Assembly: GCA_013239625.1 (NCBI GenBank)
Contig: MU053652.1
Coordinates: 6,005,902-6,069,901, forward strand
Source of the DNA: Lama guanicoe
Taxonomy: Eukaryota
Reading direction: 5' to 3'
DNA length: 64,000 nt
Shown here in pieces: positions 1 through 64,000 of the stretch. Within the stretch, counting starts at the first letter, position 1. Each line of letters begins with the position of its first letter. Under the pieces are notes generated by a model that was not told the origin of the DNA, ran no database searches, and saw only the letters and a program-made list of their open reading frames with translations. Both the position numbers and the translations under genes were made by a program.

Positions 1-3000
1 TTAACGGTCTCTCGGGAAGAAGACACCATTATGTCCTCCGCTGTGTCATGACTGGTCAAAAAGTTACATTTTGTTGGGCTTATTTTTAGGCATCTGAGAG
101 CTTAGGTAGCTGTTTTTTAACTGAATATAACTTAAAAATAAATGTAGGAGACATTTTTATTTCATCAAACAATGTGAGAATGGCCTTGGGCCAGGTGCAC
201 TAAATCGGGCCTGGGGTTCTAGAGGCCCCTATATCACTCTTATCAAATTCTGTAATTTATTTCCACTTTTTAAACTCTAAAATGTAGGTTATAATAACTT
301 TTTAATTATAGGGTTGTTAAGAGAACCAAATGGGCTAACGAAGGAGAAAGTGCTAAGAAATACTTTAAAGTGAGACATAAAAAAGATTGACATTCTCTCA
401 GAAACAGGTTTTTTTAAAAAAAAATCAATCATTAATTGCTAGAATGTTGAGGCATGAGTATTCAGTTCTAGTACAGTCTTCAGCTTTATTTTCATTAAAT
501 TGAATTCCTGAATTCTTGATTTCCTTTAGATTCAACATAGTTTATTTTAGACATTGCGCAATAAAAAACAGTCTTTTATAATCATTAGTGGCCCAGAGAT
601 TGTGATATTTTGTTGTTCTGTCTACTTTACACCAACCTCCCACTTATTAAGTCAATGGGTAAAGTCAAGTGGATGATTAAAAGAACCCTATGAACTGTCT
701 GAACAATGTGTGCCTTGGTTCTGATGTTCTTCTGTCTCATTGCAGACCCAACACAGGTTCAGTTAACATTCTCTATCCTTTTGTGCAGCGACACTTAGCT
801 ACCTGAACAGATTGCACACTGCCCGGGAAAAAAAAAATCAGTTTTTCAATACACCCAGATCTTATGTCTCTGAGAAATACTTTCCATCACTTTCCTTTGA
901 GCCAATATTTGCCATTGCCCTGAAAAATATGCACTGCAGCTAGAAAGATACAACCAGCTCAGGCAAGCAAGCCCCCGGTGGGTTTAGGGCACTTCTTGGG
1001 TCCCCTGGCTCTTTATCTAGAGCCTGGAAATGACTGACACACATCGAAGGGAGAACCTCCTCAGACACTGAAAATGGCATCCTGGAGTCTGTCTGCAACA
1101 ATTTTCCAACTGTTTCAACGGTGGAAAAATGCAAAGGTGCAGAAACATAAAAGTCAAATTCAAAATGTAATAGAAAAATGAAAAGGAAATAGAAGGGGAA
1201 GATGGTGATAAAAAGAAATGTATGAATTGCTTTTTTTATTTAGTAGTCTTATCAAAGTCTTGAGGGGTGTGTTCTGTCCGTTGAAGTCCAGAGTCCTTGG
1301 GCATCTATGAAACTATCATGAATTTTTCAACTGCTTTCCATTTTAAATTTTTGAAAGCAAGGGCATTTACATTTGGCATCCACCCAGCAGATACAAAACA
1401 GCACAACAGAGCTCTTATAAGTTTTTTTTTTTTTGAATTCAATCCTCATAAAAGTGGTACAATTACAATTGAGGGAAAGCATGGAAAATGGCTTTGCCCT
1501 GAATTTTGATAGCCTTGTTGAATCGTTCAATCTACCGTCATTCCGGTCATTCTGTCATTAGTCTTTTCCTCTCAAGTCCTTTGATGGCAATCGTGTTTTA
1601 CAGATGATCCCATTAATTCACTGGAAGTCAAGTGATTAGCTCTGCTTGGCAGGCAGGTGCAGGGTTAAGATTAGATAAAAGTCCCTCAGGTTCAGGAGAT
1701 TGCTAAGCCTTGAGGGCAGCAACCAGACATTCCAAAATCACCTCTCAGCTTCCCCCACCACTTTCAAAAGAAATTTTTTTTTCCTTTGCAGAAAAAGTCT
1801 CTCAAAGATTTTAAGGATCAGGTTGCTAGAAATATATGCTTTTCTCCTCAGAAGCTGTGATGATAAATTTAGGGAGAATTTCTTGAAGCAAATATATTTC
1901 AATGTGTGCAATACACATGAAACTAATAACCTGGTAAATATTTATTTGACCTGCTAATGTTCCAGGCACTGCAGTAGGCTCTGTTGGGGTCACAAAGACA
2001 TGTAGCTCTTAGAATCTGCCCACATTGATCCATTAATTCATTGCTTCCTGGTTTTATCCATTGATTTATGTCAGTCAGTGACTGTTAAATTAATGAAAAA
2101 GTAGCTGATCAGGAAAAGTTTAGTGTCACAGCATCAGAAGGATAAAGTGTTAATGGGCAGAGGAGTCTGGGTCATTTCAGGCATAGGAAATAACATGACA
2201 CTTTACCTCCCAAATAAATCCCAGAAGTGGAAAGGCATTATTAAACCTATACTTAACGCTTAGTCAGTAGCATATACCCTGATACACGTGGAGTGTTTTG
2301 TGCCAGGAGCGTAACTGAAAAATAATCTTAATGTACATTAAATATTGATAAAAAGATTGTATTATAAAAGATAAACATCTCTTTTGTTAATTTTCCTGCA
2401 AAGTTATGTTCATTTGTTTAGTTTTCCTTCCATGGGGGAAAAGAGGACAATTTTATTCTATTTCAGTCCTTGTAACACACTCCTCTAAACAAAATTATAA
2501 CAAAGAGCAAGCCACTACATACGCTATGAAAATTCCCCTTCCATTTACTGTAGGAGGAAAACAACTCTTAAGATTAATTGTGAGGGCTTCACCAGAGTAT
2601 TGCCTAATTAAAGATGACCAGAGAAGTGCCAGCCTTGGAGAATTCTTTAATTTGACAGCCTAGATACTTAGCATGTTTGAAAAGGAGTTCTGCAATCCAT
2701 TCCATTAGTATGAACCTCTGGAACTTAGCCCAAACAATAGTCGTGCACAAAGGGATCGCCTGCTTCCTCAAATAGCAAACATTTACTGCATTTGCTTGCG
2801 TTGTTTTTCACCTTTGTAGTAGATATTTTACTACTAAAATAAAATAACTGTTTTATGGAAAAAAATTGCTTGAAGGGGCAGACTGTGGTGAACTTGGGGA
2901 TCCAGCCTTTGCAGCCTTGGGGATAATTTCCACCTGAAGGTTGGGTAAGAGCGTTTTTGAAACAATGTGAGCAGCACTTAAGCACCACTTCTATTATTTT

Positions 3001-3949
3001 TATCAAACAGTGTTTTTAATGCTTCTTTGTTCTCCCCTTGTTGAAGCTTCACATTGGTAACTGCTGACTGATGCTCAAAAGAGAGGGGATTATGGAAGAT
3101 AATAAGCCCGGGATACCAAGATATTAATTCCACTAAATTTGGGGATGGGGAAAAATGCAGAAGATGTGAGGCAATGTTATAAACTTTTCAAAAGATAAAA
3201 AGAGTGACCTGCAGAGGGAAGATGTGCTGATGATGTGTTATTCGGGCACTAAAAGTGTTTTCCTTCACTGCCCCTTTCGGAGTGGAAACTTTCTTAGTTC
3301 TGCAGACCTTAACTCACTACCTTATCTACATCAATCCCCATCTTCACCTCCATCCCTCCAGCCCCCTCTCTCCCTGCGCTGCTCTGACTTCCTCCATTGC
3401 CAGCTTCCTTTTAATCTCAGAAAACAAACATCTTCAAGTTTCTTCACTCATAAAAGAAGAGTAAAAAGAAATAAGTAAAAACACCTCCCTGTGTTAAATT
3501 AGATAGGAGGAATTCTGTCTTTTATACTTATGCCAGATCATTACGATGTGTACTTTAAATATCTTACAATTTTCTTTTTCAATTACACCTCAATAAAGAT
3601 GGGGAAACAAACCCACAAAATACACCATCTTTAAACCTCCTGCTCAGCTGCTGGTTATCAGATCTCTCTCAATCCTTATAAAACCTGGACTCCCGGGTGT
3701 GGCCACTGCATTATGTACCAGGATAGGTATTCCCAATTTTCCTCTTCCTCCAAGGTGGCATCCTGGCATGGCGGCATGGCACTGGTACTGATTCTGCCTT
3801 TAATATTTTGATATTTTTCCATAGATTTTTGCCTTAATTTTGGTTTAAGAAATTTTTTTTTAATTAATGTGTTGTTTATCTTTGTTTCAGAGGGTTTTTT
3901 GCCCTTAATGTTTGCATCCGAGTGCCTCACTCACTCCCCTCGTTCACCT

Positions 3950-4822
3950 CCCCCTAGTCCTGGCCCTGCATAACCACTTGCATATTTGGTGGGTAACTCA
4001 GGATAATCGTATCTACTTTCAGTCAGATCTCCTCTCACAGTGTCGCTCCCCGTTTCTGTGAACGTCATCACGTTTTCCTTGGTTGCCAAAGCCTGAAATC
4101 TGGGACATCCTAAACACACCTTCACCCTTATCCCCGTCTCCTCAGCCATGCAATCAACAATCATGTTTTGCCTCCTTTAGCTCTTTAATAGCTTTCTTCA
4201 GAGAAAGGTAAGACCCTCATAATTTCTTTTCTGAATTGATACAATAGTGTTCTATTCTTTTTGTGCCAGTGTGTCCCCCATCCTTCCCCAGTTAACATGG
4301 TTGCAGCAGAGAAATCATTCTAAAATGCAAATCTGAGCATTCCCCCCTTGACTACTCGAAAACCTCCAGTACCTCCCCATACTCCAAGATAGAATCCGAT
4401 ATCCTTAGCAAGACATGTAAGAACCTTAATCACTTGGCCCTGTTAAACCCTTCATTTCCATCTCCTGCCACTGACCAATTAAGACCGTTGCTAGAATACT
4501 TGCAGGGCCATAAACAGGCTATTTCCTCATAGCTTTGAGCCTTCTAGTGTGTTATTTCATCTGCCTGAAGTTCTCTTCCTGTAAAGTTCATTCAGTTCAC
4601 AGGTCACGTTCTCCAGGAAGTCTTCCAGATGTCTGCGGTCCGAGCTAGGCATCCATTCCACCTGCTCCCTGTCACTTAGCGCTTGCCTCTCACGGCTCTT
4701 GCACTGCTTCCCAATCAGTCTCACCAGGCTGTGAGCGACGTGGAACCAGGGACTATATATTTTAACCCTTTGTCTCTAGTGCGTGATCTTGTTCTTGGCA
4801 CAAAGTAGGTATTTCTCAAATT
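3950..4822 (+). mobile_element. L2 3' region
   Basis: gccaaagcctgaaatctgggacatcc...tctaaaatgcaaatctga...tggcacaaagtaggta. Confidence 0.7.
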
Positions 4823-5939
4823 ACGGAAGACGTCAGTCTGGATACCATTTTTTCTTTTCTTATTTTACTTATAATATAAACAAAGCTTTCTTTAAAAATA
4901 TTTTCATATATTACTGATCTCAGATTATGATGGATCATAATATGTTTATCTGCCTAGAACTTGTTATTCTTGCATATAGACACATCAGTTCCTCCCCTTC
5001 CTACCCTACCTTACACATTCCTGGAGAAGTTACCCCAGCCAGGCAATTGTAGTAGGAACACAGAGCCTAAAAATCGTGACTTTTTCACAGGAGATCCATG
5101 AGGCAAGACCAGTGATGCAGGCTAGAGTTAAGCATCAGACAGGACCACACAAATTCTGTTTCTCATTCTTAAGCTTAGACCTCCAGATACATGATATTAT
5201 CAAGGCAAGAGACCATTCTTGGCCAGCTTAAATGCCTCTGGCTGGACTTTGGAGCTGGACAGAAATTGCATGGACATCTAGTCCAGCGCAGAACCTTGTG
5301 GGGCAAACATATCACAGGGGTCTGATTGACCCAGACTAATATAATTTAATAGCAAATGCATGACAGCATCATTAAATCTAAGTAGGCTTGCCTAAGCAGA
5401 ACCTGGATGAGACACAGAGATCTAAAATAGGACTTAGTATATTTCAACATTCAAGAGCTTTCTTGATCACTTTAAGGCATGCTAAGAATTTTCCATAGAT
5501 ATGACAGTTATGAGGCACTTAATGGAATACTTTGCAAATCAATTGCAAAAAAATGAGGAAAAAAATGAGTAAGAAACAGCTAAAGTAAAAAATGAAGCTG
5601 CTATAAATATAGATAATAGCTTCCATTAAAAGTGTCTTCCAACACTGGAAAGTTTAATCACAGTTACACTCAAATCATTGGTTACACTCTATTTCACAGT
5701 TATCTAGCTTGGGAAAATCTATGCACCATTAAACATGATAGGTTCAATGTTTTTTATAATATCTGGTCAGCAGGGGAAAATTTTGTTACCTAATTTCATT
5801 AACAAGTTTCAGTTTCATTTAATTTTAACAATAACAATTAAAAGACAAGTACTATGTTTTAAATATGTAGGCAGCACTTAAAATAGAAGTAGATCCTGGA
5901 ATATAGTAGAACTGAATTTCTGGAAAAAAATAAAAACTG

Positions 5940-6990
5940 GTATCACAAATTACTGGGGAAAACAATGCATTTTCTTATTTGAAAAAGACTCAAGTTTAAA
6001 TTTTACCTCAAACCATACACCAATATAATTACAGTGAGACCAGATCAGGGTCTTATGTGTAATAACCAAATGTAAATCAATTATCTTGAAAAAATAGACA
6101 GTGTGTCTAATCTACAGAAGAGGGGGAATTTTTCTAAAAGGAACCGAGGGGAAAAAATCACATAGGGAAATAAAAATAGATTTAACAAAAGAAAAACTTT
6201 AAACACTGTAAACAAAGTTAAGAAAAGATAGCTGGGAGAAATATTTCCTTCAAACAGAAAAGAAAAATTAATATGCTGAATATTTACACTAGTCAAACAA
6301 ATTTCTAACAACTTCCCTCAAGCTCCTAAAATATAAATCAACAAAGAACATATTTAAACAATTCACAGAAGAAACACTTAACTATTTATGGAAACTATTA
6401 CACTTTAAAAGTAATCGATTAAACATAACTTAAGACATCATTTTTCACCTACTGAATCAGAAAATATATTCAGGAGAAGTATTTCGGGTTGATGAGAGGG
6501 CACCGAAATGAGGATTCTCTTTTATATGGCTATCAAAAGATTAAATAGGTTATAAAATAAAGAAAACTTTCTGGAATAGAACTTGCCAGTTATTTTCTTC
6601 TTATCCTTTGGTTCAGAAATAGCTCTTCCAAGAGTTTTACTCTAACAAGTAATCTGAAATAAGAAGTATTCGTGCACAAAGATTTTCATTAAAGCATCCT
6701 ACGTTAGAAAAAATACACAAGTGGCAATAAAATGGAATATAATATCAACTTTAAGATGACAATAATTTAATAAAAAGCAAACATCCTTTTAAGTATAATA
6801 TGCAAATCATATTCATGGTGTATATAAGACTTATATAAACAAAAAGACTGAAAGAAGAATGCTGGTCCATTACAAGAGTATGTATGGTTGGCAGCTTTAT
6901 TGTTAATTGACTATTGTTTTCTTGTATTTTTCTCTCTCCCCTTGATTTTCCAAAAGGGGCATTTGTTACCTTCAAAATCAGGAAAATAAA
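5940..6990 (+). mobile_element. Highly decayed L1ME fragments
   Basis: A-rich, with ttacctcaaaccatacac, acaattcacagaagaa, catcatttttcacct and gcacaaagattttcatt motifs. Confidence 0.5.
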
Positions 6991-9434
6991 CATTGCTAAT
7001 AAAAGGATTTAGTTGCAAATGAATCACAAGGGGATCATAACACTTCCTGCTATTCACCAACCTTCAGTAAATTAGCAGATTCTTTGCACTCATGACAGAT
7101 TGGTTTTCCATCTTGCCATTCGTTATTCCAGTAAATGCCTACTGTGATCTTTAGGGGAGATGCTGTATCTAATTAATAGTGGTAAAGTTTGAGGCAATTA
7201 TTAAGTTATTTACTTTTCTAGCCAACGCTTCCCTGTTAAGGGTTTGGGAGGGAACTACCATTCTTTGTGATCATTTAATGAGGGTAGTTAAATAAACAAA
7301 GCAGTAGGCTGTAAAAAGAATTCTCCTACAAAGTGTGACCTATTAATTTTCTGATCTTGCATCTTTTTTACTAGATTGATATTTGGAAGGTAATTATTTT
7401 ACTTTTTTTTTGGAGATTTGACATTTGTTGGGAATCAAATCCTGAAAGAATAACTCAGTTGAAATAACCTTAAGTAAATCCAAAGTTAGTAAGGAACTCT
7501 TCCACAGTAAGGAAGAGAGAAAAATTACAGCGTTTTTTTCCCAGTTAGGATGGCATGAAATTCTGTATTCTGCAGTTGGGAGAAGCAGTGGGGTAGTCTT
7601 TGAGATTCTGAAATAGTCTCAGTTCATTGCTCAGGGCCACAGTATTTTCCCGTCATGTGCTACTTGGAAGGGTTCACTCTTCCCGGGATGGCATATTGAA
7701 CACACCTTCCAAGTAGAGAGCAATGCTTTGTCTTGAAGATAGACAGCTTGCTTCTCAACCCCTTTAACACATGTCGCCCAATATTGACAGCAAGGACACA
7801 GAAACTAGCGTTAGCTGTCACTATCCTTGGTGGGTGACAACTGGAGGCCTTTGGGACTCAGCGATGAAGCATTTCCTCGCCATTCTGTTTGCCTCTTCTT
7901 CTACAGCAAGTCTGCAATACCTGCCATCATTACAGAGATTGGCACAATTACAGCAGAACTTCAGAGACAGCAGTGTGAAAATTAGTGCTGGTGCTCAGGG
8001 GTGTTTTCTGACTTTTGTGATGCAGAGAGTGTGTGAGCCCTCCCACTCTTCCGTCAAGGTCCTCCTCCCAGGAAATCCTGACTTTGTCTTATGATTAGGC
8101 AACATGGTCTTTCCCATCCCGGCCTTTCACTTCCGGTCCCCTGGCCTCCCAGCCCGTTTCTCCCTCCCTCAGGGTACCAGGGCTCTAGTCTTTTCTCCAT
8201 CCTACCCTACAACTGCCACTGAGAAGAAGATTTCTACACTCCTCTACACTCAAATCCAAATAGTAGTTAATTTATAGTCAGATTTCAATCACTCTTGGTT
8301 CCATTTGCATTTAAAAGGCTCCAAAGGTCTGAGTAGTCTACAGGACTACATTCGGATTGAGTAGAATTCCTTGAGTTGTCCGTAGGGAGTCCTGTGGGGG
8401 TTGGGGCCACTTCTTCCTGCCCAGCCAGCTCTGTTCTTGAAGCAGGGCAGACAATGAAATGGACCAGCTCCACTCTGCCTCTCCTGCTCACATGTTCACC
8501 TCCATGATTCCTGGGATCCAGGCTCATCCCTGCAGGCACACAGACTGCATTTCAGTGGGCCCGAGAGGGGCCTTCTTGAATATTGTTTTGGTCCTTTTGG
8601 CCAACCCTAGCAGCAGTAGCAACAAACTCAGAAGCAGCTCCAACACAGAAATTTGTCTTTGTTTTGATTACTTTGTTTACACCATTAGAGCTTATCTTTT
8701 ACGTTTTCCTCTGAACAACTTCTTTATGATAACCTGCACTATAGAGACCTCCCCACCTCACAGATTCCTGTCCATGTCATCTTAAACAGAGGAAAACAGA
8801 CCCCTCCAAATGATATTCAGTCAATCCAACAACTGTTACAGACACTTATATCCTCTCAAATTCAGTCGTACAGCAACAGACTTAGCCCTGATAATCCAGA
8901 GGCTTCTACTCACATATTTGGTGTATATATAAGTTGTAAGTATACATAAACACAGAGAAAGAACTGTTGAATTATTACCACAGGTGAAAACAGACCTGTA
9001 GTCCAAAGCTGATAAGCTGTCCATTCCCATAATCTCACCAGGCTTCTATTTTCTTCTATCCACAGCTTCCAAAACTCACTGTCATTCCCATTCAGCTCAG
9101 CTCTGCTCCACCATAGGACAACTGCACAATATGCTCTTAAACTTTTTCTTCAAACACAGAGAATATTTATTTTAAGTGAAAATATGCTTCTAAATCTTAG
9201 AGACTCATTTACCTTTTCTCAGTCATACCTAGGGTTCTACTGATCACTGAATAGATGATGAACAGACCTTTCTCAAAGACATTCTTCATCCAAGAGTTCT
9301 ACTCTCTCTGGCAGTAATAGGTCAAGAGAGAGGAATCATAGTATTTGTTTGCTTTGAGACCCCTTCTGTTGCCTTTTTAAATAACCCCTGTTCACCACCA
9401 CCACTCAGCAGTTACTCTTCCTTAAAAATACTAT

Positions 9435-9594
9435 ACATGAAATAGATATACAACAAGTTTAATATCTTGTAGTAACCTATAATGAAAAAGAATATGGAAA
9501 GGGAGATACATATGTATATGTATGAGTGAAACATTATCTATATGCCAGAAATTGACACAATATCGCAAACTGACTATACTTCATTAAAAAGAAA
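9435..9594 (+). mobile_element. Short young L1 3'-end fragment
   Basis: aatatcttgtagtaacctataatgaaaaagaatatg...ccagaaattgacacaa...gactatacttca, homologous to 46640-46790. Confidence 0.75.
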
Positions 9595-9838
9595 GTCCAT
9601 TCCACCCTTATATACCAGTCTCCCCCGATTCATGTTGGCATCATTTATTCCCATTTAAAATACTTATTTTTCTTGATAACTTCAATTGATAAACTCATAA
9701 ATTCTATTATCCTGATTGGTTTTGAAATTAATCTAAGCATCATATTACCACCAATTTCTTAGTCCCAATAAATTTTGCTTTCAGTCCTGTTTAACTGCAC
9801 ATCAGCATGGGTATGTTGAGGACCTCTGGATCATCCAG

Positions 9839-10262
9839 TGTATTTTTCAGAGTTCTCCAGGGAAACAGAACCAATACTATATGTAAATTTGTAGAGAGAG
9901 ATTTATTTTAAGAAATTGGCTCACACGATTGTTAAGGGCTAGCAAACCCAAAATCTGCAGGGCAGGCTAGAGAGTGGGAGACCCAGCGGGCTGGAAAGAG
10001 TTGATGTTGTCGTCTGGAGCTGAAAGCCAGATTGGAGATAGAGTTCCTTTTTACTCTGGGAATCTCAGTGTTTCCTCCTAAGGCCTTTAACTGATTGGAT
10101 ATCTGCCCACATCATGAAGCATAATCTGCTTTATTCAAAGTCTACTGATTTATACATTAATCACAGCTAAAAATGACCTCACAGAAACATCTAGACCAGT
10201 GTTTGATCAAACAACTGGACCCCACAGGCTAACCCAGTTGACGCAGATAGTTACACATCACA
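9839..10262 (-). mobile_element. MLT2-like ERVL solo LTR
   Basis: TG...CA termini. Internal gttctccagggaaacagaaccaata...gagatttattttaagaaattggctcac...ttgatcaaacaactgg. 5-bp flanks tccag / tctgg. Confidence 0.85.
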
Positions 10263-10695
10263 TCTGGTGTGGTTCTGCCTTTGAGAGGGTTAATGATAGT
10301 CTCTTGGTCTGATTTTCTTCCTGCTTCAGGGACCATACTTCAGCTTTCGTGTCTCTTTGTTCCCCCTACCCCGCCTTTTCTTTTTTTTTTTCTTTCTCTC
10401 TTTTTGGACAGCCCCTCTAAATATGGCTATCAAGGTTTGGTCCTTTGCTTTTCTATTACTCATTCTTTCTTCACAATCACATTTACCCCCAAAGTATCAT
10501 CTGTGAAGCTTAGACTATGTTCTGTGTAGCTTGATTCTCACTTTCTTCTGTTCATGGAGACCCCTTTAATTTTCTGGAAAATGTGAATGTGTATTTTCAA
10601 GATTTACTTTCATATGACCCTTTTTCAGTTCCCATTCCTCCTAGGTTTAATTGGCAACTCTTTCTCTGTCCTCGACAGTACTCTGAGTATATGTC

Positions 10696-10743
10696 ATATA
10701 TAAATATATATACATATATATATATAAATATATATATATATAT
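10696..10743. repeat. (TA)n microsatellite
   Basis: Imperfect TA run read directly. Confidence 0.9.
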
Positions 10744-10749
10744 GCAAAG

Positions 10750-12075
10750 ACTTTAACATATGTCTCCTATTGGATTTAGCACATTCAGAAAGTAAAAAGG
10801 CAAGCCGCAAGCCACAGAATAGGAAGGGACATTTACAATATATATAACAATCAAACAACATATATAAACAACAAACTTGTATGTATTCTGGAATACCTAT
10901 TAAGAAAAAAAAATCCTGCAAATCAATGAGAAAAAGGCAGGTAACCCAATAGGAAAAAATATGTGATATAAATTTATACTTCACAAATTTAAAAAAGGTT
11001 AAAATGGTTTTAAATCCCATTAATAATCTAGGAAATGAAAGTTCAAACCACAATAAGATTGTAGTATCTTTGAGAATGGCTAAATTTGAACAAACTGAGA
11101 CTACCAAGTATTGGCAAGGATGTGAAGCTATAAGGCTTCTCATGTACTGCTGGTGGGAGTCTAACCGGCTCAACTGCTCTGTAAACCATTTATGCATTTT
11201 CTGTTATGTTTAAAGACATTCATACTGGCCAATCTAGCAATTCCATTCCTAGTTATATACTCATTGGAAATACACACCCATTTGTAGCAGGACATATATG
11301 GAAAAATGTTTATAGCAGTAATGTGCATAATAGCCAAACTAGAAATAACCCATATGTTCATCAGTGCTAGTATAGATACACAAATTACAGTGTATCTCTA
11401 TAGTGAAATAGTATTCAGCAATGAAAATAAATGAATTACCCATAACTATAACAGGGAAGGTAATTCTCACAAATAAAATCAAAAGTAGCCAAGCAGATAA
11501 ACTGATTCCGTTATATAAAATTCAAGTAAGAAATAAAAGTGTTTGATTTTGTTTACATAAAGTTTAGGGGTTTAGGGGAAAAACAGGCAAAACAAAATTA
11601 AAAGTTCTACTTTAATGAAAAAAAAATGAAAACCAATATATGTACATATAGGCATGACTGGGACATTGGGCTCTACATCAGAAATTGACACATTGTAACT
11701 GATGGTACTTCAATAAAAAATTATTAAAAATAAAATAAAATATTAACAACTATAAGAAAAAAACCCTGAAAGATTTAGAAATGCACATCATGCACATTAG
11801 GTGAAAATGGTAAGAGGTAAATCAAGGAAAAGATTGTCTTAAAAGTCATAGTGGTTATCTTCAGACAAGAAGAGAGATCCGTGATTGGGAAAAGGTATGG
11901 GGGGGTCCATGAGGAATACATGGGGTGGGGAGCAGGTGTCTGAAAGTGCCAGCAGTGTTCTGTCTCCTGACCCACGTGGTGGTTATGCAGACGAGTGTTT
12001 TGTAATCATTCTTAAGGTGCATGCTTAGGTTTTGTTCAGTCTTCTCTATGTGTATTATATTTCATGGTGAAAACC
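10750..12075 (+). mobile_element. Old L1M (ME/MC-like) ORF2 end and 3'UTR
   Basis: ccaagtattggcaaggatgtg...tgctggtgggagt...ctagcaattccattcctag...tgtttatagcag motifs. Confidence 0.75.
11605..11745 (+). mobile_element. Short young L1 3'-end fragment nested in an older L1M
   Basis: gcatgactgggacatt...agaaattgacacattgtaactga...caataaaaaa, homologous to 46720-46790. Confidence 0.75.
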
Positions 12076-13297
12076 TCTTTCTCTCTATATATAGATATAC
12101 AAAGATGAAAACAGGGAGCAGTGAGCTACCACAACTGTGGGGTGATAGGCACTGTGATGGGAACAAGGCGAGCCAATGATTTCTGGCTGGTCTGCCACAT
12201 ACCTTTGGGCTGAAGGAGCTGGTACCACATTAGTCCAGAAGCTGTGCATTGCTTTCCACTGAATTCACAGTGTAGAAGGGCAATCAGGAGTGACAGGAGC
12301 ATGCCCAGCTTCCAGGCTTCAACAACCCGTGACTAACACAGGCTAACAGAATACACAGGACACAAGGTGCATGGGCTCCCAGTTCTCCGATGTGTAGGCT
12401 TTCTCCAGATTGCCCAATCCAGATAACCCTGAGAGTCTGCAGTATTGGTCACGTTTCACCATGAACCCACCCCTCTTGTCATGGATCTCTTTCCACGTGC
12501 TGAAGAGCAGCAAAACCTCTCCAGGCCAGGCTCTTCAGATGCTGTCCCTGGACAGGCCACTTACTAGGTTTTGCTGCCCCAGATGGAGTTGCAGGGCAGT
12601 TAAAGTCTGACAGGTCTACAAATAACAGGGCCGTCTTCTCCTGATAACTAGAGTGTGTTGCTTGAAGATGCCTCTGCTCCAGGTGCAGAGTTCTGTCCCT
12701 CTCCCTAAACTTTATCTAGCAAAGCGAAGAAGAGGATATTCTCTTCCATAGCATCGTCAGAAAGAAACAAGTCATAGCAGAAATCGGTGGGAGCCAACAT
12801 GGTAATATACAAAATGGGCCATTTCTCCAAGCTGAGCCCATGGTGCTCGGAGGGACTCCAGCATCAGCGAGAGTCTGCTGTGACTCCGTCTGCTTTCCCT
12901 TCCAAGAATCAGATGCTAAGTCCAGAATCTCAGCCTAGACCATCTACTCCCTTCTGGTAGGTGTGCTCAAAAGAACTTTCTTTTGTTTTTCTCTCTATCT
13001 TCCTTCCCTCCATTATTGCCTCACTCCCATCCATCTCCTTCCCTCCCTCCTGCTCACCTTCCTTTTATCCACAAATATTTATATGCCAGGCAGTGTGCTA
13101 GGCAATGTAGAACAGTAGTGAAAAAGTTCAACATGTGTCTTCTTTCATGAAGGTCACAATTTCCTGCCTTCTGGCCTTATTTTGGGGTATCTAAGAACCC
13201 CGAAATGTTTTAATGACTGTCGTACAGAAAAAGGAATGCAGCCCAGATTTATTTTCTCCCAGGGGATCTTTAATCTATACTAACTCATCATTCACAG

Positions 13298-13431
13298 TTG
13301 ATTTAATTTCTTGGGGAAGGTAATTAGGTTTATTTATTTATGTATTTATTTATTGACGGTACCGGGGATCAAACCCAGGACCTCATGCATGCTAAGCACA
13401 CACTCTACCACTGAGCTATACCCTCTCCCCT
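13298..13431 (-). mobile_element. Camelid-type tRNA-derived SINE (Vic-1-like) with TSD
   Basis: Minus strand reads ggggagagggtatagctcagtggtagag...gaggtcctgggtttgatcccc (A and B boxes) followed by a (TAAA)n tail. TSD taactcatcattca(c/t)ag at 13281-13297 and 13432-13448. Confidence 0.9.
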
Positions 13432-14182
13432 TAACTCATCATTCATAGATAGAAAAGAGTCATGGGAGTGAGGGACCTGCCCATCTCCCAAAGACCGTAA
13501 GACTTTCCAACACAAGCAGCTAATGTCTAAGCCCTTGCCTCGGCAAAAACATCTTGGTTGTATAACGTCTATCCTTTGTAACATATTTAAATGCTTAGTG
13601 TAATTAAGAAAGGTGCATTAACTTTTATTTAATTAATATGACACATACTTGACATTTAATAAGTCCTATAGATGAACAGTTAAGTAGAGAGATGAGGGGA
13701 GGGAGAGAAGATGTAGGAATGGGAGAGAGACACCTGGGAGAAAAGACGAGAAGAGAGCGTCTTCCTAATATGTTCACACTTTACATGGAGAGCAGAAGGC
13801 AATTGTTTTATCTCTGCCCTTTGACAGTCTCATTGGTTGTTCAAGAGGAGTTTCAGCACTCCAGCCACTCTCGTCTTGAATGGAGAGTTTACCAGGAATG
13901 AGTTAACCATAGCACCCAACAGGCATGAGTATGAGATAAGGTGGCCGCGCAGACCACACCGACGTTGACCTAAGGCTGGTTGAATTGAGACTAGGACCTT
14001 GCCTGGGTGTTTTTCAATCTCGCGACAACCCAGTTGTGTTGGAGTGGAGCATAGGATAAAACTGTGGATTCAGCAAATATAGACATCAAATCTCTCACCT
14101 GGGCAGGTGTCCCTGCTTTTTTTTTTTTTTTGTCACCATTTCTCTCACCCTCTGTGGTCTGCTCCTTCAGTATATCCTAGGA

Positions 14183-14843
14183 CAAGGATCACACACTTTT
14201 TCTGCAAAGGGCCAGATAATAAATATTTCGGCATTTGAGGCTAGACAGTTTTCTCTGCAATTACTCAACTTTTTCACTGTAGCCCCAAAGCAGCCAGAGA
14301 TGATACATAAATGAATGGATGAGGCTGTGTTGCAACAAAATTTCATTTACTAAAACAGTGGCAGACAAGGGGAGAGTGGACCGTAACTTTGTCATTCCAG
14401 AAGCATGGTTGGTTTTAATTTTCTTAAACAGATATTGGTGTCATACACATTGGCTTATTAATAATTAAGGCATTTTGCATACACAGTAATTAAATCAGGG
14501 GTTCCCATTCATGTAGAATGTTGCTGTTAAAACTTATTCCACACCATTTTTAAAACTTGAGAATGTTCTTAGTATCTCTGATTTTTTTTTCTTTGCCAGA
14601 GTCATCATGTCATGTGTGTGTGTGTTATTCTTACATATAAGAAAGAGGTGAATATGTTTTTGTATGAATGCTTAACAGGAAATGTCCGTGGAGTTGGCTA
14701 ATTTATATTCACTTTTTATTGTATATAAATTTCTAACATTTTCAGTTCTGTGTCATTTAACTCTTCTTCATTTGAGTAAATTCACTAAGTATTTCTTTAA
14801 GAAACAAAAAAGTGGAATGTGGACCATACTTTGCTAACCCCTG
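14183..14843. mobile_element. MER58/Cheshire-like hAT-Charlie element
   Basis: Contains ttctgcaaagggccagataataaatattt...ctgtagccccaaagcagcc and ends tttgctaacccctg. 8-bp flanks tcctagga / tcctagtg. Confidence 0.7.
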
Positions 14844-14844
14844 T

Positions 14845-15360
14845 CCTAGTGAATAAGCTCAGGATTTTAAAAAGACAGGCTTGATTTCAAATTACAGCTG
14901 TCATTTATGAAATTTGTAACCTTTGCTAAGTTTCTTAGTCTTTCTCGGGAGCTGTTTTCTCGTCTGCAAGTTAGGGATAAAAATACCTGCCTTAAGTATC
15001 ATGAGACTTAAATCAAATCATTTATAAAAACTGTCCAACATAGTGCCTGATTCATATTATGTCTTCAGTAAAGGGAAGATGACATTAATAGTCACTCACT
15101 AATCCATTTGCTCCTTCATTTATTCAGTTAGTTATTTGACAGACATGTAGTGAGTGCCTATTATGAGCCAGACAGTTGGTAGGGTTGAGATCCCATAACA
15201 CGCAATGTCTATCCCTGATCTAAAGAATCAAGTAGTATAGGAGGGAAAATGAACCTATGTATGAGCATTTATAGTGTAAAGAGATCAGTGCTAAGAAAGA
15301 CGTCATAATTCAAAGATGCTTTGAGAACTAGTAAGGGTACATCCAGTTTAGTTGTGAAAC
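14845..15360. mobile_element. MIR (+, ~14845-15075) followed by an L2 3' end (-)
   Basis: MIR core tgtaacctttgctaagtttctta...ctgttttctcgtctgcaag. L2 tail gagtgcctattatgagccagacag. Confidence 0.6.
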
Positions 15361-16425
15361 TTCCTGGCTTTGAATGATGGTCTTTATACTTAGAGCAGTT
15401 GCTAATTTATTTCTCCATATTGGGTTTAGGGTAGCTCATAAAATCCAAGTAAAACATATTCATAAAGTGGGAGGAGGGTAGATTACCCAAGAGAATTGAC
15501 TATAAATAATAAATGCAGTGAATAAAGGAGGAAAGAACTAAATAATCTTCCAGGTTAAAAAAAATTGTCTTTGTGAAATACCTGCCTGGATACTAAATCA
15601 TTTTTGATTAGAAATATGGATTTGGGGAAAGGGGTCACCATTCATAAAACCCTGAATTTACTGTCTGAAAGGGCTCTTCCTGGATCTGCCTCTTAAGAAT
15701 TCGTGTCTAGCAACTGAAAGTGAACGCAAGTCAACGTGACGCCTGGAAGTCCATGTACTCAGGCATGAGACAAGGAGCCCACTCTGTCACAAGTGGGTTC
15801 AGTTTGGAGGAAACTCTTCAAGTCTCCAAGTCTTTGCATTTCAGCCTAGCTTTTCTTTCCCCTGATAAGGAACAGGTGCTGGGATTAAATGTATGCATGG
15901 TGCTTTATGTACAGTTTGCAGTCTCACGGGAACATGTCACTGTCACGGGTGCATCCGTAGCTGTGGGACCACTGGGGGAGCAGCTCTGGTAGACTCAGCT
16001 CCCGTGATGGGCAGATAACTGGAGGTGGGCAGCAGCTTTCAGGGGGTAGGGGCTACAGATGGTGGACGGCTCTCCAAAGCAGGCAGAGCTGGTGGAGAAG
16101 AGCAGTGGCGAGAGCAACTTTTGTAAGTAATGAAAACCTGGTGTGGAATCCTAGAATAACAGGGGGAATTTGTCGGGGACTGACTGTTCTGCACAAGAAA
16201 CTGCTCAAGATGAGGCATAATAAATCACAGGCATCAAGAAGTCAAAGAACCACTGCCTAAACATTTTCTCTACTGCTCACTGTTCCTTCAAATATTTCTA
16301 AAGTACTTATGTATTACTTCCAGAATCACTTCTCATTAAATTCTAAAAATAAATGTTTTTTTCTTGTTTTAAGCAATCATATAGGTGAAATAAGGAAAAG
16401 ACTGTAGTCTAACTCAGAAGCATGC

Positions 16426-16460
16426 ATGTGTCTGTGTGTGTGTGTGTGTGTGTGTCTGTG
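16426..16460. repeat. (TG)n microsatellite
   Basis: Read directly. Confidence 0.9.
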
Positions 16461-19400
16461 AGAGGGTTTGTAGGAACTAATAAGGGTGAATTGATAATAC
16501 AAAGAGGAACAAACATTCCAGATGTCAGATGACTGTGCTCTTTTGAAAAGCACTGAGGGTGTCGCTCATTACCACAAATGGTACCTGAGTATTACCAAAA
16601 AGTTGGAGGAAACAAATATTTACGGGATTGGTAATCCTGCATCTTCCTAAGCAAAGCACACTGCTAATAATGTTAGTCGGCATTATACCGGGGCAGATAG
16701 AAAATGATAAACTGGGTATATTAGTGATAAATAGGTGACTCACAGGCATTATAAATCTATATCACTCCTTCCTTAATTTGCATTATTAAATAGATTGTAT
16801 CGTATGGCAAGACCACATTATCGGAAAGAAATAATTGGAAAAATACACATACAAATATTAATATATCTATAGGTACTGCATTTCCTCAATTTGGTTATCA
16901 TCTGTTGCAAAATAAATTTGATTTAATAATCATTTTTCTGGATCTAAAAGGTATTAAAGATACATAATAACTCAAAAGCAAGTTCCACTTATTTGGAAAC
17001 TTCAGTATGTTGGCCGTAAGTGCTTTGATCCAGGAAATGTGGGTTGTATATATTGTCAGCATTCTCGCTGAAGGATGAGCAGACTGGCCAGACAGGACTG
17101 GAGGTGAGCTTATAAACTAAGTAGACAGTCTTCTACTGACAATCTCATTGTCAGTGTGCAATAAATAACCACCAATATATAGTAGAGGATATGCCAGTTG
17201 TACCTTAAGAATCTTTGGTTCCAGTCCAGTTATGCATCTCACTGGCTACGCGACCTGGGTTGAGCCTCCGATACATTAAGTCCCATCTTAAACAGACCCT
17301 CTGAGAGAAATAGCCCCTGGGGATATGCACTGGGCTTTATCACCTTGTCTGTACTCTTTCAGCATCTCCTACTTCTCACTTACAGCCATTACAACAGTTA
17401 TAATTAAATTACTCGTATAATTTTGTATTAATTACACAGTCTCGTGTGAATCTCATTCATCACTGTATTACCAGCTTCTACTTCAGTGCCTGGCATATGG
17501 CTGATGCTCCAATTATATTTATTGAGCAAATAAAATGATTTCAATCTCTAGGCACCTGTGTTTCCATCAGTAAGATGAGAACATTACATTAAAAGATCTC
17601 AGCAGAGCCCTTCTTGCCCTAAATTCTGTGATTAATTTTATTTTAATGCATCCTCTTTAAAATTTTATATCAGGGGAAATTCTAGGTTTTAATTATAAAT
17701 CGTTTGTCCATGTATCCAAAAACAACAGTAGGTAGAAGAATATCAGTTTGGGAAAGATTTCCTGTAGGATGCACTTTACATATGATAATTTTAGAGGTGT
17801 AAAAATTAGCTGTTGAACTAATGAAGGAAAATGGGCTAGCAGAGTGTTATCTATTGCACTGTAAGCCCCTTAAGGGGAGGGACCATGCTTTACTCATCTT
17901 TTTTATTTCTAATTTCTGGTATAGACCCTGGCACATAATCTTCATTGAATCAATAGGGGAGGTTGAGTAAATAAAACAGAAGGAAAAAAGCTAGGAAACA
18001 ATGTGATGGAGAGCCTTGTAGCAGAAGCCTTGGGAATTTGAAGCAAAAACAGGACTAGCTAAAGGTACTCAGGTGGGAAACATTAATGAGAATGCTTTCC
18101 AGCGTTGCAAAGACTTTCTGAATATAAAAAACAGTTTTCAAATTGTTAGTTAAAATTGTGTTTTTTATCATCTACATTGAAGACAGAGGAGGAGACCTCG
18201 CGCTTGACTCCACCATGAGTCAATTTTGAAAAGCTCTTTCTATCCCTGGAATTCAGATACTAGATGCAGCCATCACCGGACCTGAGAATCAGTGAAAAAG
18301 AAGGCAGCAGCCAGCACACTGAGAAGACATAACATTTTCCGAGTAGCTGAGTACCTCTTAAGGGAAGATCACTTACAGAATAAAAGTTGTTGAGCCTTTT
18401 TGTTTGTTTGTTTGTTTTTGTTTGTGTTTTTTGATAGAGTACTTCTCAGGAGTGCTCTTAGTTTATCAGAAAGAGGAGAACCATCGGTTAAAAGTGCCTT
18501 AAGAAGCTCGGATAAAGATATTCCCCTCTCAGTGCATTGCTATTTTTCCTCCCTTTACCTGGAGAATCTTTCAGGACCGACACATTTTTCTTCCTAACTT
18601 CACATAAATATAACACTCAGTGGCTCTTTAGGACTGAAAAGCAGGATTTACTCAACAATTTCAGGAGGACCAAAGATACGTCAGAATCGGACTCTACCAT
18701 GATATTGTTTGTTTTCTTTGAGATCATGGCACCAGTCTATGCCTATGTATCGGCTCTTAACACATAACGATATGTCTTGAAAATAAAAAACAGAATGGAA
18801 AGAACAGAAGTCAGTATTTATTTATTTATTGTTTTAGGTCTATGTAAGTCCTGTCCCCACAAGCAGGTTTCAAAGAGAAGTGATCAAATCACAACGTTAA
18901 ATATGAAATCTTAGGGTTGTTCATTTTGAGTTTCACCAATGTTGCTGCTTCAAACCAGTGACACCCACTACTATCTTTATCAAGGAAAAAAATCAGTGCA
19001 TCAATTAACTGGTTTAGTTTTGATCTTCTCTAAACTTCTAAGGCTTGTCCTTCTAGTGCCTGAGATGAGCGGCTTGGAAGCTCCTTTTTTCTTCTCGTAA
19101 CTTGAAGATAGAAGGCTTGACCCGTGTCAATCCGTGGGTTTATCACATCAATGTACTCTAGCGCTCTGCCTAGAAATGTGACCAGAACGCCGATTCATCT
19201 ATTTTTTTCTTTTTTAGTTATGTATCCTGACCCAGGTTTTGTGCTCAGGTATGTACAAACCTAGTGGCAATTGCTAGGTGACTTTACCTATGTAGTTTGG
19301 GTAAATGGTCAGTGTCTGTTCTTGTTGCTATGGTAACCTGCTCAGATTAAATGATGTTTCAACATGTCGGGGGTCACATGACCCTCCTGAGCAGACCAGC

Positions 19401-20854
19401 TGTGCCTCTCTTCTTTATTATACTTAATTACATTAAATTATAGTCGTTTTTTATTTTTATATTGTGAGTTCTTGGGGGCCAGCAACTACGTCTTAATTCT
19501 TTCCTCAGTATCTAATGGAGCATAGCACCTGGTATATTTCCTAGAAATCTACCTTTGATCTACTCAGCAGTCTGATTGTACATAACTGATGTGAAGCTGG
19601 CACCACGGAGATTCTTTGAATATAGACACAAACTTATAGATACAAATTTGAGGTGCATGAGCACCCACCACAGGAAGACAATGTACCCTCTTATTTAAGG
19701 GAGAAAAAATCCCAAAGAGGTCACAGAAAATGCTATAACCTGCGTTTAAGGATTATGACTAGGGAAAAAAACACTGCCTTTCTATGCCTCAGTTGTTATG
19801 ACACAGACAGGGATAAATCTACTCTGTTGCTATTTGGAGTTTATCAAATGTCTGGTAAGCAGTACAGTCGCTCTGTAATATAGATTTTGTTGAGTCTGAA
19901 GCATGAGTAGGAGAAGGAAATAAATGGGGAGAGGCTGGCGAGTTGAAAGATGGAGAGACTGAACTGTGGTATTTGAGTTAGGTAGAAATGATGCTCCACC
20001 TGAGTGCAGTTGATATTGCAGTGAATCAGTTAACAGGCTGGAGGACAAAGGTCTGTATTGATACATTTAAGTTCTTTATTCCCTGTGCAGTATCAGTGAA
20101 GAAGGCTAATAGAATGCCAACTAAGATTAGGGGAAATATTAATAATATGTAATACTTTTCCAGAGCATCTCATAAAGCCAAAGACACTCTGAGTTGGAAA
20201 GTATTTTAGAGGTCATGCAGTCTACTTTTCCCACTAATATCTCTTTAAACTTTTATGTTCAAGACACACTTCTGCATGTTAGAAAGTGGCAGGATTAAAG
20301 CACTCAAGTTAATATCTACCATGACAAATTTGAAAAGCATGCGCTTACCCTTTCAAAAGGCAAAACACAGTGGCAACCCATACTGTGTGTCCAACAGCCC
20401 ATGCAAGCTCCCCCCTCTTCTCTGTAAAGATGGTGGGAGGATGGCAGGGCCATGTGTTCTTTTCTTGCTGATCCCATCTTTGGTCTTTGTAAGTTTCCCC
20501 AGTAACGACTTCTCCTTGTGTGACATTGTAGAATTTGTCCCCAGTCCTGGTACATATCATGGCTATCTCCAAGGGACCCATCTTGCAAGACAGCCCTGTA
20601 TATCCTATAAAGTTCATTATATCTCCCTTGAGATCTTTTCCCTAAATTGTCCAAGTATGTTGGAGGTACACCCAATCCACAGAGGGCATGAATTCTGCTT
20701 CCGATAGCAGGTGCAGAAGAAGGCAGAAGTGTGACAGTCTATCCTTGTTGCCTCTTGTGGACACATGTTGCTCGTGGGTCCTGACCTCTGCCACAATGAT
20801 GCCCTTGCTGGTCTGGATGCTGTGATAGCACAGTGGCACATAGGGCTATTTACA

Positions 20855-21017
20855 TGTTATTATTATTATTGTTATTATTATCATTATATTTTAAATATAA
20901 TATTTTATATTATATATTTTTATATATTATATTTTTATTTTATGTTATTTTATAATTATATTGATATAATTATTATAACAATTATGATTATCATTGTTGT
21001 TATTTCCATTATTATTA
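20855..21017. repeat. AT-rich (TAT)n low-complexity tract
   Basis: Read directly. Confidence 0.85.
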
Positions 21018-21389
21018 GTTCACAGTCCTTTACTTCTAACCCTTGAGGTCTGATTTATTTTTTGAAGTTCCTACTATCAGATTTTTAATTAAAAGGCAAT
21101 GTGGAGATAAATGGAGATATGTAATATCCCCAATGGGGCATAGGGCCGAATACCATAATTAAGCAGATGAATATTTCTGCAAACAAACATGTGAATATGT
21201 ACGCTTGGTTGGAATAGGTGACAACTACAGACGGCCTCTTTCTCTTTACTTTAGGTCAGGATTTGGCAACAATTGAGTTAGACATCTTTCGGTCTACCTT
21301 TTTGAATTTCAGAACTGCAGGTAAAGGATTGCAGATCTGTTATTATTACTGCTATTGTATCTATTATTCTTTTTTTAAATGACTGTTGT

Positions 21390-22590
21390 AATTTGCTATC
21401 CTGATTATTCCCTGCCTGGTTCCCAGTTTGCCATTATGTTGCTTAAGCTTGAGGTTCCTGGGATAGAACACGTTATTTTGGGTGTGACATGCTGGGCTCC
21501 AGTTAGAATTGATATCTCACCCTCTTGGTGTTGATATTAATGCTTTTGTAGCCAACTCACCACACTATGATTTTCAGTCAACAAGACCTGTATTTCTTTT
21601 TTCATATGTGCTACTACATAATCTCATGTTCTCTCTTATTTTTGTGCAATTGGTTTTCAGAAAATAAATTTCTCCCTGTGAAATTGTTTCTCCCCATGAA
21701 ATTTAATTTTTAAGCCTTGGCTCTTTTTTCCTTGTCTGATGAGATTATTTTAGATCCTGACTCTGACATCTCAGTACCTGCTATTGCCATTCATCAGATG
21801 TAAGTTTGATCAGCATGTCTTAATCCAATTTGGTGAGAAAAATATTGAAAAGGACAGTGCCAAGGGCAGAGTTAATGTTGCTCATTAGCGAATATTAGTC
21901 AACACTATTCGGGATAGTCATCCAACCAATTAAAATCCATCAAACTGTATGACAATTTACATTTCCATCTTTGTCTCTAAGACTATCAAGATCTTTGTGT
22001 GAAGTCTTGTTAAAATCCTCATTCATTCTGCCAACAGAAACCCAGAGCATGTACTATAGGAGCCTGGAAAAAGAAGGAATTAAGGTGGATCTCACTTCAT
22101 TTAGTCTTCATGAACCCATGTTCCCTCTTAGTGGTTGCTTTTTCTCTCTCAAAGTCATCACAAAAATCTGTACAATAATCTGTCCCTCAGATTAGCAAAT
22201 CTATATTCTTTGGTCTAGACATAACAACATATTCTTTCTTTCCACATTTGAAAACTAGAACATATGCTCATCTCAGTGTTTACAGCACTAATTCTGCTCT
22301 CCATAGATTCTCAAAGATTATTGAAAATGATTAAATGCGAAATACCCTTGGCATTCTGCTATATGTTAAAAATGAACATATAATTTATCATCCAGATGAA
22401 GATGTTTTTAAAAGAGAAAGGAGGCCTATTAATAAGTATGCCAGAAAGTCAGGCATAAACTAGGACCATTGCAGGCAAACCAGAATGTTCACCAATAAAT
22501 GAACATGGCTGAGGGTCTTCAATTCATTCAGAGTTAGGAAGTGTCTGTTACAATCTCCTCACCTGGCAAGCTTCATGCCAGTGTTGGCTC
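21390..22590 (-). mobile_element. L3/CR1 LINE RT remnant
   Basis: Minus-strand CR1-like RT motifs, e.g. plus-strand aagtttgatcagcatg, ttgaaaaggacagtgccaagggcagag and gtcttcatgaacccatg (HGF.K motif). Confidence 0.7.
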
Positions 22591-22597
22591 TAACCGG

Positions 22598-22806
22598 TTT
22601 TTTTTTGTGGGGGAGGGTAATTAGGTTTATTTATTTATTTTATTTTTAGTGCAGGTACTGAGGATTGAATCCAGAACCTCGTGCATGCTGAGTGCGTGCT
22701 CTACCACTGATTTTTTTTTTTAATGGAGGTAATGGGGAATGAACCATGAACCCAGGACCTCATGCATGTTAAGCATGCACTCTACCACTGAGATATAACC
22801 CCCCAA
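22598..22806 (-). mobile_element. Two nested or tandem camelid-type SINE copies
   Basis: Two SINE bodies, each containing ctctaccactga, separated by a T11 tract at 22711. Confidence 0.85.
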
Positions 22807-24559
22807 CCGCAGCCCTAACTATCTTTAATCAACACTTGTCCAGGACAGAAGAGAATGGGAAGCAGAGACTCTCCAAACTAAACATTCACAAATCATTCCC
22901 TCTGTGAGGAACAAAGACATTTGCCTTTCCAGCCCTTCCCTGATCTGAATGGCCTGTGAAAAAAAGAGGAGGAGGAAGAAGATGAAAAGGAGAATATATT
23001 TCCTGCCATGTATTTTTCTCAAGCCTTTGTTTATTATGTACTTTCGCTTTTCCAACTCTGTATTTTACAAATATTTTCCTCTTTACTATGTGTACTTCTA
23101 TCGTGAGCACAAATTCTCATAAAATTTGATGTCATCACAGATTCCTACTGATCTCTTTAGATATGCCTTCCCATCCTTTTCTTTTAAAAAAATTATTTGT
23201 AGAAGAAAAACTGAAAGTTCTTTTTGAATAGCCTAATAAATCTCCTGAGCTTTTTTCCATTCCAGAACCTCAGCTGTGGTTACATCTTTTCCTTTATTGG
23301 AACTCTCTGAATGCTCCCTTCCTGACTTCTATACATCTGATTAAACTTAGCGTTCCTCTCCCTAGCTCTCACGAGTCTTAAGATGTCATAGACTCTTTTT
23401 CCTATGGTTTTTGTCATTTTCACACCCCTCAATCTACTTGATGGCCAGAATTTATTTGAAAAGTAGCAGTTTTCTTCATTGCTTATTCTATCTTCAGCAT
23501 AATTTACACATTTCTATTTAAAGATCCCTTTTCAGTTTTATTTTCCTTTCAGCTTTCCAATCCCTGGAGAAAGTAAAAGAACCCAAAGAACTGGTTCCAA
23601 AATATAAATTTAGAGTAATTTGGAAAGTCTTACGGTATTGATTGTGAAATAAAAACCAAGGAGAGTAGGAATATGGACATGGCATTTTAGCAATCAATGA
23701 CCAGGTCTTTCCAGTGATCTGTCAAAACATATGCTTTGTGTACAGAACTGTGGAATTATTATAAATTGGAGATGGGGCAGAAATCAGCCCACTATAGAAG
23801 ATATGGGAACTTTCTCTCATTCAAATGGCATATACTGATTTGAAGCAAGTTGCTGAGGAGCTCTGTTTTTGTTCTTCTATTTCTATGGGGGGATTTTAAG
23901 TCTGCTCTCTTGGAAGGAGTAGTGTGTCAGGAACCATTCTGGTGGCCCTGTCTTCCCATTTCATTAGCTTCCTGCTCAGCAAGAATGATGCCTAACCAGA
24001 TAAGTGAGGCAAGTAAAACGCTCATAGCCACCAACCTGCAGGGCAGAGGCACTAGGAGGAAAAGGTGGCACGTGGACTACCCGTTCTGAGGCTCTGCTGG
24101 TTCTTGGTTTCTCTTGTGGCAATGGATGAAGCAGGGTCAGCTTGGGTTGGCTGACCATTGTCCTGTGATGCGTCAGCATCCAGCGGGTCCCTGAGGCTCA
24201 GTTTAGGGAATGGTTTGGGGAAGTTCAATGTATTCTTCAATCTGGTCTTTACAAAGATGCTTTTAAAACCTGATTTTTAAAAATAGTTGGTACTGACCTT
24301 TGTATACTTTACTGGACAGAACCTAGGAAATGATGAGGGTTAAGGGAAAATTTAGACAGAAAAATTGACCTTGGACTTCCTCTACAATTGTCAGAGGGAG
24401 CACTTGGAGTGTTCTTTAGAGGAGGAATATTTTCATATACTTTTGTTAATTCCCTCCTGGAGCTTTAACCAGAAGTTTTGGCAGCCTGATTAGTCGAGGG
24501 CATTTTCCAAAAAAAGAATAATTATGGAGGGGTAATTGCACTAAAAGTAATTAAAACAT

Positions 24560-25800
24560 TATTCAGCCATACTGATTTTCATATTGTAGCAGTGTTGCAT
24601 TACTAGCCAGGCAGATGAATGGACTTCAATAAAAAGTCTAGAAACATATTCAAACACCTGTAGTCATTTAGTATGTAATAGTGGTGGTATTTCAAATTAG
24701 TGGGACACAATATGAATTATTCAAAATATAGTGTTGGGACAAATTTGGAAACATTTGAATTTAAGTTCATTTTTATTGTATTCGGCACAACAATGTTCAT
24801 TTGTAGGGAGTTAATCTCTAGAGTTTGTAGGGAGTAGCAGGGAGTTAATCTCTAGAGTTTATTGAGTACTTATTACATGCCAGGCACTAAGCCATGTACT
24901 TTACATGGATTATCCCACTTAACTACTTTTATGCATCCTACTAGGTAGATGCTAATGTTAGTCCTATTTTATGATGAGGAAATTAAAACACAGATCAGAT
25001 GACCACTGAGATCAGGGGAGGCAAATTAGGGTACAGGGTTAAGGTGAGGGTTAGGAATAGCTTCCAACCTGTAAGCCCAAAGCTCATTCCACCTGAAAGA
25101 ACTAGATGAGACCACTGGTAAAGGTGTACATATAGTTGTAGCACAGAAGAGACCTTTCCAAACTTGACACCAAGAACAAAAACCATGACGGAAAATATTT
25201 ACATAAACATTTAAAGTCTCCTATATGTCAGAAAACATGATTAATGGGAAAAAAACAAGTCAATGATATTTTAAATATGTATGACACAGGATGGATTAAT
25301 ATATTTAATATGTAGACGGCTCTCTGGAAAAAATGCTTCAGGAAAATAAAACGGACCCTAGACTTGAAGGCAATACACAAAAGAAATGCAAGTATCCCAA
25401 AACATTAAAAATGATCAATCTTATCAGTGACCAAGTAAATGCAAGTAAAACCAAGGATATTAATTCACTTTATTTGAAATAGGGGTAATTTGAAGACCAA
25501 ACTTTCTAACTTTAGAAAATTTACTTAAAGTCATAGAATTTCATGCAACTTTTAAAATAATGTTTTAAGATTATCATGAAATGGCAGATATACAACATGT
25601 TGACAAGTAAAAAGAAAGTATTAGGGTCCCAGTTTTATTCATAAACAAAGCACAGATGTACGAAAGAGTAAAGCCTTGTATGTAATACACTAGACTGTTG
25701 GAAGTGGTCATCTCTAAGTGAAAGGTTTAAGGTTGACTATTTCTCTTTTTAAAAAAAATTACTCCTATTTTCCAAATATTCTGTAATGTACCTCTGTCAC
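24560..25800 (+). mobile_element. Decayed L1ME with a MIR (-) inserted at ~24860-24995
   Basis: MIR tttattgagtacttattacatgccaggcac...ctattttatgatgaggaaatt, flanked by L1ME-like A-rich sequence. Confidence 0.5.
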
Positions 25801-28800
25801 ATTTGTATTTGGGGGGGGGAATAGATATATATATATAATATATATATTATACACACACACACTTTGTGAACTAAGGACTGAAATCCAGGGCCACCTCGGA
25901 GTGTCATTTTCCTTTCCTAGTTATTTTTGGCTTGCAAAACTCAATCACATATACCTTCTCCTTTAACAGGAGTGCTACCCCAGGGAGGTTCCCATGACCA
26001 TTTGTAACAGCTTAATTTTCCATTCCACAGATTTCGGGAATAAAAGAATTATTTTCCAAAAAAATCGTTATTGGAATTCCTGGTCCTTTTTCTTTACTTA
26101 AATGTATTCCTCTCCTCCCGTTCACTGGATGACTCCATCATCCATGACTCCCCTTTTACAGAGAACCACGGTATTGTACGATGGCTGATCTAGAAGGCAG
26201 CCTTCATACAAAGATGTGGAGTAACCCAGAGTCATGGTACTCACCTTGACCCAGGTTTGAAGCATCGAACAGACTGTGGACAGAGCTAACAGGTGACATG
26301 TATGCTTCAGACGAATCAACCCTGAGCTTCCTGGGTGAGATGATGCTGACTGACTTTCCGATTCTCTTCTCTGCTCGTCCAGTCCTGCTCATTGGTTCCA
26401 GCCACTGGTTCCTTGTCCTTTACAATTGATTTTACTTCCTCCCTCATGTCGAAGGCCAGCCCATTCTCTTTATATTCTCTCTGGGCCCTGGTGAGGAGTG
26501 CCTTTTCCTTTCTGGAATCCGTTCACCACGTTTAACTTCCGTTGGGAATGGCCTTCTAGAAGTGACTCGGTGAGCCGTAACGCAGCCTCGGGATCTTGAC
26601 CTGCCTTCAGACGCTGTGGTCCCAGCCACGTTAGACCATCAACCCAATTGCTTCCTGCCTGCTTCTCTTCATTCCCCCCACCTCCTCCTTTTGAACTCCT
26701 GCGCCTCTTAAAAGCACTCGTTCCATTAAACTCTTTATCAGCACAGAGAGTTCTAGCCTCTAGGTCATCAGCTTCGGGCTATTGTTTCTTCTTTAAAAAA
26801 CAAGTATAATCATTAGCATCTCTTTACTTCATTTCAGTTCATTGTTTCCCGCCTGGGAGAGAACAGACCTACCAGGAGGATCAGGGCGGAGCTTCCCCCC
26901 CCCCCAACCCGCCTCGGCCTTCCTTCCTGAACTGGCTCTGCCACCCCGCGTGGGGCTTCTGCGGGTTCTTCCCATAGCGCCCCACTGTGGGCTGGACGGC
27001 CGGTTCACGCATTAGATGGCTACATTCAAGGATTCCGACGCATTCCCAGCTCAGCCATACTGCGTTACGTGTCCACATGCGTATCAATTTTATTGAATTT
27101 ATGATATTTTCACTATCAGGCTAAGCGAACATTTCCCCCCCTACCACTAGTGGTCCTCTGGTCTGCGGAGCTCAGGAATGCTGAAATTCACAGATGCTAA
27201 GGGTGATTGAAGCCTGGAACTATTATCCATGCTCTCTGATATAAATTTTTATGTTCTTAAAAACATTAATTGCCCCAATAATCAGTAAATGTTAGGAATT
27301 TATACTTAAAATTCTACTAATACAATGCAGTTATCTTGTTTATAAGGAATTGTATGGAACATTATTTTGAAAAAAAAAAGGTTTATTGCTAAGAAATTAT
27401 TTCCATGCCACTGGTCTAGTTAATGTCAAGCAAGCATTTTAGGTTTTTTTTTTTAATTTTCCAAAAGATTATTTTTGTGTGTATAGACTCAGCCTGATTC
27501 AATCCATATGGTTCCGTATTAACTACTCGATATCTCATTTTCCTTACCTAAAAAAAAAAAAATGAAGATAGTACCTCATGGATCTGTCTTGAAGAGTAAA
27601 TATTGTAGCACTCTGTGAATAAAAATTGCTGTGCGAACATCTCTAAATCATATCCATTGAGCTGTGTGCATAAGCGCTTTTCATTTGGGTTCCTTGCTAA
27701 TGCATTAATCTGTTGGCAAAGGTTAGACCTTGCCACCAATGTCAGATGTGGATGAATTTTTTTCCTTAAGTACACATTGCCTTCAAAGGCAACGCTAACA
27801 GATGAGAAACAGCCCTTTTTTATTTTTATTTATTTTTAACAGGAAACACAGTTTGTCTGTGAAAACAAGCATGTCTCAAAACCAAAGATCTCACCCCTCC
27901 CCCAGTCCCAGCAGCTACCTGGGACCCCTTCTCAAGGCTGCTGTTATGCCTGGTGGGCTCTGCCTCCAAGGTGGTGCCATGACATGACATACCAATGGGG
28001 ATGCCAACAGATGCCCCAGGAGATCAAGGCTGGCCTCTGTGCCCATGCTTCACATTCCTCACTGTTGTGAGCACCAGAAGAGAACGAGCTTTGGGGCCTA
28101 GTCCCTCAGGGACTCCCTCTGATTATCATGGCCATCATTAGCCTTCTATCACTCTCCAAATCCTCAAAACGTTAACATGTAATGCCCCTTGGTGTTATTT
28201 TATGGTTATTATTTCTAGTTTATATTTTGTAATCCCAACCTCCCTCCCCAAAAGAAAACCAACACTAGGAGTTCAGTGGACAGTCCCTTGACTTTGACAA
28301 CTGGCAAACTAGGATACCTTTTAGTATCGATGTTACAATGCCATGGAGAAATGGCTGAACACAATATTTATTTTCTGCAGTAGAAGAGAGTACCAAGGTT
28401 AGCCCATTTTCTAAGAACTTCTTTAAATATAGTTAGCTTGGAAGGTGATTTTAATGTTATGTTACTCTCTGGTGCCATGCTTCGGAAACATATTTAGCTT
28501 GGGATTCAGTTAAACTCTATGTGGATGGTTCTGATAAATCCTATTGTGACTGAGCAAAAGAAAGTGTCATCTTTAAATTTGGACCAGTTAGTTAGTTTCT
28601 GTTATCTGAGCATTTTGGATACTATTTGACAAATTAAAACAATACCACAATTCAAATGCCTAATATAAATTTGCAATAATGTATATATTTGCAGAAAATG
28701 TTGTATCATGTGATCATTTATAGTTAGTGTATCAGTCAGGGATAACTCTGGCTCAAGATGAGTAACCAGTAACTGAGACCAAGAAGGCTGAGCTGTTTAA

Positions 28801-31065
28801 AATCTTCCATTTTATTTCATTGGATTATGGGACGCAGCTGGGATCTATTCTCATAGGATAGATGGGTAGTGAATTTAGCGGTACAGAACTCAGCCAGATG
28901 TTCTAATAGACTGAACTCCAAATATAATAATGTTGAATAAATGAGTGAATGAACATTAAGAGCAGAGGATATTCTAATTGTCTTTATGAGAATATGAAAG
29001 TTAGGAAAAGCACATTTAGCAGAATCAATATTTTGCTGGAAAAATACAATCTACGTTTCACCCCCTCTTTTTCATGTCTCCCTTCCTTGTCCTTTTCTGC
29101 CCTCATTTTCTCAGTTCTGTTTCTCCAGATCACTTCTGTGTTTGCCAGAGCCAGTCCCTCCCTCCTGTCAATGATAATTAGCATCCATTCCCTGTGGCTC
29201 TTTCTGGATTTTTTTTTTTAACCGAAGAGTCATTTTTTTTCTTTAACATTTCCTACTGATTTAATTTTCACTCCTGTTTTAAATTCCTCATTAACTTTGA
29301 TTAAGCTTTCCCAGGGCTTAAATACCTGGAAAACTTTTGGAAACTTAATCATTTGATTTGCCTTCTCAGCTTTCCTAGTTTTGCCTAGTTTTAAGGCTGT
29401 TAAACCTAAAATTGGTGCCTAGGAGATGGTGTGATCACAGAGGGGAAATGAAATGATGGCATTGTTAGTGAAAGTTTAATGATGAATTTCACTGGAAAAA
29501 ATCTCACACTTCAGTGTTCTTTGTGTGTCATGCTGATAAGCAGCTAATAATTTTAAATGCCTTCATTTTAGATTTAATTTATTGAAAACACTTATAGTTT
29601 TCAAGTCCACATAAATACTGGTTACAAGTTCACCCAGTCTAGAAGAAAATTAACCTTACATTGTCCTTTGTAAATTTTGTAGCTTTCCTCAGCAAGTCTC
29701 TTTGATTTTAATTCTGTAGACCATTAATTATTTTCTTAAACCTACCGTAATTATTCTGATTAAGAATGTGGAGTCTGGAGGTTGATCTTAAGCACAAAGT
29801 ATTCCCTTTTTTTTTTTTTTTTTAATTCTAGAATCTGAAGCCAAGAAAGATTAAATTTACAGAACTGGATAATAGCAAAGCCAGATCAGAACCCAGGGAT
29901 TTGGCTGTTTTGGCAGGGAGGGGTGGAGTGCTCTGCCTAAACACTGCTCACCAGGGACATTCACTATAACCATATACCATATTGTCATGCCGGTTCGTCT
30001 GAAAATCACCCTTGTCAACTCAAGTCTAGATGCATAGGAAGGATTGGAATACACATATATGTACCTGCTTAGGGCTCTGGTTATTTTTAGAAATGATTAT
30101 AGAGAGAGTTCATTTTAATTGAAATGGATGGTATTTTCCCTTGACTTTGGAGGAAGTTGTAACCTTCTCATGATCCTGCTATGTGAACTCTAGGACTGTG
30201 CCTTGTGTCCTTTAAATCGAGCACTTGTTGACAGTCTGTGTTGTAAGATCTACTGGGGATCATCAAAGGATATAGTTTGCATCATCTGAGATAGTCGTAG
30301 GTCCAATTATTTGCCCTTTGTTCCCACAATGGATATTACCAAGATAAGCGCTGTTCCCGCTGCTGAGGAAGATAAACAGAAATATAGGCTGCTCTTTGAT
30401 TAGAAAGCAAACAACCCTACTGAACTTAGCTATATTAAAATAAATACCAAGAGTATTCATGGTATTCTAGTTACAGATTTTTATTTGACTTTGTGTTTAT
30501 TTGAGGTTTCCATATGCAACATAATCCTTTTTTATTGTAAGCCATAGAGGCAGCTGAAGAGCGAACTGCTTTGATATGAATAGGTAGGTTCTGCCATAAG
30601 ATATCTGCTTTTAGGAACTGTGATTCTTGTCCGTATAATCAATGTAATTGTCTCCTTATTTCTGTTAAAGGAATTACCTTGTTTAATATAATTTGAGATG
30701 AAACTAGTTATTCGATGCCATTGGAAAATAGTTTTATCCTCTTTTTGAGATTTTGGTCAGATAAGTGATTTGAATGCCTTTCACCTTCATTGAATAACTT
30801 ATTTTGGTCAGGCTCACACCTTCACCTCCTGTACAGACCCCTGTCATGGGGGGATTATAAAAGGTGACAGTAGAGATGAATGTAATAAAACCACACTGAC
30901 ATCACTTGTGTCCCTCGACTTTTTAAACCTTGTGATCCTTATGCATTTTGGAGAATCCTCCCTACAATGCACAAGTCTCTGTTCCTCAGGGCGTCCTTAT
31001 TATCCCTCAGGGTCCCCACTGCATTGCAGGTGAGGTCAGCGTTCCTCTGACTCATTACTAGCCAG

Positions 31066-31127
31066 GATGCACGTGTCACTAAGGAGATGCATGTGTCCCT
31101 AAGGAGATGCATGCATCACTAAGGAGA
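31066..31127. repeat. 20-bp minisatellite, 3 copies
   Basis: gatgcacgtgtcactaagga / gatgcatgtgtccctaagga / gatgcatgcatcactaagga. Confidence 0.9.
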
Positions 31128-31844
31128 ACTGTTCTTCAAAGCTAAAGTGATTCCCAACCTTGGGAAGAGGAGATATATAGGATTGATCTTAAACCTATAA
31201 AATAAAGAATGTAATCCCTCCTGAGTGGCTCTTCCTCCTTCATCTCCATCATCACATCTAGATATTCACCCTTGGGATCCACGTTTTTATACAGAGATGA
31301 GGATATTATGACATATTTGAATATGAAATGCACCAAGCTAACGTGGCTTCTAAAAGCCTGAGGCTGTCTTCCCACAACCATTTTGTAAGTAATTTGCAAA
31401 TGAAGGCCTCAAATTATATTGTCACTGTGGGGATAACCCAAGAATAACAGATAACAACAATAACCACTTTAGTAACTATGGTGGGAATTCAGCGTTTCCC
31501 TGTATCTTCCTTTGAAGGATTGCACATCTTAATAACCAGGCTAGAAACATTACAATCATTGTTAATTTTAAAGTACTGTTTAAACCACAGTGATTTTTTC
31601 TGTTTTGGATATTATTTGTATCTTTGATATAATGGAGTTTCAGAATACCTAACCTGTTGTAATCAAACAAACAAATCCATCCCAGATCCAGAAGCATAAT
31701 TGCATGTAGTCATCTGAGAAAATGGCCAGATTAGGCTTTTGATTTGGGGTCTTCAGCTATTGAATCTGTTCTGTCAGACAGTCCCATCATTTCTGCCTTT
31801 CTATTTATTTTTTAAATTAAAACAAAATTGGAAGCCTTTTATTT

Positions 31845-31943
31845 TTCTTTCTTTATTTTTTTTAATGGAGATACTGGGGGTTGAACCTAGGACTCCGTGA
31901 ATGCTAACTGTGCACTCTACGACTGAGCTATTTCCCTCCCCCA
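31845..31943 (-). mobile_element. Camelid-type tRNA-derived SINE
   Basis: T-rich tail followed by ggagatactgggggttgaacctaggac...gcactctacgactgagctat. Flanks ccttttattt / ccttctattt resemble a TSD. Confidence 0.85.
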
Positions 31944-32039
31944 CCCTTCTATTTAAAGCTGTGACATGAACCACATAAAGGAAGCACCGCAGAATGCAGA
32001 GCAGTCGAGGGTGGTACCACCTGAAATGATGGATTCAGA

Positions 32040-33030
32040 CATTGGACAGATATTTTGGGACAGCAACTGGGTGCCAGGCAGCTACCCTAGGCATGAAGCA
32101 TTAGAAAGAAGCAAAGTCGAGCTCTTATTGTCCTTATGAAAACCAGATAAACAGGGAATATAAATAATGAAAAATCACATCAAGAATAGGATATTTCCAA
32201 GTATGATAAGTGATATGGGAGAAGAGAAGAACACAAGAGTACAGTCAGAGCTCCTCACTGACATTTGCAGGGGAAGACAGTGTGTTTGAAGTTTGGCCTG
32301 AGGTCATGCTGTCTTAGCAGAGCCTTTCTGTCGGAGGAAGCAGCATGTTTAAAGAAACGATACAGAAAACCCTTTCTGTATCAAGCAGGTGTAGTGAGGT
32401 CAGAGACGCAGGCTCCTGGTGAAATAAATGGCAGACGGGGTAAATGATCCCACTTAAGAGGTAGCCAGAATCCAAATTACTCAGGGCTTTGGAAGTGCTG
32501 GCAAAGATTTTGAATTTTTTTCCCCAATGGGACACCGTTGAGAATTTTTCAGTAAGGGAATAACATGATTTTGGTTTTGAGAAATTGACTTTGCTATGAG
32601 AAGAATGAATTAGAAAACAGTGAAGCTGGAAAAGGATGAGGGATTTTAGAATCAGATTTTTTGGTTCACTTGTGTGATAATGGCGACTTGACTTAGGGTG
32701 GTAGCAAATGAATACCGACGTGAGTGGACAAATTCAAAGGATATTTTTGCAGGCAAAGCTGACCTCTTGGAAAATGTGGAAGGTGACAAAGAGAATATTC
32801 AGTGAGAGCTTCCAGGTTCTTGATGTAAGCCACAGTGGATGGTCTCGCCAGATGCTAAGATGCAAGCCATTTGGGGTGGAGGAGAGAGAGATCAATAGTT
32901 CAGTTCTGCACATGTTGAATTTGAGATGGCTGTGAAGTATCTGAGGGAGAACATCAAGGGCATAGTCAAATATGTGAATCTGAAATTTGAAGAGAGGAAT
33001 GAGCTGAGTTAGAAATTTTACTATTTTATT
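32040..33030 (-). mobile_element. L2 element
   Basis: gggtgccaggcag...gagagcttccaggttcttgatgtaagc...agttcagttctgcacatgttgaatttgagatg. Confidence 0.7.
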
Positions 33031-33379
33031 CAAATTTTTAGTTGCAGCAATAAAAGCCGAATACAGCTAATTCACTCAAAAAAAATAATAAAGATTTATT
33101 AAAGGACATAGGTAAGTTTAAAGACTTTCCAGGAGTATCCATTGGGAGCAAGCCCTTTGCAAAGTCACCCCACAGAATTCATCTAAGAATGACAGCAATG
33201 CTTCCACCCGTGGGCAAAGTTGAAGTAGCTTACAGTACAGAGAGCACCAGCCCCGTGCACTGCATGCAGGGGAGCGAGCAGTGTTTCTCTTCCTCTAAAG
33301 AGTGTGGTTTCAGGAAATGCAAGATTAAAGAAGGATGAAGGAAGAATTAACATTAATAATATTAGCAATGATAGAAATT

Positions 33380-33610
33380 AACAAGTGTGGAATACTTGCT
33401 AGTTGCCAGGTATAAGGTCAAATACTTTACATGGGTTATATCATGTCATTCCCCCCATTCCCGCCCCCTGCCACACAACCCCAGAGAGAGAAATCATTGC
33501 TATCCCCATTTACAGATAAGGAAGTTTAAAAAAGATCGCAGGTCTGGTATGTAGCTGAACTGGGACTCCAACTTACATAAGACCCCAGAACTCATTTTCT
33601 TAAGCATGGT
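33380..33610 (-). mobile_element. MIR
   Basis: tatccccatttacagataaggaa...agctgaactgggactccaac. Confidence 0.65.
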
Positions 33611-33867
33611 GGGTATTAGCATACAACCGAGAAGCCATGGAAGATAAGAACTGGGAAGTGTCCCCCTGTTAGGCAACAAGGATGCAATCGGTAACCTTTG
33701 AAAGGGAAGTTTCAGTACTAAGGGAGGGAAAAAGCTAGAGGACTAGAGAGTAAAGGAAGATGGGGTAGTGAGTGGAGAAACCCTTTTGGGTAACTTGCAA
33801 AAACTTTGAGAAGTAGAAAGATGAGGTAGTAGCTAAAGAAAGATCAGATATCAAAGGGGGATACTGT

Positions 33868-33968
33868 ATCCTTCCTTCTTCCGTTCCTCCCTTCCTTCCC
33901 TTCTTCCTTCCCTCATTCCTCCCTTCCTTTCCCTTCCTCCTTCCTCCTCCTCATCATCTCTTCCTTCC
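33868..33968. repeat. (CCTT)n-like polypyrimidine tract
   Basis: Read directly. Confidence 0.85.
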
Positions 33969-36570
33969 CAAGTCAAAAGGTGAACTAATAAATATGTGGA
34001 GCCTTCTTAATGGAGGAGAGGTTAAGGAAGCAGTAAAGGATGTGATGATCCACGAAGGCAGGTTCCCTAGCATGTGGAGGAGGTCATGACCAGAGTGAGT
34101 AGAGTGAGTTTGACTTTTAACGGAACAGATACTTCCCCTATATTAGCTAGAGAAACAGAGATGGAGGGGTGGGTAAGAGATCTTGAAAATTCAGTTGTAG
34201 ACTAAAACCAGGGGCTACACTTTAAGACTTTTTTTTTTCCAGTGAAGTATGGGATAAGATCATCAAGCTGAGGCAAGTGGAAGTTGCGGACAGTTGGAGA
34301 CTTAGTAGAGGGGAGAAGACAGGTAATAATCTGCCGAGTTCAAATAAGAGACAGCCAGCTGGCAGAGAAATGGAGTGAGGTTTCCAGGCAGTGTTAATGA
34401 TCATGAAATAGAAGTCATACTAATAAGAAAAGTTGCATTATCCCTCTCAATCTGCAAAGACATTTTAAAGCTATTATGCTGGATAGAGGGTGGAGAATGG
34501 ATGGGGGACTGAATAAGGCTGTCAGAAGAGAGGTATCAGTTTTCTCACAGAGAATAATTATTTCCTTTGGGAAAACGGTTATGTTTTATGACATTGTCCG
34601 GGCTTGACTCTCTGGACCCAGGTCATGACTACCATTGTACGGAACACATGGTTCAGGCACTGCAATAGATGCTCCCAGTTGAATGGCAACAACAGAAACA
34701 TGCAGGTAATTCTAGTGGAATATACAAAATATGTCTCACTGGGGAGGGCTGGGTGAGCTTTCTTTCTGAATTTCTTCCCTCGTTTACTTTATGATCCATT
34801 TACCTGCATACACCCGTGAGCCAATCATCCAGGCTAGTTTCCTCAGCACTTTGAGAAATTCACTCACTTTGAACGTACAGAGGCATATTTTAAAGGCACA
34901 TTAGGTATTTGATACTCAGTATAATGTAAACATATGGTTAAATAAATAGTGCCAGTTAATACCCTCAGAGGAAGAATAAGAAAAATAAGTGAACGTTTCC
35001 ATTGGTTTTTTTTCCTTTCCCCAGGATAATTAAGCAAGACATTTTGCCTCGATTTAAGTGTTTAGCATCAGAAAAAGATCCCTATAAAATACCTGTGAAA
35101 CTGAAAATACTTGCAAAATCTGTTCACATTTGCGTTCACCAAGGATCATCATTGGTGCATAAGGCTTTCTTTAACAACCAGCTGTTTGTCTTGAGAACTG
35201 CATGTTAAACTGAAATAATTCACTGTGTTACCAATTTTTCTTTCTCCACTGTGGGAGTTAGAAGGCACTTGGATATTGGCTGTAACATATCATACTTGGA
35301 TAGTATACACAATGTTGCAGGATAAGGAAGATTCAGCAACAGTCTACTCCAAATGAAGTAGCAGCTATACACAAAAAACCAATAATTTCCATGAGATTTT
35401 GATTGAATAGGCTAATTTTCTAAAGGAGAAAGGCTACCCTCCTTTGCAGCGTGTCTTAGCTGCTTGGGGAGATATCATCTCTGTCCATGGGAAACACTGC
35501 CATATGGCCATGGCATCAGGCATTTTTAATCTTTGAAAATTAGATCTTAAAGTAGAAAAACCAAGGGATGATGTGAATTCTCACACTTTGCCTACATTCC
35601 TTCCCAAAACTGAATCAGATTATGTTGAAAAAAAGAACACTTATTGGTGAAGCATGAGGCTGCTATTAATATAATTGGAATGATTTATGATTAAAATTTT
35701 TTAATGCACAACATAAAATATATCTTAGTATTGAACTTTATTCTTAAAATATTATTATTTATTCTAAAAATAAAGTTCAATCTGATTTATTCTCAGTTAG
35801 CCCTTATGGAAAAGTTTTGGAATTATAACACTGTTCCAAGATACCACCTAATGTAAGATACACAATTGACTTAAGGCATATTTCTGGAAAAAAACAAAAT
35901 TACATTAAATGCATATCATGTTTTTGAACCAATCTCGCGTTCGATAAATTCATTTAAATGATTTCATTTGATTTGCTTCTTCTGTGTCATAACCAATATT
36001 TGAGTCTAAACCTTCATCATATTCATGGTCTACATATTCTACACGACCTTTGCCCTTTGGCAGCATAGTAACTAGCTGCTTTCCAAAACCCATGCATATG
36101 ATCATGACCTCTTTGCTTGCCTTAGGATTGATGGAATAATTTTTAAACATATCTAAGAATCCTGGGTTTGGTTTGCATTTCCTATTTGGTTGAATTCACA
36201 GTTTCAATTTTTCCATAACAGAAGTATGTATTGCTGGATATTAAACAGTCTGTCTTGAATATCGGCCAGAAGTTTTTGATACTTACTGAGTTTTAGTCTC
36301 TAATGAAAAACTCTATAGGTGTCTAGAATTTCTCTCAGTGTTTTAAATCCTTTGATATAGTCCAATATATTAGACAATTTCTATGGTCTTTATTCTTCTT
36401 TTGAATAACTGTACATATACACAGACAATTATATATACATATACACATATACATACAGCTTTATTTGCATGTGGGTATCTTCTTTCTTAGAAATTACAAA
36501 GCACTTGATTTGGAACTTCAAGTATGAGGGGGCATTGATTCCTTGCCTCAAACAATATTAAAAATAATGA

Positions 36571-37245
36571 CAGGTTGGTTCCATGTCTTGACTATTGCAA
36601 ATAGTGCTGCTATGAGCATTGTGGTATGTTTATCTTTTTGAATTAAGTTCCCTCTGGATATATGCCCAGGAGCGGGATTCCTGGGTCATATGGTAAGCCT
36701 ATTCCTAGTCTTTTGAGGACTCTCCATACTGTTTTCCATAAACTACTGCACCAAACTATATTCCCACCAGCAGTGTGGGAGGGTTCCCTTTTCTCCACAG
36801 CCTCTCCAGCATTTGTCATTTGTGGACTTTTGAATGATGGCCATTTTGACTGGTGTGAGGTGATACCTCACTGTAGTTTTGATTTGCATTTCTCTGATAA
36901 TTAGTGATACTGAGCATTTTTTCATGTGCTTATTGGCCATTTGTATGTCTTCATCAGAGAGTTGCTTGTGTAGGTCTTCTGCCCATTTTTGGATTGGGTT
37001 GTTTGTTTTTTATTATTAAGTTGTATGAGCTGTTTATATATTTTGGAGATTAAGCCCTTGTCAGTCTCATCTAAATGTCCATCAACATGTCCAACCTAAA
37101 TGTCCATCAACAGATAACTGAATAAAGAAGCTGTGGTATATTTATACAACGGAAGACTACTCAGCCATCAACAGAGTAAAATAATGCCATTTGCAGCAAC
37201 ATAGATGGACCTGGAGATTGTCATTCTAAGTGAAGCAGCCAGAAA
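36571..37245 (+). mobile_element. L1 ORF2 C-terminal fragment with inversion (36571-~37069 minus, ~37070-37245 plus)
   Basis: Minus [36 protein letters not shown] is the L1 ORF2 Cys-rich region. The plus segment continues aaatgtccatcaacaga...atggacctggag. Confidence 0.9.
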
Positions 37246-38235
37246 TTTAAAAAGAAATGGAAGTTCAATCATGTGTGGTGCTACCAGTGAGAACACCTTC
37301 ACTGTGATAACCATGGATGAGGATAAATAACTTCAGTACAAAGCCAAATTGTGCGAGTTTCTCCTAGTAGCAATTGTCAGACACATACTGATTTAAGAAA
37401 TGTTCTTTTGTGGGAAATGTGTGCCTTAGACAGCAACACAGTAGTAATAATTAAGAGCTACCACTTATCCAGTGCTTCCTATATGTGGCAGATAGTGTTA
37501 GTGCCTGCCCAGTGTCCACTCATCATGTCCATTTTAATACAGTCCAGTTTGCCTTTGACTTAGCAATGTGCTCACCTAACCTCCAGCTGGAGGTGGCCCT
37601 GTGACTGTTCTGGCCACTGAGGTACAGCTAGGAGTCAGAAGGTTAAAGTCTGGCGAAGATTTTTTTCCTTCATAGAAAAAGGAACAATTTTACCACAAGA
37701 GAAATATATCCCAGTTCCTTGACCAGGTCTTGGATTCTCTTGCCTTTGTGCCTCAGCTTCTGCCATATATTCTGTTCATTTCACCTCCCCAAACTCCACC
37801 TACCTTTCTGTCCTGGTTGCAGAATCTCAAGTTATGGTGGAGAAGGGCCTGGTGAACAAGCGACCATGGCTGGTTTTTTGTTTTTTTGTTTTTTTAACCA
37901 AATCAATCATCTTGCTAAACTTTATTTTTTTCTCATCAGCAAATAGAGATTAAAACCATCTACTTGAAAAGAGTGAGAGGATTAAATGGAATGATGTCTG
38001 AAAGCTGCCTCTCATGGCACCTGGCACCAAACAGCAGCTTCCCGAAGACGGAAGGGACCTTGCTCATTCTCCCCTGAGGTCTACCCAGTCCCATGCTAAT
38101 CCCATGTCTCTTACTAACTTGTATTTATTTTGTTTAATAGTATCTGTGTCTTTATTGTCAAATAACGATGCTTCTTGAAGCCACAGATCTTGCTTATAGT
38201 ATTTATGTTTTTATTAAACTAAGCATATATATTGT

Positions 38236-40085
38236 GAGACTTCTGGTTTCCAGTTCTGCATATAAGGAGCTTGAAGTCAGCACTCTACCCTAACAACAAG
38301 TAAAAAGCTGAACAGACTGAAAAATCAACATTGCTTCTGCAATCCGCAAGAAAGAGCAGGGCATAGGGTACAATGCAGACACAAACTGGCAAATACAGGC
38401 ATGCATGGGTCACAGGAGCAGAGACTCAGAGTGGGAAACTGCTGCAGGAACCAGCGCCAGAGTAGGAAAACCTGACCTGTTATTGATAAATTGCTGGAGG
38501 CTCAGTGTGGAAAACTCTGAGAGTTTAAAATGCTGGGGGGAGCCAGACATAGGGGAGATCATGCAATTTTGTTCAGTTTATCTCCGGGAGCTCAATCAGG
38601 TTTCCATAGTAAACATCAGAGAAAAAATTTCCTTATGCTTCTGGCCCAGGGAGTGGAAAAGGAATCATTCTCAAATATGCTAGCACACTCTTTTATTAAC
38701 AAGGCCTGCCCTCAGAGGAAGCTAGTTAATCAGAGTTAACCTCCTGGGGTTTTGGCTGAGCCTAACTGACCTGGGGCAGGGAAACATCTAACCCCAGCCC
38801 ACTGGAGCCATCATGCTCCACCTAAGGCAGCAGGAGAAAAAAAAAAATTGAAAAATTCTTGCGAAGTTCACAGTCCAGAGGCACAGACTCACTAAAAATA
38901 GTGAGGCCTGATCACAGGACTATAAAACACTTCCCCTCCCCCCACACCTCACCACCACATTGCTGAAGTCCTGTTTACAACAGTTCCTTTTATCTAATAC
39001 AAGAAAAAAATGACAAGCTGTACTGAAAGGCAAGAAACACAATATGAAGAGACAGAACAAGTATCAGGATGAGACACAGCAGGAATACCGGGAGTATCAG
39101 GCAGGGAATTTCAAACAACTCTGATTAATATGCAAAGGGCTCTAGTGGATAAAGCAAACAGAATGCAAGAACAGTTGGGAAATGTATAAAAGAGATGGTA
39201 ATCCTAAAAACTAATCGGTGAGAAATGGTGGAAATTAAAAAAAAAACTGTAACAGAAATGAATAATGCTTTTGACGGGTGCATTAGTAGACTGGAGACAG
39301 CAGAGGAAAGAATCTTTGAGTAGAGAAACATTCAAAACTGAAAAGCAAAGAGAACAGACATCGGCAAAAACAGAACAGACTATCCAAGGATTGTGGGGCA
39401 ACTACAAAATTGTAACACGTGCTTAAAGAGAAGGAAGAGAGAAAGGAACAGAAGAAATATTTGAAACAATAATGATGGAGATATTTCCCCAAATTAATAT
39501 CAGATTCGAAACCACAGGTCCAGAAAGCATAGAGAACACTAAGCAGACCAAATGCCAAAACAAACCAACAAACAAACAAACCAAAAAAACCCCTACTTTT
39601 AAGCATATCATTTTCAAACTACAGAAAATTAAAGATAAGTGAAAACTCTTCAGAGAATCCAGAGGGAAAACATCTTACCTATAGATGAACAAGGATAAGA
39701 ATTACATCCAACTTATCACCAGAAACCATGCAAGCGAGAGGAGAGGGGAGTGAAATATTTAACAAATTGAGAGGAAAAAACCTAGAATTCCGTACTTGGA
39801 GAAATTATCCTTTACAGGTAGAGAAATAAAGACTTTCTCAGACAGACAAAATTTGAGGGACTATGTCGCCAGTAGACCAGCCTTGCAAGAAATGTGAAAA
39901 GGAGTTATTTAAAAGGAAGAAAAATAATATGGGCTAAAAATTCAATTTATATAAAGGAAGAGCATTGAAGAAGTAATAAATGAAGGCAAAATGATAACTT
40001 TTATTTTTCTTATTCTTAATCTAAGTGATAAAGTTTGTTCAAAATAATGACAGTGACAGTGTATTCAATTTTGTATACTTGTATA
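38236..40085 (+). mobile_element. Old L1M 5'UTR plus degenerate ORF1
   Basis: Starts gagacttctggtttcc. The region ~39690-39900 encodes a decayed ORF1 C-terminus (RITS.LSPETMQAR...SEIF...PRI.Y..KLSF...IKTFSD.Q.LR). Confidence 0.8.
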
Positions 40086-40089
40086 CCTG

Positions 40090-40183
40090 TACTATGTGTA
40101 TATATATATATATATGTATATAGACACATAAGATATATACGTAAGCATGCATTTATATATATTGTATATATAAATGTATATAT
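40090..40183. repeat. (TA)n-rich tract
   Basis: Read directly. Confidence 0.8.
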
Positions 40184-42079
40184 GATTTTAGAGCTTAAGC
40201 CAACCAGAATTTACTTCATAGATTGGTGGATGTATTTTTTGTTTGGAGTTCAGAATAGCAGATGGTCAGTGTAAAAGGTTTTAAAGAGATCTAGGCTAGA
40301 GAAACTCTGACAAAGTGTTTCCATCGCTAACAGAGCACTGTAGCAGCATGATTCAAAATGAAATATAAATTGATGTTGACTATGCAGTCTTCTTTCAGTG
40401 ATAAAAGTAATAAAGAGGAAGTCAGTCAGTATGACATTTTATGGTGCATTTACACCAGTTTTCTTTCAAAATTGCTAATAGTGATAAGAGGATATATTGA
40501 TCCACACTAGAGAATGAAAATCCCTCTTGGTGAGAAGTGATGAAACACTGGGAGGACGTATTCCAGGACTATGTAGTTCCAGTTTTTAGGAGGTTGATAG
40601 AGTAAGAAGGGAACTAAAATTTAACTCAGGGCCTCTCTTCTCCTCATGAATCTTCCTCACATGTATACACCTGAAATAAGGAATACGGGAGCAGGAGAGA
40701 GGGAGAAGGGAACAAGAAAGGGGGAAAGGTGTGCAAGGAAGGTTGTTCTAGGACAGCTCCTCAATTTCAAAGATGACAGGATGCTAACAAGTGTGAGAAG
40801 TGAGAACAGACATACTGGTGAGAAGTCGAATCAGAGAGGTTTACTGCTGATTGCCTCTGGGCTCAAAAACTGCAGAAAATATATGTGTGCACATCTTTAT
40901 ATATATTCTTTTATGTCCACACTGAGGAAGAGACAGACAGAGGCAGACACAGAATATAAATACGCAGCCTTATACAGAGATCGATAAATATGCATAGATA
41001 TCAGAATATTTCTTTAACTCTCAGACATCAATCCGTCTTGTTCGTGTGATTAGAAAACAGACTAGCTTGATTCTATCCTAGTTTGAAATAGTATTTCTTC
41101 TTAGTTATGTATGCCAGTTAATTCTCACAAAACACATTTGCCCCCATAGCAGGCGGAATCCAATCATAAATATCTTTATCTTATTATCCTCACCACCCTC
41201 TAAAATAGTATCTCAGCCATTATTTGCACAAAAGACTATCTTAGGTTCCGATTAATTTTACTGATAGGTTACAACATTCTTTACATTTTTTTCTTCTGTC
41301 TAAGATGCCCTCTTCCGTTGAGTCCTTAGGCTCTAAGTGAGGCAATTGGGAAGATTTCATGTCCCACATTCCTTCAGCTGCCCTCTTACCGCTCGTATGC
41401 TCTGGTTATGTGTTAATAGTTTCCTGACATCTGAAATCACAGCCCCATTGAGCCACGTGGAGTGTTTTTATCTCAAAGGGATTCAACCTTAAATACAGAT
41501 GGGCTTGTCGGCATGGTCCCAATGACATTTTTATAATCCATAATGTTCTTCAGCAAGATGTGGTTAATGATCCTTCACACCATCCAACCAGAGAGCGCAG
41601 GGTTCCTGGCGGAAAAGCGTGCCCACATCCCAGCTTCTAGCCTCCTCAGCTCAAAGTTACTACTGTAGGAACTGGCTGATGGACACCTGGGTATTGCTAC
41701 GTTATTTATTTTATTATGATTGGTATTAATATTGTTGTCTCCTGCTTGTCTCCTTGTCTTGCTACTTTAATTGAGCCCAGTTTGACTTTTTGCTTTTGGA
41801 ATGCCATTCTCCCCAGGCTTGGAGGGAAAAGATTGCCCTCCTGTCAGTGTCTCCTCTTGCTTGGCTCTAACTCCAAAATTAGCTAGTCCTTCTGGAGAAT
41901 GACTTCCAGAAGGTTTATTGACCCCTGACAAATGTAATGAGACTATTCAGAAAACTATCGTGGAAAGTACAATGAAGACAAGATGTAAGCCTGTGGAATA
42001 CCTGTGACACATCGTCTCTAAGTCCCTTCAATTTGTCCCTTTACTCTTTTCAGATGATTCTTCTCTTGGCCTTTGGACC

Positions 42080-42900
42080 CTACACTGCTGGAAATAAGTT
42101 CAATAAATGGTTAATAAACATCCACTTTGTGTTAGGCACTGTGCCCTCTAATGTGAGGGTACATCCTTGCCACATACGGTTCATAGCATCTGAGGTAGGC
42201 GATGTCCTACATGGTCGGTAGATGTGCTTCTACACAAAATTAAATAGATACAATAAAGAGAGAGTCAAGCAAAGGGCTAAAGATATTTCCAAATGGCAGG
42301 AGAAAAAAAAAACTCCAAGAAGGTGACATTTGGGTAAGAACTTGAACGTAGATTAGAAAGTTGATAGCAGAGAAAAAGACAGATATGCATTTCAGGTTGT
42401 TCAAGAAACTTGAGCAATTTGGGGAGACTGGATGCTGTGCCTGGGCATTCTAGTGTGTGTCCTAAGGGGACAGTGTGGTTAGAGTAGATCATGCAGTGAG
42501 ATTTAGTGTCAAGTGAGATGGAAAAGGCAGTGAGGCCAGGGGAGTACAAAGTTGGGCGTGGGGGTGCTTACAATGCCAGCTAAACAAAACTGACCTCTGT
42601 CTGTCCTACTGGCCGTAAGGAGGCACCGGAGGGTTCTGAGTAATGTGATTCCACAAATATTCCAGAGCCATCGCTCTGCTTGATGGAGGACCACAGAGAC
42701 CAGTTAGAAAGCTCGTGTTAGGTCAGATTTCGAGGGGTACAGTCATGGGATTGGAAAGAAAAGAAAGATACATGGGACAATTTTCAGAAGTTGAAGACCA
42801 TACTTCGTGAAGTATGATGAATATCCAAGGAAAGAATGAGTATAGCTCCGGAGTGTCTAGACTGGGATGTTGCCAACTTATTCTGGACTAGACTAGAGCC
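42080..42900 (-). mobile_element. L2 element
   Basis: catccactttgtgttaggcactgtg...gaaggtgacatttgggtaagaacttgaa...gagaccagttagaaag. Confidence 0.65.
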
Positions 42901-43710
42901 TAGAAATATAGCAGAGAGGCAAGAGAGACCAAGTCATGAAGCAAGCAAATGTCACCCTGGGCACATGCTAGAAATCAATAGTTGACAATTCCCCTTTGAT
43001 CTTGCTGGTACCATTTATGACTCTGTATCTCGTTCTGTAATGCCTTCTGGCTGTCTCTCCATACTTACCCACCCAGGCTACTTTCCAGTACTCTGAACCT
43101 TCTCTCTGAAGAAACCTGCTTGTTCGTATGCGTCAAACCATCAGACTCTTGCACTGAGCTAATTAACAGATACAATTACCTGTGTTGATGTCTTAACAAG
43201 TTAGTGGGTTAACCTCCCAGAGCAATCTTGTTGCATTTTACACATAACCTTTTGCTTAATCTAAATAGTTATGCTAATAGTGGGAATTCTCTGCCTGGTG
43301 CTGGAGCAGTAGGAAGATTTCTGGCAGTGTCTGCGTCACCGAATGTGCATCTCTTCTGCTTTTTGGATGGAACTGCTCTATACAGAGCCATAACATGGGG
43401 AAAAGAAAGTATTGTTAAAATTACACAGTGATATTTAGGGACTCCAGGATTACAAAACCAAACCAAAAAAAAAAAAAATTTAACACCTGAGAAAAGTTTA
43501 TGTTCAAAATGTAAATGTATCATTTCTTTCAAAGCACGATATTAAACACACTCATGTTACAGAAAAAGAATCTGGTAAAAATGCTTTTATTTTATTTTTT
43601 ACAAAGTGTACTTCTCTCCTGAAAAAGTGTTGATTAAACCAAGGCTCAGGAGATAGGAGAAGCAGGGGGCTAATTTTATCACCGTTGACAATGACCTCTC
43701 TTTGTGGAGA

Positions 43711-43930
43711 CTCCCCATTTCTTTCACAGTTGCTTCCAGGTAAATTTGCATCATCAACCTTCAGGGGAATAATTGCTCATATTGGTACTTCTGTAATAAG
43801 AATCCTGTCCCCTCCTGCTGAAATGCAGCCACCTAAGGGGCAGATGGTAATGACCATTTGAAAGAGCGTGGACTGCAGTAAACAGATTAAGCGTAGAAGT
43901 GACACAGATTATGAGAGACTTTAGGGGACT
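43711..43930. repeat. Left arm of a 220-bp inverted repeat
   Basis: Reverse complement aligns without gaps to 44697-44916 with 15 mismatches (hand alignment). Confidence 0.97.
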
Positions 43931-44159
43931 TCGAGGCAGCTAGAACATTATTGCCCAAATTAAATTTGGCCTAAACCACAGGCTAATGCTTCTTTTCTAG
44001 CCACATGTTTCAGGGAGACATTAATGTTCTACGTTGTAATTTTCTATATAAGGGGAGACAGGCATTTTTGAGCAAAGCGAGGGTTTACAAGCCATTATTA
44101 TATTGGCTTTCTGGTTGCTTGGTATCTGGAAATGTCTGGAGTCCATATTTACTTGCTTG

Positions 44160-44285
44160 TGTGTTTAAAATTGTAGTAAAATATACATAACAAAATTGAT
44201 CATTTTAATCGTTTTTAGGTGAACAGTGGCATTAAGTACCTTTGCAGAACTGAGCAACCATCACCACCGTCCACCTCCATTAGAG
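44160..44285 (-). mobile_element. L1MA/MB 3'-end fragment inside the inverted-repeat spacer
   Basis: ttgtagtaaaatatacataacaaaatt..catttta...agtggcattaagtac...caaccatcaccac. Confidence 0.7.
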
Positions 44286-44696
44286 TCCTTATTTATTTTT
44301 GTTTCATAGTAATTTTTGTTTCTATGATTATGTATATTTACGGAACTGTGGTTTCCTTATTTTTTCTTTTCTTTTTCTTTTTTTTGGTTATCATAGCTTC
44401 TTTCTTCCCAGATTTTGTGACTGTTTCAAAAATAGATTTTCAATTCAAAATGTGTTTCTCTCAGGAAGAGAAATCATACGTTCCACTATTCTCAGTAGAA
44501 CTAACATCTCAATTTGAAAAACACAGGAATGCTTGGTTTCTCCAGGGCTGTGTTGCTAATGCCTTAACCAAAAAACAGTTATAATTATGACAATTCCGTA
44601 TCAACAGTATTGAGTTGACGTCCCCGTGCCTTACAGCAGCTTCAGAGGGGGCTACTTTAAGAGCAATTTGAATTATTCCAAATGTTTTAAAAATAC

Positions 44697-44916
44697 AGTC
44701 CCCTGAAGTCTCTCATAATCTGTGTCACTTCTACGCTTAATCTATTTACCGCAGTCCACGCTCTTTCAAGTGGTCGTTACCATCTGCCCCTAAGGTGGCT
44801 GCATTTCAGTGGGAGGGGACACGATTCCTATTACAGAAGTACCAACATGGACAGTTATTCCCCTGAAGGCTGATGATGCAAATTTACCTGGAAGCAACTG
44901 TGAAAGAAATGGGGAG
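44697..44916. repeat. Right arm of the 220-bp inverted repeat
   Basis: agtcccctgaagtctctcataatctgtgtcac...gaaagaaatggggag is the reverse complement of ctccccatttctttcac...ttaggggact. Confidence 0.97.
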
Positions 44917-45274
44917 CGAGTCGACTACTGCGGCGTTTCTTTGGGAAAAAACTTTGGAGGATGACCTAGCGTGTAGATGGAATTTGGAGCACCTCTTGAT
45001 CAGTTTTTCTATTCGTTTCAAACAGCACAATAAAAAAACCATCAACAAGCTATTTGGTGTCATGACCCCTTTGAATTTTAAAGTACTTGTTCTCTCCAGA
45101 ATGATGCATTTTCACAGGCTGTTTACTAACTACTACAGGTGGTGGGAGCATTTCTGGAAGCTCACTTATAGCCCCCTCAGGGGTCTGTGGAATTTGGATT
45201 AGCGATCAGTGATGTACAGATGCGGAGGCGAAAGCTTTCCTGATGATCTTGTAATAGTACATTGTTCAGTCTGT

Positions 45275-45430
45275 AGGCTCCTGCTACTCAGAGCGTGGTG
45301 TGCAGGTCAGGACGGCTGACATCACCGGGGAGCTTGTTAGAAATGGACACCTAGACTCCACCCCAGACCCACTGAGTTAGAATCTGCCTTTTAGAAATAT
45401 CCTGGGTGATCTGTGTCTACATTAAGCACT
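45275..45430. mobile_element. MER5A-like hAT-Charlie element
   Basis: catcaccggggagcttgttagaaatg...ccccagacccactgagttagaatctgc. Confidence 0.75.
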
Positions 45431-46557
45431 TCACACACATAGGCCAGAGGATAAATGTGTGTGCATGTGTATTTGCATCCTAGAATAATTCTTAAGGCTT
45501 TTTCATATTATATAGATATTAGTAGTAATTTATAGGTACTGCTATTTGGATGTATAAGTCCTAAAAGTTATTCACATCAGAATTTGAAATATTTGTGCAC
45601 TTTGATACAGCAAATCCAAATGAAGAAATTTTTTTTTAAAAACCAACTATTATATAAAGAAATAAATATGAGATTTTGGGGGGGGGCAATATTTTTATAT
45701 GACCCAATAATTGGTAATGGCATACAAGTATCCACAACAATGGGACTGGGTAAATAAAATTCAGTACTCATAGAAACAGAATAAATGCATAGCCAACAAA
45801 GTTGTATTGGTGATCTTTATGTATTAACATATAGAGTTTTCCATAATTGCTGTTAATTGAAAAAAGGCTTTTCATGCAGGCTTTAAACCTGCATCAATAG
45901 TATTATTAGATAGTATTACATGATTGGTTTTTTAATAGATAGCTGTAGACATAATGAGAAAAAACATAGCTCTGATAATGACCATGGTTGTCACTAAATG
46001 CTGGTGGGATGATGGAGATACTCTCTTCTCTCTTTTTTATTCTCTTCTCTTTCTTTTGCTTATCTCTACTTTCAAATTGTCTTTACAATGAACATGGATA
46101 TCTCTATAGTGAATATTTTATGGTAAAAAAGTAGAAACACTAGCTTTGTTCTCACACTAATATTCAGCTCTTTTCATCTCATATTCAATGAAATTCTGCT
46201 TCCTTCCATTTTTGATGATAAAGAGAGGACGAGTACATGAATTTGGTTTTGAAAGGGCAATGAATAGATGGAGCACATCTTCTTGGATATTGGCCCTTGG
46301 ATATGGTTTCCTTCTGTTGATACATAGGAGACTAGACTATGGACCAAGAAAACGTGAACATTAGTTTTTCCCCTTCCCCAGTGAGACAATCTGATTATTG
46401 GTTGTTGCCAGGCAACATTACAACTTATCCTTTAGATTTGGTACAACTGTTGCAATAATGCCATTTTCACGGAGAAAGTGAGGAACTTTCAAAACTCATA
46501 TGACAAAAGCTAAATATAATGGAAAATGAATAAAAGGGTATATCATTACAAAGGCAT

Positions 46558-46690
46558 TGAGTTTGAGATTTGCAAATCATAACCACTATATATAAAAAAT
46601 AAGTAAAAAAACAAATTTCTTTTATATAGCACAGGGAACTACATTCAATATCTTGTAATAACCTTTAGTGAAGAAGAATATGGAAATGAA

Positions 46691-46721
<31 letters not shown>

Positions 46722-46809
46722 GCATGACTGGGACATTATGCTGCACATGAGAAATTGACACATTTTAACTGACTATACTTAATTAAAAAAAAAGAAAAAA
46801 CGTTTTTTA
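46558..46809 (+). mobile_element. 5'-truncated young L1 3' end with internal (TA)n
   Basis: gagtttgagatttgcaaa...gcacagggaactacattcaatatcttgta...aaattgacaca...A-tail. TSD aaaggcat at 46550-46557 and 46810-46817. Confidence 0.85.
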
Positions 46810-47409
46810 AAAGGCATCCAATTTTTAAGATCTACTTTCCATTATTGTGATTTTGTTATTTTTTAACTTCCCATTTTGTATTTGAACTTAATTAGCATAT
46901 AAGAACAAGTTAATTAATTATGAGTTAACTAACAGATACAGATAGAATTTCTACAAGCTTTCCATTGACAGAAAAAAACTCAGAAATATGGCTTCTGATT
47001 TTGTTTTTCTTCAGAGAAAAGAGACTTGCAGAATCTTGCTGTCTAGCATATTATATACACTATTCTCCTAGGCTATTCTCAGGCCTAAAAAATACTAAAC
47101 ATATATTTTACATAAGTTTCTGAGGGTTTTTTAGTCATAAAGTTAAGTGCTTCTATAAACTTTCGAGAGCTCAATTTCTGAAGACATTTAAATCAGAAAG
47201 CATAAAACATTTAGCAATTTCAGAGGAATAAAAACCGAGCTTCATAAAAACTCCAAAGAATATTTTTGTTTTTATTCTTTCCAGACATTTGTTTTGGAAC
47301 ATTTAGAACTTCATGTTATGAATCAAAAAAAATTTTTTTGTAATGCTATCACCATTAACCTGGGATATCCAACTTTCTAAAAGAGGAATGTTTATGGTTT
47401 TGGTAGTGA

Positions 47410-47815
47410 ATTTTTTTAAACCACTTATTAAAGGTATAATTGACATCCAAAAAGCTATATGTATTTAGTGTGTATAACTTGATGAGTTTAGAGATATGTA
47501 CACTGCTGAAACCATCATCACTGTCAAGGCCATAAACTTAATCGTCGCCTCCAAAGTTTTCCTCCTGCCCCTTTTATTTATTTATTTTTTTGAAAATTTG
47601 TATGTGTGTGGTAAGAGCACTTATAGGAACTACCCTCTGAGCAGATTTTCAAGTATGCACTGCAGTGTTGTTAACTAAAGGCTGTGTGTTGTACAAAAGA
47701 TTCCTAGCATTTACTCAACTCGTGTAACTGAAACTTTGCACCCTTTGACCAACACCTTCCCGTTTCCTTCATCCCCCAACCCTTAATAACCACTATTCAA
47801 CTTTCTGGTTTTGTG
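47410..47815 (-). mobile_element. L1MA-type 3' end
   Basis: ggtataattgaca...gaaaccatcatcac...gtaactgaaactttgcaccctttgaccaac. Confidence 0.75.
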
Positions 47816-50569
47816 GCTTTATGATATACAAATGCTTCTGTGTATTTAGGAAATCTAATATTATTTCAGTAAAGCCACAAATTAATTAGTTAATCATCTT
47901 ATTATCACAGTGAGTGAACAACTTGTGGCTAAGCTGAGTGGCACGTCTGGAATGCCAGCAGGTGCACCTGTAGTCCCAGGGTCAGCCAGAGCTGTGCAAG
48001 CGATCAGCGTTCCTCTCTGTACATGAAACGGCAAACACACACGTCACACGTATTGTGTGTTTTGATATGATTCTTTACTTCCTGTGCTAATTCTAGTGAT
48101 AAGCCAGAGTTTGTGAGATTCATAAGAGGAAATAAAAAAGTAGATTCCTCCAAGTTTATCTGGTGTAAAATTTTATTTTTGAAAGAATATATCTGTAATG
48201 TAATGAAATTTTAGTTTCATTCACAGCAACAGATCATTGCATTAAAGCTTTGTTACGTTTGGGCTTCAAAGCTCAGAGTAAAGGGTTAGGTGGATTTAAT
48301 GCTTTTGATTAGCGCATTTTCATACTTTTGGTGGTGTTCAACAGATCAATTTCTCAATGAGCTAAATACGGAGTGAAATGCAAACATTTGTTATTAATCA
48401 CCAGTACGAACATAAATAGCTATAAGGCATTAACTCCTTCCAAATGGGAATTCATGTTGACAAAAACAAAATGTCAACTTGTTTAAATTTTTACACCCTT
48501 AATTGATTAAATCAGTGGGGGGAGGAAATGATAATTTTTAGTTAATTAATTTTTGGTCAAACAAAGCTATTGATTTATTCTACATTCATAGACATGGCCC
48601 TGAGGGATGGAGTCTATAATAATTATTAATAACGTTATTTTTTAAAAATATTATACCTTTTAATCCTCCAGCTACTTTATAATAAAGGTGATATTCACCT
48701 CATGCAGAAAAGGGAACATACACAGTGAGATTTTGTCAATGTCTAGAATCTGAGCTATGGCAGGATTGATTCCAAAGCCTTTGCTCTTTCTACCACTAGA
48801 CCCTTCTCCCTTTGGATAGATGATGTCTGATCCTGACCTTCATGTTCATTGTTTAACATTCCATCATTAAAAGTCAACATTAACATGACTGCTTTAAAGA
48901 AAGATAGAACCACTGAGATCTCACGGATCAACTTCAGTTAAGGATAACCTTATGTTTGTGCATATCCACCATGTCCAGCAGATAAGGAGGACTCAGGACT
49001 TATTGATGCTGTTGGTGATGATGTCAGTGGGGATGGTGATGAGGTACCATTGCCCTGGAGGAGCAGGAAGGCCAGTGGGGGAAGGTTGACAAGGGCCTGA
49101 TTCTAGTGTCTAGGAGGACTAGACTAGGTAAGAAATGCTTGAGCTTGTTGTCACTAGCAAATATGAGAGGCAAATCCCTATGTCGGTCTGAGTCAACACT
49201 GAGATTAAATAGACTGGGGCTGATTTTTAAAATACAAAGTTAACAAGGAAAGTGAGAAACTAAAATTCACAGCCTGTGGAATTAGGAAACCCCTTCAGCT
49301 GATGAATGAAAAGGAGGAAATAGGCAAAGCCTAGAGAAATTCCCCAGGTAGGGTCAGCTATTCTTCAGGATGTATTTTTTGTGGTGCTGTGGCCTGGGAT
49401 GTGGGAATGCCAGGAGCAATTAAAAAGAGAGACAGCTGATGATGGCCTGGGCATAGGACTAACTTTTTTATTTTCACAGATATATTTAGAACCACTTTAA
49501 AACATTTGTACTTGCTTTTAAATCCTTAATTAGTCTTTTAATCCAATGTGTTTCCATAAAACAGAACTTTAAATGGCAACAGGCCTTTCTCTAATGATCA
49601 TGGATACTATATCCACTTCTCTTTTAAAATGGAACCAAGAAATTTATTCTTAATTAAAACTAATTTCTATATAGCATTCCAGTATAAAACTATGATCAAT
49701 AATATACCAGGAAAAGTTCTATAGACATAGACTTAAAGTATATATCTTTGTCTTAAGATAACATTGTTATTCTTTCCTTTACTTGTAATACATGTACTAG
49801 AACATATGAGAAATTGATTGTTCTTTTGTAATTGACATAAAGCTAAACTAAACTAGTTGTAAAATGGAGACAAATCCCTGGTTAATATGGATACTTGATA
49901 TGTATCATACAGTTGTTAGAAGGAGGAAGTTATTTTAACACATATTATTTTTGGATATAAAGCTTAAGAATTCCTAATACCTTTTAGGAAAAACAATTTG
50001 CTTTTAGCTATTTAAAGGCCTTCAAATTTTAATGTTAAATTATTCAAGACTATCAGTGTCATGAACACTAATCTCAACCATTTGTTCTGGTACAAAGTTG
50101 TTTCCATTTTAACCAAAAAGACCTTGTCATTCAAGTGTTCCAAGTATTTGCAGACCCAGGACCAGAGTGTGTGGTATCAAGTTCTTCAGGAACGTCAGGG
50201 CCAGCTATCGTTAATTATTTAACATACATGTCCTTTTTTTTAGGTGCCAATATCTTTTAGACAAAAATACTGGAATACTATTGGGGGACTGTTCGGGGTT
50301 TTCTCAGCGATAAGCTACCTGACTGAGCTGAACTGAACTCGTTGGTGAATTGCAATTTTTTCTTTTTACAAAACCAGAGTAATCGAACTAGACTTTCCAA
50401 TGTTTTTTCTCAATTGTGCTGGGGAGACCATTGCTCTGAGAGCTGCCTCTGTCTACTAATATCTGTGTATTTTTAGCCATTGATATAAAGTGTGGTATTT
50501 ACCAAAAGATACCTTTATTTCTTTCTTCCAGGTCTTGTCTTTATTATATTTTAAAGAAAATACATTTTT

Positions 50570-51070
50570 TTGTTTCTTTTTAATTGAAGTATTGTTAATT
50601 TACAGTGGTCTGTTAGTTTTTGGTGTGCAGCATGGCGATTCAGTTATACATTTTTATATATACACATATATATTCTTTTCCATTATAGGTTATTACAAGA
50701 TATTGAATATAGTTCCTGTGCTATACAGTAGGACCTTGTTTATCTATTTTGTATGTGGTTGTTTGTATCTGCAAATCCCAAACACCTAATTTATCCCTCC
50801 CACCCACCCCCCATTCCCCTTTGGTAATCGTAAGTTTGTTTTCTATGTCTGTGAGTCTGTTTCAGTTTTGTAAATAAGTTCATTTGTGTCATTTTTTAGA
50901 TTCCACATATAAGTGGTATCATATGGTATTTGTCTTTCTCTTTAATACTACTCAGCCATAAAAAAGAATGAAATAATGCCATTTCCACAACATGGATGGA
51001 CCTAGAGGTTATCATACTAAGTGAAGTTAAGTCAGAAAGAGAAAGACAAATACCATATACTGCTTATATG
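50570..51070 (-). mobile_element. L1 3' end (minus) with an inverted segment (~50944-51070 plus)
   Basis: Poly-T followed by aattgaagta...ttacaagatattgaatatagttcctgtgctatacagtagg (laurasiatherian L1 3'UTR), then sense tactactcagccataaaaaagaatgaaataatgcc. Confidence 0.85.
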
Positions 51071-51214
51071 TTTCTTTGTTTTTTAATAAAACTAAGACAT
51101 TCATTGCAGGCAATAGATAAAATAATAAAGAAGAAAATGTAGATCAGTTTTCACTTCACTAACCAAAGATAAATTTTTTGGTGTTTATCTTTTAAAATAT
51201 GTACCTATATCCTA

Positions 51215-51215
<1 letters not shown>

Positions 51216-51250
<35 letters not shown>

Positions 51251-51253
51251 GTC
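51216..51253. repeat. Compound (GTCT)n(ATCT)n tetranucleotide microsatellite
   Basis: Read directly. Confidence 0.9.
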
Positions 51254-51349
51254 ATCAGCTACCATATGTCCATTATCCATCCATCTATCTCTCCATCTAT
51301 ATTACACATAACAGGATAAAATTAGGTAATGTTATATATTCATCTGTAA

Positions 51350-51970
51350 TTTTTAAAAACTGAGACATAATTCACATACTGCGAAATCCATCATTTTAAA
51401 CTATGCAATTTAGAGGTTTTTAGCTTGAGCACAAGGTTGTGTAACCATCATCACTATCACCAATTCCATAATATTTTCATCACTCCAAAAAGAAACTCCA
51501 TGCCTATCTGTAGCCTCACCCCATTCTGTCCCTCCTCCAGCCCCTTACAAACACGAAGCTACTTTCTGACTCTATGGGTTTGCCTGTTGTGAAGATTTCA
51601 TACAAATGGAATCATACAATATATGACTTTTTGTGACTGGCTTCTTTACTTAACATAATGATTTCAAGGTTCATGCCTATTGTAGCACCAGTCATTCTTC
51701 TTATAGCTGAGCACTGGATGAATATGTCACATTTCATTCATCCATTCATCATTCAGTGTCCATTTGGGTGGTTTCCACTTTGGCTACTATGAATAGTGCT
51801 GCTGTAAACACGTGTGTACAAGTTTTTGTGTGAACATGTTTTCAGTTCTCTTAGGTATGTACCTAGAGGTGGAATTGCTGGATCATACAGGAACTGTGTT
51901 CATCTTTTTGAGGAATCACCAGATCCTCTTCCATGGTGGCTACACCATTATACCAATCCCACCAGTTTTA
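51350..51970 (-). mobile_element. L1MB-type 3' end
   Basis: tgagacataattcacatac...aatggaatcatacaatat...gtacctagaggtggaattgctggatcata. Confidence 0.8.
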
Positions 51971-52601
51971 TCGTACCTTCACTTATAAGATTTATTTCTG
52001 GAGCAAATATGAACATTCATGTCTCACTGATATTTTTTATTGCTAGTTAAATGGAATATTGAACATATGCTTACCATAATAGTACATATTTTCTTTTCAG
52101 AATTTTCTGTTTATTTCCCAGCTGTGCTGCAATTCTAAATTTCTCTTATTATCTGCAAGAGCTCCTTGTACGTTAAGAATATTAATCCTTTGTTACATTT
52201 CAATAGACTGTTATTTTAATTTTTTTAATCAAATTTAAAATTTTATGTTGTTAAAATTATCGATTATTTCCTTAGTAGTATTTACTTGCTGTCATGCTTA
52301 AAAAGCCATCTGTCATTTCAAGATTGTAAAAATGTTTTTCTATAAATACATCTAGGGCTTGTGCAACAATAAAAATGTTTAATTTTTTAAATTTCTCTCT
52401 GAGGGCAGGCTTGGCCATATCTTCTAGTTTTGAAATATATAGGAGTCTGTTAAATAGTACTATATACTTTTAGTTTTAGTTCTCTTTGTCTCAAGAATTA
52501 ATTAACATGAGCACTTAATTGTTTTTTCTGAATCTTTAGGAGTTTTTGATGTTTGCCTTCCTTGGTCTTATTTTAACTCTTTAATCTTTTTAAAACTTTC
52601 A

Positions 52602-53624
52602 TTAAAATTTCAGTTTTCTCAACACCATTTGCTGAAGAGACTGTCTTTATTCCATTGTATATTCTTGCCTCCTTTGTCGAAGATTAGTTGACCAAAAGTT
52701 TGTGGGTTCATTTCTGGGCTCTCTATTCTGTTCCATTGGTCTATATGTCTGTTTTTGTACCAATACCATGCTGTCTTGATGACTGTAGCTCTATAGTATT
52801 GTCTGAAGTATGGGAGAGTTATTCCTCCAGCCTCTGTCTTTTCTCTTCAGTAATACTTTGGCAATTCTAGGTCTTTTGTGGTTCCATATAAATTTTATTT
52901 TGATTTGTTCTAGTTCTGTGAGATACGTCCTGGGTAATTTGATAGGGATTGCACTAAATCTGTAGATTACCTTGGGCAGTGTGACCATCTTAACAATATT
53001 GATTCTTCCAATCCAAGAGCATGGGATATCTTTCCATTTTTTTTAAAGTCTTCTTTAATTTCCTTCATCAATGGTTTATAGTTTTCTGTGTATAATTCTT
53101 TCACCTCCTTGGTTAGATTTATTCCCAGGTATTTTATTACTTTGGGTGCCATTTTAAAGGGGATTGTTTCTTTACTTTCTTTTCCTGTTGATTCATCATT
53201 AGTGTAAAGAAATGCAACTGATTTTTGAACATTAATCTTGTAACCTGCTATCTTGCTGAATTCTTCAATCAGCTCTAGTAGTTTGTGTGTGGACTTTTTA
53301 GGGTTTTCTATATATAGTAACATGTCATCAGCATATAGTGACACTTTTACCTCTTCTTTTCCAATTTGGATCCCTTTTATTTCTATTCTCTCTTTTGCCT
53401 GATTGCTGTGGCTAGGACTTCCAAGACTATGTTGAGTAGGAGTGGTGATAGTGGGCATCCTTGTCTTCTCCCAGATTTTAGTGGGAAGCTTTTGAGTTTT
53501 TCACCATTGAGTACTCTGCTGGCTGTAGGTTTGTCATATATAGCTTTTGTTGTTATGTTGAGATATGACACAACATTGTAAAATGATTATAAATCAATAA
53601 AAAATGTTTTAAAAATTCAGTTTT
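52602..53624 (+). mobile_element. Young L1 insertion with 5' inversion: inverted, frameshifted ORF2 RT segment (~52611-53565) plus a short sense 3' end (~53566-53608)
   Basis: Minus-strand ORFs contain RT motifs [12 protein letters not shown] and SLYADDM. TSD ttaaaa(t/a)ttcagtttt at 52602-52617 and 53609-53624. Confidence 0.9.
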
Positions 53625-55129
53625 GTTGAATAGTGGTCAGAGAATATGAATTAAGAGTTCTACTTTATGATAATTATTCATATTTTATTCAGGCATAAAT
53701 AATTTTTATAAATATTTCACATATATTTGAAATAAAATATATTATTTAATAGTTATTATTTTCATCTGTTTAATAGGTCAGCTTCTGAAAGGGATATATG
53801 AAACTATACTTTCATTTTTTAATTTATGAGTTTTTTACATATATATATATTTCACTGTTTCTTTTACTTATACACCAAATCATTATGTATGCAGTATAGA
53901 CTAGAAACACCTCAAATCACCATGGTAACATAGACAATTCACATTTATCACAGTGGCCTAATAGACATTGACAGTTTGTTTAATTACAGAAAATTAGGTC
54001 CATTATAAATAAATAAATATGATTTGGTATCCTTTTTTAATTCAATATATAAATTATTGTCAGAAATGAGTAGACCTCTCCTAGCTTGATATTTTATCCA
54101 TTTCTTTAGACACTTTGAAATCTGTTCCTACAGAATTATCTGTATTTGATTGGCTTATAGTAATTCTGCAAATATGAACCATAATATTCATTCTGAAATA
54201 CATTGAAAGACTGTATGTTAAAAGTGGCTTAAACACATAATGTGATTCTAATCCCAGACAGTTATACTGTATAAACTGGGAATTCTGACAGAAGCTTGAC
54301 TAATATTAAATCTAAAAATATATAGAAAAGCCGCTTTAGAGAAACGGGTGAAGACGATTCTGTGTATGACCGATTTTGTTTAGGTTCATAGCCCTACAGG
54401 GAGGATCTGTATTCTCCAAGGGGATAATAGTAAAGCTAAGTGTAGCATTCAGTTAATTCACAGAATTACACAACTGTTAAAGCACTGTCTTTCCATGTAC
54501 CCTTCCTTTTAAAATACTTTTTAATGTAGATCTCTCTCTTTTCTTTCATTCTTTTATTCATTATTTCTACCTTTCCTTCATTCTGCTCTTATTCCTTCTC
54601 TTCCTCCCTCTCTCCTTTCTCTCTGTCTCTCTTTTTCTCTTTTCTTTTGGTTTCTTGGCCCATGACATATGTTCATCATTGTCCTATGCAAGGTTCACTG
54701 TCATTTATTTAGTTAGTTATTCAGTTATTTGGTTATTTCAAAGAATGTAATAAACATCTATGAAAATACTCCCCTGCCCCCCAAAGCTAGGCTTTGACAA
54801 AAATCTATATCCAAACATACATTCTTATCACCAACCCACCCCTCATCCCTCCTAAAGAGCCAGTGTTCCTACCTCTTAAAATAGATATCTTATATATGTA
54901 TTCCCCCCCAAAAAAAGCATGAAAATATTAAAACTTTTAATCACTTCTACCTTTGTAAAACGTATTTTTGGTACCTTCTTTTTTCACTTAGTGTTACATT
55001 GTTAAATTCATTCATATTTATGGCTGTCTCTGCAGTTCATTCATTTTGACTGCAGTGTAATATTCCACTGTATGAATATTCCATATACCACAGTTGATTT
55101 TTTTCACTCTCTTAATGGTATCTGGGGTG

Positions 55130-56800
55130 ATTTTAGGTGAATTCTATAATAATTTTCAAGGACGATATTATTGCAATTTTATATAAACTCTTGCAGAGAG
55201 GAAAAAAAGGGAATATTTTCCAACTTACTCTATGTGGCCAGTATAACCCTGAAACCAAAACAAAAAAAGGACACTATAAGAAAGAAAAATTATGAGTCTA
55301 TCTTATTTATGAGTATGAATATAAAGATTCTCAATCAAATATTAGCTGATTGAATCCAACAGTGCAAAAAATTATTGAAATCATGTTGAATCCATCCCAA
55401 GCTTCCATGGAACTGAAAATGTGTAAATACAATTCATTACAATAACAGATTAAAAAAGGGAAAAAGATTGTCTCAAAAGATGCATAAAATGCATTGCTAA
55501 TATTAAACATGTATACATGATAAAAATTCATACAATGAAAGGGACTTTCTTAAACTGATAAGGAACACCTATAAAATGCCTGGATCAAACATAATCCTAA
55601 ATGAGGAATGTGAGAAATATTCTTTTAAGGTTAGAAGAAGAATACGGATATCCACTCTTGCCACTTCATGCCCAAATTGCATTGAAGGTTCTAGATAGTG
55701 GAATTTTAAAAAGGAGAAGGAAAAAGTTTGGAGGCATATGAATTGTTAAGGAGAAAATGAAATTATAATTGTTTGCAGATAAAACAATCCTTTACACAGA
55801 ATTTTTTTTAAAAATCACAGAAATAAATCTTTAAGCATAATAAGAGGGTTTTTGCAAGGGTTTTTTGGCCTCAAAACTGCTGACATTTTGAACTAGATAA
55901 CTGTTTATTGGAGGTGGCTGTTCTGTGCATTGTAGGGTGTGTAGTAGCACGCCTGGCCAATTCCACTAGTCACTGGTAAGTTGCACTCCCCCAACTGCAT
56001 CAACCAAAAATACCTCCAGACATGGCCAACTATCCCCTGGGGGACAGAATCACTTCCAGTTGAGAACTCTTGAGCCAGACAAAACACTAATTCAGGAAAA
56101 AACAAAAGTCAGCTGCATTTTATATACTAGCAGCAAAACAGTAGATAGTATAGTTTAGGACACCATTTACAATAGCACCAGAGAAGGTTAATTACCTAGG
56201 AGGAAGTCTACAGAAAATGGCTAAGTGCTGTGAAAGGAATATTATAAGGCCACACTAGATCTTCCAAGACAAGATCTGCACTGAGAAACTACTCATGCTC
56301 GTGGTTAGGAAGATGTTACAGAGATACCAGATCTTCCCCAAGGGATTTATAGATGTCGTATATTTTTCAATCATAATCTAAAAAGGATTGTTCAGGGAAC
56401 TTAAAAAGTTGGTTCTAAATTGTATATAGAAGAGTTTAAAGCAAAGAGAAGTCAGAACACATATGGGAAAGAAGAGTAAAGAATGGGGACTTGCCATACC
56501 GGTCAGCCTTATTATGAATCTTTTGTGATTTACATAGTATGATGTTGGGTCAAAGGCAAACAAATGAATTAATGGAATAGGAGAGAAAAGCCATAAAAAG
56601 TCCCATTTCTCTCCATAACTTAGTATAAAAGGAAAGTATCTGTGTAGTCAGTTGGAAACAGGGAGCAGTGCTAAAAAAAAACGATTATCAACATAGTAAA
56701 AAAAAAAAAGTCAAATTGTTATCCTGAGCTCACACCATAACTCAACTATTGGTAGGTTAAAAATGAAAATGTCAAAAGCAAAATTTTAAAGCTCCTAGTA
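55130..56800 (+). mobile_element. Old L1M ORF2 remnant, interrupted by MER20
   Basis: ORF text ..LYVASITLKPKQKKDT.RKKNY..I..M.MNIKILNQILA is L1 ORF2. Later gtttgcagat... is a decayed FADD region. Confidence 0.8.
55865..56072 (-). mobile_element. MER20-like hAT-Charlie DNA transposon
   Basis: ctgacattttgaactagataa...ctccagacatggccaa..cccctggggg..gaatcac...gttgagaac. Confidence 0.8.
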
Positions 56801-58065
56801 AGCTTTCATTATACAAATGTATACACTGGACGATTTTAAATCCAGATGGCGAAAGCATCTTTTTTTTTCAGCAACACTTCAGACTAGATAGTCGGAGACC
56901 TCCACCTAGTACACAGCATATTTGAAAAGGCAAGAATATATGTACACACACACTCACATATAGACACTTCTTCTTCATAGATATCCTCATCACTGTGAGA
57001 AACACAATGATTAATTAAAACTTATAAAATGAAAGTCATGCCTACCAATAAGTATATATAAAGTATCAAATACTCACCCCCCTGAAAAGAAATAATGAAG
57101 TTCTTAACTTACTCTAGATAAAGAGAGGTTTTCTGTCAGGGAGTGAAAATATACTGAAATCAGAGCTTTGCAACATACTTTGGTTTGTTCCCAATTTCTT
57201 CTTAAAATGTATTACTTAATCTTGCCTAATTCTTACCTATTCTTTTCCATGTCTTTCCTTTAACCAGACATTTGATATTTTAATAGTCTCTCCAGTCCCT
57301 TTTCTTACCCGAGATTTTATTTAAATCTCCTAGTTCATCTATTTCCCTGTAATGTGTATCACTAAATAGTGGATCTTGTCTTATTTTAAACGTTCAGTCA
57401 GCTTGTTTGAGTACCATCAATGAGATTATGGGTTGTGTTTCTACCTCTCAAATAGCGTTGTTCATGAATGATAATGGCACTTCTCATTCTTAAAGCACCT
57501 TGAATGAAAGGATCAGAAAGACATTTCCACAAGAAAAGGTACTGTTGTCAGTTCAGTTTCGTGATGGAAAAATCAAGAAGGAGGGTTGGCTGAGAGGATT
57601 GGAAATGACATTCTATTACGTTCCTTGTCCTATTTATTTCATACACCAAAATAATCAGTTAAAGAAAACTGTTTTCAACCCCAAATTCATAAAATAAGTC
57701 TATGCTTTTAAAACTTTTATATTTAGGGTTTTTTTCCCCCCCATGAAAACATCCTATTGAGTGAGTATTTTAGCCGAGGCAAATGAGCACAAAGACTTAA
57801 TTGAGAAATTTGGAATATGATCTCACATTCTGGATTCCACCTTTTATTACATGTACCCACCCTGCAGTAATAAGTATTCACACTAAAGAAAAATCTGGAA
57901 ACAGTGGTTGATCGATGCCAATGTGTCTGATAGTTACAAAACTCCATATTATTCTTAAAGCTTTATACTGTGATATGAAGTGAAGCATTCATTTCCACAT
58001 TTAACTCAGTTTTAGTTGTTTATTTAATAACCATTCATTGATAAGCTACTTTTCTAGGTATGGAT

Positions 58066-58503
58066 CTGTTACGATTACCAGCTGTAAGAAGCAGCCTCAC
58101 AAACGATGATGGCTCAGAAGGGGACAGAGGTTTGTTTTTCACTCAGGCAATGGTGCCAGACGGATGGCTGGATGAACAGGTCACTAGCAGGGACCAACTC
58201 TAAGCTCTCCCGAGCTCCGCAGGCTGATACAAGCGCTGTGCCTTCAACCCGTAGCTTCCCTGGGTGCCCAGCATGTCACTTCCATGCCAACCAGTCAAAG
58301 GGGGAAAGATCACAGAAGACCACCTAGGAGTCCTTCCATGAGACGGACCCAGCGGTGGTCCCATCACTTCTGGTCATGTTCCATTGACTGGAGCTAATCA
58401 TTTGGCCACACATAACTACAGGCAAGACAGGGCCTGTAAGCCAGCTATGTGCCCAGGAATAGGAGAGTGTGGATTTGGATGCTCAGCCAATGGTCTGCTA
58501 CGC
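58066..58503. mobile_element. MLT1-like MaLR LTR inserted into an L2
   Basis: cccatcacttctggtcatgttccattgactggagctaatcatttggccaca is typical of MLT1, and L2-like sequence lies on both sides. Confidence 0.6.
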
Positions 58504-59175
58504 AGAGAGTGGTGAACACAATGCAAAAATATTCCACAGTCACAGGCTTATAATCTAATAATATATAGCGACCAGTTAGATAAACCACAACTTCAGTTAC
58601 CTGTAAGTGCTATGAAGGAAATAACTAATGTGTGTCGGAGTGAGCGATAGGGAGAGGAAACAGGTTAACTGGGATACGGTGATCCGACAGGGCCTGTCTC
58701 TGTGATATCTGAGCTGGGATATGAATGATGAGAAGGACCCAGGCATGCAAAGATCCAAGTGGGAAGAACACTGGAAGATGAGAGAGCAAGACACCGAGGT
58801 CCTGATACAGAGCAAACTCCATGTGCTTAAGGAACAGACAGAAGCCCAGGGTAGATGAGGTCTAGAAATGCGTGATTGGAGAAATAACAAGACCATATGG
58901 GCCATGACAAACATTTTGTGTTTTATTTTAAGTGAAACGGGAAGCCACTGCCTGATTTTCAGTAGAGGAGCTGTATGATTTGACTTGAGTTTCATAGTAG
59001 CACTCTGGCCGCAGGGCGGAGGGTGGATTGTTGCTGCTCACCGTGAATACAGGGCACTGGCTACGTGTTCAGGGAGAGCTTGGGCCAGCACAGAGAAGAG
59101 TAAGTGGAGAGAACAGAAAAATTTTGAATAACATTTTGGAGACAGGACCCGTTAACGGCTTTGATGTTGAGGCGT
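58504..59175 (-). mobile_element. L2 element
   Basis: aagtgctatgaaggaaa...gatatctgagctg...gggaagccactg...tgatttgacttgagttt. Confidence 0.7.
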
Positions 59176-59427
59176 TTTTTATTAGTTTGTTTTTTACCAG
59201 TGGAACAGTTTGAATTTTATTTTAGGGTCTTACCTCCAGTTCTGGCATCCACTGAGCCATGGGTCAGACTTGGATGGATCCACACCTCTTTAGGGGAGAA
59301 ACTAGCGAAGGGGGTTCAGTCCAGTTGAGGGTGAAGCGGAGGCCAGATCAGAAAGGCTCAGCAAGGGACGTCTTCCCCCAGTACATGGAGGGTAAGAGCA
59401 ATGACTGCTGAAATGATCAGTCTTTTA

Positions 59428-59860
59428 GACCTGCACTGTTTAATCTGGCTGGCTACTGAGAACTTGAAATATGGGTAGTCTGAATTGCAATGATCTGTAA
59501 GTTTAAAGTATACACAGGATTTTGAAGACTAGGTTTATAAAAAGGTGTAAAATATTCCATTAATCTTTTTTATATTGGTTGCATTTTGCATATACTGGGT
59601 TACACACAATGTGTTACTGAAAATAATTTTATCTTTTTTCTTTTACTTCTTTAAACTTCTTTAAAGAACAACTTTGTATTTACAGAAAAACTGAGCAGAT
59701 AGTATAGACAGTTCTATATTTCACACCTACACACACACAGTTTCTTGAATTATCAACATTTTCTATTAGTAGTACATTTGTTACAATTAACGAATCAATA
59801 TTGATACATTATTATTAGCAAAATTCCATAGTTTACATTCACTCTTTGTGTTTCAGTTAT
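59428..59860. mobile_element. MER33/MER3-like hAT fragment followed by an L1MC 3'-end fragment (-)
   Basis: ggctactgagaacttgaaatatgggtagt...aagtatacacaggattttgaagac, then ttacagaaaaactgagcagatagtataga...atattgatacattattatta. Confidence 0.65.
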
Positions 59861-60009
59861 ATGTGGGGTTTTAACTTAGGGTTTGACTTGATTGAATGGA
59901 GGGACAGTCCTCAGCTTCTTACTAACAGGGAAAGACTGAAGAACATGTTTAGAAATGAAAAAGAATTACATGTCATGATTGCTGTAAAACAATAAAAGAA
60001 ATAATAGTT

Positions 60010-60250
60010 CATACTTAGATAATGCTTACTATTCACTGACTATTTCCTGTATATTGAATCATTGAATCCTCACATGTCCCTCTAAGGTGGGAATTACATT
60101 TAGCCCATTTTAAAAATGAGCCAAGTGAGGTAGAAGGAAATCAAGTAACTCATCTGAGATCATACATCTAATAAGTGACAGAGCTGGGGTTTGAATCCAA
60201 CAATCTGGCTCCAAAACCCACATTTCTAACCACTCTGGCATGTTGCCTCT
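60010..60250 (-). mobile_element. MIR
   Basis: tgaatcctcaca...cccattttaaaaatgag...gacagagctggggtttgaatcca. Confidence 0.7.
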
Positions 60251-62741
60251 TAGTGCAATGCCAGATGTAGCATAACTTTCTAATAATAATGATTTTGAAG
60301 TATTTAAGTTAGACAGTTATTTTTGTGATCAGACAGCTCTCATTCATTTGTTTTCCTGTAGATTTTCCTGAGTTGGCAGAAAAAGATACAGAAACAGCAG
60401 GCACACTAGGAATTACATATTACGCAGAGAACATTCATGAAAACGTGTTACAGAAGTGGAAGTCTTCTAGCATGGGTACCATTATGCTAAAACAAAGACG
60501 AGGACTGTTGTTGCAGGAGATAAGGAGTCATTCAGTGAGGGATATGGCAACACTGGGGCATTTACTTAGAGAAAAGGGAATATTCCTTTATTCATGGAGC
60601 GTATGACATCAGAATTTTTGAAGTGGTATAAAAATGTCAGGTATATAAATGTCAGGATGATGTTAATGTAAATTCATAATTGATAAGCATTTTTTCCACC
60701 TAGTAATGTCCTACCCATTTGAATTTCCATAATCTTTGGTCTAGATACCCCTTAAAGAATTTTCAGCATCTCGTCTGTTACTGTGCACTGATGTGTACTG
60801 GAGATACGTATGGGGTGAATCGTCATCACCATTGTCCCCAGTTACTCCACGCACTGTGCTTGACAAATATTTGCACTTGACAAATATTTGTTTATTTAAT
60901 GTTTCCAACAACTCTGTGAGAAAAGTGTCAGTGTTGCTTCCGTTTTACAGATGAGGAATCTGAGGAATTGAAGGCTAACCTGGCCAGTCGCTAGGAGTTA
61001 GAAAAGGCTTTGATAATGACACATGGGTCTCCACTTGAGTATCAAAGGAGTAGTTAAGATAATGGCTGATTGGAGAGCTCCTATTTTATTCCCAAGTTTC
61101 TCATTTCTTTCTTGATTTATATATAAAATCAAGCAATTTCTATATAAAGTCATTTCCCTATGAACTATAATAAGAATGCATATAGCTCTTTCAGTACTTC
61201 AAAATATGTTCATTTTCATTGTTAAGTCCTTCTGTGACAAGAGAAGAAAAAAGGAACATGCTCAAGTTGTGAAAATAAATGCAGAAGTGAAGTGAGCCTG
61301 GACGTGCAACTCTTGACTCCTAGAACAGTGCTCTTTCCTCCATGCTGTGCCATCTCTTGTGGCCTTAATTTCTGCAGATACCAGGTATCTCATCAAAGAC
61401 TCTCTACTGTGTTCAACTTTTAGATTCCAGAGAACAGAGGATATTAGACATGTCTCCATGAAATACTAAGAAAGTGCCTTAATTGCTGCTGTGTGATTCT
61501 GATTCTATTTATTTGCAAGTTATTGCCTTAAGTCGCCCATTTTGTTTGATAAATGTTTTCAAATTCGGCCATGATTGGTTTAAAAACTCCACGAGTAGAA
61601 TAAGAAACACATTATAAGATGGAAATACATGGGGTTGGCATCTATAACTATTAGTAGCATATATTTTTGGAGAATACAATTTGGAAAAGAGATAGCAAGA
61701 AGGGGACACTGTCTAGTAAAGCACAGAAATGAAATCTGGTATACTGTGAGAACTTGGGGAAGGGGACCTGCAGAGAAAAGACAGGCACAAAGAAAAGGGA
61801 ATGGTGTCAGGTGAATTTGTCAAGATAGCAGAGAGTAGAGCAAGACGATGAAGGAGGTGGGGTGAGGCAGCATCTAAAGCCTGTTAGAGAAAAGGAGGTT
61901 CTACACAGATAGTGAGACTAGATGGAGCACGAAAACATCCAGGGTGAGATCCATTTCTACTCTGAAAACCTGTGATTATGTAAAAGTTAGTAAGAGGGAA
62001 AGTAAAAGTGAGCAGAAGCTATGAAGTGAAAAAGATGGAAGCTTTCGAGAGAAATGGGAGTTTAGAAAAGACGATGTTTCTTGCCTCCAGTTCCCTGCCA
62101 CCATCGCACTTGTCACGGTTAACTGGGGGGACTTTGTGATCTGAGCAGAGTCAGAAATTCCCAGCGATCACTGCCTCGCCCCCTGAGAAGTTCCCAACAG
62201 TAGCCTGCGTCGTTGATAGACTCTCAGGCAGAGGCAGCAAAAGGAGAGGCTTAGAAGAGAAATTGAGTAGGGCGACTGCTCCAGAGTGGAGTTCAAGTCG
62301 GAGCAAAGTGAAACTCTTGGGAACCTGGCTAGGACGCTCTCCTGCCCGTTTTGAGTTGCTGTTCGTAGTTCATGTTGTACACTCGCTGTTCTGCTTCAAG
62401 ACGTTTACACCCTTCTCTATTAACTGTCATTCTCTGTAGCCAGTGTTGGATACCCAGCCTATCAGCTTTTATTTATGTAACCATTCTGTTACATAATTTG
62501 GATACTCATCATTTACTTTCTAATGTGCGTAACGAAGCACATCTTCTTCCTACAGGTACGTCTGGGCTTCTTTTCTTGTCAGAGACATTATGCTATCAAG
62601 AATGACCTTGTATGGATGACAATCTTCATATCTCTTACTATGCACAGTATATTTTTATCTGCCATTGTTTCTTAGTGAAAAATAAGCCCAGTGGCCTATC
62701 TTGCCGAAACGTTATTAACATTGTTTTCTAAACATTTATAG

Positions 62742-62878
62742 GTAGTGCTGGGACACCCGTCACTTTTAATGAAAATGGAGATGCTCCTGGACGTTACGAT
62801 ATCTTCCAGTATCAAATAACCAACAAAAGTACAGAATATAGAATCATTGGGCACTGGACCAATCAGCTTCATCTAAAA
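62742..62878 (+). CDS. GRM8: Internal coding exon of metabotropic glutamate receptor 8 (end of the Venus-flytrap domain), 137 bp, phase 1 to phase 0
   Basis: After the acceptor ...catttatAG (62740-62741) it translates as (G)[45 protein letters not shown]. This is the group III mGluR motif region, and [19 protein letters not shown] matches mGluR8 as I recall it. The donor is GCAAGT at 62879. Confidence 0.96.
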
Positions 62879-64000
62879 GCAAGTATCGCTATAAACTTGT
62901 ATTTATGTATATAGTTCTCAAGGAGAGATGCTTTTTAAGGATACAATGTTACTAATGTTCATTAGAATTGACTTTCATGTAAATACGTTTTTAGAAAATG
63001 TATGATTTGCTCTTTCCTCAACTTTAAAATGTTATGGCAAGTCCTAAATGTCTGTGGAGAAATTTGATATCTGTAGGGATTTGATGAAAAATCTCGTTTC
63101 CTTTTCAGTGACTAAATACACATTTAGGGAAATTTTACACTTTTCTGAAGGACTCACTTGTTCAAAAGTTTGTACTCTGTGTGCATGTGTGTTTGTGTGT
63201 TGGGGCTGAGGAATGACAAAGTGTGCCATGAATGATAAAGTTGGGGCTTAAAAATAAGTGGATTTCACCTTTGCTACACCCTAAGTTGAGATCTTACAGC
63301 TACATCTGATGGATGCAAGTGAAACATGATCTGTATTCACATTACCTCTTTGAATCACAACACCAGTGAAGTTTAATGCACCCAAAAGTGATGTTCAGAT
63401 TTTTCAACAGCTCTTAGGGCTGCCTGCTGTCCCTGTCCCCTATGGGTGCCATTAAGGCCCAAGACCCACAGATTTTGCATTTCCTACAAGTGGCCATGTG
63501 AGGACAACTTGGAGATCCCAGCTCAAAGCAAGGTCCCAGGGTCTAGGCAGCTGGGCATTTACTAGCCCAGTGCCATGCTGTCACCACCATCACCCCCCAC
63601 CCGGGGCTTTATCTCCTCCTACTGGGACCAAGTAGGAATGGCTCGTGGGATGGCGGCTGGTGGAGGAACTCCAGCAGGTGTGTCTAGAGATGCTCTCCGA
63701 GGAGAGAGGTCTTTGAGGATACTGGAGAGAGCTGCCTGGTTCTGGCAGCCAACAATCACAAGGGGCTCTCGAGCAGGAAGCCAATTCTGAACTTGAGGGG
63801 TAAGGGAGGCTCAGGAAGTTGCAGGGCACAGAGCTGGCGGTGGCTGCGTGACAAGGATGCCGGGGTGGTTGGAGCTGCATTTGTGTACCACTGGAAGGAA
63901 TTATTTCATATTTTAAAAGCCAGTGGTGTCCTATCCATGCACACTGGCTTCTTCTGATATAGAGAAATAAGGAGCGTGCCCTGTAGTCTCAGCTACAGCT
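62879..64000 (+). other. GRM8: Start of the next GRM8 intron (GC donor)
   Basis: Protein similarity stops at ...QLHLK. The next bases are GCAAGT, and read-through hits TAG at 62912-62914. Confidence 0.85.

What the first reader, a model, noticed from the sequence alone, without database searches (positions are those of the whole stretch)
43711..44916. Ungapped 220-bp inverted repeat of apparently non-transposon sequence deep in a GRM8 intron
Seen: 43711-43930 is the reverse complement of 44697-44916 with no indels and 15 mismatches (205/220), around a 766-bp spacer with sharp boundaries. Thirteen of the 15 differences are transitions. In the sense pre-mRNA 7 would be G-U wobbles, 6 A-C mismatches, and one each A-A and C-C. 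Ten differences have G/C on the right arm against A/T on the left, and only 3 go the other way. The arms resemble no repeat I recognise and are far more similar to each other than the surrounding old repeats are to their consensuses. Established: long intronic duplexes are ADAR substrates, A-C mismatches are favoured editing sites, and inverted repeats promote spacer inversion and arm-to-arm gene conversion. Inference: this is either a lineage-specific inverted duplication or an old repeat kept homogeneous by conversion. It could act as an RNA-editing or splicing-modulating stem in a brain receptor transcript.
Basis: partly seen in the sequence, partly recalled or inferred. Interest (0 to 1): 0.72.

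Follow-up and report, generated by a model that had tools for sequence, protein, structure and literature searches.

The report
Old inverted copy in GRM8 intron
A 220-base piece of an intron of the glutamate receptor gene GRM8 also stands backwards about 0.8 kb away, which looks like an ordinary old DNA-copying error; the RNA can fold back there, but nothing shows that this has a function.

Summary
Confirmed: 43711-43930 and 44697-44916 are reverse complements (205/220, no gaps, 766-nt spacer), the only long inverted repeat in the window, on the sense strand of a GRM8 intron 17.8 kb upstream of the next exon. Size, distance, sharp ends and a 4-nt microhomology (GACT) fit the commonest class of small human inversion-type variants: a local inverted duplication (<1 kb copy within 5 kb, median 284 bp) made by replicative template switching. 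The 7% arm divergence is mostly transitions with CpG decay, so it is old and not an assembly artefact. The stem should form and could be edited by ADAR as a by-product. A splice-site-like AG|GT lies in the left arm, but its rank depends on scoring, and it is not the primate alternative exon. Untested: orthologues, reads, genome copy number and Dfam, so conversion, an unrecognised repeat, which arm is the copy, and spacer orientation stay open. Ordinary; low interest.

The parts
43711..43930 (+). Left arm (220 nt), intronic, no strong fold of its own, 2 CpG
   Evidence: (z -0.78)
43931..44696 (.). Spacer, 766 nt, 35% G+C; no long frame with coding look; begins with TCG, the reverse complement of the three bases that follow the right arm
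44164..44281 (-). Old L1M-like 3' end fragment inside the spacer, antisense to GRM8 (family name recalled, not tested)
   Evidence: read; no library to confirm; not linked to another window copy
44697..44916 (-). Right arm, reverse complement of the left arm, 205/220, 5 CpG
43706..43712 (+). Outer-left junction GGAGACT: 4-nt exact (GACT), 6-of-7 direct repeat of the left arm's inner end
   Evidence: null p 0.046 exact, 0.024 scored, about 0.05 for either arm
43924..43930 (+). Inner end of left arm GGGGACT, partner of that microhomology
44917..44922 (+). Outer-right junction CGAGTC: holds AGTC (same 4-mer as the right arm's start, 2 nt off) and CGA (3-nt overlap expected if the spacer was inverted)
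43711..43745 (+). Pyrimidine tract with AG at 43728-29 and AG|GTAAAT at 43738-45: splice-site-like motif buried in the predicted stem; use not shown
62742..62878 (+). GRM8 coding exon (about residues 453-498), the next exon found downstream; fixes host gene and strand

Best explanation
One local copying error made it. During replication or break repair the nascent strand left its template, primed on the opposite strand about 0.8-1 kb away through a few bases of microhomology (GACT/AGTC stands at the ends of both copies), copied 220 nt backwards and switched back, leaving an inverted duplicate of ordinary single-copy intron. The copy became fixed and both arms have since decayed separately to 7% difference (roughly 7-30 million years, depending on the rate used). 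Shown: geometry, divergence, sharp ends, junction motifs, sense orientation. Inferred: the mechanism, the age, neutrality. Not resolved: which arm is the copy and whether the spacer was flipped in the same event (A-B-C'-B'-D, the staggered-break geometry); I put about 0.5 on a plain insertion and 0.2 on the flipped form. As a by-product the pre-mRNA can fold into a 220-bp duplex that ADAR would probably edit, as it does inverted Alu pairs, without a functional consequence.
For: Size and distance match the class: 54% of 229 validated human inversion sites were inverted duplications, nearly all <1 kb and within 5 kb of the other copy, not typically tied to retrotransposition (PMC4617611, passages); 277 events, median 284 bp, mostly 1-15 bp microhomology (PMC12350158, passages); single inverted repeats are the main product of short template switches (PMC7954356, passages). 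Only two copies in 64 kb and abrupt ends. No target-site duplication of 4-15 nt outside the whole unit or either arm. Microhomology of 4 nt (6 of 7) flanks the left copy. Mismatch spectrum is neutral: 7:6 G-U:A-C, p=1; no clustering (longest perfect run p=0.39; 4 in 9 nt p=0.12); CpG decay explains 4 of 15 differences, a fifth touches a CpG. K2P distance 0.073, raw 95% interval 0.038-0.112.
Against: No orthologue, read set or genome could be examined, so the ancestral single-copy state is not shown. Junction signals are weak (p about 0.05 for either arm; about 0.10 for the overlap test over four models) and point to different sub-models. Three features each sit near p=0.1 (G/C bias 10:3, 13 of 15 transitions, no indel); they may jointly hint at some conversion or constraint. 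A sense-strand splice-like site lies in the longest perfect run (46 nt).
Confidence: 0.7

Rival explanations
1. An older inverted pair is kept alike by arm-to-arm gene conversion, possibly with recurrent flipping of the spacer.
For: G/C-favouring asymmetry 10:3 (p=0.09) and no indel (p 0.08-0.29) lean this way; perfect runs of 46 and 38 nt lie near the two ends. Conversion between inverted repeats is established knowledge (recalled).
Against: No decayed homology beyond the ends; mismatches are not clustered into converted and unconverted tracts; 7% divergence is high for continuing conversion (inference).
Confidence: 0.1
2. The arms are two copies of an unrecognised repeat family, or the long terminal inverted repeats of a DNA transposon or foldback element.
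For: Could not be excluded: no repeat library or genome is held, and the camelid repeat libraries of PMC8605555 were not readable.
Against: No third copy in 64 kb; no target-site duplication; no transposase-like frame in the spacer (longest stop-free frame 121 aa, low complexity); the spacer seems to hold an old L1 piece, far more decayed than the arms (recalled); no tRNA-like head, unlike the two SINEs found; two independent insertions would rarely end at the same bases on both sides (inference).
Confidence: 0.1
3. The stem is kept by selection in the pre-mRNA: it hides a cryptic or recursive splice site in the left arm, or serves as an ADAR platform that tunes GRM8 processing.
For: The duplex is predicted with mean pair probability 0.96 and covers the AG|GTAAAT site fully. 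With a 28-nt tract score that site ranks 1 of 209 sense-strand AGGT sites. Human GRM8 has two catalogued recursive sites, and primates have an alternative exon in this intron.
Against: Rank falls to 4-13 of 209 under other scorings, and 2-16 of 227 antisense control sites score as well. A competing AG lies 10 nt upstream and no downstream donor scores above 0.7 within 350 nt. The primate exon has no match here (score 13-15, background peaks 20-25; simulated orthologues at 75% identity score this low in 1.7% of 300 trials). No sense-strand bias in mismatches or energy. The nearest exon found is 17.8 kb away.
Confidence: 0.07
4. Assembly or library artefact (fold-back chimera).
For: No reads could be laid (one search listed no run).
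Against: An artefact would give near-identical arms or indel-type errors; here 15 substitutions, 13 transitions, CpG-decay pattern and no indel.
Confidence: 0.02

Closest known systems
Small local 'inverted duplications' of the 1000 Genomes SV maps (Sudmant 2015, PMC4617611; long-read map 2025, PMC12350158)
   Same: Copy under 1 kb, inverted, within 5 kb of the other copy, size near the 284-bp median, short microhomology, no retrotransposon hallmarks.
   Different: Those are human polymorphisms with a known ancestral allele; this one is 7% diverged, presumably fixed, in a camelid-like genome, and its ancestral state was not seen.
Four-point template-switch mutations, types 1-4-3-2 / 3-2-1-4 (Walker 2021, PMC7954356)
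   Same: A single inverted repeat made by two switches.
   Different: That study treats short-range events; this tract is 220 nt with a 766-nt jump, and the switch order cannot be fixed without the ancestor.
Staggered-break inversions with inverted duplications at both breakpoints (Ranz 2007, PMC1885836)
   Same: Would give A-B-C'-B'-D; a 3-nt CGA overlap fits a second small stagger.
   Different: Described for large Drosophila inversions; inversion of this spacer is not shown, and the overlap is weak (p 0.027 alone, about 0.10 over four models).
Inverted Alu pairs edited by ADAR (Athanasiadis 2004, PMC526178)
   Same: Long intramolecular intronic duplex, similar stem length, short distance; editing there rises with closeness and likeness.
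   Different: Arms here are not a known SINE, are more alike than the SINE pairs in this window (75-86%), and editing was not observed or testable.
Species-specific long inverted repeats in long introns of nervous-system genes (as cited in PMC5414712)
   Same: Intronic long inverted repeat in a very long neural gene.
   Different: Reported for primates; the original study was not read. With arm/spacer ratio 0.29 and 7% mismatch this one looks unlikely to be 'recombinogenic' by that paper's criteria (my reading).

Membership tests
Local inverted duplication (1000 Genomes 'Inverted Dup') | Duplicated stretch under 1 kb, inverted, within 5 kb of the other copy | tested here: met
   220 nt, 766 nt apart; definition
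Local inverted duplication (1000 Genomes 'Inverted Dup') | Short microhomology, not long homology, at the junctions | tested here: inconclusive
   4-nt exact, 6-of-7 repeat around the left copy, p about 0.05 for either arm
Local inverted duplication (1000 Genomes 'Inverted Dup') | No retrotransposition hallmarks (poly-A tail, target-site duplication) | tested here: met
   No TSD of 4-15 nt outside either arm; no A-tail at the ends
Local inverted duplication (1000 Genomes 'Inverted Dup') | Ancestral allele or outgroup with one copy and the spacer in the same orientation | not testable with these tools
   No genome, run or orthologue obtained
Staggered-break inversion with inverted duplications | Spacer inverted relative to outgroup | not testable with these tools
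   No outgroup; strand skew too weak to orient it (window T-A skew 0.016, sd 0.117; spacer 0.138)
Staggered-break inversion with inverted duplications | Duplicated bases at the second breakpoint | tested here: inconclusive
   3-nt overlap, p 0.027 alone, about 0.10 over four models
Cut-and-paste DNA transposon / MITE | Target-site duplication outside the terminal inverted repeats | tested here: not met
   None of 4-15 nt within 5 nt of the ends; the flanks GA/CG give no 2-nt repeat
Cut-and-paste DNA transposon / MITE | Multiple genomic copies or library match | not testable with these tools
   No third copy in the 64-kb window; no genome or Dfam
ADAR-edited intronic inverted repeat | Long duplex within one transcript | tested here: met
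   Predicted only: 210 of 220 positions pair with probability over 0.9; + strand is sense
ADAR-edited intronic inverted repeat | Clustered A-to-G in RNA reads | not testable with these tools
   No run listed
Recursive splice site | Strong 3' splice site directly followed by a 5' splice site (AG|GT) | tested here: inconclusive
   Rank 1-13 of 209 by scoring; 2-16 of 227 antisense controls as good (home-made matrices from recalled frequencies)
Recursive splice site | Junction or lariat reads, or a catalogued orthologous site | tested here: inconclusive
   Human catalogue lists two GRM8 sites, chr7:126799993 and 127006369, and no chr7 coordinate beginning 1266; placing the orthologous spot near 126.63 Mb rests on recalled exon coordinates
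Primate GRM8 alternative exon (mGluR8c-type) | Homology to the 24-residue insert of primate isoforms | tested here: not met
   Score 13-15 at 43660-43760 against background peaks 20-25; power check
Known structured RNA or microRNA family | Rfam match | tested here: not met
   No match on arms or spacer at gathering score or E<=1

The most novel reading that the evidence does not exclude
The duplication was fixed because the new antisense copy pairs over and silences (or lets ADAR rewrite) a cryptic 3' splice site / recursive AG|GT site at the outer end of the left arm: a camelid-specific RNA stem, born in one template switch and perhaps kept by conversion, that controls use of an intronic splice site in a 100-kb-scale GRM8 intron already known to yield an alternative exon in primates.
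Probability: 0.06. Interest if true: 0.65.

Novelty: new member of a known kind. Interest (0 to 1): 0.17.

Why it matters
As it stands it is one more fixed example of a common mutation class and a usable lineage marker for camelids. It would matter more if orthologues showed concerted evolution of two short non-repeat arms, or if the stem controlled an intronic splice site, since that would show a regulatory RNA structure arising in one mutational step. Neither is supported by what could be tested.

Tried and rejected
Whole genome: none held. Sequencing runs for 40300-46500, DNA, library word PACBIO: none was listed, which is no evidence; no reads were laid. A 24-nt arm probe in metagenome contigs: 0 matches. 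Stop-free frames across the junctions used as protein queries to catch spurious orthologous frames of other mammals: nothing; the same arm frame in metagenome and viral contigs: 0 of 596 and 0 of 19 candidates confirmed. Vector or plasmid origin of the SalI-like junction: no match in 72,556 plasmids. Idea that 43666-43739 (74 nt between AG and GT) is the orthologue of the mGluR8c-type exon: rejected. Pre-miRNA or Rfam family: none. Older, decayed extension of the repeat: none in register; one off-register AT-rich match inside the spacer (5 of 300 shuffles) is unexplained and probably compositional. Strand skew to orient the spacer: uninformative. Tandem repeats at the junctions: none. The bacterial promoter/terminator scan does not apply to a mammal and was ignored. 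Literature: GRM8 + recursive splicing, 0 papers; editing/inverted duplication/GRM8 terms, 0 papers with 3 of 5 terms; GRM8/camel/alpaca/structural variant/inversion, none of the 15 listed (of 335) mentions GRM8. The library lacks most subscription papers, and the repeat libraries in the supplements of PMC8605555 could not be read; they bear on the repeat question.

Full report
OBSERVATION. The repeat is real and as described. Positions 43711-43930 equal the reverse complement of 44697-44916 at 205 of 220 bases, without gaps, around 766 nt (self-BLAST E 2.7e-90). It is the only inverted repeat over 72 nt among 42 pairs in the window. Both ends are abrupt: no in-register extension, and local alignments of the outer 400 nt and inner 100 nt score like shuffles (65 and 43 of 300 as good). 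The arm does not fold notably alone (z -0.78) and matches no Rfam family.

SETTING. A stop-free frame at 62732-62911 matches mGlu8 best (E 1e-27 against 9e-20 for mGlu4). The exon is 62742-62878 on +. So + is the sense strand, and the right arm ends 17.8 kb upstream of that exon. No other GRM8 exon turned up when 120 mGlu8-like proteins were run against the window (its output was cut in the middle), so the left arm appears to lie over 43 kb from the upstream exon. The genome looks camelid: two tRNA-headed SINEs of a type I recall from camelids, and earlier notes on this genome say the same. The spacer seems to hold an old antisense L1M-like fragment (44164-44281; name recalled, untested).

ARE THE MISMATCHES SPECIAL? 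No. G-U versus A-C in the sense RNA is 7:6 (p=1.0); selection for pairing should favour G-U. The sense duplex is no more stable than the antisense one (-394 versus -398 kcal/mol). The G/C bias of 10:3 has p=0.09; 13 of 15 transitions p 0.06-0.16 for assumed shares of 0.65-0.72; no indel p 0.08-0.29 for assumed ratios of 6-12 substitutions per indel; the longest perfect run (46 nt) p=0.39; the densest cluster p=0.12. Four differences read as CpG decay (43851, 43877, and the pair 43816-17, one ancestral CpG lost on both arms) and a fifth touches a CpG. Several p-values near 0.1 are not nothing, but none passes. This spectrum also argues against an assembly artefact.

AGE. K2P distance is 0.073 (raw 95% interval 0.038-0.112). 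All six SINE pairs aligned in the window are more diverged (75-86% identity). At the camel rate used in PMC8605555 (2.5e-8 per generation, 5 years; passages) this gives about 7 million years; at slower rates that I recall (1.2-2.2e-9 per year), 16-30 million. The Camelini-Lamini split is put at about 16.3 Ma (PMC12337305, passages). Without conversion the event is therefore camelid-specific, and it may or may not be shared by both tribes.

JUNCTIONS. No target-site duplication lies outside the unit or either arm. The 4-mer GACT/AGTC stands at all ends. Reading 1, left arm is the copy: it is flanked by GACT exactly, GGAGACT versus GGGGACT at 6 of 7, with no extra bases needed (null p 0.046 exact, 0.024 scored, about 0.05 for either arm; 4000 random segments). 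Reading 2, right arm is the copy: AGTC recurs 2 nt after its end, needing two untemplated bases. Reading 3, spacer inverted with the left arm ancestral: a 3-nt CGA overlap at the second break (p 0.027; about 0.10 over four models). These use the same few bases, are post hoc, and cannot be told apart without an outgroup. All three are one local copying event.

MECHANISM. Most likely (0.7) a replicative template switch or break repair primed by microhomology copied 220 nt backwards about 0.8-1 kb away; the product was fixed and has decayed neutrally. Geometry, divergence and junction motifs are shown; mechanism, neutrality and age are inferred. The pre-mRNA should fold here (210 of 220 positions pair at probability over 0.9 in a 1.3-kb fold). 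By analogy with inverted Alu pairs, where editing tracks closeness and likeness (PMC526178, passages), ADAR editing is likely as a by-product and would not by itself show function.

THE ONE LEAD TOWARDS FUNCTION. The left arm opens with a pyrimidine tract, an AG at 43728-29 and AG|GTAAAT at 43738-45, inside the longest perfect run. With home-made matrices (frequencies recalled) it ranked 1 of 209 sense AGGT sites, but 1, 1, 4, 5, 9 and 13 over six scorings, with 2-16 of 227 antisense control sites as good; no downstream donor for a recursive exon scores above 0.7. Primate mGlu8 isoforms carry a 24-25-residue insert from this intron (P0005, P0007, P0020, P0021, P0042), and a 74-nt AG..GT stretch ends at this donor, but it is not homologous: 13-15 against background peaks of 20-25, while simulated orthologues at 75% identity score 14.7 or less in 1.7% of 300 trials, 7% at 70%. 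A human catalogue that merges five studies has two GRM8 recursive sites and no chr7 coordinate starting 1266 (PMC13622621, first part and supplement searches); that the orthologous spot lies near 126.63 Mb is recalled. PMC10156609 has no GRM8 entry in 4 supplementary files. I leave this reading at about 0.06.

COMPARISON. Closest is the small 'inverted duplication': 54% of 229 validated human inversion sites, nearly all under 1 kb and within 5 kb, not typically retrotransposed (PMC4617611, passages); 277 events, median 284 bp, mostly 1-15 bp microhomology (PMC12350158, passages). Template switches mainly yield single inverted repeats (PMC7954356, passages). Staggered breaks give the inverted-spacer variant (PMC1885836, passages). 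Lineage-specific long inverted repeats in long neural introns have been reported for primates (cited in PMC5414712, part 1 of 2; original not read). It meets the size, distance and no-retrotransposition criteria; the ancestral-allele criterion was not testable. It fails the target-site criterion for a DNA transposon, but library membership was not testable. Also consulted without bearing on the verdict: PMC8755829 (part 1 of 5), PMC3176832 (abstract and outline), PMC6946651, PMC7327935, PMC10699790 (passages). Earlier AI notes describe like cases in camelid genomes; I did not check them and do not count them as support.

LIMITS. No genome, no runs listed, and no orthologue by any route. Copy number, Dfam status, conversion, spacer orientation, read support and editing are all untested. 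I found no paper on this locus, in a library without most subscription journals.

VERDICT. A real, old, local inverted duplication in a GRM8 intron; new member of a known kind; interest 0.17.

Noticed in passing
window 62876-62884: The GRM8 exon ends at a GC donor (AAA|GCAAGT). Read-through proteins of other mammals continue LHLK-A (P0002, P0003, P0005) and of birds LHLN-V, which suggests a GC-AG intron shared among mammals.
   Followed up: partly
proteins P0005, P0007, P0020, P0021, P0042: Colobine, lemur and mandrill mGlu8 models carry a 24-25-residue in-frame insert from this intron, apparently the counterpart of the human frameshifting mGluR8c exon (human form recalled). No clear match anywhere in this window; it may lie upstream of it.
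   Followed up: partly
window 44917-45000: Short CpG-rich patch right of the right arm (5 CpG in 84 nt, observed/expected 1.1 against 0.24 for the window), with a palindrome AGTCGACT at the junction; the right arm also keeps more CpG than the left (5 versus 2).
   Followed up: no
window 44193-44260 and 44533-44596: Weak off-register inverted similarity inside the spacer (5 of 300 shuffles as good), overlapping the L1M-like piece; perhaps compositional.
   Followed up: no
window 45280-45430: MER5A-like fragment (name recalled); gives a sub-threshold Rfam mir-544 hit (33 bits against gathering score 66.5).
   Followed up: no
window 13354-13425 and 22724-22802: tRNA-headed SINE copies that pass the Rfam tRNA threshold; further copies near 22600 and 31850.
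   Followed up: partly
window 46561-46800 and 50566-50783: Older inverted pair of L1 3' ends about 3.8 kb apart (69% over 245 nt), a second possible but weaker duplex in the same intron.
   Followed up: no
window 31030: Second-ranked sense AG|GT site with a strong donor (CAG|GTGAGG), closing a candidate 193-nt exon 30837-31029; nothing shows use.
   Followed up: no
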